Source: a virus
Lineage: Duplodnaviria; Heunggongvirae; Uroviricota; Caudoviricetes
Reading direction: 5' to 3' (one strand)
DNA: 64,000 nt
IMG/VR virus record: IMGVR_UViG_2541047879_000001
Below, one piece after another: positions 1-64,000 of the stretch. Position 1 is the first letter of the stretch, and each line of letters opens with the position of its first letter. The notes below the pieces were generated by a model. That model had not been told where the DNA came from, did not search any database, and worked only from the letters and a program-made list of their open reading frames with translations. The position numbers and the translations under genes are program-made.

Positions 1-566
1 GCATTCGCCGCCCTGTTTACCGTTTCCCGTAAACCGACGTTATCGATAAAAGCCCCTTTATCCGGAATGTCTGCGCCGTTCTGCTCCCTGCGCAGGTAAC
101 GGTTATCACCTTCGCTTTTGCTGTAAACATCCAGATTATTACGGGCGGTTCCCTTATTCTCCAGGTCGGCGAGATTCTGATCCTTCGCCAGGGCATTAAC
201 GTCAGCGGGACCAAGACTGTTTTTTGTGGCAAGCGTCCCCAGACCAAGATAACCACGGGCCAGACGCTGGGCCTCCGCACCGGCATCAGCAATTTCTTTC
301 AGGTTATTTTTCCGGGAAAAGGCATTCGCAGCGATAATGGCTTTAATGGACAGCGTAAGCTGGTTTAACTGCGCCTTATCCGGCTGAATACTGGCTTCAG
401 CCAGAATATTCAGCAGTTCGGCCTGGAGAATATTCAGCCAGTCCTGACCAATCCAGCTGATACCTTTTTGTCCGTCACCTTCGGTAAACCAGGTGGTGGT
501 ATTACTCTGCGCCGGTGCCAGCGCAGGCATATTCGCCACGCCGGAATTATTATCAACATGAAACAT
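1..566 (-). CDS. Tail fibre protein, N-terminal part (Mu S-like); 3' end beyond window
   Basis: ATG at 566 (rc), translation MFHVDNNSGVANMPALAPAQSN..., open to position 1; lies immediately downstream of the baseplate genes. Not in ORF track because no stop occurs in window. Confidence 0.55.
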   Translation of the reverse strand, partial: MFHVDNNSGVANMPALAPAQSNTTTWFTEGDGQKGISWIGQDWLNILQAELLNILAEASIQPDKAQLNQLTLSIKAIIAANAFSRKNNLKEIADAGAEAQRLARGYLGLGTLATKNSLGPADVNALAKDQNLADLENKGTARNNLDVYSKSEGDNRYLRREQNGADIPDKGAFIDNVGLRETVNRAAN

Positions 567-1126
567 TAAATAGTCTCCTCTTCATGGCTGTTTGCATAAA
601 CGTAAATAAACGTCTGCCATGCAGGCTTATAACGGTTCAGAATACATTCCAGCGCACCGCCTTCATAAATACGCAGCGGCGTGAGAATATCATCCAGCAC
701 ATTCATATTCCGGTAGCCGGTTTCACTGTTAATCGTGACAATACTGACCCACTGCGAATCCGGTGAGGGCTGAATGTCAATCTGATAACCAAACTCCGCC
801 GCAAACCGGATATAAAATTCACGGTTCAGCGAGGGCTTCATCCGGTATTTATTTCCGGCATAACGCTGTCGCTCCGTGAGGGTGGCTCCGGCCATATCAC
901 ACTCGGGAAGCCCGAGATAACGCTCCCAGTCTTCCAGCAGCAGGCGCGACGTGTCAGGGAAACGCTCGGCAAGCAGCTGTTTACCCGTCCAGGATACACG
1001 CGCTGTCGAATGACTGAGGCCCAGACATAATGATGCCAGTACGGATGACGGACGCTTGTCCCATGCCAGCCCGTCAGGCAGTAACTGCAACAGGGCGCGC
1101 TGATGCGGGGTCAGGGTTACAGCCAT
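566..1126 (-). CDS. Tail/baseplate protein (Mu gp48-like)
   Basis: 186-aa ORF, 4-nt overlap with downstream tail fibre start, follows baseplate J-like gene. Confidence 0.55.
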   Translation of the reverse strand: MAVTLTPHQRALLQLLPDGLAWDKRPSSVLASLCLGLSHSTARVSWTGKQLLAERFPDTSRLLLEDWERYLGLPECDMAGATLTERQRYAGNKYRMKPSLNREFYIRFAAEFGYQIDIQPSPDSQWVSIVTINSETGYRNMNVLDDILTPLRIYEGGALECILNRYKPAWQTFIYVYANSHEEETI

Positions 1127-2199
1127 GTGATTTCTCCTACCGTCAGCAGCTCACTGTCTCCCGCCTGAACTGACGTCAGCGGACTGCGCACTTCAAAATC
1201 CTCCAGATTTTTCACCCCTGCCACCGCCCGCCAGAAAGACGACGGCAGAACCAGACCGCCGGGCCGGGATTCGTTATACAACAGGTCGGTCAGCGCCTGT
1301 TTTACGGCCGCCTGATTCTCCGGTGTTTTCGGGATGATCCTGATGCTGAAGGGCACCGGCTTATTGGTCAGTTTAAACACGGTCACCGTCGGCCCCAGAG
1401 GCTGTCCGACAGGCTGGCCGGTCGCCGGATCATCATGACTGCGGATATAATCCGCCACCCGCTGAACATCACCGTCACCGGGGAAAATATCCGGGTTATT
1501 ATCCTGAACAAACGTTACCCCCACGCTGCCCGCCTGCGGCCATTCCGGGCGGCACCATGCCCGCGTCACGCCCGGCACTTCACGCGCCCAGCGTTCAAAA
1601 TCATACTGCGTGCCGCCGGACGGTGGATTCTGCACCCGGAAAACCAGACGGGAAAGCAGCTCCGGCACGGTTTCCACATCCGCACCACCGGTGATCCCCG
1701 TTCCGGTCACCGTGGCCGTCTGGTTGATCCCCGCCTGCGGTGTGATAAATGTCAGTTTTGTCCCTGCCGGGGCATTCCCCGCACGACCGGCACTTTCGGC
1801 TTCCACACTGACATTCAGCGTACCGGCCTTACCGGTCAGGGAGGTGGTGATACGGTAAACCACGCCATCACTTCGCTGGAGAAGCACACCTTCCTTGATC
1901 CCCGCATCCGTGGTCAGCATCAGCTGAACCGGCCCGTCCCCCCGAGAGGCAGGCTTACGCATGACGCCCCAGAATGCACAGTGTTTCAGCAGTTCGGCTT
2001 CATCGGCTTCGGTCGGGATGATCTGACGCGCAATCCAGGCCAGATGCTCATGCTCCTGAGCAGATAACCCTGCCTGAGCGTAAGCAATGGCATTCAGGGT
2101 GGTTTCATTCACACCCGGCTGCGAGCCGGGCAGGCGCTGGCTGATATCCTGCTGTGTCTGCGTGATTAACTGTGCCAGCGGTAAAGGCTGATAAGGCAT
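1117..2199 (-). CDS. Baseplate J-like protein (Mu gp47-like)
   Basis: 360-aa ORF in conserved position; size and order typical of baseplate wedge protein J. Confidence 0.65.
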   Translation of the reverse strand: MPYQPLPLAQLITQTQQDISQRLPGSQPGVNETTLNAIAYAQAGLSAQEHEHLAWIARQIIPTEADEAELLKHCAFWGVMRKPASRGDGPVQLMLTTDAGIKEGVLLQRSDGVVYRITTSLTGKAGTLNVSVEAESAGRAGNAPAGTKLTFITPQAGINQTATVTGTGITGGADVETVPELLSRLVFRVQNPPSGGTQYDFERWAREVPGVTRAWCRPEWPQAGSVGVTFVQDNNPDIFPGDGDVQRVADYIRSHDDPATGQPVGQPLGPTVTVFKLTNKPVPFSIRIIPKTPENQAAVKQALTDLLYNESRPGGLVLPSSFWRAVAGVKNLEDFEVRSPLTSVQAGDSELLTVGEITWL

Positions 2200-2636
2200 T
2201 ACTCCCCCTTAAGATCAGCATAAAAAATCATGGGCCTCACTGAACCATCAGGCAGGGTTATGCGCACCGAAAGCGCCAGCCGCGCGTGTCCCACACGTTC
2301 TGCATGACAGACCACGGATGACGCCACGCCATCCTGACTGAGCCAGCCCAGCGCCTCATCCGCGTAAGCACGGGCACGGCTTATCACCGAGGCCAGCGTT
2401 TTTTCCCGGCTGAGAAGCCACAGACGGGAGCCAATGGGGCGCGGGCGAAAACTGTCTCCCCACCATCCCCGGCGGTCGCGCGTACCGTCAGGGATTTCAT
2501 CCGATGCCAGCGCCCGGCGGTCAGTAAACAGCGAAATCAGAACGGCCGTCAGCAGACTGTCATCCGTCAGCAGGTCGGCACCGTTCAGTTGCAGCGAACC
2601 GCATCCCTGATCCCACACAATTGCAATATCAGCCAT
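2199..2636 (-). CDS. Baseplate protein (GPW/gp25-like, Mu gp46-like)
   Basis: Start taken at internal ATG (MADIAIVWD...) overlapping upstream stop by 8 nt; the track ORF start at 2780 would overlap the upstream gene. Confidence 0.55.
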   Translation of the reverse strand: MADIAIVWDQGCGSLQLNGADLLTDDSLLTAVLISLFTDRRALASDEIPDGTRDRRGWWGDSFRPRPIGSRLWLLSREKTLASVISRARAYADEALGWLSQDGVASSVVCHAERVGHARLALSVRITLPDGSVRPMIFYADLKGE

Positions 2637-3243
2637 TCTCCGGCACTCCTGTCTTACTGCCTTCGCCGTTATCATGATGCACATGGCCGGAATACCGTAT
2701 CCCTGCAATAACGGCATCCGACATTGTGAACAGTCCCTGAGATTTCCCCGTACCCTCAAGCGCGAAATTACCCTTAACATGCAGGTTCTTATCCACCGTC
2801 ACATTGCCCGTAAAGGTGGCTTCCGGCGTATCCACCCGCATCCCCTCGTCGGCGTAAATCTCCAGCATTTTGCATGTCACAATAATGCGGCCATCCTTTG
2901 TTAACCGTATCCGGTGCCCCTCATGGTGATACACCCCCGTATCTCCGGCTGTGAGTCCGGTCGGGCGGCTGCGCCGGTCTTCCACCACAAGCACCACAGT
3001 CTGATCCCGCTGTCCGCCCAGACAGGCAAAAAAGGTTTCCGCACCCGGCAGGGGAACGCTGATCTGCCCGTACTGCTGGGGACGCTCCACATCATCAAAG
3101 GTTTCGCCGTCCATGCCGGTGAGCTGCACATTCTGCATTTTCAGTTCGTCATGTGTGCCGGTCAGAACGCCCCGGCCAAACAACAGGCGAATACCGCGCG
3201 TTACCGGGGCAATCAGGCGGCTGAACACTTCATCATTCATCAA
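2629..3243 (-). CDS. Baseplate spike/assembly protein V-like (Mu gp45-like)
   Basis: 204-aa ORF between tail protein P-like and gp46-like genes. Confidence 0.55.
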   Translation of the reverse strand: MMNDEVFSRLIAPVTRGIRLLFGRGVLTGTHDELKMQNVQLTGMDGETFDDVERPQQYGQISVPLPGAETFFACLGGQRDQTVVLVVEDRRSRPTGLTAGDTGVYHHEGHRIRLTKDGRIIVTCKMLEIYADEGMRVDTPEATFTGNVTVDKNLHVKGNFALEGTGKSQGLFTMSDAVIAGIRYSGHVHHDNGEGSKTGVPENG

Positions 3244-4357
3244 AGCTGATCCCCTGTTTTTTCATCTGCTGGCGAATAAAGGCATCAACATCGTCACCGG
3301 AACCACCCCGGCCCTTACTGTCCGGCTCTGCCGGAACGATAAAGCCGTCACGCGGTGCCAGTACCAGCCGGGTGACTTCCCCGTTATGCTCATCAAGTAA
3401 AAACTCCACCTGACAGACCAGCAGTTCAGTCTGTTCTATACCGAAACGCAGGGCTGAAACACCGGTCAGCAGATTGACATCCCATAACCGGCCATCATCC
3501 CGGAACCAGCCACGCACGGTGGCAGAAAACCGTTCTGAACGGGCAATCGCACGGCGCATTTCACGCAGGGCACGCTGCCGTGCACCGGTGATGCCTGTCT
3601 GTTGATCGGCGAGGATGATTTTCGGCCGGTAGCGGCCGATCTGCTCATCACTGATGACGCCCACAGGTGCTGCCAGACGGGCGGCGGATTCGCTGTCTCC
3701 CCGTTTGCCACCACCGCGCCCGTGTCCCCGGACACGGTATTCGCTGTATCGTCCTCGCCAGTCCGTGTTGTAATCGGCATCAAGCAGGTTATCTCCCAGC
3801 ACCAGTCTGTCCGTCTGCTGGCTTCCTGCCTGGGTGAACACCAGATCGCCGTCAGCATTACTGGTCACCAGCACCCCGCGATGCCGGGCAGCACGGGTCA
3901 GCGCATCCGCCACGGTTTCTGAGTTTTCCAGCGTAAAAGAGCTGAAGGGGCGTGCAGCCGTGTCGTCGTTAACCTGCCAGCGCACGGCTATCCCGAAGGG
4001 CGCACATAAATCTGCGGCAATCTGTGCCAGCGTCCGGTTGCGCCACTGGCTGCCGGGATGGATGGCGGCACAGTCCACCAGGTCGCCGGTTTTATCCCGA
4101 CCGCTGATGCTGATCTGATGACGGGTTGCACTGATCCGCTGACTGACCTGATCCAGCCAGCCACTGATGACCGTCTGCCCGTTAATTCTGAGCGTCAGGG
4201 ACTGACCGGTCCGCAGGGCTGAGGGGATGCGCTCACCGGGCAGCATCAGCCCCAGTTCAAACGACCCGGCCAGATGCTCCAGCGAGCGACGGACGCTGAC
4301 CGTCAGCCAGCCGGAAAAAATACTGCCGCCGATATACAGTTCAATCCTGCTGCTCAC
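3233..4357 (-). CDS. Tail protein P-like (Mu gp44-like, baseplate hub)
   Basis: 374-aa ORF, translationally coupled to neighbours, conserved order after the DNA circulation protein. Confidence 0.6.
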   Translation of the reverse strand: MSSRIELYIGGSIFSGWLTVSVRRSLEHLAGSFELGLMLPGERIPSALRTGQSLTLRINGQTVISGWLDQVSQRISATRHQISISGRDKTGDLVDCAAIHPGSQWRNRTLAQIAADLCAPFGIAVRWQVNDDTAARPFSSFTLENSETVADALTRAARHRGVLVTSNADGDLVFTQAGSQQTDRLVLGDNLLDADYNTDWRGRYSEYRVRGHGRGGGKRGDSESAARLAAPVGVISDEQIGRYRPKIILADQQTGITGARQRALREMRRAIARSERFSATVRGWFRDDGRLWDVNLLTGVSALRFGIEQTELLVCQVEFLLDEHNGEVTRLVLAPRDGFIVPAEPDSKGRGGSGDDVDAFIRQQMKKQGISFDE

Positions 4358-5699
4358 TGATCACCTCCACGCGGCGGCCACCCGGAACAAAAACCGGATC
4401 GGGGATATTGTTTCTGCGGACAAAATACTGCCAGCGGCGGCTGTTACCGGTGGCACGGTACAGCGTGACCAGTGCCGGTTCGGTGGTTCGCACCATGACC
4501 TGAAAAGCACCGGGAAGATGCACGCTCCGCGTGGTTAAATCTTCTGTCAGCGCAAGCCCTGCATCACGTAATGCAAGGGCGGTGCCGGTATGGCCCTGTG
4601 CGGACAGATCCAGCACCTGTTGTTCCATGGCATCGCTCAAATCCCGGTTGATACGCTGCACATCAGCAGAACTTTCCAGCCAGGCCAGTCCGCCCGCACG
4701 GTCAGTATCCTGAACGTGCGTCGTATTCTGCCGGATGACCTGATCCAGCAGTTTTCCGACCGTCTGCGCCTGCGACACCAGGGCTGCACTCTGCATGACG
4801 CTCCGCAGCAGACGGATATTGTTCTGTGCCGCAGGCGTCAGACCAATCAGGCGCTGCGGATCATCCTGTTCGCTGAGGGTGTAACGCAGGGAAGAAAGTG
4901 TGCGGTACAGCTGCGGCATGGCCTGCTCTGTCGTGCTGTCACGGTTTGTGGTCAGGCTGCCGGACGGCGTTCCGGCTTTTCCGGTCAGCGACAGGGAAGG
5001 ATCGCCGGGCAGCCCCGCCAGCACGGCAAACATTCCGGCCAGCGATTCAGCCATGCGACGGGGCGCATTAATCAGGGCGGCGGCATTCCCTTTCAGGGCA
5101 GTAAAACTGGCCGTAAAGGCACTGATATCCTGCACAATCCCCATCCCTGAAACGGCATTCTCCAGCGCATCAATTTTATCGCTGATGGTGTCGGTCATGG
5201 CCTGTACATCATGCAGACCGTCTGAAATCACCGTCCAGCCGTCTGAAAGTGTGTTAAACAGCTGATTCATTGCTGAGCCGCTTTTCTGCTCCAGCGCAGC
5301 TGCCGTATCTTCTGCCACCGAAGGGGCGGTATCGTCACTGGCGGGGATCACGTTGATCGTGAACTCAACCGTTCCCTGCTCGCTGGCGTTATAACGGCTT
5401 TCAAAGCTGTTTATCAGCACGTTTAACGTGCCGTAATCCGGGTGCATCAGTTCACCGGCACCGGGTGCACGCAGCGCATCACGCAGGCGGCTTCGCTGTG
5501 TCTGAAGATCGTCTCCGGTCACTAGAACCGTGAATGTGAACTCCGGGAGTTTTGGCCCCAGATCATCCGCACCGCCGCTTTCACGCAGTGGGTATTCACG
5601 GCGCACAATGTTACGTCCGCCCCGTTCCCGCTGCTCCTGATAAACCAGGAACGGTACGCCACGAAAGGAGCCACGCCCCGGCGTGTCAGTAGAGGCCAT
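4341..5699 (-). CDS. DNA circulation protein N-like (Mu gp43-like)
   Basis: 452-aa ORF directly downstream of tape measure gene. Confidence 0.6.
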   Translation of the reverse strand: MASTDTPGRGSFRGVPFLVYQEQRERGGRNIVRREYPLRESGGADDLGPKLPEFTFTVLVTGDDLQTQRSRLRDALRAPGAGELMHPDYGTLNVLINSFESRYNASEQGTVEFTINVIPASDDTAPSVAEDTAAALEQKSGSAMNQLFNTLSDGWTVISDGLHDVQAMTDTISDKIDALENAVSGMGIVQDISAFTASFTALKGNAAALINAPRRMAESLAGMFAVLAGLPGDPSLSLTGKAGTPSGSLTTNRDSTTEQAMPQLYRTLSSLRYTLSEQDDPQRLIGLTPAAQNNIRLLRSVMQSAALVSQAQTVGKLLDQVIRQNTTHVQDTDRAGGLAWLESSADVQRINRDLSDAMEQQVLDLSAQGHTGTALALRDAGLALTEDLTTRSVHLPGAFQVMVRTTEPALVTLYRATGNSRRWQYFVRRNNIPDPVFVPGGRRVEVISEQQD

Positions 5700-7743
5700 A
5701 GTTCCCTCCGTTCCAGACGTTCACATCCAGGCCATGCTGTGCGGTATCATCCACATCAATACTGCGCGCCCGCCAGCCTTCAGGGGCCACAAGCTCCACC
5801 CGTGCGGCGGTTTTCGCGGTGGCCTGTCCGCCGTTTTCGTCACTGCTGCCACGCAGTTTCTGCCAGGCCTGCGTCAGCCAGCCCCCCAGATAATCACCGA
5901 GATAGCTGCCCACCGTGGAACCAATGGCAACCCCGACCGGACCGGCAGCCGCCCCCAGCGCGCCACCGGCGATACTTCCGGCAAGAGAACCCACGGCACC
6001 GGCTTTATCGGCTGCACTGGCGCTGCTGTCCAGCAGTACAGGAGCCGCCATGGCACCGGCCCACAGGGCACCACCACCCAGCCGACCGGCACCACGGAAC
6101 AGCCCGGCAAAACGCCCCAGCCCCATGCGGTTTCCGGCCGCCGTTAGCAGACCACCGGCACGGCTCATCATACGACCGAAGAAGCCCTGTTTACCGGCAC
6201 TCTCCGCCAGTTGCTCACCGGCAGTCACGACGGTCGTGACACCCCGTCCACGTCCGGGGCCGCGTTTTTTACGGCCGCGCACGGTTTTGCCGTCACCGCT
6301 GACCACCACATCCCCGCCACCTGAGGCCAGGCCACCCGCAGGCCAGTTGGTGACCAGCACGGGCTGAACGGCAGCCGGATTTACCCCGGTAAGGAAATTC
6401 AGGAACCGGCCAGCGCGTCCGGGCTGCGTTCCCGGTACAGTGGTCTGCGGTTTGCGGAAGGGCGACGTCAGCACGGAGGTCATCGCCATGCCATAGCGTA
6501 AGGGGGTTGCGCCGAGACGTAATGCCCCCGTCCCCGCAAACCTGAGCACCTTCAGCGCACGGGAGGCGAGATACATATACATCAGGTACTTTGCGGCGGT
6601 CTGCGCACCCTGACCAATACGATCCAGCGCATCGCCATAACCGGCGTCGCGCAGTGCCTGAAGCGTTTCCCTGACTTTCTGAATGACCCGGTAAAAGCCG
6701 GTCGCAGCGTCTCTGGCATACTCAAATCCCTGATTCAGAGCTAAGGCCGTCTGTGTGGCCAGCTTATCCTGTAAGCCGCTTTTCTGTGCCGCATCGGCAT
6801 AATCCAGGAAGCCTTTCAGGCTCTTTTTCAGGCTATCAAACGGTCCCTTTGCCATCACCTCGCGGGCAAATCCGTCCCAGACATCGCCCATCATGGACGT
6901 CATTCCCGTCCAGGAATTCATGGCGTTTTTCTGGGCACCTTTTGCCTGTTCGGCCATCACCTGAAATAACAGGCGAATGCTGTCCGGCCCCAGTTTTCCT
7001 TTTTCGCCTTTCTCACGGATGATCTTCTGGTTTACGCCCAGCTTATCGGCCAGTAACTGGTAAACGTTAATCCCGTATCCGGTCAGAATATTGGCGTCCG
7101 CTGCCTGGATACTCTGGCGGGCAAACATCTGTTTGAGTTGCAGGGACGCACCCTGTGCATCTGACAGTGACCAGCCGTGATAGCCGCCCTGATCCTGAAG
7201 CATGGTAATAAAGCGACGGGCTTCCCTGTCACTCATGCCAAACCCGCGACTGGAGGCGTATTCCTGCATAACCCCCGCCAGCCCCCAGGTGGTGTCTTTG
7301 GCGTTCTGTACTGCCCAGGCTTTCACTGCTTCCGTTTTTGCCGTATCGCCATGATTAATGGCGTTGAGACGCAGAATATAGTTCTCCATCTCTGCGGCCG
7401 GGCGGATAAAGGCTTTATTAAAACCGTAGACCGCAGCCCCTCCCGCCAGCATCCCGTAAAGGTTGCTTATCCGCCCGATGGTGCCGGTAATGCTGCCCTG
7501 CAGGCGGTCAAAATCTGACGTTACCGTGCGGATGCTGCCACGAACACCGGCAAGCGTTCGCTGCATACGGGAGCCGACAAGTTCTGTTTCCTGACCGGCC
7601 CGGCGGGCTGCATTTCCAAGACCACCCAGGCCTGTCCTGCCGGAACGGGAGAACGCCCCCAGCTCCTGTGACCACTGGCGGGATTTGGCGGAAATATTGC
7701 CGAGTAAATCGACAATCAGGGAGGCTTTCAGGTTTTTTGCCAT
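5686..7743 (-). CDS. Tail tape measure protein
   Basis: 685-aa protein, Gly/Ala-rich with repeated GxxxG-like stretches, downstream of tail assembly chaperone. Confidence 0.7.
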   Translation of the reverse strand: MAKNLKASLIVDLLGNISAKSRQWSQELGAFSRSGRTGLGGLGNAARRAGQETELVGSRMQRTLAGVRGSIRTVTSDFDRLQGSITGTIGRISNLYGMLAGGAAVYGFNKAFIRPAAEMENYILRLNAINHGDTAKTEAVKAWAVQNAKDTTWGLAGVMQEYASSRGFGMSDREARRFITMLQDQGGYHGWSLSDAQGASLQLKQMFARQSIQAADANILTGYGINVYQLLADKLGVNQKIIREKGEKGKLGPDSIRLLFQVMAEQAKGAQKNAMNSWTGMTSMMGDVWDGFAREVMAKGPFDSLKKSLKGFLDYADAAQKSGLQDKLATQTALALNQGFEYARDAATGFYRVIQKVRETLQALRDAGYGDALDRIGQGAQTAAKYLMYMYLASRALKVLRFAGTGALRLGATPLRYGMAMTSVLTSPFRKPQTTVPGTQPGRAGRFLNFLTGVNPAAVQPVLVTNWPAGGLASGGGDVVVSGDGKTVRGRKKRGPGRGRGVTTVVTAGEQLAESAGKQGFFGRMMSRAGGLLTAAGNRMGLGRFAGLFRGAGRLGGGALWAGAMAAPVLLDSSASAADKAGAVGSLAGSIAGGALGAAAGPVGVAIGSTVGSYLGDYLGGWLTQAWQKLRGSSDENGGQATAKTAARVELVAPEGWRARSIDVDDTAQHGLDVNVWNGGNYGLY

Positions 7744-7870
7744 GGGTTACTGCTTCGTTCTGAGAATTTTTTCGGTCTGTCGGCAGTGCCGGTAAAGCTG
7801 CGATAAAGGGAGGTTAAGCGCCCACTCCGGGCCGCTTTTTGTCACCATCCCCAGCACAATTGCGGCTTCT

Positions 7871-8350
7871 TCAATCTGATCCCGGCACTGCATCTGGTCG
7901 CCCCCGTTCAGCGACCAGCTTTCCTGCCATCGCGGAATCAAGCAGGCTTACCGCCGCCATCAGACGGGAGAGATCGCGCTCGCTGAGCTGTCCGATCTGA
8001 CGCGGAGACAATGGCCCCTCAATCTGGCCAACAGCGGCAATCTGACGGCGCAGCAGTGCAATGCCGCGCAGTGCCGGCGAGGCTATCAGAACCGGGCCGC
8101 CATTTCGGGTTTCCATAAGACGCTCGGCCTCGGTTTCCGCGTCAATGCTGTCTTTCGCCGTCAGTTCGCGGAAGGTGACGCGGTATTCACGGGATTCCCC
8201 GAACGGCAGACCGTCGAGCAGATCCACATAGCCGTTCGCCAGCTGTTCAGCCAGCCCGGCGGTGCGGGGATCGCCGTCTTCAAGTACATCCCGGATAGCC
8301 TCCATCACGGCCTCGTCAGAAACCGCCGTTTTTTTCTTACGTGTGGTCAT
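7871..8350 (-). CDS. Tail assembly chaperone (Mu gp41-like); possible frameshift extension to 7747
   Basis: 159-aa ORF between tail tube and tape measure; an overlapping ORF in another frame (7747-7941) ends right at the tape measure start. Confidence 0.45.
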   Translation of the reverse strand: MTTRKKKTAVSDEAVMEAIRDVLEDGDPRTAGLAEQLANGYVDLLDGLPFGESREYRVTFRELTAKDSIDAETEAERLMETRNGGPVLIASPALRGIALLRRQIAAVGQIEGPLSPRQIGQLSERDLSRLMAAVSLLDSAMAGKLVAERGRPDAVPGSD

Positions 8351-8364
8351 TGCATTTTTCCTGA

Positions 8365-8730
8365 TTACTGGACACGGGTACTGGTGGCGCTGGCGAACTT
8401 CGCGGAGATATCACCGCCACCGTCAAGCGAGGCCGGTTCACTGCTCCAGGCCTTCGTCATCATATGGACTTCACCGGTATCGGCCACGAACTCAATCGTG
8501 ACCGCAGTCCAGGTGTTGATTTCATCGGCAGCCGGTGAACCTTCTCCGCCAGCCGGAAATTTACAGTCCAGCGTCGCCTCACGGGGTTTCTCACGATAGC
8601 CATAGACTTTCGCGCCTTTCACCACTTCACGCTCAAAGCCGGACGGGGAGAACGTGGCTCCCTCAAGGGTGGCGTACTCCTGTCCGTTCACACGGATGGT
8701 GGCCGTGCCCTGATGCTGTTTTCCGCTCAT
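8365..8730 (-). CDS. Tail tube protein (Mu M-like)
   Basis: 121-aa ORF immediately after sheath gene. Confidence 0.65.
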   Translation of the reverse strand: MSGKQHQGTATIRVNGQEYATLEGATFSPSGFEREVVKGAKVYGYREKPREATLDCKFPAGGEGSPAADEINTWTAVTIEFVADTGEVHMMTKAWSSEPASLDGGGDISAKFASATSTRVQ

Positions 8731-8738
8731 GCCTTACC

Positions 8739-10241
8739 TCACAAAATGAAACGGATCTGCGCGGCCATGAAGCGGAACTGGTTAACCAGATCCGGTGTAC
8801 ACATCACATCCAGACGGTTACGGTCTTTTGTGTTGCGCTCCACGAGCAGATTCTTTTTAAAGGTGTCCAGATTTTCGACCAGCCCGAGTTCCACCCATTC
8901 TTCCCCCAGTGCAATCAGCTGGAGCGTCATAATCTCCGGCGTCACGATATTCTGACCGGGCCGGACGGGAGTACCGTTATCGGCCAGTTTGTGGCGCGGG
9001 AAACGCTGCGTGATAAAGGTGCGCAGGGAATAACGCAGATATGACAGGGTGTAGATGGTTTCTACATCCAGATAGCTGGGATCGCTTTCGCCGTATGCAT
9101 TCTGACGGTACATCGTCACCTGACGTTCAATCTGCACCACATCAGCGGCCGCAACGGTCACCGTGGACATGCCGGTATAAAGCAGGCTGTTTCGCTCTTC
9201 CCGCGTCAGACGAGCCGGTGCTTCAGGTGCCATACGGGCAGGCAGCGCCAGTGTCTGTAATGGTCGGGCCGGATCCGTTGACAGGGAGGGCGCACAGACC
9301 GCACAAATGGAGGCCGCCCAGACATAATCCGGCTCTGGTGCTTTAGGAATAGAAGTGCAGGTAAACAGGAAGTCATTACGGGATTCACCAAAACTGGTTG
9401 CCGTACCGAAGGTGCCGGTATGCGCCATCCAGACCATACCGTCCGACATTTTTACCGGTCCCCAGCGTTTCAGCAGTTCATCCGCCAGAATTTTGAGATT
9501 TGCCGCATCCTTATAGGGCATGACGATGTAGTTGTACTGACGATTCCCCATCCCTGAGACGCTACGGGTGATATCGGGGTTTGTTGCCTTCTGTGTTGGC
9601 GCGACGAGCTCCAGCGTAAGACCGGCCGGTGTAGTTTCACCGTCATAATAGTTCACCCGTAAATCATGAGCTGAGCATTCACCGATAAAGCGGGCGTTAA
9701 CCCCCATGCTCCCTTTAAGTCCTTCAGCATTATCACCACTGACTTCAGCTGCGATAGCAGTGAATGGCGCATCAGTGTCAGCGTTAATGACCTTAGCCAG
9801 CTCTTCCACAAGCTCTTTACCTTTTTTCCCCTTACTGACGGGCAGGAGGTAACGGCGACCGCCGATGTAAACACTTAACACCCCGTCTGCCAATGCTGTT
9901 CCAATGATATTCATCACGCATGCCCTGGACTGACCTGTTCCAGCCCCCTGTGCAATGGCATATAACTCTGTGTCAGGGTTAATGGCGATAAATTCCTCTA
10001 CCATCAGTGCAATCATGGAACCTCGCCCCCAGAGTTCTCTTGCTTGTGAAGCTCGGGTAATACGTACTGGTACATCAAGCTGACCGCGCCCCTGAATGGT
10101 GGTGTCTTTCATTGCAGCCTGACCAAACAACAGTACCGCCTGACGCTGTGGTGGAGTGCCGGTCACGGCCATTGAATTATTGATTTCAATCTGTACCAGC
10201 GGAATGCGATTGTTATCGCCGATATAATCAAAGTTAATCAT
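8739..10241 (-). CDS. Contractile tail sheath protein (Mu L-like)
   Basis: 500-aa ORF; size and position typical of myovirus sheath. Confidence 0.8.
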   Translation of the reverse strand: MINFDYIGDNNRIPLVQIEINNSMAVTGTPPQRQAVLLFGQAAMKDTTIQGRGQLDVPVRITRASQARELWGRGSMIALMVEEFIAINPDTELYAIAQGAGTGQSRACVMNIIGTALADGVLSVYIGGRRYLLPVSKGKKGKELVEELAKVINADTDAPFTAIAAEVSGDNAEGLKGSMGVNARFIGECSAHDLRVNYYDGETTPAGLTLELVAPTQKATNPDITRSVSGMGNRQYNYIVMPYKDAANLKILADELLKRWGPVKMSDGMVWMAHTGTFGTATSFGESRNDFLFTCTSIPKAPEPDYVWAASICAVCAPSLSTDPARPLQTLALPARMAPEAPARLTREERNSLLYTGMSTVTVAAADVVQIERQVTMYRQNAYGESDPSYLDVETIYTLSYLRYSLRTFITQRFPRHKLADNGTPVRPGQNIVTPEIMTLQLIALGEEWVELGLVENLDTFKKNLLVERNTKDRNRLDVMCTPDLVNQFRFMAAQIRFIL

Positions 10242-10528
10242 CAGGACGTCCCCTTGTCTGATGCTGCGGGTTTTTCAGTCGCGGGTTTTTCAGTCGCAGG
10301 TTTTTCTGCTGCCGCTCCCGCGGGTTTTCCGGCGGCATCAGTCGTTGCAGACGCTGCTGCCGGTGCTGCTTCAGCCGCTTTTTCCACCACAATGACGTCC
10401 CCGTCATTAAGACGGCGGCACCAGAACGGGGTGAAGGGTTTTTCCTCTCCCTCCTGCGCCAGCGGTTTCATGGTGTCCGGATCGCGGATCAGGCATCCCG
10501 GCGCGGGTTTGATAAAAATGGTTGTCAT
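10241..10528 (-). CDS. Small Mu-like structural-region protein with EKPAT repeat tail
   Basis: 95-aa ORF; C-terminal low-complexity repeat EKPATEKPATEKPA encoded by a 15-bp tandem repeat. Confidence 0.5.
   Translation of the reverse strand: MTTIFIKPAPGCLIRDPDTMKPLAQEGEEKPFTPFWCRRLNDGDVIVVEKAAEAAPAAASATTDAAGKPAGAAAEKPATEKPATEKPAASDKGTS
10266..10310. repeat. 3 x 15-bp tandem repeat (gcgggtttttcagtc) inside CDS
   Basis: Direct reading of the sequence: two perfect and one diverged unit. Confidence 0.8.
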
Positions 10529-10531
10529 CTG

Positions 10532-11095
10532 TTATTCCTCTGACGGTCCGGCTTTTTCACCGGCGGCGGTTGCACCTGGCAGGCTGATGTGCGCCTTAAA
10601 TTCCGGTGTGCCTTCCGGTTCGGTGAAGGTTTCGTAATGGCGCAGGAAATCATCCAGCGAGCTGATATCCGTCAGCGGGTCGATCATTTCCTCGCATGAG
10701 AAATAAAGGGCGTACATCACGGCTCCGCTGTCGGCCTGCGTTTCGGTGTAACCGTTAACCGCCTTTTCAAAGTAAAGCGGTGAGGTTTTTTCGGTTCTGA
10801 AGCCGTTCAGTACGGCAATCAGGCGGGCCACAATCTGATAAAGTCCCGGACGGCTGACCTCACGGCCATTGAGCATGTCGCCGATGACGTAGAACACCCA
10901 GTGACTGACCAGACGCCCACGGGTACGCCCTTCACCGGCACCCAGCCAGGCAACATAGATAGCCGGGGCGTTAATCAGCATGGTGCGCAGCACGCTGTCG
11001 CTCCAGTCGCCGGGATGGGTGTCAACAGACACCAGTTCATTCCCGAAATACTCACGGATGCGGGCGATATATGCCTGTTCGGTTTCCGTAATCAT
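10532..11095 (-). CDS. Mu gp37-like head/tail joining protein
   Basis: 187-aa ORF in conserved position between head and sheath genes. Confidence 0.5.
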   Translation of the reverse strand: MITETEQAYIARIREYFGNELVSVDTHPGDWSDSVLRTMLINAPAIYVAWLGAGEGRTRGRLVSHWVFYVIGDMLNGREVSRPGLYQIVARLIAVLNGFRTEKTSPLYFEKAVNGYTETQADSGAVMYALYFSCEEMIDPLTDISSLDDFLRHYETFTEPEGTPEFKAHISLPGATAAGEKAGPSEE

Positions 11096-11511
11096 ATAAA
11101 GCCCTTCTGGTTGCGCCCGAACACCGCCGCATCAGACTGCACCTGCGGTAAATCCCCGGATTCAGGGGCCGCACCGTCGGTATCCACGCCGACCGGCACA
11201 TTGCCGTTCATGACGTCTTTCAGCCAGGCCAGCGCCTCACGGTAACGGTCACGCGCCTGATCGGATGCCCGCTGATCGCACAGGTAATAAAAGGCAATCG
11301 TGCAGCAGTGCTGAACAAGAACCGCCGGAACCACCGCCAGCGGCAGCGTGTAACGGGAAGACAGATAGCTGTCGATAAGGGCAGACGCGTCCGTCAGTGC
11401 CCGGTTCAGCTTGCGCGTGTCCGGTTCATCCGAACGGGGCACGGCCAGTAATGGCCTGAGCAAATCCTCGCGGTAACGTGCCCGCATATCGGTTTCGGTG
11501 GCGTAATTCAT
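11092..11511 (-). CDS. Mu gp36-like protein
   Basis: 139-aa ORF, translationally coupled. Confidence 0.5.
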   Translation of the reverse strand: MNYATETDMRARYREDLLRPLLAVPRSDEPDTRKLNRALTDASALIDSYLSSRYTLPLAVVPAVLVQHCCTIAFYYLCDQRASDQARDRYREALAWLKDVMNGNVPVGVDTDGAAPESGDLPQVQSDAAVFGRNQKGFI

Positions 11512-11867
11512 GCGCGCGCCTTTTTTGCCTGTCTGGCGTTATTGCCGGTCTTTTTCCGGGGAGCATCCTGTACGGTTTCGGCTTCGGCTAAATCTGCACC
11601 GGTCTCTGCATGAACCACACCCGCCACGGCTCCCGCATCATCACCAGGCGTCTGTAGTATTCGTACAGTGAGGCATGGCTCCGCTTCCAGTCGGGCAAGC
11701 TGCTCCGGGGTGACGTCAACCTGCTGGCGTCCCCGCATGAACAGGAACCCCGCACGACGAAAATGCGTACGACTGCAACGCACTTCTGCCAGTACCGTGA
11801 CAGGACTGTCACCACTGACCTGAAGGCCTGAATCATCTGTTGCTGCCACAGTGTGATGTTCATTCAT
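11508..11867 (-). CDS. Hypothetical head-completion region protein
   Basis: 119-aa ORF downstream of major head gene. Confidence 0.4.
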   Translation of the reverse strand: MNEHHTVAATDDSGLQVSGDSPVTVLAEVRCSRTHFRRAGFLFMRGRQQVDVTPEQLARLEAEPCLTVRILQTPGDDAGAVAGVVHAETGADLAEAETVQDAPRKKTGNNARQAKKARA

Positions 11868-11910
11868 ATTTGCCCTCCGCAGGGGCCGGGCCGTAAGCCC
11901 GGCTCACCGT

Positions 11911-12858
11911 TTACAGATAATCCGCGACAACCAGCTCCAGCTTGCCCTTCATCTCGTTAGAGACTGTGGCGTTACCGTCCGCGAACAGCTCGCGCTCCAG
12001 CAGCTGCACCGCCTGTTTTTCCAGCGAAGTGGGGACAACAATATGGGTGGGTTTGATGCCGAGTTTGCGGCCACCGTCAGCCTTAAAGTCACGCATGGCT
12101 GACCAGCCGTGCCACAGCGCATCCAGCGTCAGCGGTGACTGCATCATGTAGGCCATCTGCCAGAAGCCGTAGCCCACATTGCGACGGGCGGAAGCACCGA
12201 ACACAAACTCGTTATCAGTAAACGCACGGCCTTCATCGACTTTTGTCTGGGCAACCAGTTCGGCCTTGCGGCGATCCTGGTAAATCAGCGGTTTTACCGC
12301 GCGGGAGCAGTCGAGCAGATACCAGGCCGGGCCACTGTAATCCGCCTGTGCACCGACAGAGCCGGTTTTTGCCACAAACATATTGCTGACCATCTGTGCA
12401 TCCCCGGAGCCATCCACTTTGGGGTAAACCGGGTGTTCGGTATCAAAGAAGTTCTGGCCGTCATAGCAGGCCGCACTGATCCCGTCACGCAGTGCAGCAA
12501 AGACCAGTTCATCCGGTTGTGCCGCCGCAGCGCGCCCCATCTCCTGGAACAATGGGGAGTAGATGCCAAGATTGTCGTCTTCGAAGTCATCGCGGCTAAT
12601 GGCGACGGTGCCTTCGAAGGTTTTGTTCACGATGGCGTAGCCATAGGCTTTCATCTTCTCGATGACGCGGGAGCCGATCCACTCACGGAACTGCGGGAAC
12701 TGCCCAAGCCAGCCGTAGGTGTTGGATTTCGACGTGGACGGTACGGTCATCGCAATTTTCTGGTACTGCGACGGAGCCATGGACATCCCGGCCTGAAAAT
12801 CAGAACGGTAGCCCGTCATCAGGGCGGTGATCATCGCCGGTGTAATCGGGGTAGGCAT
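11911..12858 (-). CDS. Major head subunit (Mu T-like)
   Basis: 315-aa ORF directly after protease/scaffold gene, start overlapping its stop. Confidence 0.8.
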   Translation of the reverse strand: MPTPITPAMITALMTGYRSDFQAGMSMAPSQYQKIAMTVPSTSKSNTYGWLGQFPQFREWIGSRVIEKMKAYGYAIVNKTFEGTVAISRDDFEDDNLGIYSPLFQEMGRAAAAQPDELVFAALRDGISAACYDGQNFFDTEHPVYPKVDGSGDAQMVSNMFVAKTGSVGAQADYSGPAWYLLDCSRAVKPLIYQDRRKAELVAQTKVDEGRAFTDNEFVFGASARRNVGYGFWQMAYMMQSPLTLDALWHGWSAMRDFKADGGRKLGIKPTHIVVPTSLEKQAVQLLERELFADGNATVSNEMKGKLELVVADYL

Positions 12859-13982
12859 TATTGCATTTCCTCTTTCATTTTCAGGAACTCGGCTTCGGTT
12901 TTACCCAGCAGATGGGCGGCGGCGATATCTTCAGCCGACAGCACAGCAGTGGCGGTCTTTTTATCCGGCACGGTCACGGTGTCGGTCTGAAGAGTGGTCA
13001 GAGCCGCAACCGGCTGGCGGGCGTCAAGCTGTGCAGAAAGTGCTGTAACGCCAATCTGTTGTCCGAGTCCTTCCATGTATCCGCGTTCGCTTTTGAAAAT
13101 GCGTCCTTCGGACTCAGCCTTATCCAGCAACTGCTCCAGCGTGGTGCTGCCGTGCTGTGCCGACAGCGCGACATATTCGGTACGCAGGGCGTTATACGTC
13201 TCAACGGGCACGTATTTCGTCAGATCAATAGTGCCGCCAGTTGGTGTGCCTTTTGCGGTTTCCAGCTCTGCCGACAGGCTGGCAACCTGCGTTTTCAGGG
13301 TGTCGTGCGCATCCGCACGGGTTTTGATCCCGGTAAGGGCAGACAGCGCCGCCGTGCCCAGTTCCGGTGTAAATTCGTCACCGTCGGCCACGGTCAGACC
13401 GAGCGCCGTCAGCAACTGGCGTAATTGCTCATTCATGGAGGTGTCCTTTAAAGGAGGGTTTAAGGCGTTATAAAGGTCATCCGCCGACAGTGCGGCGACA
13501 GGATTCATGCCAGTCAGACCGGGGTCACCGGTAATAGCCAGCATCCGAAGCTCAACAGGTTCACCGGTGATTTCGTCATAACCAATCACCGGGGAAAACC
13601 AGGGAAATTCGTTATTGCGCAGGTGTTCAATGGCCGGAGGGTTCCACTTCGGACGCACTTCAAAACCCCGCTCTTCACTGAAACGGAAGTTCTCCGGCGA
13701 GGCCATGACAAAACCGGCAGCCGGTGCCGCATGCCCCTCAATCAGTGACTGGTGGTTATAGTCAATCTTCACCGGCTGATTGAGTGCCACGACCCCGGAT
13801 ACCATACGCTCAACGGCCGCATGGTTAATCAGCCAGCCTTCCTCCGGTTTTTCCGGGCGACCGTCACGGGCCTTTACCCGACCGGCTGGCATGATCTGAC
13901 ACCAGTCACCGTCCCCGTCTGCGGACAGGCTGATGGCATTCAGAATGGCATAAGCAAGTTTGGGCGTGTTTTTCGTCTTCAT
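12858..13982 (-). CDS. Head maturation protease/scaffold (Mu I-like)
   Basis: 374-aa ORF with Ala/Leu-rich coiled-coil C-terminal half typical of scaffold. Confidence 0.7.
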   Translation of the reverse strand: MKTKNTPKLAYAILNAISLSADGDGDWCQIMPAGRVKARDGRPEKPEEGWLINHAAVERMVSGVVALNQPVKIDYNHQSLIEGHAAPAAGFVMASPENFRFSEERGFEVRPKWNPPAIEHLRNNEFPWFSPVIGYDEITGEPVELRMLAITGDPGLTGMNPVAALSADDLYNALNPPLKDTSMNEQLRQLLTALGLTVADGDEFTPELGTAALSALTGIKTRADAHDTLKTQVASLSAELETAKGTPTGGTIDLTKYVPVETYNALRTEYVALSAQHGSTTLEQLLDKAESEGRIFKSERGYMEGLGQQIGVTALSAQLDARQPVAALTTLQTDTVTVPDKKTATAVLSAEDIAAAHLLGKTEAEFLKMKEEMQ

Positions 13983-14159
13983 TCCGGCAGCATAAGCCGG
14001 TGTTTTTCGGGGCAGGTTTTGCGGGACTTCAGAAAGTGCTGACAGGGGAAAAATGAGAAAGGCGCTTCACGCAGATTTTAAAGCCCGTTAAATACAGGTT
14101 AGAAAATCACGACACGCGCCTGAAGAGGGTAAGGTAATGCGTTTGTATACCTTAAACCA

Positions 14160-14633
14160 TTACGGCGTTTCTGTGGCCTTTTTAAAGCGTTTTCTGATTT
14201 CGTCCATGATCTCCTGTTCTGCCACCTGATCAAAGCCCATATACGGACGTGCGCCAATGGCCGCCGGTCCCGGTGGCATACCAGGCAGGCCCCCCCACTG
14301 ATGAATGGCTGCATAAGGTTCATTTGATCCAATCAGCGCCCAGGTATCGCCATAATCCGTGGTCAGGCGGCGGGCCAGATCGCCGTTCAGCGTCAGGATT
14401 TTGCCGGGCGTGTATCCCTTACGGGTACGCCACTCACGGTAAGGATCTGACCAGTCATGCCAGCGTTCACCATCCGGCTCTTTTTCCTGCTCAAATGCCA
14501 TTTCTGACGATGACAGAAGACTCTCCGCCACACTGCGTGCCAGGTCTTTTCCGCTTCCCACAAACTGAAGCCGGGCAAAGACCCGCTGGAGACGCGCAAC
14601 GTCCACCACGACCGCCGCATCAATGGATGACAT
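14160..14633 (-). CDS. Virion morphogenesis protein (Mu G-like)
   Basis: 157-aa ORF between F-like and I-like genes. Confidence 0.6.
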   Translation of the reverse strand: MSSIDAAVVVDVARLQRVFARLQFVGSGKDLARSVAESLLSSSEMAFEQEKEPDGERWHDWSDPYREWRTRKGYTPGKILTLNGDLARRLTTDYGDTWALIGSNEPYAAIHQWGGLPGMPPGPAAIGARPYMGFDQVAEQEIMDEIRKRFKKATETP

Positions 14634-14754
14634 ATTGCCTCCGCATAAAAGATGAATATAAAATAAACAGGCGGTCAGTGTACGCTTAACTGGTAAAGTC
14701 GGTGCCTGCCTCCGGGTGGATCATGTATGCGGGTTCGACCCCCGCCACTGACCG

Positions 14755-16086
14755 TTAATCAATTTGTCCTTCCAGCACCTCAAGCATTCCGCCCCGGATA
14801 TCCGATTTCAGCTTATCCATATTGATAACCCGGTAAGCATTCACAATCACATCCAGTTTGTCGGGCTGACGTTTCAGACTGTACGGTGCATTAACGGCAA
14901 TCTGCACACTGCCATCCTTATTTTCCACGATATACATCAGATTGTTGTGCCGTTTGTCCCACAGCACCGCTTTTGGCTTTGCCAGCATTGCCGGTAAGCG
15001 CCCGAAGTCCTCTGGCATCAGGGCGATGCCGTCATTCTGATGTTTCACACTGTCTGCATGGAGCACATTTTTACCGCTCATCGCCAGCAGGCGGGCCGGT
15101 GGCGTTCCCGTCCGGCTTTCCACTGCCTGCGCAATGCTTTCAGTCATAAAGCCCAGCGTGCGGATATCGTTACCACCTCGCCGGGTCTGCATGATGTTTT
15201 TTGCCCAGATGCGGAACGCCAGCTGCCGCTCCGGGCTGTTGTTCATCTCCTGAACCACCATTTCCCGTAACGCCGGGCTTTTCACCTCGATCAGTTTGCG
15301 GATCAGCGCCTGGTCTGTGCCGAACGCTGCCGAGCCGGGGTTATATGACCAGCCCACATCCGGTGTCATGGTTCTGGTGCCATCTGAATATGTGGTCACC
15401 GGCATTTCTCTGACTTCTCCGGTCTGTTTATCCACGCCAGCCTCAACATTGCGGGTGGAGAGATGATCCTCACCGGATGAAACGGATAACCCCATTGCAT
15501 CCAGACGGGCCTGAGACAATGGCCGCACACGGCAGCGACAGTTCCAGCCATTGGGCGGGTAGTGAGTATTCCAGAACGGATCATCATAGCGGAATACCAG
15601 CCCGTTAAGGGCGGAATGTGCCGGGCGGGTGCGGCTGTCCATCACCGCCACATACTGCCAGAACGGATGCGTGTCCGTGTTGTTCATCATCTGCGTGTAA
15701 CGCCCGGCATTGTAAGCCACACGGGTGTTCACGTTGTAAATCAGCGCCAGACGGCGGGGGCTGCCAAGCTGCACTTCTTCCGCGTTCCCTGCACTGTCCA
15801 CCACAATCTGCTTTCCCCACCATCCCAGCTTTTGCAGGCGGGGTGTCAGCGTGCGGATAAATGTTTTCTGTGAAATGCCCTCATCAACAGCACGCTGCAC
15901 TTCCGCCTGTAGTGTGGTCAGTACGTCCAGGCGTGCCACTTTTGCCGCCGTGAATGAACGGGCATGAACATCCGCGTCTGTTTCGAACCAGTTCCAGCTG
16001 ATATGCTCCCCTTTGGCGCGGAAGTATGCCACCGCCTCTTTTGAGGGAAGCGTGGCGGCATAACCTAAATCAATCCCCTGTGTCAT
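14755..16086 (-). CDS. Head morphogenesis protein (Mu F/gp30-like)
   Basis: 443-aa ORF directly downstream of portal. Confidence 0.75.
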   Translation of the reverse strand: MTQGIDLGYAATLPSKEAVAYFRAKGEHISWNWFETDADVHARSFTAAKVARLDVLTTLQAEVQRAVDEGISQKTFIRTLTPRLQKLGWWGKQIVVDSAGNAEEVQLGSPRRLALIYNVNTRVAYNAGRYTQMMNNTDTHPFWQYVAVMDSRTRPAHSALNGLVFRYDDPFWNTHYPPNGWNCRCRVRPLSQARLDAMGLSVSSGEDHLSTRNVEAGVDKQTGEVREMPVTTYSDGTRTMTPDVGWSYNPGSAAFGTDQALIRKLIEVKSPALREMVVQEMNNSPERQLAFRIWAKNIMQTRRGGNDIRTLGFMTESIAQAVESRTGTPPARLLAMSGKNVLHADSVKHQNDGIALMPEDFGRLPAMLAKPKAVLWDKRHNNLMYIVENKDGSVQIAVNAPYSLKRQPDKLDVIVNAYRVINMDKLKSDIRGGMLEVLEGQID

Positions 16087-17668
16087 CCAGCATCCCCTTC
16101 ATTTCCGCAGCGAACATGGCATCACTGAGCAGCGTCATCAGGCGGGAATCATCCATTTCACGATAAAGGGCAGGCAGGTCTGCCAGCGCATCCGCCAGCC
16201 CCCGCGTTCTGATGGCATCAATGACCGGCTCCAGTACCGGGTCGATGGCCTCCTGTAAGCGGCGGGCAGGCACCGCGTCCCCCATATCATCCAGTTCATC
16301 ACGCGGCGTGCTTTTCGCTTCCGGCAGTCTGGCTGACAGCGCCGTCTGCTCTGTTTTTTCCTGTTTTTCCGGTGGTGTTTCCCTGTCGGTCTGAGCCGGT
16401 TCATTGCCACTCTGACGGACACGGAATATGGCTTCACCGGGCGTGGGCTGCGGAATACCGGTCTGCTCCCGTATCCAGGGATCAGAAATATCCATCCCCG
16501 TACTGAGCTGCATCACCGCACTGGTGATTTTGGTGATATCACCTGGTTCTTTGGTCTGGAAGCAGATACGTGGCAGACGGCGGATATCAATAGTGTGCGT
16601 GGTGTTCAGGGCGTACAGCGGATACACCAGATCGCGGTTCAGGGTTGCAGCCAGCTGCCGTAAATCAGAATCCCTGATTTCCCGGCGCACCTCGTTATGC
16701 ACCTCACCCAGCGAGCGCGCGCCTTTGTCTCCGGCTTCCGTGGTCAGCGTGCCGCCGAGTATTGCTTTGGAGATGGAACGCTCCCCCCACGAAATCATGG
16801 TTTCAAATGGATCGGCCTGACCGTTTGCTGCCGCCTGAAATTCCAGCGACATCCCGGCCGGGATGATCCCGCCTGTACGTCGCCCGATATCCATCACCGC
16901 CCGCATCAGGGCGCTTTTCTGCTCCGGTGTTGCCCCGGACGGGTATTTCCCGACCTTCATCGGCAGTCCGTACACCTCCAGAAATTCGGCCAGATCGCGC
17001 ACGGAATAGTTTTTGAAAATGAACGGCCAGATAAGCGTCCTGACAAGCCCCGTTGCGCCACCGTAACCGGTCCGTGAACGTGACTGATGCACTATCCAGC
17101 CAAAAGGCTGAAACGCCACCCCGGCATGGCTGCCGTCACGCAGCCGCAGTTCGCTCAAATCATCCGGGTTAAGGCAGAAATGCCCGCTGTCACGCCAGCG
17201 GATGGCGCGGATGATGTGCATTTTACCGAGCATCCCGTGCTCAATTTCCATGCAGGAATAGCCCTTCAGGATGGCATCCGTGGCGTCAAACAGCATGGCA
17301 TCAAACCAGTCTGCGGAATGCAGATATTCGTCGAGCATTTCCGCGTCCTTTTTCTCATTCGCGCTGGCGTTCGGTGGCGGCTCAATACTCCATGGCACCC
17401 CCTGAATGGCAAGACGTCGCTTGCCCAGCTCCGCAAAAAGGTGGGTGTCCTTTTCTTCAATGTCAGCCGCCAGATCGGACTGGGCAATCAGGTCGCCACG
17501 TTCAGCCCCCCGAAGGCACTGCGCCGCCCGGTTCGGGGTGATACCCGAGGCGGGATGCTCAACATAACGGCTGGCAATCTGCGGAATATCCAGCGCGGTA
17601 CTCTGCATCTCCGGGTCAAAGGAGAGAGGTTTTCCGTCAAGATCAATTATGCGTCCCACTACCAGCAC
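16070..17668 (-). CDS. Portal protein (Mu gp29-like)
   Basis: 532-aa ORF overlapping terminase large subunit stop. Confidence 0.8.
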   Translation of the reverse strand: MLVVGRIIDLDGKPLSFDPEMQSTALDIPQIASRYVEHPASGITPNRAAQCLRGAERGDLIAQSDLAADIEEKDTHLFAELGKRRLAIQGVPWSIEPPPNASANEKKDAEMLDEYLHSADWFDAMLFDATDAILKGYSCMEIEHGMLGKMHIIRAIRWRDSGHFCLNPDDLSELRLRDGSHAGVAFQPFGWIVHQSRSRTGYGGATGLVRTLIWPFIFKNYSVRDLAEFLEVYGLPMKVGKYPSGATPEQKSALMRAVMDIGRRTGGIIPAGMSLEFQAAANGQADPFETMISWGERSISKAILGGTLTTEAGDKGARSLGEVHNEVRREIRDSDLRQLAATLNRDLVYPLYALNTTHTIDIRRLPRICFQTKEPGDITKITSAVMQLSTGMDISDPWIREQTGIPQPTPGEAIFRVRQSGNEPAQTDRETPPEKQEKTEQTALSARLPEAKSTPRDELDDMGDAVPARRLQEAIDPVLEPVIDAIRTRGLADALADLPALYREMDDSRLMTLLSDAMFAAEMKGMLDDTGD

Positions 17669-19323
17669 CCCCGTTCAAATTCATGATATGCCTCATCGTC
17701 ATCACGATAACCGCCCTCCATTGCCCGCGACCGCTCCGGCAGCGCCTGACAGGCTGATTCATCCAGGATGAATCCCTCCATGTATGACGCCCGGTTTGCC
17801 ATACAGAGTGCCACGGCAAAATCACCATGGCGGCGGGCGTTCGCAGCCGTTGCGTTCTGGTCCTTCGTGCGCCCCTTGTCGATTTGCGGGATACCATTCA
17901 CCACCTTCACATGGCGCAAATCATCAAGCGTGGTCTGATGGCGGGCGACGAGGATATTCTGATCTTCAAACTCGGCTTTCAGTTTTGGCATCCACTCGCC
18001 GTACCACTTCGGCGACAACATCACGCAGTCGATGATGTCCGGGCCAAAGGCCAGCAGTGCGGCTTCTGCCAGATAGCCGCCGTTACCGGTGGCGTCGAAC
18101 GCCGCACCGACCAGCGCCGGAACGCGGGTCAGGATGTACATCATCACCTGTTCCTGCTGGGCATACGGCAGGTTGCGCAGCTCCACGCGAAACACCTCGC
18201 GCTTTGCCAGGGATTCGGTGATTTCCAGCAGCACAAAGCAGGACAGGTCACCGGTGCGGGCAAAGTCTTCCCCGAAGCTGAAGCGGGAACGGGGATTTAA
18301 TTTCTCTAAAAGCGGTTTTAAATGTTCTTCACACCAGGTTAAAACTTCCGATTCACGCAGCCATGCGGCACGGCTGATGAAGTTGTCCGGGGCTTCAAAC
18401 GTCAGAATCGGGATGTCGCGGATCATCGCCATTTCAATAAGCGCGTGAGGAATATAGGCACCGCCGGATTTTTTCGGGATACAGCCGTATTCCTCGTCGG
18501 CATCCTCACGGGTCGGGGCGTTTTTGTAGAGATCATCACGCCATTTCTGCTCGCTTTCCGGTGACCATTCCTGATCGGTGACGTAACAGATACGACGGTA
18601 CAGCCCGTCCGCAATGGCATCATCCAGGGTTATGCGGTGGACGCTGTAATCCTTGCGCCCCTCGCGGGCTTCCTGAATGTACTGATTAAACAGATTATCG
18701 ACGCCGTTATGCGTGGAGATAATACGCACGCGCGCGCCCCACATAGTGAGCGCCATTGCCGCCTTGAGAAGCTCATCCAGTGACTCGTGGAACGCGGCTT
18801 CATCAATCACCACATCCCCCTGAAGGCCGCGCAGGTTTGACGGACGGGAAGACAGTGCCTGAATTTTGAATCCACTGTTCGGAAAGCGGATCATGTAGGT
18901 CAGAATTTCTTCTTTTTTATCCCGATCCCAGAAGGTCTGCTCATACACATCAGCATCCGCCAGCTGGTTAAAGGCGCGGGAGAACAGGGCGCAGGCAGAA
19001 ATATATTCCAGCGCCATCTCCTGCTTTGATCCCACATAAAACACATTGCGGCCACCACGACGCTTCGGTTTTGCAGCAGTAATGACGTTACGCCCGGCTT
19101 CCGCCCAGGTAAGACCGGTGCGGCGGGATTTTTCCGCAATGCAGACCTGACTTTCATCCTCAAACCAGCGGGCCTGATAATCCAGAAACACCGGCATATC
19201 ACCGGGCAAATCAAGTCTGTCCGGCACATCCACGCCCAGCAGGGCTTTTTCACCGGACAGATCAATTTTGCGGGGAGGCGTCATTTGTATCAGTGAAGGA
19301 GACGTTTCTTTGGCTTTGTTCAT
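17659..19323 (-). CDS. Terminase large subunit (Mu gp28-like)
   Basis: 554-aa ORF; acidic nuclease-type motifs (VVIDEAAF, DATGNGG); first gene of the head module. Confidence 0.85.
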   Translation of the reverse strand: MNKAKETSPSLIQMTPPRKIDLSGEKALLGVDVPDRLDLPGDMPVFLDYQARWFEDESQVCIAEKSRRTGLTWAEAGRNVITAAKPKRRGGRNVFYVGSKQEMALEYISACALFSRAFNQLADADVYEQTFWDRDKKEEILTYMIRFPNSGFKIQALSSRPSNLRGLQGDVVIDEAAFHESLDELLKAAMALTMWGARVRIISTHNGVDNLFNQYIQEAREGRKDYSVHRITLDDAIADGLYRRICYVTDQEWSPESEQKWRDDLYKNAPTREDADEEYGCIPKKSGGAYIPHALIEMAMIRDIPILTFEAPDNFISRAAWLRESEVLTWCEEHLKPLLEKLNPRSRFSFGEDFARTGDLSCFVLLEITESLAKREVFRVELRNLPYAQQEQVMMYILTRVPALVGAAFDATGNGGYLAEAALLAFGPDIIDCVMLSPKWYGEWMPKLKAEFEDQNILVARHQTTLDDLRHVKVVNGIPQIDKGRTKDQNATAANARRHGDFAVALCMANRASYMEGFILDESACQALPERSRAMEGGYRDDDEAYHEFERGCW

Positions 19324-19571
19324 CAGGCTTTACCTGTCAGAATGCTTTTGATTCGGAACTCAAGCTCTTCAGTCATCACGTCCACGCCACTCAACTCATC
19401 AGTGACAGCCTCTGCCAGCAGCGAATGCAGTTGTTCCAGGGATATTTCCCCGGCAATGCTGAGTTCAGTCAACTCACGACACGCTTTTATGGTTTCAGGA
19501 GGTAACTGTGTTGCAAGACTGAATGCCTTCTGATGAGCACTACTCATCAGTGAGCGGTTATCTGTTACCAC
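19323..19571 (-). CDS. Small ORF, diverged duplicate of the C-terminus of the upstream protein
   Basis: 82 aa; C-terminus AVTDELSGVDVMTEELEFRIKSILTGKA matches the 193-aa protein end AVTDELRGVDGMSEQIEFRIRQMLLGKA; DNA identity visible. Confidence 0.35.
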   Translation of the reverse strand: MVTDNRSLMSSAHQKAFSLATQLPPETIKACRELTELSIAGEISLEQLHSLLAEAVTDELSGVDVMTEELEFRIKSILTGKA

Positions 19572-19581
19572 GATTCACCTC

Positions 19582-20163
19582 CTACGCCTTACCAAGCAGC
19601 ATCTGCCTGATACGGAATTCTATCTGCTCGCTCATGCCATCCACGCCGCGCAACTCGTCGGTGACGGCGTTCGCCATCTCTTCAGCAAATGCGGCCCGGA
19701 TTTCTTTTTCACGCTTAATGCTGCGCTCGGCGGCACTTTCCGCACGCTGTGCCGACAGGAGGATGTCCTTAATAAGGCGCATATCCACATCGCTGTCGCT
19801 GTTCAGGGATTCGGTGGCAGCACGCAGACGGCGGTACATCAGGGCGCGGGACATTTCCAGAATCAGTGCCGTGGTTTCACCGGTCGGCTTGTCCCCCAGT
19901 TCGGCCATCATGGCTTTTGTCTGCTCGCGTAAATCACGCAGGTTACGGGCAATCAGCTCATTACGGGAGGCCTCCCGGCTGATGGCCGCCGGTGAAAGCT
20001 GCTGCTCTTCCGGCAGACCCGCCTCACGGATCAGGCGGTTGATTTCCTCGCGGATCTGGACCTGCGTCAGGCGTTTTTCACGCAGCATTTCCAGCAGCGG
20101 CTTACGGATGCTGTCGGGGAGCAAATCCACCTTGCGTACACGGCCACGCGTTGGCTTATCCAT
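19582..20163 (-). CDS. Putative terminase small subunit / DNA-binding packaging protein (Mu gp27-like)
   Basis: 193-aa basic, coiled-coil-rich protein immediately upstream of terminase large subunit. Confidence 0.5.
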   Translation of the reverse strand: MDKPTRGRVRKVDLLPDSIRKPLLEMLREKRLTQVQIREEINRLIREAGLPEEQQLSPAAISREASRNELIARNLRDLREQTKAMMAELGDKPTGETTALILEMSRALMYRRLRAATESLNSDSDVDMRLIKDILLSAQRAESAAERSIKREKEIRAAFAEEMANAVTDELRGVDGMSEQIEFRIRQMLLGKA

Positions 20164-20165
20164 CG

Positions 20166-20456
20166 TTACCCCCTTGCGCGTGGTTTCTTCACACCCGGAA
20201 CGGTGGCGCGGCCTTCCGCCACATCCTGACCCCGGCCGGTCAGTTCAACGATGAAATAACCGTTAACAAGCGTGCGCTTACGCACCAGTCCCTGCTCGGC
20301 AAGCCAGGCAATATGGGTATGCACGGTGTCGCGGGACACGCGGTGGCCGTAATCATCCAGGCAGTCCTGAAGCACGGATTCGCCCAGTTCGCCGTTGTAA
20401 TCCGCCAGCGACCGCAGAATGACAAGACGCTGATCTTCAGTAATGAAATCACTCAT
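20166..20456 (-). CDS. Hypothetical winged-helix-like protein
   Basis: 96-aa ORF in late leader region. Confidence 0.4.
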   Translation of the reverse strand: MSDFITEDQRLVILRSLADYNGELGESVLQDCLDDYGHRVSRDTVHTHIAWLAEQGLVRKRTLVNGYFIVELTGRGQDVAEGRATVPGVKKPRARG

Positions 20457-20760
20457 TGTGTTTTTTCCTTACAGCCTGCTCCAGCAGCAGTTCGTTCTGG
20501 TGGGAGACGGATTTCAGGGTGGCATTGGTGGCCTTAAGCTCACCGCGCAGGGTGGTGATTTCGATATTGAGTCTGTTCACCTCCTGCTGCGTGGGCAGGC
20601 CGGAAATCCGGCTCTCCACCCGCTCAACCCGGTCGGAGAGTTTTTCAAAGGCCTCGCGGGGGACAAAGGTTTTGCGCATCAGCGCCATAAAGATCCCCCC
20701 GGCCGTGGCCGTTGCCGACAGGATCGGCACGACATAATCTTTAACGATGCTGATCCACAT
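20449..20760 (-). CDS. Small membrane/coiled-coil protein (lysis-associated?)
   Basis: 103 aa, one N-terminal hydrophobic helix then coiled coil. Confidence 0.4.
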   Translation of the reverse strand: MWISIVKDYVVPILSATATAGGIFMALMRKTFVPREAFEKLSDRVERVESRISGLPTQQEVNRLNIEITTLRGELKATNATLKSVSHQNELLLEQAVRKKHNE

Positions 20761-21034
20761 GACCGGCCTCCATGATGCTCTGGCAGTTCACACAACGGAT
20801 GGCATCCGGCACGGCAACCAGACGGGCGGCCGGAATGTCACCCCCGCAGTCTGCGCATACACGCCTGCCCGGAGTATCCTCCACCCGGCACTTACGTGTC
20901 AGCCGGTCACAAAGGGCGCGTTCTGTTGCCCGCTCCATGACTGCCTGAGCACAATCTGAATCATCCATACCTTTTTCCTTACTTCGTCTTTCCTGCCGGA
21001 ACAGCAGACGTTCCGGCCATATCAGTAAATTCAT
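20741..21034 (-). CDS. TraR/DksA-family C4 zinc-finger protein
   Basis: CADCGGDIPAARL...IRCVNCQ four-Cys motif. Confidence 0.6.
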   Translation of the reverse strand: MNLLIWPERLLFRQERRSKEKGMDDSDCAQAVMERATERALCDRLTRKCRVEDTPGRRVCADCGGDIPAARLVAVPDAIRCVNCQSIMEAGHVDQHR

Positions 21035-21350
21035 GCTGTCGCCGTACCTCCAGACGGCGGATGCTGGCCTTGTCCACGTTGCAGTTCTTAATCACCGCCA
21101 GCAGTTGCAGGTTGTAAGTGACCGATGCGCCAAACGTGAACGGCTGCGGCACAGAAGGGACCAGACAGTCAGCCAGCCATTCAGCGGGGATCGGCACCGG
21201 CTTCACCGGCACGTATTTCACAGACGGCCCGCCGCACCCGGTCAGCCACATCATCAGGCACAGGAACAGCGGCCGCAGGCACCGTTGCCAGCGACCGGCG
21301 GACAATGCTCTGCTGTTCCTCGCTGTGCTGCATGTTCTGCTGTTTTTCAT
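20979..21350 (-). CDS. Candidate o-spanin (outer-membrane lipoprotein)
   Basis: Lipobox LTGC after a hydrophobic stretch, Pro-rich mature part, out-of-frame overlap with the i-spanin candidate; start uncertain. Confidence 0.35.
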   Translation of the reverse strand: MKNSRTCSTARNSRALSAGRWQRCLRPLFLCLMMWLTGCGGPSVKYVPVKPVPIPAEWLADCLVPSVPQPFTFGASVTYNLQLLAVIKNCNVDKASIRRLEVRRQHEFTDMAGTSAVPAGKTK

Positions 21351-21681
21351 TCGTGGCCGCCTTACTGATTTGTGAAATGAGTTGCAGGGTGCGTTGCTGG
21401 TTTGCCAGCACCAGACGGGCTTCGTCCCGTTCACGCACAAGCACATGATTATTGTCCTCAAGGCGCTGCGTCTTCTGGTGCATTCCCCATACCACGGCAG
21501 CCAGCACACTCATCACCCCCAGCGCCGCCATACAGCCTCCGGCAATCAGGGCTGGTAAGGGATTATTCACCGCAGCCACAGCACACCCCGCAGCACCACA
21601 ACAGCACACAGCAGCGCAATCATGAGCGGTCGCCAGAAACGGTTCAGACTTTCGGCAAGTCGTAACGACATAACCATTCAT
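21181..21681 (-). CDS. Candidate i-spanin (Rz-like)
   Basis: N-terminal TM helix (AALGVMSVLAAVVWG) then coiled coil; downstream of endolysin; start uncertain. Confidence 0.4.
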   Translation of the reverse strand: MNGYVVTTCRKSEPFLATAHDCAAVCCCGAAGCAVAAVNNPLPALIAGGCMAALGVMSVLAAVVWGMHQKTQRLEDNNHVLVRERDEARLVLANQQRTLQLISQISKAATNEKQQNMQHSEEQQSIVRRSLATVPAAAVPVPDDVADRVRRAVCEIRAGEAGADPR

Positions 21682-22144
21682 CCGCCGAACGGCGGGCCTC
21701 AAGACCGGGGAGTTTCACCCCCTTTGAATAAATCCAGCGGATATACTGCTTACAGGACGCGGGCATCTGCCCGGCATTGATAAGGCGCAGGAGCGTGGAG
21801 TTGCGAAAGTTCGTTTCACCGGCCCAGAAAATCCAGGAGGCCAACGCCACCGTCTGACCACGGGTAAGCGGCACCTGAACATGACGATCGATAGCCGCAA
21901 AGGCCCATTTCATGTCCTTTTCCAGCAGCTCCAGACACTCTTCATCAGTTTTTGTCATCCCCGGTTTCACATCCGGGCCGGTATGGCCGTAACAGATGGT
22001 GGGGGTGCCGGTGGGATCAATGTACGTGGTGTTTTCTTTCCCTTCCCAGTAGCCGGTGTAGTGCGTGGCAATGGTGAACGTCCCGGCTCCGGCCAGAACA
22101 AGGGCAATCAGCTTTTTACGCAGGGGTGCGGGGAGTTTTGGCAT
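21644..22144 (-). CDS. SAR-type endolysin (T4-lysozyme-like muramidase)
   Basis: N-terminal hydrophobic signal-anchor; catalytic E-x8-D-x5-T triad (EGKENTTYIDPTGTPT). Confidence 0.8.
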   Translation of the reverse strand: MPKLPAPLRKKLIALVLAGAGTFTIATHYTGYWEGKENTTYIDPTGTPTICYGHTGPDVKPGMTKTDEECLELLEKDMKWAFAAIDRHVQVPLTRGQTVALASWIFWAGETNFRNSTLLRLINAGQMPASCKQYIRWIYSKGVKLPGLEARRSADEWLCRYDLPKV

Positions 22145-22215
22145 TGTTACGCTGTCTCATGGTGTTCTCTGAGTCAGCGTAACCGTGGGAAAAAGTGGGC
22201 AGGATTTGCGGAATA

Positions 22216-22638
22216 TCAGAAAAGCCGGGGCTGCGTGCGTTCCTGATGCAGGCGGCGCTGGTTACGGATAACGGAGTAAATCTGCGTCTCTGACATCTGG
22301 TAGTGGCGGCGCAGGGTTTCAATTTTTTCGCCCTGGCTCCAGCGGGAAAAAATCTCATTATTGCGCAGTTCGGTGAAAAGGGATTCACCGACCGGGAGAT
22401 AATAACCACGCCCGCCCATGTACCCGGCCTGTGCGGCCGCAACTTTACGGGCAAGCATTCCCGCCTGAGCAGGTTCAATCCCCTGACGGTGCAGTTCAGC
22501 ACTGATCACATCAACCAGGTCCCGCAGCGTGCCGGGCCAGTTCTTTTTCAGCTCATCATCAGGAATATCATCCAGACGGTCAATCAGCGCGTGCAGCTGT
22601 TCGCTGTCACCAAACATGCTCATCTGTGTTTCAGCCAT
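22216..22638 (-). CDS. Mor/C-family transcriptional activator
   Basis: 140-aa protein with C-terminal HTH, between gemA-like gene and lysis genes; only one Mor/C homologue seen. Confidence 0.65.
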   Translation of the reverse strand: MAETQMSMFGDSEQLHALIDRLDDIPDDELKKNWPGTLRDLVDVISAELHRQGIEPAQAGMLARKVAAAQAGYMGGRGYYLPVGESLFTELRNNEIFSRWSQGEKIETLRRHYQMSETQIYSVIRNQRRLHQERTQPRLF

Positions 22639-22708
22639 ACCCGCCTCCGGTCATCATTACACAGGGCAAGTTTAAAATAAAAATCCCGCGCTGTGGCGGG
22701 ATTTGGAG

Positions 22709-23221
22709 TTAACGGGGGAATGATTTTTCATACAGCCTGCAAACGCGCTCATAACTTATCACTGTACGCGCTGACATCCCCAGCACATCCAGCATTTTGC
22801 GGCGGTGCCAGCGTTTGAGACGCTCCAGCACATCAGAGGCCAGTGCGGGGTGTTGCTCCAGCCACTGCCAGTTAGCCACACCTTCACCGCCGTTCTGCGC
22901 GGCCGTCTGCGATTTCACCCAGCGGTTAATGGCGTTTTCCCCGCCATCAGCGATAAAGCCCTGCCGGTGCATCACTTTCCAGATGGCGCGAATTTTGGCG
23001 GTCACCGTCCCCGGTTTTAAGGCCCGGTTAACCGGCTTCTGACGCACTTTAAAACCGCGTTTTTTGAAAACATCCAGCACGCGGGATAACTCATCCGGTG
23101 ACATATCCCGGCAACTGGGTTTGCCGGTGGCTGCCAGTAGTACGGATGTGTAGGTCTCATGGTCAAGCTGTAGATCGCGTTTTGCGACATGTATTAAGGT
23201 AATCAGGGAAGCGCGATTCAT
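22709..23221 (-). CDS. GemA-like protein (Mu gp16-like)
   Basis: 170-aa ORF in conserved position upstream of mor; family recalled from Mu-like prophages. Confidence 0.6.
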   Translation of the reverse strand: MNRASLITLIHVAKRDLQLDHETYTSVLLAATGKPSCRDMSPDELSRVLDVFKKRGFKVRQKPVNRALKPGTVTAKIRAIWKVMHRQGFIADGGENAINRWVKSQTAAQNGGEGVANWQWLEQHPALASDVLERLKRWHRRKMLDVLGMSARTVISYERVCRLYEKSFPR

Positions 23222-23285
23222 TATCGTGTCTCCGTAACAACAGGCGGCATGGCAACGCCGCCCGGATAAAACTAAAGGTATCGAT

Positions 23286-23696
23286 ATGAAAATAGATTAC
23301 GATGAAGTATTAAGTATTCTCACAACTTTTCAGGATGCTGAAACACCTTTCCTTACACTACAGGATCTGGGCATGGCTGAGGCAGAAGGAGAGGAAAAGG
23401 ATAAAAAAGTTTTTCATCTTATGCTTCTCGCTGATAATGGCTCAATTGTTAATGGTGATATGCAGTCAGAAACACCCAAATATATTGGTTTCTTTTTCCA
23501 TTCTCTGGGCGTTGGTTTCAGAAACACGCCCATTATGCTTACCCAGCAGGGGCATGATTTAGCTAACGCCCTGAGAAAAAAACCAATCCTTGAAAGAATC
23601 AAAAAGGAGTTTACAGACGCACCATTTGATCTAATTAAAGAAGTTACCAAATCAATGTTAACCAGGTTCGTCAAAGAACGTATTGGGATTGACTGA
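23286..23696 (+). CDS. Hypothetical protein, opposite-strand insert in the Mu-like early region
   Basis: 136-aa ORF with RBS (aaagg 8 nt upstream), AT-rich codon usage, only plus-strand gene inside the minus-strand early operon. Confidence 0.45.
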   Translation: MKIDYDEVLSILTTFQDAETPFLTLQDLGMAEAEGEEKDKKVFHLMLLADNGSIVNGDMQSETPKYIGFFFHSLGVGFRNTPIMLTQQGHDLANALRKKPILERIKKEFTDAPFDLIKEVTKSMLTRFVKERIGID

Positions 23697-23966
23697 ACAA
23701 CTTAATTCAGCCAGTAATCGCAGGGCGGCGACAGCCGCCTGCTTGTCACTTCTTTTAGCTATTTCCGCAAGAGTATGCACAATCCATAACGGACTTAACG
23801 CCACGGCTGAATCCAGAATCATGTCATCCATAATAATTTCTGGCATATCCCGCTTGTCACATTCTTTATCCATAAAAGAAACGAATTTCTCTGCATCTTC
23901 CGGTTTCATGCCTCCGGCGATAAGGATTTTGCGATATTCATAAGACGATCTTAATTCAATACTCAT
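23658..23966 (-). CDS. Hypothetical protein
   Basis: 102-aa ORF, 3' end overlaps the convergent plus-strand ORF by 39 nt. Confidence 0.4.
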   Translation of the reverse strand: MSIELRSSYEYRKILIAGGMKPEDAEKFVSFMDKECDKRDMPEIIMDDMILDSAVALSPLWIVHTLAEIAKRSDKQAAVAALRLLAELSCSVNPNTFFDEPG

Positions 23967-23981
23967 TATTCACCTGCCTGC

Positions 23982-24374
23982 TTAATCTGTTTCCAGTGCT
24001 TTGCTACGGGCTATAGCCTCACATTCAAAAAATACCGACTCCGGCACGCGCTCTTTTAATTCACGAACAAGGAAATCATTAACGCGTTCATGACGTCTTA
24101 TATTTCTTTCCTTTTCCTCCTGGCGCAATACAGCAAGGCGGTATTCAACAGCCCGGCGTTGTTTCTGAAAGACAGCCAGTGCTTTTCTGGCAGCATTACG
24201 CCATGCATCATCGCCACATGGTGCGTATTCAAGCTGAAATTTAATCTCTTCAATAGTTTCTTTGATTTTTGCCAGCAAGCTAAGACAGTCGCTTATTGTC
24301 TCCAGCTTTTCATTATCAATATAACTTCTCACGCATTCACCTCCCGTAATTCCGGTAAAGCCGAAATATGACAC
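23982..24374 (-). CDS. Hypothetical coiled-coil protein (start uncertain)
   Basis: 130-aa track ORF; real start probably downstream of 24374 to avoid overlap with the upstream gene. Confidence 0.35.
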   Translation of the reverse strand: MSYFGFTGITGGECVRSYIDNEKLETISDCLSLLAKIKETIEEIKFQLEYAPCGDDAWRNAARKALAVFQKQRRAVEYRLAVLRQEEKERNIRRHERVNDFLVRELKERVPESVFFECEAIARSKALETD

Positions 24375-24658
24375 CAGTGCGTCACCTGTCCGTCTTCATC
24401 TTCAAGGCAGGCTCCGGTTTCTTCATCAACAAAAAAGCCTTCATACCCCATATGGCCGATGCGCAGCTCCTGACGGTGACCATACTGAACAATCAGCACG
24501 ACAGCCTCCATATCAGGTGGGAAAGCATCATTCAGTGAATGCCAGGGATAACCGCGTAAATCCCCGAAATAAACACCGGTCAGCGTTCCGCCACAGAGCG
24601 GCATTCCGGCGGCACACACAAGAGGTTCATCTGATTCAACAAATAAGGTCGTTATCAT
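24329..24658 (-). CDS. Hypothetical protein
   Basis: 109-aa ORF, translationally coupled to upstream gene. Confidence 0.4.
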   Translation of the reverse strand: MITTLFVESDEPLVCAAGMPLCGGTLTGVYFGDLRGYPWHSLNDAFPPDMEAVVLIVQYGHRQELRIGHMGYEGFFVDEETGACLEDEDGQVTHWCHISALPELREVNA

Positions 24659-25206
24659 GGCGTTAACTCCCGTAATACAGCGTCCTCGGCAGTCCGGCGA
24701 CGGTAATAAACTGCGTGAGCAGAATGTTCAGATATTCCAAACTTTTCGCCAATTTCCCGGAATGACAGACGGCGTGGGTAATCGGAATCACGCAGCGCAC
24801 GTATAAGACGTACATCATCATCAGATATGCGCGTGCCGGGGCGTAACTCTCCGCACTTTGTTAATCCAGCACCAATCATTCCTGCCCGACATCTGACAGA
24901 ATCTTTATTACGTCCGAGATATTCTCCCATTTGCTGGCAGGTCATTGTTCTGGCATTTTTTCGAATAAACTTATCTTCATCAGGTGTAAATCTTGGGTGT
25001 TTATATTTCAGTAACTCCGGGTATGAACTGCGCAATACACCAGTCCGGTTATATACAGCCCAGACAGTTCTTTTTATTCTGGCAGCAATATCCTTAACCG
25101 GGGTGGATGAATAAAGCGCAATCAGTAGCGCATCTTCTTCAGGTGTCCACGCGCGGACATGAGCGGGTGTACGACCTTTTCGCCCCATGTGTTGTAAAAT
25201 CATCAT
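24655..25206 (-). CDS. Hypothetical protein with three HTH-like repeats
   Basis: Three repeats of a W/F-TP-(E/D)ED...(I/V)...G motif. Confidence 0.45.
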   Translation of the reverse strand: MMILQHMGRKGRTPAHVRAWTPEEDALLIALYSSTPVKDIAARIKRTVWAVYNRTGVLRSSYPELLKYKHPRFTPDEDKFIRKNARTMTCQQMGEYLGRNKDSVRCRAGMIGAGLTKCGELRPGTRISDDDVRLIRALRDSDYPRRLSFREIGEKFGISEHSAHAVYYRRRTAEDAVLRELTP

Positions 25207-25209
25207 ACA

Positions 25210-25725
25210 TCACCCCCTGACTCGCTTTTCGGCAGCATAAAACTCATCAGACAGAATTTCGGTCATTTTCCGTTTTGCGGAATCATCTTCGCACTGAAGA
25301 TAAATCACATTGTCAACGCAGAACCAGTTCACGGGACCATACAATATTGCTGAGAAGTCAATACCCAGCCAGAACAACAGGGCATCGGTTCTGGCATACG
25401 TGACGGGCGAATATTCACGCCACAGACTGTTCAGTTCATCAGAGGCAACACGCAGGGCTTTAGGGATACGTGATGTGCGCGGTGTGCAGCTCCAGCCATT
25501 CGACGCAGTCGGTTTTCGCCATAAGTCGCGATGAAAAGGATATTTGTCCTCCGTAAAACGCAGTCCCTTAAAACAAAAACCACTGATACTGAATTCAAAT
25601 ACCGACCGGCACGCAACATTCAGCACGGCCTCAAGGCGTTTCGCCTCATCTTTTACCGTCTGGCAGTCCTGCTGGTATTTTTGCCACGCAGCCAGCGCGG
25701 AAGGGTTTGATGTTTTAAAGAACAT
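25210..25725 (-). CDS. Hypothetical Mu-like early protein
   Basis: 171-aa ORF in semi-essential early region. Confidence 0.45.
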   Translation of the reverse strand: MFFKTSNPSALAAWQKYQQDCQTVKDEAKRLEAVLNVACRSVFEFSISGFCFKGLRFTEDKYPFHRDLWRKPTASNGWSCTPRTSRIPKALRVASDELNSLWREYSPVTYARTDALLFWLGIDFSAILYGPVNWFCVDNVIYLQCEDDSAKRKMTEILSDEFYAAEKRVRG

Positions 25726-26258
25726 TACGCCACCTCCGCAGATATCCCGGCAGGCGCTGCTGTCCGGTCAACAATCAGGTAGCGCAGAACACGCGCGGTG
25801 ATATTCCAGCCGCTTAAACCGCAGATGATGACACCCAGGCGAATGTCGATATACGCCATCACAAACTGGGGCACGCCTTCTTTCATGGCCTGCTCATCAA
25901 CTTCAGCCACCACATAAACGGTTTCACAGGTCAGAACGCCCTGAGCAAATTCCCACGCCATCGACGGAATATCATGCCCCTCAATCCATGGCAGGGATTT
26001 TCTGAAGCTGCACCACTGAACATCATCAGCCGCAGATTCCTGTCTGCATTTGCGACGAATCGGCTGCACCGGGCGGGGACGCGGAATATCATAAAAACCG
26101 TTACATTCCGTCAGCACCCCGGCATCAACCGCATCACGCAGAAAATAAACCATGGAGGATGGCGGCATATTCATTTTTTCAGCCAGTACGCCGCAGGTCA
26201 GACGCCCGTAAATACTCAGCCAGTTTTTAACCCCTTCAAGCACTTTTGCATCAATCAT
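25725..26258 (-). CDS. Hypothetical Mu-like early protein
   Basis: 177-aa ORF, start overlaps upstream stop. Confidence 0.45.
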   Translation of the reverse strand: MIDAKVLEGVKNWLSIYGRLTCGVLAEKMNMPPSSMVYFLRDAVDAGVLTECNGFYDIPRPRPVQPIRRKCRQESAADDVQWCSFRKSLPWIEGHDIPSMAWEFAQGVLTCETVYVVAEVDEQAMKEGVPQFVMAYIDIRLGVIICGLSGWNITARVLRYLIVDRTAAPAGISAEVA

Positions 26259-26261
26259 GAA

Positions 26262-26804
26262 TTATTCCTCCGTCAGCGCCACATATTCAGAATGTTTAAT
26301 TTCCTGGCATTCTTCAGGAATACATCCGTTTATTTCCCTGCCATAAGCGCCCACTTTAAACACCACGCACAGGGCATCACGGGAGAACGAAGGGGTCCAC
26401 CAGGAGTCCGTGTTAAACATGGAGGGGATTCTCATTACCCCCAGCTTTTCACAGAGCCAGACAAGGAAATCAGGACGCTTTCTTAACTCGCGTTCAGCGG
26501 CTTCAATCATTGCGGCAATCGCCGGTCCTTCAGGGCATGACTCATCAGGTCTGGCTATAAAGCACTGTCCGCCACCGATAAAAGCCACATCATCGCGCTT
26601 ACGCCAGCCCGCAGGCAGAGCACCGGCAAAATAAAACTCACTGATTCTGTCCATGGCGAACGGCTTTAAGCGCAATCCGGCAGCGCCTGTATTTTTCAGT
26701 AATGTCCGAAGAATACTGTTGCGTAGCGGTAAAACAGCCTGTTGATATTTGGTGAAATATTTATTTGTCTGCACACGGTCTAATTTGAAATAAAAATATG
26801 CCAT
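26262..26804 (-). CDS. Hypothetical Mu-like early protein
   Basis: 180-aa ORF downstream of gam. Confidence 0.45.
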   Translation of the reverse strand: MAYFYFKLDRVQTNKYFTKYQQAVLPLRNSILRTLLKNTGAAGLRLKPFAMDRISEFYFAGALPAGWRKRDDVAFIGGGQCFIARPDESCPEGPAIAAMIEAAERELRKRPDFLVWLCEKLGVMRIPSMFNTDSWWTPSFSRDALCVVFKVGAYGREINGCIPEECQEIKHSEYVALTEE

Positions 26805-26901
26805 ATTTCCGATTCCTTATTTTCAGCTTTCAGGCGCAAGCAGTCCCCTGACGCGAGCGCCATAATTAAAATGAAGTGATATTTAAATAATTAATGCGGT
26901 G

Positions 26902-27432
26902 TTATTTATTCAGTCCGGCATCCTGTTCAAAAGGCTCGACATAAAAACTTTCAGCGCCTTTATTCACCTTTATACCGGCAATGCCTTTCACCGCATCCGG
27001 CTCCGCCAGGACGGCTTCCTTGTTCACTTCCTCTTTCGTGCGGATGAATCGCTCAAGCCCCATACGGCGCAGCGTGTCAATCACACCTTCCACATCACGG
27101 CTGACGCTGCATGATGGCGTTCCCAGCCGCCATGACACCGTTCCGGTGGTCAGATTGGCAGTTTTGGTTTTGCCGCCGTTCGTCAGCTCATCACGGTTGG
27201 TTTTACACCAGTCCTGAATCCCTTTAAAAAGCACTTTGATTTGCTTTTTAAGATTTTCAATCTGCGGCGTATAACGGGCGGTGATTTCTGCCACTTCATC
27301 ATTCATCGCCGTTTCCAGGCGCAGCGCCTCTCGCTGAATATCGCCCAGGGTGCGGATATCGCGGCTGACTTCTTCGCGGGTCTGCGGTGCGGCCTCGGCT
27401 ACAGCCTTTAATTTTGTAACGCGTTTTGCCAT
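26902..27432 (-). CDS. gam: Host-nuclease inhibitor Gam (Mu Gam/Ku-like DNA end-binding protein)
   Basis: 176-aa protein with the Mu Gam sequence signature (MAKRVTKLK...), correct position in early operon. Confidence 0.85.
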   Translation of the reverse strand: MAKRVTKLKAVAEAAPQTREEVSRDIRTLGDIQREALRLETAMNDEVAEITARYTPQIENLKKQIKVLFKGIQDWCKTNRDELTNGGKTKTANLTTGTVSWRLGTPSCSVSRDVEGVIDTLRRMGLERFIRTKEEVNKEAVLAEPDAVKGIAGIKVNKGAESFYVEPFEQDAGLNK

Positions 27433-27443
27433 TTTGTTTTTCC

Positions 27444-27764
27444 TTATTGCAATGTATCTGGTGCGTTCTGCAAGGAGCGGCGCTCAATGCTGCTTTTCAC
27501 CCCCAGAGCCTGCATGGAACCCTGAAGTTCATCTGTCAGAAACTGAATAATTGTGGGGCTGTGATATTTAAGAATTTGCGCATAAACATCACATGGGCCT
27601 GTCGGTCTGTTCTCCGTATCACGTTCGATTTTTACAGTGGCAGTAACCCCCTCCGTGATTTCCTGACTATCATTACCGGCTGGCTTTACTTCATGCATTA
27701 CGTGGTTAAATTCAAAAATAACGCGTACTTTGCTCATGGAATTACCCCTGCTGATTAAATTCAT
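27444..27764 (-). CDS. Hypothetical protein, paralogue A
   Basis: N-terminus MSKVRVIFEFNHVMHEV parallels neighbour MSKVVHIIFEYKEHVIHK. Confidence 0.45.
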   Translation of the reverse strand: MNLISRGNSMSKVRVIFEFNHVMHEVKPAGNDSQEITEGVTATVKIERDTENRPTGPCDVYAQILKYHSPTIIQFLTDELQGSMQALGVKSSIERRSLQNAPDTLQ

Positions 27765-28014
27765 TACCGTTAATAACCCCGGAAGCCATGCCCCTGTCTT
27801 TCATGAATGCACTGGCTTTCATTGCCACAAGCTCTGCGAAGTTTCTGCTTTCCGCGAGCATAACCCCCCCAAAAATCATGGCGGGTCCATCACCTTTCTG
27901 CTTTATCCCGGTTGAACGTATGTCCAGACTTACCCCCATGCGCACTGTTCCATCAGCGTTTTTATGGATAACGTGCTCCTTATATTCGAAAATAATGTGT
28001 ACGACTTTACTCAT
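27742..28014 (-). CDS. Hypothetical protein, paralogue B
   Basis: 90-aa ORF, tandem paralogue of 27444-27764. Confidence 0.45.
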   Translation of the reverse strand: MSKVVHIIFEYKEHVIHKNADGTVRMGVSLDIRSTGIKQKGDGPAMIFGGVMLAESRNFAELVAMKASAFMKDRGMASGVINGNEFNQQG

Positions 28015-28292
28015 CCTCTGGTCCTCGTTCTGTTTGGATAACTGACCCGGCGTCTGACCTCACGGCAGAACCGAATCATGGCATTAAAGGCTTCTTCCTC
28101 CGTCACCGCTTCCGGTATCCCCGGAACCAGTAACTGCTCCTGTTCATCACGTCCATGACGCGCCATAACCTCAATCACATGCCGTACCGTGGCAGGCTTT
28201 CCGGCAACTATCGGCAATGCACCTTCCGGCAGGACGTAACCAAACTCAATAAGACCACTCGACCACGCCCATGCAATGAGATTTTTTTTCAC
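28011..28292 (-). CDS. Hypothetical protein
   Basis: 93-aa ORF, translationally coupled. Confidence 0.4.
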   Translation of the reverse strand: MKKNLIAWAWSSGLIEFGYVLPEGALPIVAGKPATVRHVIEVMARHGRDEQEQLLVPGIPEAVTEEEAFNAMIRFCREVRRRVSYPNRTRTRG

Positions 28293-28293
28293 C

Positions 28294-28560
28294 TCACACC
28301 TCCCAGTAAACCGTGCAGCCGCTGATGCGGGTGGCCTTCACACGGCGGCGCAGGCCGTTGGTCTGTATGGTGATTTCAATTTCACCGGTTCCCTGCACGT
28401 TGCCTACCGGCGGCGTGGTTTTCAGTGCAAAACGTTGCGGATAGCGCTTACTGCGTTCCAGTACCGCACCGGCAAGTTCGGTCAGACGGCGCGCGCTGTT
28501 CAGGGAGTCGAATAAATTCATTTTGTTACCGCAGGATTGCATATTCATATAACACCTCAT
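28294..28560 (-). CDS. Hypothetical protein
   Basis: 88-aa ORF. Confidence 0.35.
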   Translation of the reverse strand: MRCYMNMQSCGNKMNLFDSLNSARRLTELAGAVLERSKRYPQRFALKTTPPVGNVQGTGEIEITIQTNGLRRRVKATRISGCTVYWEV

Positions 28561-28788
28561 TTAGCTGACTTGTTTCGCACCAACAGAACGGCATATTCCG
28601 CTGTAAACTTCTGTCGCACCTTCGCGATCAAGTCCGGCAGATATCACCATTCGTGTGCGGTCATTAAATTCAAAAAGTAAATCGCCACATTCTTTATTTT
28701 CGGCCAGTGAAATCACCTTCACGTTATCGAAATTAACCAGGTAAAAGCGTCCGTAAATATCAGGAATATTAAATACCGCCATAATCAC
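28561..28788 (-). CDS. Hypothetical small protein in the kil position downstream of B
   Basis: 75-aa ORF immediately after the B-like gene; positional analogy only. Confidence 0.35.
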   Translation of the reverse strand: MIMAVFNIPDIYGRFYLVNFDNVKVISLAENKECGDLLFEFNDRTRMVISAGLDREGATEVYSGICRSVGAKQVS

Positions 28789-29726
28789 ACCTGTGAGAGT
28801 AATTCAGGGTTGGTATAAACCTCTTTAAAGGCCGCATTAATATGTTTTTCTGTCAGCGCCGCGCCTTCACCGCTGGCGGTGAGCCACGCCTGGTTAAGCG
28901 TATGTGTCAGAACGCGTAACGCTCCCGGCTTTTCAGCGATAGCCTGCATGACGGCCAGCTCGGCCTCACCACTGATCCCCCACGCCATGGCAATGGCCAG
29001 CACATCCGCCTTTTTGGCCTTGCGAAGTTGTTTTGTACGGGCAAGACGGCTGAACAGGCGCGATAAATCATCAAAGGCGCGGCGTCCACCTTTAAACAAT
29101 CCGCGCGGGTTACCAATAAGCACCATCCCGATCCCCGTGGCGTCCTGAATTGCCCGGAGTTGCTCCAGACCGTCAATACCAAGATGATCCGCCTCATCCA
29201 CAATCACCAGTCCACGCGTTCCCATCAGGCGACGGCGGATGGCGCGGGATAATGCCCCTTTGTTCGCGCGGGTGTAATCAATCCCCAGCGCATCGGCCAG
29301 CTCCAGCAGACACTCCGTGACGCTGGAGTGCGCGGGTGACAGGGTGATCATCCAGGTGTTTGGTTGCTCCTGGCAGTAATTACGGGCAGTGGCCGTTTTA
29401 CCCACACCCGGTACGCCCACAATAACGTTAATACAGCCCATCAGGCGAACCGCCTGAAACAGTGCGCGCAGCTCCTGGACTGTCTGAGTTTCCACAAACT
29501 GCGGCGGTTCCGGCAGTGCGCTTTGTTTATTCCAGTTCTCATACCAGGAGCGCAGGGAAGCAGCCACAGCAGCGTTATCGCCTTTATATTTTCCCTTACG
29601 GAAAGCCGATAATGTGCCGTCGGAAATTCCCGCCTCTCTGGCGATGGCATACTGCGTCAGTACGCCGCCATCAATAAGTTCATCAATGGTCTTGATTACA
29701 TCGTTAATATCGGTCATATTATTCAC
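28785..29726 (-). CDS. B: DNA transposition protein B (MuB-like AAA+ ATPase)
   Basis: Walker A GVPGVGKT, Walker B LVIVDEADHL, N-terminal HTH; directly downstream of transposase. Confidence 0.85.
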   Translation of the reverse strand: MNNMTDINDVIKTIDELIDGGVLTQYAIAREAGISDGTLSAFRKGKYKGDNAAVAASLRSWYENWNKQSALPEPPQFVETQTVQELRALFQAVRLMGCINVIVGVPGVGKTATARNYCQEQPNTWMITLSPAHSSVTECLLELADALGIDYTRANKGALSRAIRRRLMGTRGLVIVDEADHLGIDGLEQLRAIQDATGIGMVLIGNPRGLFKGGRRAFDDLSRLFSRLARTKQLRKAKKADVLAIAMAWGISGEAELAVMQAIAEKPGALRVLTHTLNQAWLTASGEGAALTEKHINAAFKEVYTNPELLSQV

Positions 29727-29799
29727 CTCGCTTGAGACAGCATTCTCCGAGACTGAAACCTCAAATAACCTGAGTCACCCCTCGGGTTATTTTTTTATT

Positions 29800-31890
29800 T
29801 CAGGCCAGCGGATCACTTTCTTTTAATTTCGCTTCGAGCAACTGCAATCCCCGCTGGAAATTACGCTCGTATTCTTCATCAGGTTCATCGTCAGCGACCG
29901 GTTGCTGAACGGTCACCGTATTACCCACAGGGCGGTATATGTTTTCCAGCCAGGGCTCCTGCGGCTTGTGCTCCAGCACGTTGACAACCTCATCCTCGGC
30001 ATCACGGATTTTTTCCTCTGCGCGTTTACGCATGCCTTTAAGGCGCTGCTGCTGTTTGTAGTATTCCGCGCTGACAGGGAAGGCTTCGCGTTTATTGCCG
30101 TCCCATACCGCCTCGCAAATCACGCTGCCATCCGGGCGGCGCACGGTAATTCGTTCGGCATCATGAATGTCATAGCTGATAAGTACCTTACGGCCATGCT
30201 CGTCACGCAGCTCGGGCGCGTAGTAAATATTATTCAGCCAGCGTATTTCACAGCGTCTTACAGGGCGCTCCACCATCGGCCGGAACATATCCCGCAGTTC
30301 AACATCGGACAGCCATTCAATTTCCGTGTCCTCTTCCGCCAGGCGTTTTTTTCTGAACTCCGCCGGGCTGTAATGTTTACCGTTCGGCTTCATGGGTAAT
30401 TCATCGTGCGGCCGGTTGTTGTACCACTCAACACCGTCACGAATGGCATCAATCAGTTCAGACCAGGACGGTAAATCACGCATCGCTGACTGCTGCCGGG
30501 CGTTCAGCCGTTTGCCCTGTTGCAGGGCACTGAATGCCGAGCGTAAATCGCGGTTGGTTTTACGTAACGTCTCGCGATCTGCTCCTTTCCCGAAATAGGT
30601 GCGGTATTTACGGGCTATGCGCATCGGTAATGTGCGGTTAAGCCGTTCGATAATGCCCCGTCCCTGCGGATTACCGGCAATCCCTGTCGGGTGATTAATC
30701 CCCAGTCGTGGCAGTATCCCCACAATCTCCTTATCCAGGACGTCGGCGGTTTCCCCGGAGCCATTATCCGAGTAATACAGAAACGGTTTGCCATGATGGC
30801 GAATACCGTGCTGTATGGCACCGGCTACGGCGAAAACATTTTCAGCCAGGTCAAGGCTCCAGCCCACCACAAAGCGCGTGCCACCGTCGATAACAAAGGT
30901 CACTTCCGGTGCGAATGGCCGCCCGTGAACCGGGTGCGCGCATTTCAGCTTCATGCCGTGACCGTCACCAATCCAGACATAATTCACCGGCATTCTGGAC
31001 CAGTCGCGGCGCGTGAATCCCTCAAGCTGACGGTATTCACTGCCAGTTACCCGGCCTTTTTGTTTCACCACTTCCGGCAGTTTCTTCATTGCGCGGCGAA
31101 TGGTGTCATAAGAGGGCATGATATCGAGCATATAAGGCTCATCAGCGTGCCGGTGCTGCCATTCAGCAACAAAATCCTCGTAAGCCTCGGTCATTGGTCG
31201 GCCGTTTGACTGGCGATACTGCGCCAGAAATTCGGGCAGCCAGTTAATATCTTCGGCTTTTATTTCCTGGCGTTTACCCGGTGCCAGTAAAAGCAGGCGT
31301 TCAGCGGCGTTCTGTGCCTTGTTAAAGGCCGCAATCCAGCGTTTCAGCGTGATTTCACTCAACGCGCGGCTGTTTCCCTTTTTGGCGTTCGCCGTCTCAA
31401 CCATTGCCACAATGCGCTCGTCCAGTTGTGATCGTGCCAGGCTGTTAACGAGGAACCGGATAGCCTTAGCGCAACTAAAGCCGGGTTGTTGCGCGATTTT
31501 CAGCACCTCGCTGACGATCGCTATTCGTGCCTCTGCCACTTTACGTTGGTTTTCAGTCAGGGCATTGAGGCGTTCGACCATCAGTTGGGGTGATCCGCGA
31601 TATGCCTCCACCGCATCAACCACGGCAGGTGAGCGTCTGGCCTTTGTCACCACCGGAGCCGGTGATTCATCGGCTTTTTGCGTCATCAGTTGCAGGGCGT
31701 AGCGTTCACGTAATGCCTGCTGCGTCACTTCAGGTAAACAGTCGATGCTGTATTCAGTTGCTTTAGAGCCTGAGCGACGACGGGAACAACAGCTTTTCCC
31801 TTGTACGTAACGTTGTAATGCCTGGCGAATACCTTTTGTTGTAGCAGGCATTCCGGGCGCGCCAATCAGTTCTTTTGCAATGACATACAT
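29800..31890 (-). CDS. A: DDE transposase A (MuA-like)
   Basis: 696-aa protein with clear similarity to MuA, downstream of ner. Confidence 0.9.
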   Translation of the reverse strand: MYVIAKELIGAPGMPATTKGIRQALQRYVQGKSCCSRRRSGSKATEYSIDCLPEVTQQALRERYALQLMTQKADESPAPVVTKARRSPAVVDAVEAYRGSPQLMVERLNALTENQRKVAEARIAIVSEVLKIAQQPGFSCAKAIRFLVNSLARSQLDERIVAMVETANAKKGNSRALSEITLKRWIAAFNKAQNAAERLLLLAPGKRQEIKAEDINWLPEFLAQYRQSNGRPMTEAYEDFVAEWQHRHADEPYMLDIMPSYDTIRRAMKKLPEVVKQKGRVTGSEYRQLEGFTRRDWSRMPVNYVWIGDGHGMKLKCAHPVHGRPFAPEVTFVIDGGTRFVVGWSLDLAENVFAVAGAIQHGIRHHGKPFLYYSDNGSGETADVLDKEIVGILPRLGINHPTGIAGNPQGRGIIERLNRTLPMRIARKYRTYFGKGADRETLRKTNRDLRSAFSALQQGKRLNARQQSAMRDLPSWSELIDAIRDGVEWYNNRPHDELPMKPNGKHYSPAEFRKKRLAEEDTEIEWLSDVELRDMFRPMVERPVRRCEIRWLNNIYYAPELRDEHGRKVLISYDIHDAERITVRRPDGSVICEAVWDGNKREAFPVSAEYYKQQQRLKGMRKRAEEKIRDAEDEVVNVLEHKPQEPWLENIYRPVGNTVTVQQPVADDEPDEEYERNFQRGLQLLEAKLKESDPLA

Positions 31891-31891
31891 A

Positions 31892-32140
31892 TCATGACGC
31901 CTTTCTCATATAGCTCTTAACCTGGTATCGACTGGGCCAGATTTCTTCAGGTGATACCCCAAGAGCATCAGCAATTATTTGCTGATACGGTCGGCAAGGA
32001 GTACGTAATACGCTTTTCAGCGAATCCCTGCTGTAACCAGCCTTTAAAGATAAAGAGCGCAGTGATAAGCCAGCCATGTGTAAGCGCGCCTTGATGATTT
32101 CAGGCGGCCAATCGTGATCTGAAACTTCTCTTCTACTCAT
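31892..32140 (-). CDS. ner: Ner-like DNA-binding regulator (Ner/Nlp family)
   Basis: 82-aa HTH protein (LSLRSLSLKAGYSRDSLKSVL) first in the early operon. Confidence 0.8.
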   Translation of the reverse strand: MSRREVSDHDWPPEIIKARLHMAGLSLRSLSLKAGYSRDSLKSVLRTPCRPYQQIIADALGVSPEEIWPSRYQVKSYMRKAS

Positions 32141-32331
32141 ACTTCCTCTATTCTAAAAAGTTACCCGCGCGGATATTCGTGCGGATATCTGTACGGGTAA
32201 ATAATGCATCACCAAAAATACCAAATCAAGGTATTTTTGGTATTTTTGGCTAATTTTTGCTTTTATCCTTATTTTTCAATTGGATAAATAGAAAGAAACC
32301 TTTCCTTAGAAAAGCACCAAGAGGTATCTTT
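32141..32331. promoter_or_regulatory. Divergent early/repressor promoter-operator region
   Basis: Intergenic between divergent ner and repressor genes; inverted repeat ccaaaaatacc / ggtatttttgg and tandem ggtatttttgg copies around 32212-32250. Confidence 0.5.
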
Positions 32332-32862
32332 ATGTCGCAGGGAAAAGAACCTGTTATTGAACGTATTGGAATGCTTACAAAGCGCTACCCTTCAAGAAGT
32401 GCAGCTGCCAGAGCGTGGGGAATCAATATCAACACATTAAACAGCTATTTCAAGGGAGGACAAACACAACCAGCCCCCAGAGAAAGTATCCTTATACGAA
32501 TTTCTGAAAGTGAAGGCGTTAGTCTTGAGTGGCTTAAAGAGGGCAAGGGTGAATTACCAAACGATATTGGTATTTATGGTAATTTTGGTTGTTCTGGTGA
32601 TAAGGGAGATCAGCTTACACAGATGCTTTCATTCCTTACGAAAGACGAACGAGAACAGTTAACCAATCTCCTTGCTCGCAAAGGTGTAGAGACGGTTCTG
32701 ACACTGCTGAATAAAGAAAACCAGGATTTATTACAACTAGAAGGCAGGAAGCGCCTGGCTGCGTTGATGATTGTAGATATGCCAGACGATTGCGTCAGAG
32801 AGATTTTGGAAAAAACCGAGACAAGTAGGCAATCAAATCCGGTAGAATCTAAAGCGGGTTAG
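32332..32862 (+). CDS. Putative prophage repressor (Mu c-type position)
   Basis: HTH SRSAAARAWGININTLNSYF; divergent from ner-A-B at the prophage end; start at internal ATG with RBS aagagg. Confidence 0.6.
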   Translation: MSQGKEPVIERIGMLTKRYPSRSAAARAWGININTLNSYFKGGQTQPAPRESILIRISESEGVSLEWLKEGKGELPNDIGIYGNFGCSGDKGDQLTQMLSFLTKDEREQLTNLLARKGVETVLTLLNKENQDLLQLEGRKRLAALMIVDMPDDCVREILEKTETSRQSNPVESKAG

Positions 32863-32869
32863 TTTGGCG

Positions 32870-33112
32870 AGGCTGGCCCGTATGTTAGTTGCCATATAGA
32901 TTTAATGAAGTTTTAAACGCTTTAAAAAGTTGAGATCGCAGTATCAAAAGTTTTGCCGATTTTAGAATAAACGATTAATTATTGCACAATCGATATCAAA
33001 TAGACTTTAAGCGCTCATCCAGACATCACCTGTTTTATTTCAGTATCTTACAGGTGATTTCACCTCCTTTCACTAAAACCCTCGTTGGTATCAAATGATT
33101 CACCTGGTTACA
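32870..33112. repeat. Mu-like left-end terminal region with putative transposase-binding repeats
   Basis: Repeated CACCTG/TCACCT motifs (33026, 33052, 33099) and terminus ...ggttaca at 33106-33112. Confidence 0.5.
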
Positions 33113-33620
33113 CGGTAGCGCCCGTGTACTGGTTGCTACTGATGTTGCTGCGCGTGGTCTGGATATTAAATCGCTTGAGCTGGTGGTGAACTTTGAGCTG
33201 GCGTGGGACCCTGAAGTTCATGTACATCGCATCGGTCGTACAGCTCGTGCAGGAAATAGCGGTCTGGCGATCAGTTTCTGTGCTCCGGAAGAAGCACAGC
33301 GGGCCAATATCATTTCTGACATGTTGCAGATAAAACTTAACTGGCAAACGCCGCCAGCTAATAGTTCCATTGTGCCGCTGGAAGCAGAAATGGCAACGTT
33401 GTGTATCGATGGCGGGAAAAAAGCCAAAATGCGCCCGGGTGATGTATTAGGTGCACTGACAGGAGATATCGGGCTTGATGGCGCAGATATTGGCAAAATC
33501 GCCGTGCATCCGGCGCATGTCTATGTCGCGGTCCGTCAGGCTGTTGCTCATAAAGCATGGAAACAGTTACAGGGCGGGAAGATTAAAGGAAAAACGTGCC
33601 GGGTGCGGTTATTAAAATAA
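33113..33620 (+). pseudogene. dbpA: 3' fragment of ATP-dependent RNA helicase gene dbpA, disrupted by the Mu-like insertion
   Basis: In-frame translation (G)[18 protein letters not shown]...[10 protein letters not shown]... through the C-terminal RNA-binding domain to stop at 33618-33620; no start codon or N-terminal helicase motifs. Confidence 0.8.
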
Positions 33621-33659
33621 TGAAATGTTGAATTGCCGGGTGCAAGAGTAAACATCTTA

Positions 33660-33742
33660 TTCGGGATTGCCGGATGCGACGCTGGCCGCGTCTTATCCGG
33701 CCTCCATAAGAGTAGCCCGATACGCTTGCGCATCGGGCGCTA
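33660..33742. repeat. REP (repetitive extragenic palindromic) elements
   Basis: gccggatgcgacgctggccgcgtcttatccggcctcc and gcccgatacgcttgcgcatcgggcgc palindromes between convergent dbpA and ttcA. Confidence 0.6.
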
Positions 33743-33748
33743 TCCTGG

Positions 33749-34684
33749 TTATTTCACTTCAACCACATTCAGTCGTAACTCATCCAACTGATTTTCATCT
33801 TCTTCTGGCTGCCAGCCCGCCGGTTGTAGTGGGATCTCTTCGCGATCAAACGCCAGATCACCCCCGTTAACCACTTCAGAACCGTGGGTAATGCCTTTAA
33901 AATCGAACAGGTTGGTATCGCACAGATGCGACGGCACCACATTCTGCATCGCGCTGAACATCGTCTCGATACGCCCTGGATAACGTTTATCCCAGTCACG
34001 CAACATGTCAGCAATCACCTGACGTTGCAGGTTAGGCTGTGAACCGCACAGGTTGCACGGAATAATCGGGAACGCTTTTGCATCGGCAAATCGCTGAATA
34101 TCTTTCTCGCGGCAGTAGGCCAGCGGACGAATAACGATATGTTTGCCATCATCGCTCATCAGTTTCGGAGGCATACCTTTCATCTTGCCGCCGTAGAACA
34201 TATTTAAGAACAACGTTTGCAGGATATCGTCACGATGGTGACCCAACGCGATCTTCGTCGCCCCCAGTTCCGTTGCGGTACGATAAAGGATACCGCGACG
34301 AAGGCGAGAACACAGTGAGCAAGTGGTTTTGCCCTCTGGAATCTTCTCTTTCACGATACCGTAAGTATTCTCTTCAACAATCTTGTACTCAACGCCCAGC
34401 TTTTCAAGATACTCGGGCAGAACGTGTTCCGGGAAGCCCGGTTGCTTTTGATCGAGGTTAACAGCCACCAGCGAAAAATTGATTGGCGCGCTTTGCTGCA
34501 AATTGCGCAGAATCTCCAGCATGGTATAGCTGTCTTTACCCCCGGAGAGGCAAACCATGATGCGATCGCCTTCTTCAATCATATTGAAGTCAGCAATGGC
34601 TTCGCCCACGTTACGACGCAGACGTTTTTGTAATTTGTTCAGGTTGTATTGTTCTTTCTTTGTAATTTGTTGATTTTCTTGCAT
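33749..34684 (-). CDS. ttcA: tRNA 2-thiocytidine biosynthesis protein TtcA
   Basis: 311-aa protein with PP-loop SGGKDS and Cys clusters. Confidence 0.9.
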
Positions 34685-34735
34685 TATTTCAGTTCTCTGG
34701 TACTAAATGGGGCAAATTGGGGGCAAACTTTGCAA

Positions 34736-35971
34736 CTACGATAACCGCGCATTCAACATGGCTATCTGTTCGTCGTTCATGTCATCAATCCACATACCGT
34801 AAATTTCATACACCATCTGCGCAGTTTCATGCCCCATTTGGCTGGCTATAAATGCCGGGTTCGCTCCTGCCGTCAACAGCCAGCAGGCAAAAGTATGCCG
34901 CGTATGGTACGGATTACGGCGGCGAATACCAGCACGTTTTACTGCTGCATTCCACCTTGCCCCCAAACTGCTTACCGAGTAATAAGGTTTTTGTTTTCCG
35001 TTACACACCCTGGGCATGAAAACAAAATGCAGTTTTTGCTTTTCGGTTCTGCCGTACTCCCGATGATAAAAGGTGATTTCGCTTTTGCGATGATGCCCGG
35101 TCAGTTTGTATTGCTCCTTCAGTGCTTCAAGAGCAGGCTGCAGTAGTGTTACTGTTCGGATCCCGGCATTTGTTTTTGGGGGACCGAACATATCAAGTAT
35201 CGTCAGGTTTCTTCTGACATTCACTATTCCCTTTTCGAGATCCACATCCTCCCACGCCAGAGCTGCCAGTTCCCCGTGACGAAGTCCTGAGTAAACGGCA
35301 AATTTCCACAAGTTCTGGCTCTGTCCTTTTTCACTTTCCATTAATGCATTGAATTCTGTTTTAGATAACGGATCAGGCTTTATTCTGTTTCGCTGTAATT
35401 TTTTTACTCCTTCAAATGGTTTGGTTGATATAAATCCCGACTGATACGCAAAACGCAACAGCGAACAGAGCAGGGCGATATAGTTATCAACTGTGCGCAC
35501 GGTTCTTCCTTTTTTGTTGGATCTTGGATTATCCAGGTAAAGCGTTTCTCCATGCAGCAGTTCATTCCGGTAGTTTAAGATATCGCTATAACGAATATGT
35601 GATATCGGGGTACTTTCACAAATTATTATTCTGAGTGTTTTTAATTGTGATTTCGTTTTCTTCATTGTGTTTGTTGTTAACTCTGTCTCTTTAATTTTTG
35701 TCCAGATATCACAAAGCTCTCCGAACGTTTTTATGACTCTCGTTGTCACCATTTTTGCCCCAGTGCTGGACTGGGGAAAACGTCTTAAATACTCAAATTC
35801 ACCGGAGTTTATTTCATGAACTATCAGCGCTCTTAAATTTCCGGCCTTTTTAATATTACTGTTTGTAATCTCCCAGCCTTTTAATGTTTCCCGACATCGT
35901 TTTCCTCGAAACATGAACCAGATGCGAATGTATCTACCTCTAATCTCGACACCTGTTGGTAATTTAGACAT
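34736..35971 (-). CDS. intR: Tyrosine integrase (IntR-like)
   Basis: 411-aa protein with R...HxxR...Y catalytic region (HTRHTFACWLL...YGMW), adjacent to ttcA. Confidence 0.9.
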   Translation of the reverse strand: MSKLPTGVEIRGRYIRIWFMFRGKRCRETLKGWEITNSNIKKAGNLRALIVHEINSGEFEYLRRFPQSSTGAKMVTTRVIKTFGELCDIWTKIKETELTTNTMKKTKSQLKTLRIIICESTPISHIRYSDILNYRNELLHGETLYLDNPRSNKKGRTVRTVDNYIALLCSLLRFAYQSGFISTKPFEGVKKLQRNRIKPDPLSKTEFNALMESEKGQSQNLWKFAVYSGLRHGELAALAWEDVDLEKGIVNVRRNLTILDMFGPPKTNAGIRTVTLLQPALEALKEQYKLTGHHRKSEITFYHREYGRTEKQKLHFVFMPRVCNGKQKPYYSVSSLGARWNAAVKRAGIRRRNPYHTRHTFACWLLTAGANPAFIASQMGHETAQMVYEIYGMWIDDMNDEQIAMLNARLS

Positions 35972-35972
35972 A

Positions 35973-36212
35973 TCATGAGTCTTTGATAAACTGATTTATC
36001 TTTGGATAGTTGTACCAGATAATCCCTCGTTTGCTGTCTGGCTTACCTAAAGGAGATACTCGTTTGAAGTGGAAGCCCTCCACCCAACAGTTCTGGCGGT
36101 ATGCTTCAATTTGTCTGGCCCCCAGACCAGTGCGAAGCATCAGGCCGTATTCAACCATCCACTCTTCATTAAAGATTACTTGTGCCATCGCATCACCTCT
36201 GGCAGGCGCCAA
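35973..36212 (-). CDS. Excisionase-like protein
   Basis: 79-aa basic ORF directly upstream of integrase. Confidence 0.55.
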
Positions 36213-36266
36213 TGTTAGACTGAAATTGACGCCCGATGTTGATTATTAATAATCAGCTATGAAGTT

Positions 36267-36488
36267 TTAATTTGAATACAATGCAATTCTCGAGGACTGA
36301 AGTTTCTCGCAATTAAAATTTATCAGTTTTACTTTCTGCTCTCTGGAAACGCCTGCTTCTTTTTTACCTGAGAGCATTTTTTCGTATTCTGATTTCGTTA
36401 GTTTAGATTTTGAATATCTTGTCCAGTTAGTAGGAGTGCCACCTTCCTTTTCAATAGTGGCGGTAATTTTATACATGAACACCTCCAT
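36267..36488 (-). CDS. ydaC: YdaC/RcbA-like small protein
   Basis: Small ORF in Rac order between xis and ralR; start chosen at internal Met. Confidence 0.45.
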   Translation of the reverse strand: MEVFMYKITATIEKEGGTPTNWTRYSKSKLTKSEYEKMLSGKKEAGVSREQKVKLINFNCEKLQSSRIALYSN

Positions 36489-36702
36489 TATTATTTCCAG
36501 TGGTTCGTTTATTCCATCTTTCGAGTGCTTCTTTTTCACTTCCACCATAACCGGTTCGGGATTCGCATCCGTTACACTTCGCTCGGTAATATCCTGAAAT
36601 GGCTTTCACCGTTACTGATGGACAACCACAAAATGGACATGGTTTAACATTGTCATATCTCATAATTTTTCTCATAAAAAATATTTCAAGTTGGCGGTGC
36701 AT
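36469..36702 (-). CDS. ralR: Restriction alleviation protein Lar/RalR
   Basis: 77-aa protein with CPFCG...CNGC zinc ribbon, immediately upstream of recT. Confidence 0.7.
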   Translation of the reverse strand: MHRQLEIFFMRKIMRYDNVKPCPFCGCPSVTVKAISGYYRAKCNGCESRTGYGGSEKEALERWNKRTTGNNNGGVHV

Positions 36703-36719
36703 TACACCGCCAGGCTGAA

Positions 36720-37529
36720 TTATTCCTCTGAATTATCGATTACACTGTATTCCCCGGTTAATACAGAGGAATCTGCAGGATCGATTGTCAGTGGTTCCTT
36801 TTCATCCATTGATACTGCACGCTGGATCTCAATTGATACGGGCAGATATTTGAACAGGCGACGAATAGCCGTTTTCTTTGCCATTTCTTCCCAGTGAGTT
36901 ACCCACGGCCCGTTATTACCAGCTTTACTCAGGCTGCGCACCAGCTCAATCTGTTTGCGCGTCATAACTTCAAACTGAGTACCTCCGTCTTTCAGTCTTG
37001 CGACAGCATAGACGTGGGTAACCGGGGCATCTTCGTTTTCTCCCGGGCGGTGTATTAACTTTTCATCAAGGCCAAATTCGAAGCTAAACTCGTCACCTTC
37101 ACGGACAACACGGGCTGACAGGCTGGCGATTTGACCAGAACGGCGAGCCAGATCAATCATGCCGCGATAGCCAATGATTAGCTGAACGTTCTTTTTACCG
37201 CTCTTTTCGTTTTTATTACCAAAAGGCAGTAAATATGCATGACCGAGGGCGCTACCTGGCTCAAGTCCGAGCTGTGAACACTGTACGATCGCACTGACAA
37301 AACTCATAGTGTCACAGTTTCCTAACGCCGGAACTTTACGAATTTCTGTGGTGGCGATACGGATCATACGTTCAGCCGTCATATGGCGTGGAAGAGCTGC
37401 TGCCAGTTGCTCTTTCATTGATGGCTGGTTAATAAAACTAATCACGTCGCTATTTTTAACTGCTGCTGGTGCACGGTTTCCCTGAGTTTTTTGCAGATCG
37501 GCTTTTGCGATTGGTGGTTGCTTAGTCAT
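36720..37529 (-). CDS. recT: Recombinase RecT (single-strand annealing protein)
   Basis: 269-aa product from internal start MTKQPPIAK... matching Rac RecT. Confidence 0.9.
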
Positions 37530-40122
37530 TTGCATATTCCTTAGCCCAGCGGGGCAGTGATAATGTCTTAATAGCTGGCCATTCATCGGTATTCAGGCAG
37601 TCAGACAGGGTTCGCAGATTGCGGTGATATTCCTGTTGACCTGCCAGTTTTGCTTCTTCGCCCATCATGAAAATTTCAACCGGATAACGTCCGCATTCAA
37701 TAGTTGTGCTGGCAACCAGAAAAACGAAAGTTGGCTGCACTCCAAACTGTGCTTCATAACCGTCACTGTAGAATGCATCCTGAACGTGATAGCGGTAGTC
37801 GTAATAAGCGGTTTTGAATCGTTGAATATCCGCCGTAGTTTTCACGTCCATGATCCAGTGAAATTCAGGGATAATTTTGTCCGGACGGCACCGACACAAA
37901 ATTCCTGTTTCAGGATCTTCCCAGTAAATTGATGATTCAGCGTGTCCGGCGCTTTCAACAAGCCATTGCCCCAGCGGCAAAGCCATAACGCTTTGATACA
38001 TGAGTTCAATTTTCCGGCCTTCTTCCGCAGTGATAACCGTTTTTCCTGTGCTTGCGCATTCCATCAGAAACGCTTTCTCTTCTTCTTTTCCGGCGTTTGT
38101 ACGGCGGTTAAATTCAGGTGCTACGATAAAGCGGTTACTGAATTCTTCCGGTTCAAGTACCCGGCAGTGGAAAGCAGTTCCTAAATCGAGCGTTTTTGTC
38201 TTTGTGGTGTCCACGGGGGCATTTTTACGCCACAAATATAGTGCCGGAGTATCAGCAATGTCATCGAGCTGAGACTTACTGATACCGGGACCCGCGTGGT
38301 AATTCTCATTCGAAATTCCGTAATAAATACCTGGCTCTATGTCTTCTACGATTACGGGATCTGCGACTTCGCCAGTTTCATCACTGCAATCGCGATGCGG
38401 ATCGCTGCCAGCATTCTCATTGTGCGGATGTTCAGCGCCTTCCATTTCCTCCGGATCATTTTCCTTAGCTTCAACCTGACTCTCTTCAGCGAATGTTTCC
38501 TGGTATGTTGCGTCGCCCATCACCGCACCACAGTCAGGGCAGTTATCCCCGCCAGTCTGGCCGCAGGCATTGCAGGCTATTTCCGGTTCCTGTTGCACTA
38601 CTGGCTCAGGTTGATTCATATCTGGGCTGGTTTTTTCCGTTTCTGGCTGGTTCTGGTACACACAATCGCGAGTCTGGATCCCCTTTACCCATTTCGGATC
38701 GTTCGGGTCGCTAATTCCGTCAACAAATTCACCACGTGATGCAGCAAGCAATTTATCGGCATCGACAGGATTTTTTGATGGAATGTTTTTCCGGGCTTCA
38801 TGGAGTTCTGCCCGCAGTTCCTGATATTTCGCATCAACAGAATTTACCTGTGACTGAGCATCCAGCGGCTGCGTGTCCTGATGATGTTCAGTTGCGTCCG
38901 GTTCCATTGTTTCAGCCTCTCCCTGTTCAACTGCCGTTGTTCCAGATGGTTGCGGTTTTTCTTCATCATCCTGTTTTCCTTCTTCTGTTACTCGCTGCGG
39001 CATCGGGGCAGAGGAGCGACCGCAGGCAATATCCACGATTTCCGGATCAGGGTTGGCATGATCGGTTTCAGTCAGTACTTTGTTCAGATATTCAGTGACG
39101 TGCGCGGGGATGACCTCGATCCCAATTGGTGCTTCTTTTACGGACGCAACCACGATGGCGCGGGAATAATCCAGCCCGCCAGGCATGGTGATGAATTTGT
39201 CGCGGAAAACAGAAAAGGGCGGTTTATTTTCAGCGATAATTTCCTCAATGCGTTTAGCGTGTGCCGGATGAAGGTTATAGATGTCCAGATCCATTGAACG
39301 GGCCAGTACGCCAGTGGCTACGTCGCGCGCCAGTGACGTCAGATCGTGTACGAAACTTTCGCCGCGATCGGTGAGGTTTCCGCCGCCAGCATTAGCACCG
39401 GAAGCCGTGCGAGTGATGTGTGAAACACGATTACCCTTCATCCACTCTTTTGTCAGCAGTCCTCGATCGGTGTAGTCAGCGTTCAGGTATGCTTCGAAAA
39501 AAGCAGTTATCAGTCCCAGGTTTGAATTACCAGGATTAGGGAAAACTTTGTCAGTGTCACGAACCAGTTTGTGGAGTTCGCGAATTTCCAGCGGGTCGAG
39601 CAGGCTGGTTTTGTGGGAAACAGCCAGGGCAGTAACAGCCGGTAGTTCTTCAGCCCGAGCAATGTGTAATGCCTGGAGTCCGTCGCGTGAAACGTGCGTT
39701 ACCGGTTTTTCGCTGCCGTGTTGAGCAAGCCAACGAATGGGCAGTTCCTGGCCAGAAATTGGGAGTAGCATATTCTCCTCAATCTCAGTCATGTCTTCGC
39801 CGTTGACGTTGGTATTGCCTTGATAGTGAGCGTTGTCTGGTGCTGCTCCCGGTTTTAGTTCCCATGTCATGGAGTCTTTGCTGAGTTGATAGCGTTCACT
39901 CCAGGTAAAATCGATCTCACCTTCAGCGGGCAGGTCATTAACGACAGGAAAATTCGTGGCAACAGCTTTAAAATAGCTGCTCAGTTTTTTACCTGACTTA
40001 ACGATCAGGTAGTCCAGAGTGGCACAGGTCGATTCAAAATCGTTGCTTGCCCACAGGACGACGTCAGGTTCACCGGATGATTTTTTCGCTTTCCGTAACA
40101 GGAAGAGTGGTTTTGTGCTCAT
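37522..40122 (-). CDS. recE: Exonuclease VIII RecE
   Basis: 866-aa ORF overlapping recT start. Confidence 0.9.
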
Positions 40123-40223
40123 TGTTTTTTAACCTCAACTCAGATTAAAATTCGTTTTGTTCAGTGAATGATCTTGCCGGATACACACTGTTCATAGCCT
40201 GCGCCATACGCAGGCTATTTCTT

Positions 40224-40499
40224 TCAGATTTCACCTTTTAATTTCATTGCAATTAGAGTTGCCAGAAATTCGGCTTTTTTTTCTGCGGGCAGATTCTTTC
40301 CGATATGCACCAGGCACATTTTTTTGACACCTTCATCAAGTGTTTTTACGTTGCCTGATGGACCATCGATATCAACCACAGTGAATGGGGTTTCTTTATT
40401 TTCTGTTTTAATTACGTAGCCAATGCGCTTTCCTTCCAGATTCACCTCGTGAACAATGTCATCGGTAGTTACAACAGTGGCTTCATAATTGGTAATCAT
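40224..40499 (-). CDS. racC: RacC-like protein
   Basis: 91-aa product from internal start MITNYEATVV..., upstream of recE. Confidence 0.6.
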   Translation of the reverse strand: MITNYEATVVTTDDIVHEVNLEGKRIGYVIKTENKETPFTVVDIDGPSGNVKTLDEGVKKMCLVHIGKNLPAEKKAEFLATLIAMKLKGEI

Positions 40500-40573
40500 G
40501 TTTTTCTCCTTAATTAAGGTTGAGCGAATACCTGCCATTTCTGGCATAAATTCAGTTTCGAATAGTCAATTAA

Positions 40574-40744
40574 TTAAAGTTCATGTGCCATCTGGTCTTT
40601 TTCGGCACAAGCTTCACTGCAATATTTTCTCGGTTCGTCTTTTGATAAAATCCCGTGCATGAAGTGAAGCATTCTTTCAATAGCTTTGCTTTCTTCAACG
40701 TCTTTTTTGCAAAGGTGGTAAGCACATTTTATTTTCTTAGTCAT
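40574..40744 (-). CDS. ydaE: YdaE-like small zinc-binding protein
   Basis: 56-aa [17 protein letters not shown]...CSEAC, ATGA overlap with kilR; below track cutoff, found by reading. Confidence 0.6.
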   Translation of the reverse strand: MTKKIKCAYHLCKKDVEESKAIERMLHFMHGILSKDEPRKYCSEACAEKDQMAHEL

Positions 40745-40965
40745 CACCATGACTCCGCCTTTACAGGTAAACCATCACGACCGAGGAAGACTTTAATCAT
40801 GCGGTCAGTAATGCATGTTTTTGTGGTCAGGTTACGAATATATAGTTTTCGCTTTTTAATATTGTTTGCCGAGGCAATATATGTCCGGCCTTCATGAAGA
40901 ACATAATCGCCAGGAGTCACACACTGACGTGGTATTTCATCAGTTCCGAAGTGATGTGCAATCAT
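40744..40965 (-). CDS. kilR: Killing protein KilR (FtsZ inhibitor)
   Basis: 73-aa product from [10 protein letters not shown]..., Rac order. Confidence 0.65.
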
Positions 40966-41406
40966 AATTATCTCCATTTTTACAAATGAACTTTGTTGAT
41001 GCGGTGCCTGGTGCCTCCAGGTGACTGCAACCAGTTAACAATTACAGTCGGCTTTCCCACCCAAACCAATAAGGACTAACATGACTTTTAACTGTGCCAC
41101 GTGCGCTTAGCCGCATTCACCGCATCACAAAATTCACTTTAAAAAGGGCGGACATCAGCCGAACTTCAAGAAAAAAACTGATGCCGCCAGGACTACACAC
41201 AGCAATGTCGTTATTTACAACCGGAGGCGCACTCCCACCATTTAAATTTAACAGACAAGACCGACTCTTTATGGATATCGGAAATGCGCCTTCGTGTTGT
41301 GCCCGGTTTTATTTCACCACCTCCGGGCTTCGGTGGTCTCGGCTATACCCCTACAGCGAGAGCTTGTGTTAACATTTCAATACCCTTACAGTTGAGAGTT
41401 ATTGAT

Positions 41407-41895
41407 ATGTTGGATGTATTTACTCCATTGTTGAAACTTTTTGCTAACGAGCCACTCGAAAGACTTATGTATACGATTATCATTTTTGGTCTCACTCTCT
41501 GGCTGATACCGAAAGAGTTTACTGTCGCATTCAATGCTTATACTGAAATACCTTGGCTCTTTCAGATTATCGTTTTTGCCTTTTCTTTCGTGGTCGCCAT
41601 TTCCTTCTCAAGATTGCGAGCACATATTCAAAAGCATTATTCATTACTACCAGAGCAACGAGTATTGCTTCGTTTATCTGAGAAAGAAATCGCTGTATTT
41701 AAAGATTTCCTTAAAACAGGAAATCTTATTATCACTTCTCCTTGCCGTAACCCGGTTATGAAAAAATTAGAACGGAAGGGCATCATTCAACATCAGAGTG
41801 ATAGCGCAAACTGTTCTTATTATCTCGTCACCGAAAAATACTCCCATTTTATGAAGTTATTCTGGAACAGCAGGAGTAGACGTTTTAATCGTTAG
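41407..41895 (+). CDS. sieB: Superinfection exclusion protein SieB
   Basis: 162-aa membrane protein from internal start MLDVFTPLLK..., convergent with ydaF. Confidence 0.8.
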   Translation: MLDVFTPLLKLFANEPLERLMYTIIIFGLTLWLIPKEFTVAFNAYTEIPWLFQIIVFAFSFVVAISFSRLRAHIQKHYSLLPEQRVLLRLSEKEIAVFKDFLKTGNLIITSPCRNPVMKKLERKGIIQHQSDSANCSYYLVTEKYSHFMKLFWNSRSRRFNR

Positions 41896-42047
41896 CTTAC
41901 TGTGTGCTTCTCCAACCATCGGCGCGCACCAGTTTCGGTTTTAAATGTTTTGCTTTTGGTATACGTCATGGCAGTGAACGTTCCATCCTGGTTGGGGAAC
42001 ACGCCGCACACCAGGGATTCGTTGTTGACGAGGTCGATTTTTTGCAT
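41892..42047 (-). CDS. ydaF: YdaF-like small protein
   Basis: 51-aa ORF MQKIDLVNNES... found by reading (below track cutoff). Confidence 0.5.
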   Translation of the reverse strand: MQKIDLVNNESLVCGVFPNQDGTFTAMTYTKSKTFKTETGARRWLEKHTVS

Positions 42048-42057
42048 TTTGCGAATC

Positions 42058-42192
42058 TCACATCTTGTAGCTACGTATAGCGACTTCTGCCTGCCAGAGA
42101 TCCCAGTCGTTGCTGCGTAAAGCCTGCACAGCCTGGTTGTAAGTGATACCGCAACAATCCATCAAATACTGAACTACTTCGTAATGCACCAT
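42058..42192 (-). CDS. ydaG: YdaG-like small protein
   Basis: 44-aa ORF MVHYEVVQYLMDCCG... found by reading. Confidence 0.5.
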   Translation of the reverse strand: MVHYEVVQYLMDCCGITYNQAVQALRSNDWDLWQAEVAIRSYKM

Positions 42193-42479
42193 CTTATCTA
42201 TCCCCTTAACGCCGGGTGGCGGAACTAACTGCTGCACTGCAAAATTTGAATCCCGCCGTCATGTTCATACGCCTCGGGCTGGCTACTTAACCCCTGACCA
42301 CTGCCTGGTAACTCGAAGTATTGCCCGGCGTTCTGTGGGGCGGGGTGGGTTGGTAGGTATATAATGTACTTTGTGTTCATCATTGTAAAGTACTTTAAGT
42401 ACCTTTTATGTATAAAAAAATGAGACGGGATAAAGTGAAGCACAAACCCGGAGGGGGACGCTACCGGATTTATGCTGGT

Positions 42480-42899
42480 TTAAGAGGCTTTTTGTTTTTT
42501 CTTTCGTGCTAACTCTTCGTAAATTGCATTGTACTTCTGTTTTTTCTCCTCAAGAGTTTTTAAAAGTTCATCTGTCTCACTGTCAGGGAGCTCGTCCAGA
42601 AGGTCAATGATGATTTTTTGTCTTGGATTTAACTCCTGATAGAAACGTATCTGTCCACTTTCTTCTGTATCCTCTCCCAAAAGATAGGTTGGTGTTGTTC
42701 CAATGAGTGTTGCTAATTCCCTTAATTTCTCTCGGCGAGGAATTGTTTCACCATTAAACCATTTGCTAACCGCTTTTGGTGTTAATTTCATTCGACGGGC
42801 AATTTCTGCCTGCCTTCCATGTTGTTCATAACCAGCGTTTTCACAGGCTAGCGCAAGCCTACTGGCGAACTCTTTACGCGCTTTATCTTCATGAACCAT
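42480..42899 (-). CDS. racR: Prophage repressor (RacR/cI-like HTH protein)
   Basis: 139-aa HTH protein divergent from cro-like gene. Confidence 0.7.
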   Translation of the reverse strand: MVHEDKARKEFASRLALACENAGYEQHGRQAEIARRMKLTPKAVSKWFNGETIPRREKLRELATLIGTTPTYLLGEDTEESGQIRFYQELNPRQKIIIDLLDELPDSETDELLKTLEEKKQKYNAIYEELARKKKQKAS

Positions 42900-42978
42900 A
42901 AGTTCAATGATATTCGCTCTTGAATGTACTGTCAGTTCTGTTATAGCATGTACTCAAAGTTCACATTGTGAGGATGAT
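42900..42978. promoter_or_regulatory. Divergent repressor/cro promoter-operator region
   Basis: Short intergenic region between divergent racR-like and cro-like genes; positional inference. Confidence 0.4.
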
Positions 42979-43233
42979 ATGAACCAGAAAACACTTGAAG
43001 ATGTAATCAAAACTGTTCGCGTTTCTGTTGTGGCCGACGTTTGTGGTGTCAGCCAAAGAGCAATCTACAAATGGATGGATAACGGAAAATTGCCTCGCAC
43101 AGAATATACCGGCGAAACAAATTACGCTGAAAAAATCGCTCATGCATCAAACGGATTATTTTCTGCCGATGCAATTTTAACTATTGGCAGAAATAAAACT
43201 ACTACGAAAAAGCTGATGGGAGTTGATTCATGA
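42979..43233 (+). CDS. Cro/YdaS-like HTH protein
   Basis: HTH DVCGVSQRAIYKWM; first gene of rightward early operon; start uncertain. Confidence 0.55.
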   Translation: MNQKTLEDVIKTVRVSVVADVCGVSQRAIYKWMDNGKLPRTEYTGETNYAEKIAHASNGLFSADAILTIGRNKTTTKKLMGVDS

Positions 43234-43652
43234 AAATCAAGCATGAGCACATCGAATCAGTGTTGTTAGCCCTGGCAGCCGAAAAAGGGCAGGCGTGGGT
43301 CGCTAACGCAATTACTGAAGAATATCTGCGCCAGGGGGGCGGCGAATTGCCCCTGGTACCAGGCAAGGACTGGAACAATCAGCAGAATATCTATCATCGT
43401 TGGTTGAAAGGTGAAACGAATGCGCAAAGGGAAAAAATTCAGAAACTGATCCCTGCGGTTCTGGCAATTCTTCCTCGCGAGCTGCGTCACCGACTCTGCA
43501 TCTTCGATACCCTGGAACGCCGTGCATTACTGGCGGCACAGGATGCACTGAGTACGGCAATTGATGCGCATGATGATGCAGTCCAGGCCGTTTACCGTAA
43601 AGCACATTTCAGCGGCGGCGGTTCTCCTAGCGATTCTGTCGTAGTGCATTGA
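43230..43652 (+). CDS. ydaT: YdaT-like protein
   Basis: 140-aa ORF translationally coupled to cro-like gene, Rac order. Confidence 0.6.
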   Translation: MKIKHEHIESVLLALAAEKGQAWVANAITEEYLRQGGGELPLVPGKDWNNQQNIYHRWLKGETNAQREKIQKLIPAVLAILPRELRHRLCIFDTLERRALLAAQDALSTAIDAHDDAVQAVYRKAHFSGGGSPSDSVVVH

Positions 43653-43729
43653 TTGAAATTAATCGTACCGAACTGTTTTGTTCGGTATCAGTTAAATGTA
43701 ACGCTGCGAGCGTTACAAGGTGAAAACAA

Positions 43730-44518
43730 ATGGCTTCAAACTGGATAAAGCTCGAAGTTATTACGCCGGATAAGCCGGAAATATTCAGGCTTGCTGAGAT
43801 TCTGAATATTGATCCAGATGCCGCATTAGGGAAAGTCATTCGCTTCTGGGCATGGGCGGATCAACAAATGATAGACGGTAACGCAGAGTGTAACGCTCGA
43901 GGCGTTACAAAAAGTGCAATAGACCGTATCACTTTTATGGCTGGTTTTGCTGATGCGTTAATTCAGGTTGGATGGCTGGTCGAAAGTGATGGAGTGCTTT
44001 CACTACCAAACTTTGAGCGTCATAACGGAAAAAGCTCGAAAAAACGGGCGGTTACAAACGAGAGAGTTACAAAAATACGCGAACTGAAGCGAAAAGGTAA
44101 CGCTGCCAGCGTTACACAAACGGATCAAAAAGCGTTACCAGAGGAAGAGGAAGAGGAAGATATAAATACTGATCTCCCCCTAAATCCCCCTCGGCAAAAA
44201 CGAGCGTCTAAACAATTCGAGCCGGAGGCCATTGCTCTGCCCGACTGGTTGCCAGAAACACTCTGGAATGAGTGGGTCCAGTTCAGGCAGGCATTGCGAA
44301 AACCGATTCGAACGGAGCAGGGCGCTAACGGGGCGATACGGGAACTGGAAAAATTCCGCCAGCAGGGTTTTACCCCTGAGCAGGTGATTCGACACAGCAT
44401 CGCCAATGAATACCAGGGCTTGTTCGCGCCGAAAAGTGTTCGGCCTGAGACGTTGCTCCGACAGGTTAACACTGTCTCGTTTCCGGACAGTGCGATCCCG
44501 CCAGGCTTCAGGGGGTAA
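43730..44518 (+). CDS. ydaU: Replication initiation protein (YdaU / O-like)
   Basis: 262-aa ORF directly upstream of DnaC-like gene. Confidence 0.6.
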   Translation: MASNWIKLEVITPDKPEIFRLAEILNIDPDAALGKVIRFWAWADQQMIDGNAECNARGVTKSAIDRITFMAGFADALIQVGWLVESDGVLSLPNFERHNGKSSKKRAVTNERVTKIRELKRKGNAASVTQTDQKALPEEEEEEDINTDLPLNPPRQKRASKQFEPEAIALPDWLPETLWNEWVQFRQALRKPIRTEQGANGAIRELEKFRQQGFTPEQVIRHSIANEYQGLFAPKSVRPETLLRQVNTVSFPDSAIPPGFRG

Positions 44519-44524
44519 CTGACC

Positions 44525-45271
44525 ATGAAAAATATTGCGACAGGCGGCGTTCTGGAACGTATCCGCAGACTGGCCCCGCCACATGTAACCGCGCCATTCA
44601 GGACGGTGGCGGAGTGGCGCGAGTGGCAACTTGCAGAAGGCCAGAAACGTTGCGAGGAGATCAATCGCCAGAATCGTCAGTTGCGGGTGGAAAAAATTCT
44701 GAATCGCTCCGGCATCCAGCCGTTGCACCGCAAATGCTCGTTTTCGAATTACCAGGTGCAGAACGACGGCCAGCGATACGCGTTGAGCCAGGCGAAATCC
44801 ATCGCCGATGAACTGATGGTCGGGTGTACAAATTTTGCGTTTAGCGGAAAACCTGGTACCGGAAAAAACCATCTGGCGGCGGCTATCGGGAATCGCCTGC
44901 TGAAAAACGGTCAGACAGTGATTGTGGTTACCGTGGCTGATGTTATGAGTGCTCTACACGCCAGCTATGACGACGGGCAATCAGGCGAAAAATTTTTGCG
45001 GGAACTGTGCGAAGTGGATCTGCTGGTTCTTGATGAAATTGGCATTCAGCGCGAGACAAAAAACGAGCAGGTGGTACTGCACCAGATTGTTGATCGCCGG
45101 ACAGCGTCGATCCGCAGCGTGGGGATGCTGACAAACCTGAACTATGAGGCCATGAAAACATTGCTCGGCGAGAGGATTATGGATCGGATGACCATGAACG
45201 GCGGGCGATGGGTGAATTTTAACTGGGAGAGCTGGCGCCCGAATGTTGGTCAGCCAGGAATTGAGAAGTAA
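44525..45271 (+). CDS. ydaV: DnaC-like helicase loader (IstB-like AAA+ ATPase)
   Basis: Walker A GKPGTGKNHLAAAI, Walker B LLVLDEIG. Confidence 0.8.
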   Translation: MKNIATGGVLERIRRLAPPHVTAPFRTVAEWREWQLAEGQKRCEEINRQNRQLRVEKILNRSGIQPLHRKCSFSNYQVQNDGQRYALSQAKSIADELMVGCTNFAFSGKPGTGKNHLAAAIGNRLLKNGQTVIVVTVADVMSALHASYDDGQSGEKFLRELCEVDLLVLDEIGIQRETKNEQVVLHQIVDRRTASIRSVGMLTNLNYEAMKTLLGERIMDRMTMNGGRWVNFNWESWRPNVGQPGIEK

Positions 45272-45293
45272 TTTTTACCGGGAGGAAATTTTA

Positions 45294-46019
45294 ATGGAGA
45301 CCGTTTTTGACGCACTGAAAGCAATGGGAAAAGCCTCTTCCCAGGAAGTGGCAGCACGTCTGGGAATGACCCGGGATGAGGCGATTAACGAGCTGTGGAA
45401 ACTGAAGCGTCGTGGGGAAGCTGATAACAAGGGCCCGATGTGGTGGTTGACTCAAACCGACGAAAACGCATCTGTAGCACAGGCTTCTAAAGTGACAGCG
45501 CAAATGCTGATCGAGGCGATTGAACAGCATGGCCCTAAAGCGGCTGATGAACTTGCACTGATATTCAGAATTACTTCCCGCAGGGTGAACTCATCGCTGG
45601 CTATGGCCATCAGCAAAGGTCGTCTGATTCGCGTAAATCAGAACGGTAAATTTCGTTACTGCCTGCCGGACGGTAATTTACCAGCAGAGCCGAAAGTTGT
45701 ATCGGTAGTGAAAACACCTGGTAAAGGCTTTCCTCAGCCAGCCGGTGTTGCGTTACCAGTACAGGAAGCGGCAACACAGGAAGAAATTAAAACAGATACT
45801 GTGGGGGACATTGTGCAGTCACTACCATCGTTCACTGAAACGCGAGCCAATGACCTGATTATACCATCGCTGCAAATGGCAAACCGCGAACTGCGCCGGG
45901 CGAAAAGTTATGTCCAGAAGTGGGAGCGAGTCTGCGCCGCGCTGCGTGAGCTGAACAAGCACCAGGATATTGTCCGTCAGATTGTCGATTCCTCCAGTCG
46001 TATTGTGTCGGAAAAGTGA
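45294..46019 (+). CDS. Hypothetical double winged-helix protein
   Basis: 241-aa product from METVFDALKA...; start at internal ATG. Confidence 0.45.
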   Translation: METVFDALKAMGKASSQEVAARLGMTRDEAINELWKLKRRGEADNKGPMWWLTQTDENASVAQASKVTAQMLIEAIEQHGPKAADELALIFRITSRRVNSSLAMAISKGRLIRVNQNGKFRYCLPDGNLPAEPKVVSVVKTPGKGFPQPAGVALPVQEAATQEEIKTDTVGDIVQSLPSFTETRANDLIIPSLQMANRELRRAKSYVQKWERVCAALRELNKHQDIVRQIVDSSSRIVSEK

Positions 46020-46036
46020 TTCCTGGGGAGGGCTTA

Positions 46037-46458
46037 TGGCAAAAGTATTTACACAGGAAGAGCGAGAAAAAATTAAAGGGCAGATTGTTGATCTTGTACG
46101 CCAGAGCGGGCGAGAGACGTTACGACAACTGGAAGCTAAAACGGGGGCGACAAGATATCTGATAAGCGCTCTTGCTAGGGAGTTGGTTGCGAATGGTGAT
46201 GTATACAACTCTGGCTATGGGTTATTTCCGTCTGAGCAGGCACGTCAAGACTGGCAAAACGCCCGCAAAAAACTATCGAGGGCAAAGGTGAAGAAACCAG
46301 TTGTGGTTGATCTGGACCTTATTTGGTCATTACCAGACGGAGAAATACGTCGCTACGACAGGCGTCTGAACATAATTTGCCGTGAGTGCCGGAAGAGTGA
46401 AGTTATGCAGCGTGTATTAGCATTCTATCAGGGAAATGTTCGGTATTTATTGAAGTGA
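46037..46458 (+). CDS. Hypothetical protein
   Basis: 140-aa product from MAKVFTQEER... Confidence 0.45.
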
Positions 46459-46667
46459 CGAGATTAAAGACCATTAATTCATATGTGAATTGACAGTTTC
46501 ATGGCACAGGATACGGCTAGCGTGGTTGTCTGTTTTGTGCCAGGGGCGGGCCTAACTAAGTTCACACAACATTGATTATTGAAGATTAGGTCAGAAATAA
46601 ATAGGTTATTTTGATAATTTAGTTACGTTAGAATGCCGCAGTGTACAAAGTAAAAATGAGGAATAAT

Positions 46668-48029
46668 ATGACTCGGAGTGAAATAAACGTCTGGGATAAG
46701 AGACGAGGCACCAATAGTCATCGTGTGGAGGAGATTCGATCTGAAGCTCAGCACGACCTTTCTCGACTGATTCACTCGTCTGCTTTCAGACGATTGCAAT
46801 CCAAAACACAGGTTCTTGGTCTGGGTGAAAGTGATTTCTACCGCACACGACTGACTCATTCTATGGAAGTCGCACAAATCGGTTCAGGTCTTCTTGCTAA
46901 GCTGAAAATAAAATATAAAGGTAAAGAGCAAGAGCAATTTTTACCAGATAACGATCTTATGCAGGCAGTATGTCTCGCACATGATATTGGACATCCTCCA
47001 TTTGGTCACGGCGGTGAGGTAGCTCTTAACTACTGTATGCAGGATTACGGTGGTTTTGAAGGAAACGGTCAGACACTTCGCATTCTCTCGAAACTAGATA
47101 AGTATACCGTTGAACACGGACTCGATCCTACACGCAGACTTCTGCTAGGCATACTGAAATATCCGGTTAAATACTCGGATCTAGTGGTTACAAAAGACAG
47201 AATCCCGGCCACTATCGGATCGCCGAACTGGCTCTTTAAGTCATCTGATTTTAAACCTCCAAAATGCTATCTAGATTCAGAATGCGATGTTGTAGAATTT
47301 GCTCTTTCACCATTTACTGAACAGGATCGGAGGCTTTTTACTTCCGTTGAAGATGGTCAAACTAAATCCGATCATAAAAAAGCTTCTTATAAAGCTCTCG
47401 ATACAACCATCATGGATCTTGCCGATGAAATTTCGTATTCGCTGCACGATTTGGAGGATGCTATTTCTCTCGGAATGGTGACACGAGAAATGTGGATGGA
47501 GCATTTCAGTGAATATGAAACCCTATTTACTAACTGCCATGGAGAAACATTTTCCGCAACATGTGAATCTGTCGCGGATAGCCTTTTTGGTGAAAGTTAC
47601 AAGAGAAAAGAGTGCATCGGGATGCTGGTTCACCTGATGATTACAAGCGTTGAGCTTATTACAAAGAATCCAGCATTCGAATGTGGCATGCTCAAATATA
47701 ATGCGGTCCTTCCGGAAGCGGTCGAAGCACTACGGTTGAAAATTTTCAAACTGGTCAAAAATAAAGTAATTAAGCATGAAAATGTACAGCAGCTTGAATT
47801 CAAGGGACAAAAGTTGATTGTTGAGCTTTTCGGTGTGCTGGCTAACGATCCGTGTCGGTTTCTACCGGCATCAACGAGGGAAATTTACGAGCGGCAGACT
47901 AGCTTGGACGAGAAGGCTGGTATGCGAGTCATTTGCGACTATGTTTCAGGGATGACTGATGACTATGCAACAAAGCTTTATGAGAAGATCCTTATTCCAC
48001 GCAAAGGGTCTATTTTTGACCATCTCTAA
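46668..48029 (+). CDS. Dgt-family dGTPase (HD-domain dNTP triphosphohydrolase); candidate anti-phage nucleotide-depletion enzyme
   Basis: Motifs shared with E. coli Dgt: FRRLQSKTQV, RTRLTHSMEVAQIG, HDIGHPPFGHGGE, EGNGQTLRIL, DLADEISYSLHDLEDA, YVSGMTDDYA; RBS gagga before ATG 46668; AT-rich island. Confidence 0.85.
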   Translation: MTRSEINVWDKRRGTNSHRVEEIRSEAQHDLSRLIHSSAFRRLQSKTQVLGLGESDFYRTRLTHSMEVAQIGSGLLAKLKIKYKGKEQEQFLPDNDLMQAVCLAHDIGHPPFGHGGEVALNYCMQDYGGFEGNGQTLRILSKLDKYTVEHGLDPTRRLLLGILKYPVKYSDLVVTKDRIPATIGSPNWLFKSSDFKPPKCYLDSECDVVEFALSPFTEQDRRLFTSVEDGQTKSDHKKASYKALDTTIMDLADEISYSLHDLEDAISLGMVTREMWMEHFSEYETLFTNCHGETFSATCESVADSLFGESYKRKECIGMLVHLMITSVELITKNPAFECGMLKYNAVLPEAVEALRLKIFKLVKNKVIKHENVQQLEFKGQKLIVELFGVLANDPCRFLPASTREIYERQTSLDEKAGMRVICDYVSGMTDDYATKLYEKILIPRKGSIFDHL

Positions 48030-48090
48030 TGCGGCAAGAATGATGCTCTGAGTTCAATTGACCTATAAACATTAACCAAGGCATCTACCA

Positions 48091-48110
48091 GGGGGATATC
48101 AAATCCCCCC
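48091..48110 (+). terminator. Hairpin downstream of dGTPase gene
   Basis: gggggat-atcaaa-atccccc stem-loop followed by a T-containing tract. Confidence 0.4.
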
Positions 48111-48439
48111 ATTCTGAATTTGTTCGTGCAGAATCGGTGAACGTTCTCATCTGAGCGTTAAACGCCAATAATCGTTGATCTACATTGATCATTAATACAC
48201 CTTAATACCATTAGCGTCTTACTCCGTTATGAGAACAAACGCGAACTGACCTGCCCCCAGTATTAGTGACCTTCAGCTACGGTAACTTGTCCGCTTCGTG
48301 CCAGAAGCGGACATCCATAGAGAAATAAGCGATCAGTTCTTAAATTTGTTGTGATTTTTTGATTTTTTTGTATTCGCAAAGGGATTTGTGTTGGTTGTAT
48401 AATTACCTAATATTCATACAGTTGAATGGGAGATGTGGG

Positions 48440-49333
48440 ATGAAGTTCTCGTACAGACATGGTTTTGATCCTGAGTATAATAAAAAGCCGATACGGGAAG
48501 ATGCTCCAGAGTGGCTTCGCTCTTTATTTTTTGTAACTGTCCTCGATAATTTTTTGTACATTGATGGTGATAGCCGCATTACGAATGATGAGAACAAGCC
48601 GTTGGGTATTAAGGCTTTGATCGAGCGACTTTGCGCAGAGAATGGTCAAGAAACAGATCATGAGGATTTCGATTCATGGTACTGCTATGATGCTTTGAAA
48701 GCGCGTTTGCAACATATGCGTTGGTTTCAATTTTATGATGCTGTTGAGATTATCGGAGATCTATTAAGAAAAAGAGATGTAGAAAGAGGCCATACTTGGG
48801 GTAAGAAGGCATTAGAAGACATTACTTTTACATCATATCGTCAGAAATTGAACGAGTTATTCGCATCTCGAAATATTGACTGGAAAATGAATTCTGCTGG
48901 TAGGTTAGAAACACCACTACCAAATGAATTAGAACAAAAAATCGATGAAACTAACAACTTATTGCAAGACCAGTTTGAACCTGCAAGGAGGCACTATGTG
49001 AAAGCCCGGGCTTTTGCATTAGGTGCGCATAAGGATCCAGAAAATTCCATAAAAGAATCAATAAGTGCAATAGAAAGCATGTGTCGGACTTATTATCCTT
49101 CAGCCTCAACCTTGGGCGATGTATTAAAACTGATGAGAAAAGAAAACACTATCTCACCTATGCTTTTAACGGTGATAGAGAAATTTTACGCTTATACAAA
49201 TGCAGAGCCAGCAGTAAGACATGGTAGCAACAAGGTTTCTTCTGTCTTGGAATACGATGCTGAATTCGTGTTGCATATATCAGCAGCATTTATTAGAACA
49301 ATAATACAAAGAAAAGCTGTTTTGGATAACTAA
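48440..49333 (+). CDS. Uncharacterised protein (297 aa), no family recognised
   Basis: ATG with RBS gggag; -10-like tataat about 40 nt upstream; AT-rich; convergent with MBL-fold gene. Confidence 0.5.
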   Translation: MKFSYRHGFDPEYNKKPIREDAPEWLRSLFFVTVLDNFLYIDGDSRITNDENKPLGIKALIERLCAENGQETDHEDFDSWYCYDALKARLQHMRWFQFYDAVEIIGDLLRKRDVERGHTWGKKALEDITFTSYRQKLNELFASRNIDWKMNSAGRLETPLPNELEQKIDETNNLLQDQFEPARRHYVKARAFALGAHKDPENSIKESISAIESMCRTYYPSASTLGDVLKLMRKENTISPMLLTVIEKFYAYTNAEPAVRHGSNKVSSVLEYDAEFVLHISAAFIRTIIQRKAVLDN

Positions 49334-49419
49334 GTCAGACTTACAGCCAACTGACTGTCTCTTATTATTCAAAACATAATAATGTTAGGTCCGCTTATCG
49401 CACATCAGGGACAACCATA

Positions 49420-49450
49420 CTCAAATCTCCCACATTGCAGGAGATTTGAG
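49420..49450. terminator. Perfect 11-bp inverted repeat between convergent genes
   Basis: ctcaaatctcc-cacattgca-ggagatttgag between stop of 48440-49333 and stop of 49574-50800. Confidence 0.4.
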
Positions 49451-49573
49451 TGTGAACACGTCACCGTGGAACAAAGACTGTATCATCGGTCAAAAAAGAC
49501 CTGGTTATCTAGCAAAAACTTTTAACATACCAACAAACTTAATTTATTTAAATGCTATTAATACAACTAATGT

Positions 49574-50800
49574 TTAAAATATATATTTTATATCAACCCA
49601 ATTTTTAGCATTATTGTCAACTAAAGTAACGCTATGTCCATGACTTGAATTTATAGCATCGATTACTGATTGTGATGGGTGTCCATGTGAATGACCATCC
49701 GACTGAGCTATAAACAAAACATTATCAAAATCCGCAATTATTTTTTGATTGAAATTTAATTCCGAACCATGATGAGGTAATGTCATCACCCTTACCGTTT
49801 TAATCACTTTTGAATAGAATTCAGCCCATTTATTATAATACAATGATGTATTAAGCTTTGAGTCACCTGTTAATAAAACAGATCTAATTCCTTTATCTCT
49901 ATCAAAGAGAAAATGTCGCTCAACCCGACTATTTCTAAAACTAAACCACTCACGAGAAGGCTCATTAACAATTTTCATCTCAGCTTCTTGATTATTAATA
50001 ATCAAGAGATTGATTGATATTACATTATGATCGCCAGCAAGTTTTAAATAACACTCGCGTAATTTCTTTCTTTCCCCCGTGCTAGTTAATATTTTAAGCA
50101 TTTTTTTCTTACTTAACTCAGTAAAACCATTTTCTATTAACTGCTGACTGAAAATTTCAATTTTCTTACGTGAACGGGGCGGTATCCAAGAAATAAATGA
50201 CATTAGTGTATCAGTTTTGTTTTCCCCAATCCTTTTAACCAACCAACGGTTACATTCAACATCTCCTTTGGAGTCAGATATTTTCATTGGTAAGCTTACA
50301 GCGCTATCCTTAATGTTTTCACTATTAAATATAGGAGGGTCAAAATTATCATCAATATCACAGGGGTAAAGCAAAGATATATCTGCCTCAGGCAACCTTG
50401 ATTTTATCCATTTGACAGGATCAATGAGAAATTCCATAAAAAGACCTGACGTAGAATTAGAGCATAGCTCCGATGCAATTAAGTAATAGCTATCATGGAT
50501 ATCTAGGTATGGTAATACAACCTTGCGTATTTTGTTATCTACAAGCTGACATAAATGGTCAAATCCATTTATATGGTCTGAATCCAAATGAGAGATGTAT
50601 ACCACATCAATATATTTCTCATCAATATTAAAGAGAGATTTAGCCACATCCATCTCCCTACGCAACGCATTTAATTGGTCACTTCCGCAGTCATACACAT
50701 AACTGTAAAGCAAACTACCATCCCTTCCCCTCAGTCCGCCTAAACTAAATCCACCCTGGCCAACGGGAAACAATCTTTTATGAAATACTTCTCCGCTCAT
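49574..50800 (-). CDS. Metallo-beta-lactamase-fold hydrolase, ComEC-type MBL signature (putative nuclease)
   Basis: HxHxDH-like motif YISHLDSDHINGFDH, later LPHHGS and DGHSHGHPS metal-ligand motifs; RBS aaggat before ATG; AT-rich. Confidence 0.7.
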   Translation of the reverse strand: MSGEVFHKRLFPVGQGGFSLGGLRGRDGSLLYSYVYDCGSDQLNALRREMDVAKSLFNIDEKYIDVVYISHLDSDHINGFDHLCQLVDNKIRKVVLPYLDIHDSYYLIASELCSNSTSGLFMEFLIDPVKWIKSRLPEADISLLYPCDIDDNFDPPIFNSENIKDSAVSLPMKISDSKGDVECNRWLVKRIGENKTDTLMSFISWIPPRSRKKIEIFSQQLIENGFTELSKKKMLKILTSTGERKKLRECYLKLAGDHNVISINLLIINNQEAEMKIVNEPSREWFSFRNSRVERHFLFDRDKGIRSVLLTGDSKLNTSLYYNKWAEFYSKVIKTVRVMTLPHHGSELNFNQKIIADFDNVLFIAQSDGHSHGHPSQSVIDAINSSHGHSVTLVDNNAKNWVDIKYIF

Positions 50801-51514
50801 ATATCCTTCTTACACCCTAACGTGATCATAAAATTGTCTTAAAGTTAAGTTTAAAGCTAAAAAGTCACAGCTCATTCCAACTCGTGAGCAATAGGAATGT
50901 ATATTCAATCAGTTAGAGGATCAACCCGATTTTCTCTAATGAGATTTCGCAACGCAGTACGAACAGCAGCTACTTCTGCCATCTCATTAACAACCACACT
51001 GGACTACAATCCCCTAAGTTCTACAGACTGTAACCATATCCTCTTCACAGAAATAATCTGATTAATGCTGAAGGTCATCTTTCTCGACGCGAATGTATGA
51101 CATAACAACCTCAGTTAATTATCTTTCGATAGAAAAATACCTTCACAAAAGGTTTAAGCAACCCATCACAAGACAACACGCTAAGCTTGCCTTGTAAGCG
51201 TCCTGCTTAACCGAACAGTTCGCTTTCAGAGGATCTCCGGAGAACAGCTCCGATGCCTTATAAGGCCAATGCTCGCTCCTCGCTCACTGCGGACCTAAGG
51301 TTTGGTCAGCTTGTTCGCACTCTGCCAAAAGCGGGAGTTACTCCCATTCGGTGTTAATCAATGTAGAGCAGATCAATCAACGACAAAGAAAATGAGAGGC
51401 ATATCACTACTCATATGAAAATTATTGTAGTAAAGTGAGCCGTAAGTTCATCATTTATAAATCATATAGCATATATGTTATATCAATTTTAATTTAAATG
51501 GCAGAATAATTACC

Positions 51515-52219
51515 ATGGAAAAAATTAAAACTCCTTGTCCATATTGTAAAGGTGAAAAAAATTGCCACATAATAGGCCATAAAAAAAGAGAATGGAGTGA
51601 GGATGATGGGGGCAACTATTTTTGGGCTGAAAGTGAATACAAATTATTAGAGTGTATGGGGTGCGACGGAATATTTACATATATTAAATCCCGTCACAGT
51701 GAAGATTACGACATTGAAAGAGATGAGTCAGGCTATGATTGTATGGTATATAACTATCATATATCAACATATCCCACTCAAGAGCAAGAAGAGATTAGAC
51801 CAACTTGGTTTGGTGAGACATTAAACAAAGATCGTCAGCTGTATGTAATAATGAACGAAATGTACATCGCATTTCAAAATAAATCATTCATTTTAGCGGC
51901 GATTGGACTTAGAACTATTTTTGACAGAACAGTTGAGGTTCTAAATATTCATCCAGGATATACATTAGGCCAGAAGGTTGACATTCTTAAAGAGGAAGGT
52001 TTTATTGGGGAAACAGAAAGGAGCCAACTTAAAATTGTAACCGAAGCTGGCAACTCAGCTGCACACAGGACATGGGCACCGAACGAAACTGAATTTAAAT
52101 CGCTTTTGGTAATTATAGAAAATTTTGTAATGCGAACAATACTAAAAAATGAGGATATATTTAAGATTACAGAAAAATTACCTGCGAAATATCCAAGACC
52201 TCCCAAAAAGCAAGAATAA
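51515..52219 (+). CDS. Zinc-ribbon plus DUF4145-like (HEPN-like?) protein; candidate abortive-infection effector
   Basis: N-terminal CPYC...(36 aa)...CMGC four-Cys ribbon; C-terminal AAIGLRTIFDRTVEVL...AGNSAAHRTW region recalled as DUF4145-like; weak RBS. Confidence 0.5.
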   Translation: MEKIKTPCPYCKGEKNCHIIGHKKREWSEDDGGNYFWAESEYKLLECMGCDGIFTYIKSRHSEDYDIERDESGYDCMVYNYHISTYPTQEQEEIRPTWFGETLNKDRQLYVIMNEMYIAFQNKSFILAAIGLRTIFDRTVEVLNIHPGYTLGQKVDILKEEGFIGETERSQLKIVTEAGNSAAHRTWAPNETEFKSLLVIIENFVMRTILKNEDIFKITEKLPAKYPRPPKKQE

Positions 52220-52657
52220 TGTACGTAAGTGTAAATAGAGCTAAGAGATTATATATTGACTCTGGTTATCTCTATTAGCACATGCTTTTTGTAATGCCTT
52301 AACTGATTATTTAAACTCCTGTCAGCTTTTCGCTCAAAGCGGACTAAAGTGTTGGCTTGTGACTGACTTAGCGCATTTAAGGAAGTGGTGGTGGTGACGG
52401 GGTGTTGTGTCCCATTTCCACAGAATAAATCAGAGAAACTATAGCGGCTGTAATGGCAATCTATGGTCTTGCTATTGCTCTTATGGATCACCTTTCTGAT
52501 TGATTTCATATTGGCGAGGTAACGGGAGTTAAGTAGAATAGCTGCGGGTGCTTGAGGCTGTCTGCCTCGGGCATGAACACCAAAGGCAGATAGAGAAAAG
52601 CCCCAGTTAACATTACGCGTCCGGCAAGACGCTTAACATTAATCTGAGGCCACATCT

Positions 52658-52906
52658 ATGCTTTGCATACGTAGATTAGCCTCTTACCGACCAAAAGGTC
52701 AAGGAGAAGCAGGCTATGAAGCAGCAAAAGGCGATGTTAATCACCCTGATCGTCATCTGTTTAACCGTTATAGTGACGGTACTGGTAACGAGGAAAGACC
52801 TCTGCGAGGTACGAATCCGAACCGACCAGACGGAGGTCGCTGTCTTCACAGCTTACGAACTTGGGGAGTAAGAGGACCAGCGGGGAGAAATCCCCGCAAC
52901 CTCTGA
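52658..52906 (+). CDS. Possible mok-like overlapping reading frame of the hok locus
   Basis: ORF starting 58 nt upstream of hok and overlapping it in another frame, as in hok/sok/mok loci; positional inference. Confidence 0.3.
   Translation: MLCIRRLASYRPKGQGEAGYEAAKGDVNHPDRHLFNRYSDGTGNEERPLRGTNPNRPDGGRCLHSLRTWGVRGPAGRNPRNL
52716..52871 (+). CDS. hok: Hok-family membrane toxin (HokD/RelF-like), type I toxin
   Basis: 51-aa ORF MKQQKAMLITLIVICLTVIVTVLVTRKDLCEVRIRTDQTEVAVFTAYELGE found by reading (below track cutoff). Confidence 0.8.
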   Translation: MKQQKAMLITLIVICLTVIVTVLVTRKDLCEVRIRTDQTEVAVFTAYELGE

Positions 52907-53334
52907 TGTATTATGCATCCTCAACGCAGCCACAGTTAACCTGATTGGCGGGTTTACTTCATCTGTAAATATTTTTATAAAAATAATGCCCACGCACAGC
53001 ATAAAACAAAAAGTATTACAGATAAAAAAGGAACGTAATGTACAGATTTGTTGTTTTCCATATTTACTCACCTTAATATGATTAACCCTGATAGGGCTGT
53101 TATTTCAGCGGTTTTCAAATGAGATATTATGGTGATCTGACAAATTTGCATAACATTAAAATTTAATTTGTTTAACCGCTTTTAATAATAAGCGTTGTTT
53201 GTATCCCAGCAATCTGTTGTTTGGTTTTTATTCCATTAAGGTGGGGGCTTTACACTGGAACCAGTTTATTTATACTTTATACGTCAGCCTGAACAACTGG
53301 CATCTGCTGCACTGCGCCATCGAGAGATTGAGAA

Positions 53335-53934
53335 ATGGCGCATATACAACTGGTCAAACAAACTTCTTCTGGTTTACTTCTCCCGGCGACGCCGGAGAGT
53401 TGCGATTTTCTGCATCAAATCAAAATAGGTGAGTGGATACACGCAGACTTTAAGCGTGTGCGTAACTACGCATTCCACAAGCGTTTTTTCAAACTCCTGC
53501 AACTGGGATTCGATTACTGGACTCCGGTCGGTGGGGCGATCACGCCTCGCGAACGAGAACTGCTGTCTGGTTTCGTTGATTACCTGTGCGAATCAGTTGG
53601 TCGGGAACACACGCCAGCCCTGAGTGATGCCGCAGAGCAATACCTTAACACCGTTGCGACTCGTAGAACCCGGGATACGGCGTTGCTAAAGTCGTTTGAG
53701 GCTTTCCGCGAGTGGGTAACCATTCAGGCCGGATTTTACACCGAGCATATTTATCCGGACGGTAGCCGTGGGCGTCGGGCAAAATCCATCGCTTTTGCGA
53801 ATATGGACGAAGTCGAGTTTCAGCAGGTTTATAAATCTGTACTGAATGTGCTGTGGAACTGGATTCTGTTCCGTAAATTCTCCTCTCAGGAGGAAGTTGA
53901 AAATGTGGCCGCACAACTACTGGAGTTTGCGTAA
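53335..53934 (+). CDS. Lambdoid nin-region protein (DUF1367-like)
   Basis: 199-aa ORF translationally coupled to the next two genes upstream of Q; family recalled. Confidence 0.5.
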   Translation: MAHIQLVKQTSSGLLLPATPESCDFLHQIKIGEWIHADFKRVRNYAFHKRFFKLLQLGFDYWTPVGGAITPRERELLSGFVDYLCESVGREHTPALSDAAEQYLNTVATRRTRDTALLKSFEAFREWVTIQAGFYTEHIYPDGSRGRRAKSIAFANMDEVEFQQVYKSVLNVLWNWILFRKFSSQEEVENVAAQLLEFA

Positions 53935-54224
53935 TGGTGAATTTACGTAAAGCGGCTAAAGGCCAGATGTGCCAGATCAGAATCCCTGGCTACTGCAATC
54001 ACAATCCCGAAACCTCTGTGCTGGCGCATTACAGGCTGGCGGGGACGTGCGGAACAGCGACAAAACCACACGATATGCAGGCGGCGATAGCCTGTAGCTC
54101 ATGCCACGATCTAATCGACGGGCGGGTAAAAACCAGCGATTACACCAAAGAAGAATTGCGCCTGATGCATGCTGAAGGGGTTTTTCGCACACAAGAAATC
54201 TGGAGAAAGAAAGGTCATTTATGA
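53934..54224 (+). CDS. Small Cys-rich nin-region protein (YbcO-like)
   Basis: 96 aa with CQIRIPGYCNH ... CSSCH cysteines; position just upstream of Q. Confidence 0.5.
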   Translation: MVNLRKAAKGQMCQIRIPGYCNHNPETSVLAHYRLAGTCGTATKPHDMQAAIACSSCHDLIDGRVKTSDYTKEELRLMHAEGVFRTQEIWRKKGHL

Positions 54225-54763
54225 TTTACCCAACGAATACAGGAAAAAGCGGAGAACACCTTCGCCTCACCACGCTGGAAAGTGTCTGGATTCAGGGAAA
54301 ACTACGTATGTGGGGGCGCTGGTCGTATATTGGCGGTGGCAGGTCAGGGAATATGTTCAATCAGTTGTTGGCATCCAAAAAACTGACGAAAACAGCCATT
54401 AATGAAGCCCTGCGCAGAATGAAAAAAGCGGGAATAGAGAAAGCTGAGCTGGAAGCGTTTTTGCGAGAGATGATCAACGGCAAGCAAAAGAGCTGGCTGG
54501 CGCATTGTACTGATGCAGAGGCGTTATGTATTGATCGAGTCATAAGTGAGGTGCTGGCAGAGCATCCAGGATTGATTTGCATTCTCCGGCAACGCTATGA
54601 AGGGCGGGGGATGACTAAGCGCAAAATGGCTGAATTGCTAAATGATGCACACCCAGAGTGGTGTTTTAGCACATGCGAAAAACGGATTGCTAATTGGTTA
54701 GCTGTTGCTGAGTATGCCCTATATATTCCCATGCGTGAATCATTTGCTGAGAAAATGGCTTGA
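54221..54763 (+). CDS. Late-gene antiterminator Q (phage 21/82 type)
   Basis: 180-aa protein immediately upstream of terminator hairpin and lysis cassette; C-terminal sigma-region-4-like HTH (LRQRYEGRGMTKRKMAELL). Confidence 0.6.
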   Translation: MIYPTNTGKSGEHLRLTTLESVWIQGKLRMWGRWSYIGGGRSGNMFNQLLASKKLTKTAINEALRRMKKAGIEKAELEAFLREMINGKQKSWLAHCTDAEALCIDRVISEVLAEHPGLICILRQRYEGRGMTKRKMAELLNDAHPEWCFSTCEKRIANWLAVAEYALYIPMRESFAEKMA

Positions 54764-54845
54764 TTTCTTACGTATAAACTGCTTCAATTTTGCTATGCTT
54801 CGCAAAGCTGTATCGCGAGGCGGATTGCAGACATGGACATCGTAA

Positions 54846-54870
54846 AAAAACCGCTTAATGCGGTTTTTTT
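54846..54870 (+). terminator. Intrinsic terminator hairpin (tR'-like), potentially bidirectional
   Basis: aaaaaccgc-ttaat-gcggttttttt; A-run on one side and T-run on the other. Confidence 0.55.
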
Positions 54871-55807
54871 ACGTCAGGAAAGCAGGGGAGAATGCTGCTA
54901 GTTGGGCAACTGGTCTTTCTGCTCCAAATTATAACAGAGACCAGTTATAGTTTCGGTGCTGTGTTTTTTTTACAATATTGTGATAACACATTGCTGGCGG
55001 GAGTTTTGATATTTCTTGGCAGGGGCTGATGATGCGTTATCCTGATGTCGTCAACTCATATAAAATGAGATGAGAGATCATTGCAGGGTGGTTTGTAATT
55101 CGCTGTTTAGCGGGACAATATGTTGTCTGATACAAGACACCCGACGCCTCAGATTACTATAATAAAGACGAAGCATCCTTTGTATTGACCAACCGCCTGT
55201 TTAGGCGGTTCTTTTTGGGCTGGTTTATTGTATGCCAAATGATTATTAAAAAGGTTGTGTTAATAACAAAACCCGAAATAATATGCCTGCATATTTTTAT
55301 CTTGCTTATATTCTGCATATTGTGCATAGCAGGCTCATCCCTGCAATCAAAACTGTATGATGAGTATTTTTTGTTTTCCTTTTTTCCAGTCATCTGATGA
55401 TGACCTGCTTCTTTTTAATCCGGATCGACATCAGTTTTTTAAGATAATTCCTGCGAGTTATATGCATAAATACCACAAACTCCGCATTTTATGTGGTTGG
55501 GAGTTGCCGGGCGCGCAGTGAGTTTGCTAAGAAAACTCCTGCATGGTGAATCCCCCTGTGCGGTGGGGTGATACCATTAACCTTTTCTGTCGCCGACAGG
55601 TATCACGAACATTTTGTTCACCGGGAGGCACCCGGCACCATGCACTTCAATAGATTCTCTCCACATTATGGATATTCTTTCAGAATATCCCACGCAGACT
55701 TTGTGTAAATGTTAACAAATGTGCGTTTTATTTGATCTGATTCGCTGTTTGAGCGTCCAAAACAACGGTATATATAATCCTTTACTATATGACATATGTG
55801 AGGAAAA

Positions 55808-56236
55808 ATGGGTTTTCGTAGCGCATCAATTCTTACGTTGATTATTAGTGGGATTATTATCGGGTGCACTGATGCTGTATCGACAAATTATCATGACCGT
55901 ACATCATATTACTCCGATAAAGCAATAGAGACACAGTATGTGAGTTCATCTGAACGTACTTCTGATGTTAGTGAGGATATCCGTCTGTATGCCCATCAAA
56001 TCAAGAGCGCCATCGAAAAACAGTTCGGGGATGCGAGTAAGTATTCAGGAAAAGAGTGTACACTGAGAATGCATATGGCCCCGAATGGCCTTCTACTGGA
56101 GGTTAAAAGAGAAAGTGGAGACCTCGATTTATGTCGTGAAGCGATGAATGCGATAAAGAATGCTGATATACCTGCCCCCCCTTCGCCGGAAGTATATAAA
56201 GTATTTCAAAATGGGGTGCTGGATTTTAAACCCTGA
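55808..56236 (+). CDS. Lipoprotein with TolA C-terminal (domain III)-like fold
   Basis: Lipobox IIGC; C-terminal YAHQIKSAIEKQFGDASKYSGKECTLRMHMAPNGLLLEVKRESGDLDLCREAMNAIKNADIPAPPSPEVYKVFQNGVLDFKP aligns with E. coli TolA domain III. Confidence 0.7.
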   Translation: MGFRSASILTLIISGIIIGCTDAVSTNYHDRTSYYSDKAIETQYVSSSERTSDVSEDIRLYAHQIKSAIEKQFGDASKYSGKECTLRMHMAPNGLLLEVKRESGDLDLCREAMNAIKNADIPAPPSPEVYKVFQNGVLDFKP

Positions 56237-56386
56237 TATTTATTGTTTTGTAATAAACGGTTTCGGCTTAGGTTTGTTCTGACACAGCTACGGCACTGAG
56301 CTAAATTTAGCGGATAGTCAGCTCTGAGCCAGTGGCGGACGTAACAACTACTATTGCTGAGATTTTAATGGATTGAGGAGCAAGAA

Positions 56387-56782
56387 GTGGGATTAAAGAA
56401 AATCGTTATGTTGACTTTTTGGGTCGGTTTTGTTGCGGGATGCACACCTTTACACCCTTCAGATTGCCACAAAACTACTGCTACAGGTAGTTGCAGTTCA
56501 GGACGCTGGGATGATCAGGATGAATGGGGGGCGCAAGCGCGGGGAATCAGAGCTGCAATTAATGCCAAACTTGATGAGCCGCATAACTGGAAAGGGAAAA
56601 AATGCAGGTTGCATATGGAATTCTCTCAGGATGGCACGGCGTTAAAAATATCTACCAGTAACGGTGATAAAGCCTATTGCGAAGCGATAAAGTCCGCAGC
56701 TCATAAAGCCAAATTTCCGGCCTTCAACAATCCGGAAGTCTACAGAGATTTTCAGAAATCTGGCTTTGACATGCGAGGTTAG
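56387..56782 (+). CDS. Second TolA-domain-III-like lipoprotein (diverged paralogue)
   Basis: Lipobox VAGC; same GK.C.L.M....G..L......GD...C.A...A..KA.FP....PEVY..FQ pattern. Confidence 0.6.
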   Translation: MGLKKIVMLTFWVGFVAGCTPLHPSDCHKTTATGSCSSGRWDDQDEWGAQARGIRAAINAKLDEPHNWKGKKCRLHMEFSQDGTALKISTSNGDKAYCEAIKSAAHKAKFPAFNNPEVYRDFQKSGFDMRG

Positions 56783-57033
56783 CTCTTCAATTACTATATC
56801 TCATTCATAGCAAACTGACAGATTTGATGATGTTCTATATACGAAACCTGTGATGTCAAGTCTGAGCTAATACAAATAAACATAATATCAGAGAAATACA
56901 TTTTATTAGCTCGCTACGGCGAGCTTTTTATATTGCATCGTCTCCAGCATATATATCAATTAAGGCTCTGATTGATGTGTCTGAAAGCCTACACATAATA
57001 ACTATGCCATCCGTTCCGTGCGGAGGTGAGGCT

Positions 57034-57249
57034 ATGAAATCCATGGACAAAATTTCAACAGGCATTGCCTACGGCACCTCCGCAGGCAGTGCTGGCTACT
57101 GGTTTTTACAGTTGCTCGATAGAGTAACTCCGTCACAGTGGGCTGCAATCGGTGTGCTGGGTAGTCTGGTATTTGGCCTGCTGACGTACCTGACAAACCT
57201 TTATTTCAAGATTAAAGAAGATAAGCGCAAGGCTGCGAGAGGTGAATAA
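57034..57249 (+). CDS. Holin, phage-21 S-type pinholin with dual-start motif
   Basis: [26 protein letters not shown]... 71 aa; two in-frame starts (57034 and 57043); RBS ggaggtgag. Confidence 0.8.
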
Positions 57250-57746
57250 TGCCTCCATCATTACGAAAAGTCGTTGCTGCTGCTATTGGTGGCGGAGCAA
57301 TTGCTATAGCATCAGTGTTAATCACTGGCCCAAGTGGTAACGATGGTCTGGAAGGTGTCAGCTACATACCATACAAAGATATTGTTGGTGTATGGACTGT
57401 ATGTCACGGGCATACAGGAAAAGACATCATGCTCGGTAAAACGTATACCAAAGCAGAATGCAAAACACTCTTGAATAAAGACCTTGCCACGGTCGCCAGA
57501 CAAATTAACCCGTACATCAAAGTCGATATACCGGAAACAACGCGCGGCGCTCTTTACTCATTCGTTTACAACGTGGGTGCTGGCAATTTCAGAACATCGA
57601 CGCTTCTTCGCAAAATAAACCAGGGCGATATCAAAGGCGCATGTGATCAGCTACGTCGCTGGACATATGCTGGCGGTAAGCAATGGAAAGGTCTCATGAC
57701 TCGTCGTGAGATTGAGCGTGAAATCTGTTTGTGGGGTCAGCAATGA
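57249..57746 (+). CDS. SAR endolysin (phage-21 R-type lysozyme)
   Basis: N-terminal signal-anchor [17 protein letters not shown] then lysozyme domain; TAATG overlap with holin stop. Confidence 0.85.
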
Positions 57747-58207
57747 ACAGAGTAACCGCGATTATCTCCGCTCTGGTTATCTGCATCGTCGTCTGCCTGT
57801 CATGGGGTGTTAATCATTACCGTGATAACGCCATCGCCTACAAAGAACAGCGCGACAAAAATGCCAGAGAACTGAAGCTGGCGAACGCGGCAATTACTGA
57901 CATGCAGATGCGTCAGCGTGATGTTGCTGCGCTCGATGCAAAATACACGAAGGAGTTAGCTGATGCGAAAGCTGAAAATGATGTTCTGCGTGATGATGTT
58001 GCCGCTGGTCGTCGTCGGTTGCACATCAAAGCAGTCTGTCAGTCAGTGCGTGAAGCCACCACCGCCTCCGGCGTGGATAATGCAGCCTCCCCCCGACTGG
58101 CAGACACCGCTGAACGGGATTATTTCACCCTCCGGGAACGACTGGTAATGATGCAGGCCCAACTTGAAGGTGCTCAGCAATACATAACCGAGCAGTGTTT
58201 AAAGTAA
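57743..58207 (+). CDS. i-spanin Rz
   Basis: N-terminal TM helix then coiled coil; ATGA overlap with endolysin. Confidence 0.8.
57963..58148 (+). CDS. o-spanin Rz1 (embedded in Rz, +1 frame)
   Basis: 61-aa lipoprotein, lipobox VVGC, proline-rich mature part, fully nested within Rz. Confidence 0.8.
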
Positions 58208-58344
58208 AATCTTAACTACAATATGATTCATTTTGATGATTGTTTCATAAGGAACAGTGAAGTAAGATCTAAGAGGAGTTAAATTTTATACAGTATAATC
58301 ATAATATTGCAGCAAGGTGGTTATAATTGAAAGAATATTTAGAT

Positions 58345-59802
58345 ATGAATACATCTCATGTAAGAGTTGTTACTCATATGTGTGGGTTCCTGGTTTGGCT
58401 CTATAGTCTTTCAATGTTGCCACCAATGGTTGTAGCATTGTTTTATAAAGAAAAAAGCCTGTTCGTTTTCTTTATAACTTTCGTTATATTTTTTTGCATT
58501 GGTGGCGGAGCGTGGTATACAACTAAGAAATCTGGCATTCAATTACGTACCCGTGATGGGTTTATTATAATTGTAATGTTTTGGATTTTGTTTTCTGTTA
58601 TTAGTGCATTCCCTTTATGGATTGACTCAGAACTTAATTTAACGTTCATTGATGCTCTGTTTGAAGGGGTTTCTGGAATAACAACAACAGGAGCAACTGT
58701 AATTGATGATGTTAGTTCATTACCTCGGGCATATTTGTACTATCGGTCACAGTTAAATTTTATAGGTGGTTTAGGAGTTATTGTTCTGGCGGTTGCTGTA
58801 TTGCCATTATTGGGTATTGGTGGTGCAAAGCTTTATCAGTCAGAAATGCCGGGGCCATTTAAGGATGACAAACTCACTCCCCGCCTGGCCGATACGTCAC
58901 GGACACTGTGGATAACTTATTCTTTATTAGGTATTGCTTGTATTGTCTGTTATAGACTTGCAGGAATGCCTTTGTTTGATGCTATTTGTCACGGGATTTC
59001 CACAGTTTCGCTTGGTGGTTTCTCAACTCATAGCGAGAGTATCGGATATTTTAATAACTATTTGGTTGAGCTGGTGGCTGGTTCTTTTTCCCTGCTATCG
59101 GCTTTCAACTTCACTCTTTGGTATATTGTTATTAGCAGGAAAACGATAAAACCTTTAATCAGAGATATTGAACTTCGTTTCTTTCTGTTAATAGCCTTAG
59201 GGGTGATCATTGTTACCTCTTTCCAGGTCTGGCATATAGGTATGTATGACTTGCATGGAAGTTTTATTCATTCGTTTTTTCTTGCCAGCTCCATGCTCAC
59301 TGATAATGGTTTAGCTACGCAGGATTATGCAAGTTGGCCCACGCACACGATAGTGTTTTTGCTGTTGTCAAGTTTCTTTGGGGGATGTATAGGTTCAACT
59401 TGTGGTGGAATTAAGTCACTTCGATTTCTTATACTTTTCAAACAAAGCAAACACGAGATAAATCAGCTTTCTCATCCCAGAGCGTTGTTGAGTGTAAATG
59501 TAGGAGGGAAGATAGTTACAGATCGTGTAATGAGGTCTGTATGGAGTTTCTTTTTTCTTTATACTCTCTTCACGGTGTTTTTTATACTGGTGTTAAATGG
59601 TATGGGATATGATTTTCTTACATCATTTGCAACAGTGGCTGCATGTATTAATAATATGGGATTAGGTTTTGGGGCTACTGCATCGTCATTCGGAGTGCTT
59701 AATGACATTGCAAAATGTTTAATGTGCATAGCTATGATTCTTGGTCGCCTTGAAATTTATCCTGTTATTATATTGTTTTCAGGTTTTTTTTGGCGCTCCT
59801 AA
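58345..59802 (+). CDS. trkG: Potassium uptake protein TrkG (TrkH family)
   Basis: Polytopic membrane protein with repeated GGxGG-type selectivity-filter-like segments; AT-rich; Rac location. Confidence 0.85.
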   Translation: MNTSHVRVVTHMCGFLVWLYSLSMLPPMVVALFYKEKSLFVFFITFVIFFCIGGGAWYTTKKSGIQLRTRDGFIIIVMFWILFSVISAFPLWIDSELNLTFIDALFEGVSGITTTGATVIDDVSSLPRAYLYYRSQLNFIGGLGVIVLAVAVLPLLGIGGAKLYQSEMPGPFKDDKLTPRLADTSRTLWITYSLLGIACIVCYRLAGMPLFDAICHGISTVSLGGFSTHSESIGYFNNYLVELVAGSFSLLSAFNFTLWYIVISRKTIKPLIRDIELRFFLLIALGVIIVTSFQVWHIGMYDLHGSFIHSFFLASSMLTDNGLATQDYASWPTHTIVFLLLSSFFGGCIGSTCGGIKSLRFLILFKQSKHEINQLSHPRALLSVNVGGKIVTDRVMRSVWSFFFLYTLFTVFFILVLNGMGYDFLTSFATVAACINNMGLGFGATASSFGVLNDIAKCLMCIAMILGRLEIYPVIILFSGFFWRS

Positions 59803-59939
59803 TATATGGCTGATTTATAATTGTGAGTTTAATATTATGTTGACTCACTCATTGATCCAATACCTAACTTTACCAGCAACCCCTCCGTCCCCAGTAGCAC
59901 TGGCTGCTGGGGTGCGTTTTATTCATAAAGCAAGGCTGT

Positions 59940-60731
59940 ATGAGCGAGAAATTAAAGATAGTCTATCGCCCATTACAAGAATTGTCACCGTATGCGCACA
60001 ACGCCAGGACGCACAGCCCTGAGCAGGTGGCACAACTGGTAGAAAGTATTAAGCAATTCGGCTGGACTAATCCGGTGCTGATTGACGAAAAGGGCGAAAT
60101 TATTGCGGGTCACGGTCGTGTTATGGCGGCTGAAATGCTCAAAATGGATTCTGTTCCGGTCATTGTTCTGTCTGGCCTGACGGATGAGCAGAAAAAGGCG
60201 TACCGCCTGGCAGATAATCGCCTGCCGATGAATGCTGGCTGGGATGAAGATCTGTTGCGGATGGAGCTGTCGGACCTAATCAATGCTGATTTTGATGTCT
60301 CCCTGACAGGCTTCATCCCGACAGAAATTGATGAACTGTTGACGGATGTTTTGCCCGGTACAGGAAATGAGGAGGAGCCGTATACGACGAAAATTGATAC
60401 GCCTGTTTATGAGCCGTCGGGCGGTAAACCGGATATCAGTGAACTGTACGACGATACGAAAACTCAGGAGCTGATCAGCCGGATACGTTCGGCGTCCCTT
60501 GAGCCTGATATTGAGAAATTCCTCCTGTGTGCGGCAGAACGTCACACGGTGTTTAATTTCAGCAGAATTGCGGACTATTACGCTCACGCCCCCTCTGAAA
60601 TTCAGTGTTTTTTCGAGGAGTCGGCGCTGGTGATCATTGATTATCAGCAGGCTATTGAAAATGGATTTGTCCGGATGACGCAGCGCATGGTGGAGATCAT
60701 GCATGGTGGTGAGGAGGAGGAATATGCGTGA
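59940..60731 (+). CDS. ynaK: ParB-like nuclease domain protein (YnaK-like)
   Basis: N-terminal ParB/Srx-type motif (LIDEKGEIIAGHGRVMAA), acidic C-terminus. Confidence 0.6.
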   Translation: MSEKLKIVYRPLQELSPYAHNARTHSPEQVAQLVESIKQFGWTNPVLIDEKGEIIAGHGRVMAAEMLKMDSVPVIVLSGLTDEQKKAYRLADNRLPMNAGWDEDLLRMELSDLINADFDVSLTGFIPTEIDELLTDVLPGTGNEEEPYTTKIDTPVYEPSGGKPDISELYDDTKTQELISRIRSASLEPDIEKFLLCAAERHTVFNFSRIADYYAHAPSEIQCFFEESALVIIDYQQAIENGFVRMTQRMVEIMHGGEEEEYA

Positions 60732-61656
60732 TGATTTTTGCGCCTTTATTCTGACTCACGGGCGACCGGACAAAGTTCTGACTTACCGGACGTTGCGTCG
60801 TGCTGGCTATACCGGGAAAATTTTTATCGTTGTTGATGATGAAGATAAGACACGGAATCAGTACATGGCTGAATTTGGTGAACAGGTGCTGGTGTTTTCC
60901 AAAGCCGATATCGCCAGTCGTTTTGACGAAGCCGATAATTTCTGTGACCGCCGCTCAATTTTTTACGCCCGTAATGCCTGTTTCGACCTGGCAAAACTGG
61001 TCGGGTGTAAATACTTCATTCAGCTCGATGATGATTATCACGAGTTCCAGTTTCGGGTGGATCGCAACTATGACCAGGCCTATTTTCCGATAAGGAAACT
61101 GGATGCGATCCTTTCTGAAATGCTGGCGTACTACGAATCAATACCTGCTCTTTCCATCGCTATGTCGCAGGGCGGGGATTTTCTTGGTGACAATGGCGGC
61201 CATGCTTCGTGGGTGAAACGCAAGGCAATGAACAGCTTTATCTGTTCGGTTGATCGACCGTTCTCATTCATGGGGCGCATTAACGAGGATGTGAATACGT
61301 ACACGAATCTCGGTCGCTGTGGTGAATTGTTTATGACGATCGGTGCTGTCCAGTTAGGGCAGAAACAGACGCAGAAAAACAGCGGCGGAATGACCGAGCT
61401 GTATCTGGATTCCGGAACCTACGTTAAAAGTTTTTACTCCGTCATGTATGCGCCGTCGTGCGTAAAAATCTCACTGATGGGTGCCAGCCATAAACGCATT
61501 CACCATCAGGTCACCTGGAACAACGCTGCAGTAAAAATCCTTCACGAAAAATACAGGAAGAAGACACCCTGCATATCAATGGGGGTGACAAATGATTCCG
61601 TATTCGAAAGTCGAGTCTCTGGCAGCGTGCCGGATGACTGCACAACAAATCGCTGA
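60724..61656 (+). CDS. Hypothetical protein (YdaY-like region), overlaps ynaK-like gene by 8 nt
   Basis: 310-aa product from MRDDFCAFILTHG...; function not recognised. Confidence 0.45.
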   Translation: MRDDFCAFILTHGRPDKVLTYRTLRRAGYTGKIFIVVDDEDKTRNQYMAEFGEQVLVFSKADIASRFDEADNFCDRRSIFYARNACFDLAKLVGCKYFIQLDDDYHEFQFRVDRNYDQAYFPIRKLDAILSEMLAYYESIPALSIAMSQGGDFLGDNGGHASWVKRKAMNSFICSVDRPFSFMGRINEDVNTYTNLGRCGELFMTIGAVQLGQKQTQKNSGGMTELYLDSGTYVKSFYSVMYAPSCVKISLMGASHKRIHHQVTWNNAAVKILHEKYRKKTPCISMGVTNDSVFESRVSGSVPDDCTTNR

Positions 61657-61843
61657 CGTTCTGGATGTTGATCTGAACCGACTGAAAGAAAATCGGGAAG
61701 CAATGACAGATTTTTATGCGGCCATCCGTAAGGGCAGAGCGAAAGGTGAAGCCGAGTTACGAGCGGCATTGTTTAAGCTTGCCAGAAAAGGGGATGCCTT
61801 TGCTCTGCGCGAACTACTCAGGGTGGATAAAAATCAGGACTAA
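61634..61843 (+). CDS. Small HTH protein upstream of terminase genes
   Basis: MTAQQIADVLDVDLNRL helix-turn-helix; start uncertain. Confidence 0.35.
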   Translation: MTAQQIADVLDVDLNRLKENREAMTDFYAAIRKGRAKGEAELRAALFKLARKGDAFALRELLRVDKNQD

Positions 61844-61846
61844 CTG

Positions 61847-62941
61847 ATGAGCAGACCGGACTGGGGGGCGTTGCAGCAGGAGTATATTGCTGAATACACC
61901 CGCTCCGGTATATCTCCGGTGGCATGGTGTGAAGCAAGGGGACTGAATTACGCAACAGCCCGTCGTTACATCAAAAAAACTCCGAAAAATGCGCAGACAG
62001 AAATGTGCAAAACTGCGCAAAAAAGTGCGCAGAAAAAATCTGCGCAGACTGCACAAAAGCGGAACGAAAAATCTCAGGAAAAAAAGCCAGTATTCGATGC
62101 GGGCCTGAATGAGGGCGACGCGGAGGAATTTTCGTTCTGTCCCGATGAATTCGGCATTTCTGACCAGCAGGCTAAGTTTGCGATGCTTGTTGCTCAGGGT
62201 AAAAAGCCGACAGAGGCGTACCGACTAGCCGGTTATGAGGGGCAAGGTGCGACAGCTAACAGCAACGCCAGTCGTATGCTTAGAAATGCCAGGGTTTTTC
62301 GCGCTATCAGCTACTTCCGCAATCAGTACCAGAAACGCTATACCGCAGACCTGGATTTACTAGTGAGTCAGTTGATGGCTATTGTCCTGGCCGACCCCAA
62401 TCAGCTTGCACAATTTCGCCGTGTTAACTGCCGTTATTGCTGGGGCGAGAATCATCTCTACCAGTGGCGCGATATAGCAGAATTCGACAAGGCAGCGGCG
62501 CAGGCTTCCAGAGATGGCAAACCCGAACCGGAATATGGAGGCCTCGGCTTTGTTGATAACGCCATACCCAATCCGGACTGCCCGAAGTGCTGCGGTGAGG
62601 GAACGGGACAGCTTTATATGGCTGATACCACTCTGCTTGATGGGGATGCGCGGCAATTATATGCAGGGGCAAAATTCGGAAAATTCGGCGTTGAGATCCT
62701 GCTGGAGGATAAGGCTGCCGCCCGGCGTGAATTGTTGCGTTTGTTTTCTGCTGGCGGGGCTTTATGTGCAGATAAACGGCTACAGGAACTGGAAATTGAA
62801 CGGCGCAGAATGGAAAACCAGAAGCTGCGCAAAGAGATCGAAACGGTGGAAGATAATGAACATCCCCAGCCTGTGGCGATCAATATTAATGTGGTTGATG
62901 CCAGAGTAAGGAGTGATGAAGATGATCTCTCCGACGCTTAA
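61847..62941 (+). CDS. Putative terminase small subunit
   Basis: 364-aa ORF with N-terminal HTH (GLNYATARRYIKK), directly upstream of and overlapping terminase large subunit. Confidence 0.5.
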   Translation: MSRPDWGALQQEYIAEYTRSGISPVAWCEARGLNYATARRYIKKTPKNAQTEMCKTAQKSAQKKSAQTAQKRNEKSQEKKPVFDAGLNEGDAEEFSFCPDEFGISDQQAKFAMLVAQGKKPTEAYRLAGYEGQGATANSNASRMLRNARVFRAISYFRNQYQKRYTADLDLLVSQLMAIVLADPNQLAQFRRVNCRYCWGENHLYQWRDIAEFDKAAAQASRDGKPEPEYGGLGFVDNAIPNPDCPKCCGEGTGQLYMADTTLLDGDARQLYAGAKFGKFGVEILLEDKAAARRELLRLFSAGGALCADKRLQELEIERRRMENQKLRKEIETVEDNEHPQPVAININVVDARVRSDEDDLSDA

Positions 62942-64000
62942 TGTGCCTCAGGCGCGATTTCTTTCAATGCCCCATAAATTTAAAGCCTATATTGCTGGTT
63001 TTGGCTCGGGCAAAACATGGGTTGGGTGTGGCGGCATATGCAAGGGGATTTGGGAGCATCCAGGTATAAATCAGGGATATTTTGCGCCAACGTATCCCCA
63101 AATTCGCGATATTTTTTACCCTACAGTGGAAGAAGTTGCTGCTGACTGGGGATTGAACGTAAAAATTAATGAGGGAAATAAAGAGGTTCACTTTTATTAC
63201 GGACGCCAGTATCGGGGAACCACTATCTGCAGATCGATGGAGAAGCCACAAACGATCGTCGGTTTCAAAATTGGTAATGCGTTGGTGGATGAACTGGACA
63301 TTTTGCCGAAGGAAAAAGCCAGAACGGCGTGGCGCAAGATAATTGCACGTATGCGTTATAAGATTGATGGACTTCGCAACGGTATTGACGTTACAACCAC
63401 GCCGGAAGGATTCAAATTTGTCTACGAGCAGTTTGTTAAAGCCGTGCGTGAAAAAACAGAGCTGGCCTCACTGTATGGTCTGGTGCAGGCATCTACTTTC
63501 GATAATGAAAAGAACCTGCCAGCAGATTACATTCCTTCGCTTCTTGAATCATACCCTCCAGAGCTGATTAAAGCCTATCTTCGAGGACAGTTTACTAACC
63601 TGACAAGTGGTACTGTTTACCATCAGTTTGACCGGAAACTGAATAATTGCGAAGAAGTGGAGCAGCCAGGGGAGCCGATTTATATTGGGATGGATTTTAA
63701 CGTTGGAAAGATGGCGGGAATCGTCCATGTGCTGCGTTTGGGGCTTCCATGTGCGGTAACTGAAATCATCAATGCCTACGATACGCCGGATATGATCCGC
63801 ATCATTAAAGAACGCTTCTGGCTGTATGATGGGAATGATTACCGGAAAGTGAGGGAAATTTATATTTATCCAGATGCTTCCGGGGATTCCAGAAAATCAA
63901 GTAACGCAAGTACGACGGATATAGCCCAGCTTAAGCAGGCTGGTTTTAACGTTGTGGTGAACAGCTCGAACCCGCCAGTAAAAGATCGCGTTAACTCAAT
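62922..64000 (+). CDS. Terminase large subunit, N-terminal part (3' end beyond window)
   Basis: Walker A AGFGSGKT, later IYIGMDFN and DASGDS acidic motifs; RBS taaggag; open to window end. Confidence 0.8.
   Translation, partial: MISPTLNVPQARFLSMPHKFKAYIAGFGSGKTWVGCGGICKGIWEHPGINQGYFAPTYPQIRDIFYPTVEEVAADWGLNVKINEGNKEVHFYYGRQYRGTTICRSMEKPQTIVGFKIGNALVDELDILPKEKARTAWRKIIARMRYKIDGLRNGIDVTTTPEGFKFVYEQFVKAVREKTELASLYGLVQASTFDNEKNLPADYIPSLLESYPPELIKAYLRGQFTNLTSGTVYHQFDRKLNNCEEVEQPGEPIYIGMDFNVGKMAGIVHVLRLGLPCAVTEIINAYDTPDMIRIIKERFWLYDGNDYRKVREIYIYPDASGDSRKSSNASTTDIAQLKQAGFNVVVNSSNPPVKDRVNS

Follow-up and report, generated by a model that had tools for sequence, protein, structure and literature searches.

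Two adjacent genes on the plus strand, ORF1 (55808-56236) and ORF2 (56387-56782), lay between a Q21-type antiterminator gene and the S21/R21/Rz lysis cassette of a Rac-type prophage in the window, that is, the whole 64,000-nucleotide stretch of DNA analysed. The first-pass annotation had described two adjacent lipoprotein genes with IIGC and VAGC lipoboxes in the cargo slot between Q and the lysis genes, and this description was borne out, as both reading frames were intact and were flanked as described. The antiterminator ORF (54221-54763, plus strand) carried the RefSeq name "DUF1133 family protein"; we take the DUF1133 family to be the Q21 family, and the L017 orthologue of this antiterminator was listed with Pfam PF06576. 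Immediately 3' of the antiterminator, positions 54764-54872 (plus strand) probably comprise a Q-linked late promoter and a short terminated leader of the pR'/tR' kind. This assignment was made by eye, as was the reading of the leader hairpin ACCGC-TTAAT-GCGGT with a following T run at approximately 54846-54870, which the promoter and terminator scan did not call. The search for the late promoter by similarity to sequenced phages yielded only the 59-nt segment 54764-54822, which was conserved in other phages and prophages. The scan gave a second promoter-like site, AAGACA-18-TATAAT (55134-55163), with a terminator-like hairpin 3' of it (55191-55210), both on the plus strand; this site (55134-55210) formed the left edge of a DNA block (55135-56237) carried with ORF1-type genes in prophages that had different Q genes. 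A STnc100-family prophage sRNA (55511-55697, plus strand) was detected with Rfam RF02076 at 86.6 bits against a gathering cut-off of 47 (E=3.7e-17). The STnc100 sRNA is described as a PasD-related prophage sRNA. A sigma-70 promoter-like site, TTGAGC-18-TATAAT (55749-55778, plus strand; 10 of 12 consensus matches), was located 30 nt 5' of ORF1, inside a block common to phage mEp460_ev081 and prophages with ORF1 only. The spacer between ORF1 and ORF2 contained a weak promoter-like site (56279-56307, plus strand) with 9 of 12 matches, the level expected from shuffled sequences. Between ORF2 and the holin gene, an intrinsic-terminator-like feature (56908-56935, plus strand) was called by the scan, consisting of the hairpin AGCTCGC-TACG-GCGAGCT (56908-56925) followed by TTTTTATATT. 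The promoter and terminator calls were consensus matches, and 11 promoter-like sites were found against 6.3 expected. The lysis cassette (57034-58207) consisted of plus-strand ORFs for an S21-like holin (57034-57249), an endolysin (57249-57746), Rz (57731-58207), and an Rz1 lipoprotein embedded in Rz (57963-58148); the RefSeq names within it were essD, rrrD, and "lysis protein".

ORF1 encoded a predicted lipoprotein of 142 amino acids with the N-terminus MGFRSASILTLIISGIIIGC, in which the lipobox IIGC ended at Cys20 (55865-55867) with threonine at position +2. Its signal peptide was followed by a disordered linker (residues 21 to approximately 53) and a TolA domain III (residues 54-142; 55967-56233). 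ORF2 encoded a predicted lipoprotein of 131 amino acids from a GTG start, with the N-terminus MGLKKIVMLTFWVGFVAGC, the lipobox VAGC ending at Cys19 (56441-56443), and likewise threonine at +2; between its signal peptide and its TolA domain III (residues 41-131; approximately 56507-56779) was a conserved linker, PLHPS.CHKTTATGSCSSGRWDDQDEWG, that contains a cysteine. RefSeq places the start of ORF2 at 56408, but the upstream start at 56387 was favored because the KK n-region is conserved among the homologues. The SSGRWDD segment of the ORF2 linker was considered as a mimic of the colicin TolB box, DGSGW, and the likeness was too weak for a claim. Both lipoboxes fitted the pattern [LVI][ASTVI][GAS]C, and equivalents were present in every variant. 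Among 130 representatives clustered at 50% identity, at least 64 were short proteins with a lipobox, and none of these 64 had aspartate at +2. With threonine rather than aspartate at this position, the E. coli sorting rule predicts that both proteins are located in the inner leaflet of the outer membrane. E. coli TolA is a protein of 421 amino acids with an N-terminal inner-membrane helix and a long Ala/Lys/Glu-rich helical domain II. In both ORF1 and ORF2, the signal peptide was followed by a linker of only 20-34 residues, with neither the TolA domain I helix nor domain II. Because the TolQR-binding membrane helix and the long helical domain are absent, neither protein is able to transduce energy.

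[quoted passage not shown] Against Pfam TolA_C (PF06519; gathering cut-off 25 bits), ORF1 and ORF2 scored 82.6 bits (E=2.4e-23) and 54.6 bits (E=1.3e-14), respectively, and each covered nearly the whole 96-position profile. By tblastn, ORF1 showed 60.5% identity with residues 336-421 of E. coli TolA over 86 amino acids, and ORF2 33.8% identity with E. coli TolA over 77 amino acids; in phmmer searches of PDB sequences, E. coli TolA domain III was matched at E=5e-28 and 5e-9, respectively. The two proteins shared 29% identity with each other. ORF1 scored 107.8 with NF007065, a full-length TolA equivalog model with a cut-off of 213; its score of 75.6 with TIGR02794 was numerically above the cut-off of 59.45 but covered profile positions 265-362 only. 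ORF2 was below both cut-offs (53.7 against 213 and 47.2 against 59.45). The motif GK.C.L....G.LL......GD...C, which had been reported for both proteins, was complete in ORF1, whereas ORF2 had AL in place of LL. The cysteines corresponding to TolA Cys363 and Cys388 were invariant in all 19 aligned members, which included both lineages. The AF2 models of ORF1 and ORF2 had pLDDT values of 83-96 in the domain and below 50 in the linker, and both showed a long N-terminal helix, a three-stranded sheet, and two further helices. In Foldseek comparisons, the ORF1 model matched the PDB chain 2x9a_B (rmsd 0.6 Å, TMt 0.96), and the ORF2 model superposed on 3qdp with an rmsd of 1.1 Å and a TMt of 0.92; the structural similarity to TolA domain III proposed in the first reading thus held in the predicted structures. 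ORF1 and ORF2 therefore have the fold, secondary-structure order, and cysteine pair of TolA domain III (PF06519; PDB 1TOL, 2X9A, 3QDP/3QDR, and 1S62). They differ from TolA in that the domain stands alone on a lipoprotein tether without domains I and II, outside tolQRAB-pal and on mobile elements. As sequence and predicted structure show, neither has any part beyond a flexible tether and a complete, disulfide-type TolA domain III.

Contacts at the TolA tip are β-strand additions of low to moderate affinity (PMC7066135). Colicin A contacts TolA residues 375-380 together with Lys368, Lys379, and Lys396, and g3p, ColN, and TolB bind on the opposite side (PMC3365938). At the colicin A face, ORF1 kept Lys379 and Lys396 and had LLEVKR where TolA has LLDIKP. 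The g3p face was compared only by side of TolA (the g3p/ColN/TolB side versus the colicin A side), and there the C-terminal strand was VLDFKP in ORF1 and PLDFKP in TolA. Both known ligand faces of the domain thus appear nearly intact in ORF1, which would make it a better candidate for a broad decoy than ORF2. In ORF2, the three lysines of TolA that form cation-pi contacts with colicin A were all replaced (by Glu, Ser, and His), and the colicin A decoy role that had been proposed for both proteins is unlikely for this one. Since both faces have diverged and ORF2 has an additional, highly conserved Cys-containing loop in its linker, its ligand may be a different one.

The pairwise dN/dS values were 0.07-0.13 for ORF2 and 0.26-0.39 for ORF1, and the linker was the most constrained part of ORF2 (0.01-0.10). 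Purifying selection is strong, and the diversifying selection suggested in the first reading is contradicted by every pairwise value, all of which were below 1. Recent capture of the host tolA was ruled out because nucleotide identity was 59% and dS against E. coli tolA was saturated (approximately 2.5); this saturation also indicated that ORF1 and ORF2 are not a recent broken copy. The two genes had also been called tandem paralogs. They are indeed adjacent and both homologous to TolA domain III, but local duplication was ruled out, since the lineages and their distributions are separate, related prophages have an ORF1-type gene and no ORF2, and the shared DNA blocks have their ends between the genes: the first (55135-56237) ends at the ORF1 stop and the second (56357-56785) begins approximately 30 nt before ORF2.

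ORF1-type genes were found only in the late regions of lambdoid prophages of E. coli and Shigella, mostly without ORF2, and occurred in 898 of 5426 complete E. coli genomes (approximately one-sixth). The Q-to-holin interval of related prophages held the ORF1-ORF2 pair, an ORF1-type gene alone, or other cargo. In Stx-phage-like prophages, an ORF1 variant occupied the exact place of stxAB, after Q, a methylase gene, tRNA-Ile, and tRNA-Arg, and before nanS-p and the holin gene, in agreement with the Stx-type cargo position assigned in the first reading. ORF1 and ORF2 thus share the position of stxAB and other Q-to-holin cargo and probably also the dual transcription from an own promoter and by Q read-through; the product is unrelated. 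The ORF2 type was a tight single-gene cassette whose locations included conjugative plasmids of the I-complex, pO157-like plasmids, and approximately 20 unrelated chromosomal sites in Enterobacteriaceae, and it was 66-89% conserved across 28 species representatives. Approximately 600 plasmids carried such a gene, including pO157-like plasmids, on one of which it adjoined toxB, and I-complex resistance plasmids; on IncI1/B/O and IncK/Z plasmids the cassette was directly 3' of the relaxase gene. The chromosomal ORF2-type genes had no recurrent partner among 30 immediate neighbors, most of which were housekeeping rather than defense genes; one such gene lay beside GmrSD and HEPN genes. At one Lelliottia locus, tonB adjoined the ORF2-type gene, probably by chance. 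Compared with the K-12 tol cluster, ORF1 and ORF2 were located outside ybgC-tolQRA-tolB-pal-cpoB; K-12 itself carries neither gene. No TolAIII-like match was found among the BFVD viral structures at E<=1e-3.

The reading that we consider most likely, though we advance it only tentatively, is that ORF1 and ORF2 are mimics of TolA domain III that, tethered to the outer membrane as their sequences and models predict, would soak up Tol-dependent invaders. The tethered domain would form a ligand sink near the outer membrane for proteins that need the TolA tip for entry, namely g3p/pIII of filamentous phages, through its N1 domain (Ff at F pili and If1 at I pili), and group A colicins and related bacteriocins, through their translocation domains. 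Invaders would be kept at the outer membrane and not be passed to the energized TolQRA complex, and the lysogen or plasmid host would gain tolerance. In the lysogen, weak transcription of the two genes from their own promoter would stop at the terminator before the holin gene, and upon induction the Q-modified polymerase would add further transcription. The occurrence of the ORF2 type on I-complex plasmids and in chromosomal islets without lysis genes supports this idea indirectly. The strong purifying selection, the moron-like layout of the locus, and the many short lipobox-bearing relatives are further points in its favor. The function is not tied to lysis, as the ORF2-type cassette follows the relaxase gene on IncI1/B/O and IncK/Z plasmids and is solitary on chromosomes. 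The pili of I-complex plasmids are the receptor of If1 (PMC3102678), and the complex of If1 g3p with TolA is PDB 2X9A. The mirror-image case is known: periplasmic pIII-N1 sequesters TolA, which makes cells resistant to colicin A and lowers phage uptake by 4 logs (PMC10424213). When filamentous phages exclude superinfection by sequestering TolA, with periplasmic g3p/pIII-N1 or full-length pIII, the pair of TolA tip and N1 involved is the same, and by analogy tolerance to colicin A and Ff would be expected here (PMC10424213, PMC3102678). The polarity differs, in that the invader's ligand saturates the receptor in the pIII case, whereas ORF1 and ORF2, as copies of the receptor domain, would sequester the invader.

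Small lipoproteins working alone at the envelope are familiar cargo of temperate phages and plasmids. Cor of phi80, N15, and mEp phages and Llp of T5 exclude phages, and Bor of lambda and TraT of F add envelope traits. ORF1 and ORF2 resemble these proteins in size, carriage, and site of action but have no sequence or fold kinship with them, and what the exclusion lipoproteins block is a receptor in the outer membrane, whereas ORF1 and ORF2 would be mimics of a periplasmic co-receptor. Full-text literature searches returned no functional work on TolAIII lipoproteins of prophages or plasmids. It is possible, but a claim that we make with more reserve, that ORF1 and ORF2 represent the first recognized receptor-domain decoy defense, in which a mobile, single-gene, outer-membrane-tethered TolA tip would act against Tol-dependent bacteriocins and filamentous phages; its carriers would include I-complex plasmids with If1-attracting pili, each of the two lineages would be adapted to its own invaders, and other short TolAIII lipoproteins, forming a larger family in Gammaproteobacteria, would do likewise. 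Several observations argue against a decoy. The chromosomal neighbors of ORF2-type genes were mostly housekeeping genes, and neither ORF1 nor ORF2 matched any PADLOC-DB 2.0 defense model at E up to 1. In addition, a tethered domain III could be harmful to the cell by titrating the N-terminus of TolB.

ORF1-type genes were found in no other place than the late-operon slot of diverse lambdoid prophages, a location that is also compatible with a role in lytic growth. Bulk domain III produced from the late operon would then capture the TolB N-terminus at the outer membrane, TolA could not strip TolB from Pal, Pal would remain off the peptidoglycan, and the loosened outer membrane (tol phenotype, blebbing, and leakage) would facilitate lysis or let virions or cargo escape. 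Such antagonism of Tol-Pal is consistent with the position of ORF1 and ORF2 just 5' of the holin gene within the Q-dependent transcription unit, and with the retention in ORF1 of the C-terminal face common to g3p, ColN, and TolB. TolB binding by strand augmentation is essential to Tol function (PMC7066135), and in one transcriptome study a CP-933O gene that the authors link to TolA, a putative counterpart only, is reported to be up-regulated 32-fold with ciprofloxacin (PMC11125564). We nevertheless regard this role as unlikely, because strong purifying selection maintains the ORF2 type where lysis genes are absent, on plasmids and on chromosomes, the pair is separated from the holin gene by the terminator-like hairpin and preceded by a promoter-like site, the cassette already contains a complete holin-endolysin-spanin set, and typical cargo of the stx slot is dispensable for lysis.

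A benefit to the carrier cell that does not involve blocking invaders appeared quite improbable. A lipoprotein serving envelope fitness or virulence, in the manner of Bor, Iss, or TraT, would bind a partner of the TolA tip (TolB, CpoB, or Pal) and alter outer-membrane stability, vesiculation, or resistance to serum or bile. The lambda bor lipoprotein gene, which is located beside lysis genes, provides an analogy, and carriage beside toxB on the pO157-like virulence plasmid, presence in approximately one-sixth of complete E. coli genomes, and solitary chromosomal genes without defense neighbors in many Enterobacteriaceae are consistent with such a trait; yet a non-energized copy of domain III would be expected to compete with TolA and not to help it. 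Very improbable, in our estimate, is that the strand-capturing domain, especially that of ORF2, has been re-aimed at another "box" peptide and, like the TonB C-terminal domain, binds an outer-membrane transporter at its Ton box or a comparable exposed strand and keeps phages or group B colicins from using it, in a Cor/Llp-type exclusion. In ORF2, both known ligand faces have changed relative to TolA, yet the protein is very strongly conserved, linker included; ORF1 gave a weak TonB_2 match in the Pfam profile search (E=5.6e-5), and Foldseek placed TonB C-terminal domains among the more distant structural neighbors of both models. However, in sequence and structure the resemblance of both proteins to TolA was far closer than that to TonB, and no transporter was genetically linked, the tonB neighbor in Lelliottia being probably fortuitous. 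That the genes are functionless, decayed fragments of a captured tolA, as implied by the PGAP/RefSeq label of ORF1 in strain ECCHD184 (tolA pseudogene, "incomplete; missing N-terminus"; one genome checked), is hardly credible and was rejected, given the intact frames, the lipobox conserved in all variants, dN/dS well under 1, the saturated dS, the identical ORF1 protein on at least 1000 contigs, and the conservation of the ORF2 type across species.

Group A colicins and filamentous phages all enter by way of the TolA tip. If ORF1 and ORF2 are decoys, a mobile, tethered TolA tip would give prophages and plasmids a simple means, not described so far, of shielding the host; otherwise, it could be a means of Tol-Pal sabotage, and in both cases it would serve as a naturally occurring dominant-negative tool for probing how Tol-Pal works. 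As genes of these types are common, they could affect colicin ecology, phage-display hosts, and the action of pilus-specific phages on conjugative plasmids. The database label "TolA", or tolA pseudogene in the genome checked, hides them from screens for accessory functions. In PHROGs, the sole match was phrog_5772, a family of unknown function. Among phage genome records, 1 of 50,697 contained ORF1/ORF2 genes, and a scan of IMG/VR returned mainly identical copies from E. coli prophages.

Two adjacent genes between Q and the lysis cassette, ORF1 (55808–56236, + strand, 142 aa) and ORF2 (56387–56782, + strand, 131 aa, GTG start), had intact reading frames, and their products matched Pfam PF06519 with 82.6 and 54.6 bits, respectively (gathering score, 25). 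NCBIfam TolA equivalogs were matched by both proteins only via the last 80–100 or so profile positions, and three of the four scores missed the full-length cut-offs, the sole numerical pass being that of ORF1 against TIGR02794. A phmmer search of PDB sequences retrieved E. coli TolA chains only (E = 5e-28 for ORF1 and 5e-9 for ORF2). Residues 57–142 of ORF1 showed 60.5% identity with residues 336–421 of K-12 TolA, ORF2 showed 33.8% identity with the same protein over 77 residues, and both disulfide cysteines of TolA were invariant. AlphaFold2 models of the two proteins consisted of a confident domain (pLDDT 83–96) and 40–50 disordered N-terminal residues. In Foldseek, the ORF1 model was superposed on 2x9a_B with an rmsd of 0.6 Å (TMt 0.96) and the ORF2 model on 3qdp with an rmsd of 1.1 Å (TMt 0.92); E. 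coli TolA domain III (TolAIII) ranked first, followed by the TolAs of V. cholerae and P. aeruginosa, with TonB domains far behind. Profile, sequence, and structural comparisons thus bore out the likeness to TolAIII proposed in the first-pass annotation, which had described the two lipoproteins well, and the homology of both to this domain is certain.

TolA has a domain I membrane helix and a domain II and is encoded in the tol cluster, whereas ORF1 and ORF2 have neither domain and lie outside that cluster; therefore, they cannot be TolA in function. The N-termini, MGFRSASILTLIISGIIIGC followed by TDA in ORF1 and MGLKKIVMLTFWVGFVAGC followed by TPL in ORF2, shared a short n-region with basic residues (R4 in ORF1, K4–K5 in ORF2), a hydrophobic core, and a lipobox with Thr at +2. 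Under the E. coli sorting rule, which goes by the +2 residue, both proteins are predicted to be outer-membrane lipoproteins facing the periplasm. Judged by their sequences, they are putative lipid-anchored, free-standing copies of the ligand-binding tip of TolA. The RefSeq start of ORF2 lies 21 nt downstream of the GTG, which we favored because the Lys-Lys n-region is kept in homologues from other genera. For ORF1 of strain ECCHD184 (locus L001, 8477–8737), RefSeq (PGAP) gives the label tolA pseudogene with the remark "incomplete; missing N-terminus" and places the start inside the domain, and in other genomes the gene is entered as a complete "tolA" CDS. The product being an intact lipoprotein, both entries mislead, and the pseudogene reading was rejected.

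Upstream of the pair were DUF1367, DUF1364, and a DUF1133 antiterminator (54221–54763, + strand), which we take to be of the Q21 family. The short stretch that follows (54764–54872, + strand), ending in a strong hairpin with a T-run read by eye at approximately 54846–54870, is conserved beside Q21-type genes and was interpreted as a candidate late promoter linked to Q, with its leader. A further promoter-like site with a terminator-like hairpin, recognized by consensus match (55134–55210, + strand), may be what remains of the late promoter and leader of an earlier host phage, because the block to which it belongs goes along with ORF1-type genes also where Q is of another family. Just upstream of ORF1 was an sRNA of the STnc100 family (55511–55697, + strand; Rfam RF02076, 86.6 bits), a prophage sRNA related to PasD (2026 preprint), which moves together with the cassette into phage mEp460_ev081. 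The promoter-like site TTGAGC-18-TATAAT (55749–55778, + strand) was located 30 nt before ORF1, no terminator was found after ORF1, and a canonical hairpin with a T-tract (56908–56925, + strand) separated ORF2 from an S21-like holin with a dual-start MKSM motif (start at 57034, + strand). Since a promoter-like site precedes ORF1 and a terminator-like hairpin divides ORF2 from the holin, these consensus matches point to a moron-like anatomy of the pair inside the late operon. The endolysin and Rz/Rz1 genes followed the holin. Between Rz and the terminase genes, the potassium transporter gene trkG (low GC, 37.8%) and the ParB-like ynaK (58327–60731, + strand) were placed as in the K-12 Rac prophage; the prophage around the pair looks like a fuller Rac relative still with its lysis cassette.

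The ORF1 protein search gave 46 clusters, for which all source names given were E. coli or Shigella. Of 5426 complete E. coli genomes, 898 carried the ORF1 type, 782 of them with at least 99% identity. Its variants (91%, 74% in a mosaic, and approximately 66% identity) all lay between Q and holin of differing lambdoid prophages, in which the Q and holin families differed and no ORF2-type gene was present. In E. coli 2014C-3097 (L132, 6508–7375), a variant with 80% identity occupied the exact stx position of a Stx-phage-like prophage, in the order Q, DNA methylase, tRNA-Ile, tRNA-Arg, ORF1 variant, nanS-p, DUF1378, DUF826, and holin. For ORF2, 370 clusters at 90% identity were found (78–99% identity to ORF2 among the 120 listed), and the type occurred in 28 species representatives, with 66–89% identity outside E. 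coli/Shigella. The genera were Citrobacter, Enterobacter, Klebsiella, Raoultella, Leclercia, Lelliottia, Kluyvera, Pluralibacter, Yokenella, Buttiauxella, Pantoea, and Serratia; the only species hits that were not enterobacterial came from unrelated metagenome bins, on two short contigs. The two 8-kb contigs (L105 and L106, from Lachnospiraceae and Treponemataceae MAGs) carried a gene of 89% identity with flanks common to enterobacterial plasmids, and they are most likely plasmid contamination. Approximately 600 plasmids had the ORF2 type at approximately 87% nucleotide identity, directly downstream of the relaxase gene in IncI1/B/O and IncK/Z plasmids and flanked by hok and toxB in a pO157-like IncF plasmid. 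On chromosomes the gene was solitary, with approximately 20 differing neighborhoods among 32 loci, made up of unrelated and for the most part housekeeping genes. The clearest defense-like neighborhood seen was that of Serratia marcescens (L008, 6957–8736), where the gene adjoins one gene for GmrSD_N (DUF262) and another for a HEPN-domain protein; in Leclercia (L120), an SMC_N/AAA_21 (AbiEii-like) ATPase gene lies downstream.

The block shared with ORF1-only prophages (55135–56237) had its right edge at the ORF1 stop, and the only DNA shared with other ORF2-type copies (56357–56785) began approximately 30 nt before ORF2 and ended with the ORF2 stop codon. The pair itself recurred behind a different Q in phage mEp460_ev081 (block 55520–57250), which alone among 50,697 phage records had either gene. 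From the separate distributions and the block edges at the genes, the adjacency represents two juxtaposed cassettes, not the tandem duplication implied by the first-pass annotation. Pairwise Nei-Gojobori estimates for ORF1 and ORF2 gave no signal of diversifying selection, which had also been proposed: dN/dS was 0.07–0.13 for ORF2 against plasmid, Enterobacter, and Serratia copies (linker, 0.01–0.10; domain, 0.06–0.15) and 0.26–0.39 for ORF1 against its own 91% and 66% variants (linker, 0.40–0.78; domain, 0.09–0.34). Between the ORF1 domain and E. coli tolA, dS was saturated (approximately 2.5) with 59% nucleotide identity, and therefore the capture from tolA is old. The ORF2 linker (residues 20–48; 56444–56530, + strand) was more conserved across genera than the TolA-like domain; it contains two extra cysteines, the pattern C-x-PLHPS-x-CHKTTATGSCSSGRWDDQDEWG, and an acidic Trp-flanked motif, SGRWDDQDEWG. 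This extreme conservation suggests that the linker is more than a spacer.

Colicin A binds the TolA strand 375–380 with cation-pi contacts at K368, K379, and K396, and the side opposite this one is bound by g3p, ColN, and TolB (PMC3365938); TolB binds via parallel strand augmentation with a Kd of 40–250 µM (PMC7066135). ORF1 keeps K379 and K396, with His for K368, and has LLEVKR for TolA LLDIKP and a C-terminal VLDFKP for PLDFKP, whereas in ORF2 Glu, Ser, and His stand in place of the three lysines and the C-terminus reads GFDMRG. Because ORF1 keeps most face residues and ORF2 replaces all three lysines, ORF1 looks competent for known TolA ligands and ORF2 looks re-specialized.

We tentatively favor, at somewhat less than an even chance, a tethered decoy: lipid-anchored TolAIII near the outer membrane would intercept Tol-dependent invaders, which would then not reach the energized TolA. 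Architecture and domain identity were established by the comparisons; the further steps of this mechanism we infer. The mirror image is known: pIII-N1 placed in the periplasm sequesters TolA, so that colicin A and the uptake of phage are blocked (PMC10424213; PMC3102678). Unlikely, but the main rival, is antagonism of Tol-Pal at high late expression, with which the confinement of ORF1 to the late slot and its retained TolB-side face agree; the overproduced periplasmic TolA C-terminal domain reportedly caused leakiness and colicin tolerance (Levengood-Freyermuth and colleagues, 1993). However, ORF2-type genes persist where lysis genes are absent, the pair comes with promoter-like and terminator-like sites of its own, and the ORF2 type is carried on I-complex plasmids, so that a protective trait fits better than a lysis accessory. 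The pili of these plasmids are the If1 receptor (PMC3102678), and 2X9A is the crystal structure of If1 g3p with TolA-C. Decoy and antagonist need not exclude each other: at low dose one could hold, at high dose the other. A lipoprotein serving envelope fitness is improbable, and retargeting to another strand "box" still more so.

An exhaustive phmmer search of 1.84 billion representatives with ORF2 gave 130 matches. At least 64 of these had a lipobox, with a length of 120–150 aa in most and Asp at +2 in none; short TolAIII lipoproteins thus recur as an architecture that has no name. The identity of its parts is known, TolA_C being a catalogued domain. Source names for the exact ORF1 and ORF2 sequences were all homology-derived ("cell envelope integrity protein TolA", "tolA family protein", "colicin import membrane protein"), and PHROGs lists the family under unknown function. 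In the literature searched, no characterization of stand-alone TolAIII lipoproteins on mobile elements was found.

Elsewhere, the left part of the window (1–25000) held a Mu-like transposable prophage with a DUF935 portal, tail sheath, tape measure, and DNA circularization protein, approximately 98–99% identical to a few E. coli genomes. The window also encodes two RNAs of type I toxin-antitoxin systems, the RalA antitoxin sRNA near ralR (36292–36470, + strand, 222 bits) and sok RNA adjoining hokD (52546–52721, + strand, 105 bits).
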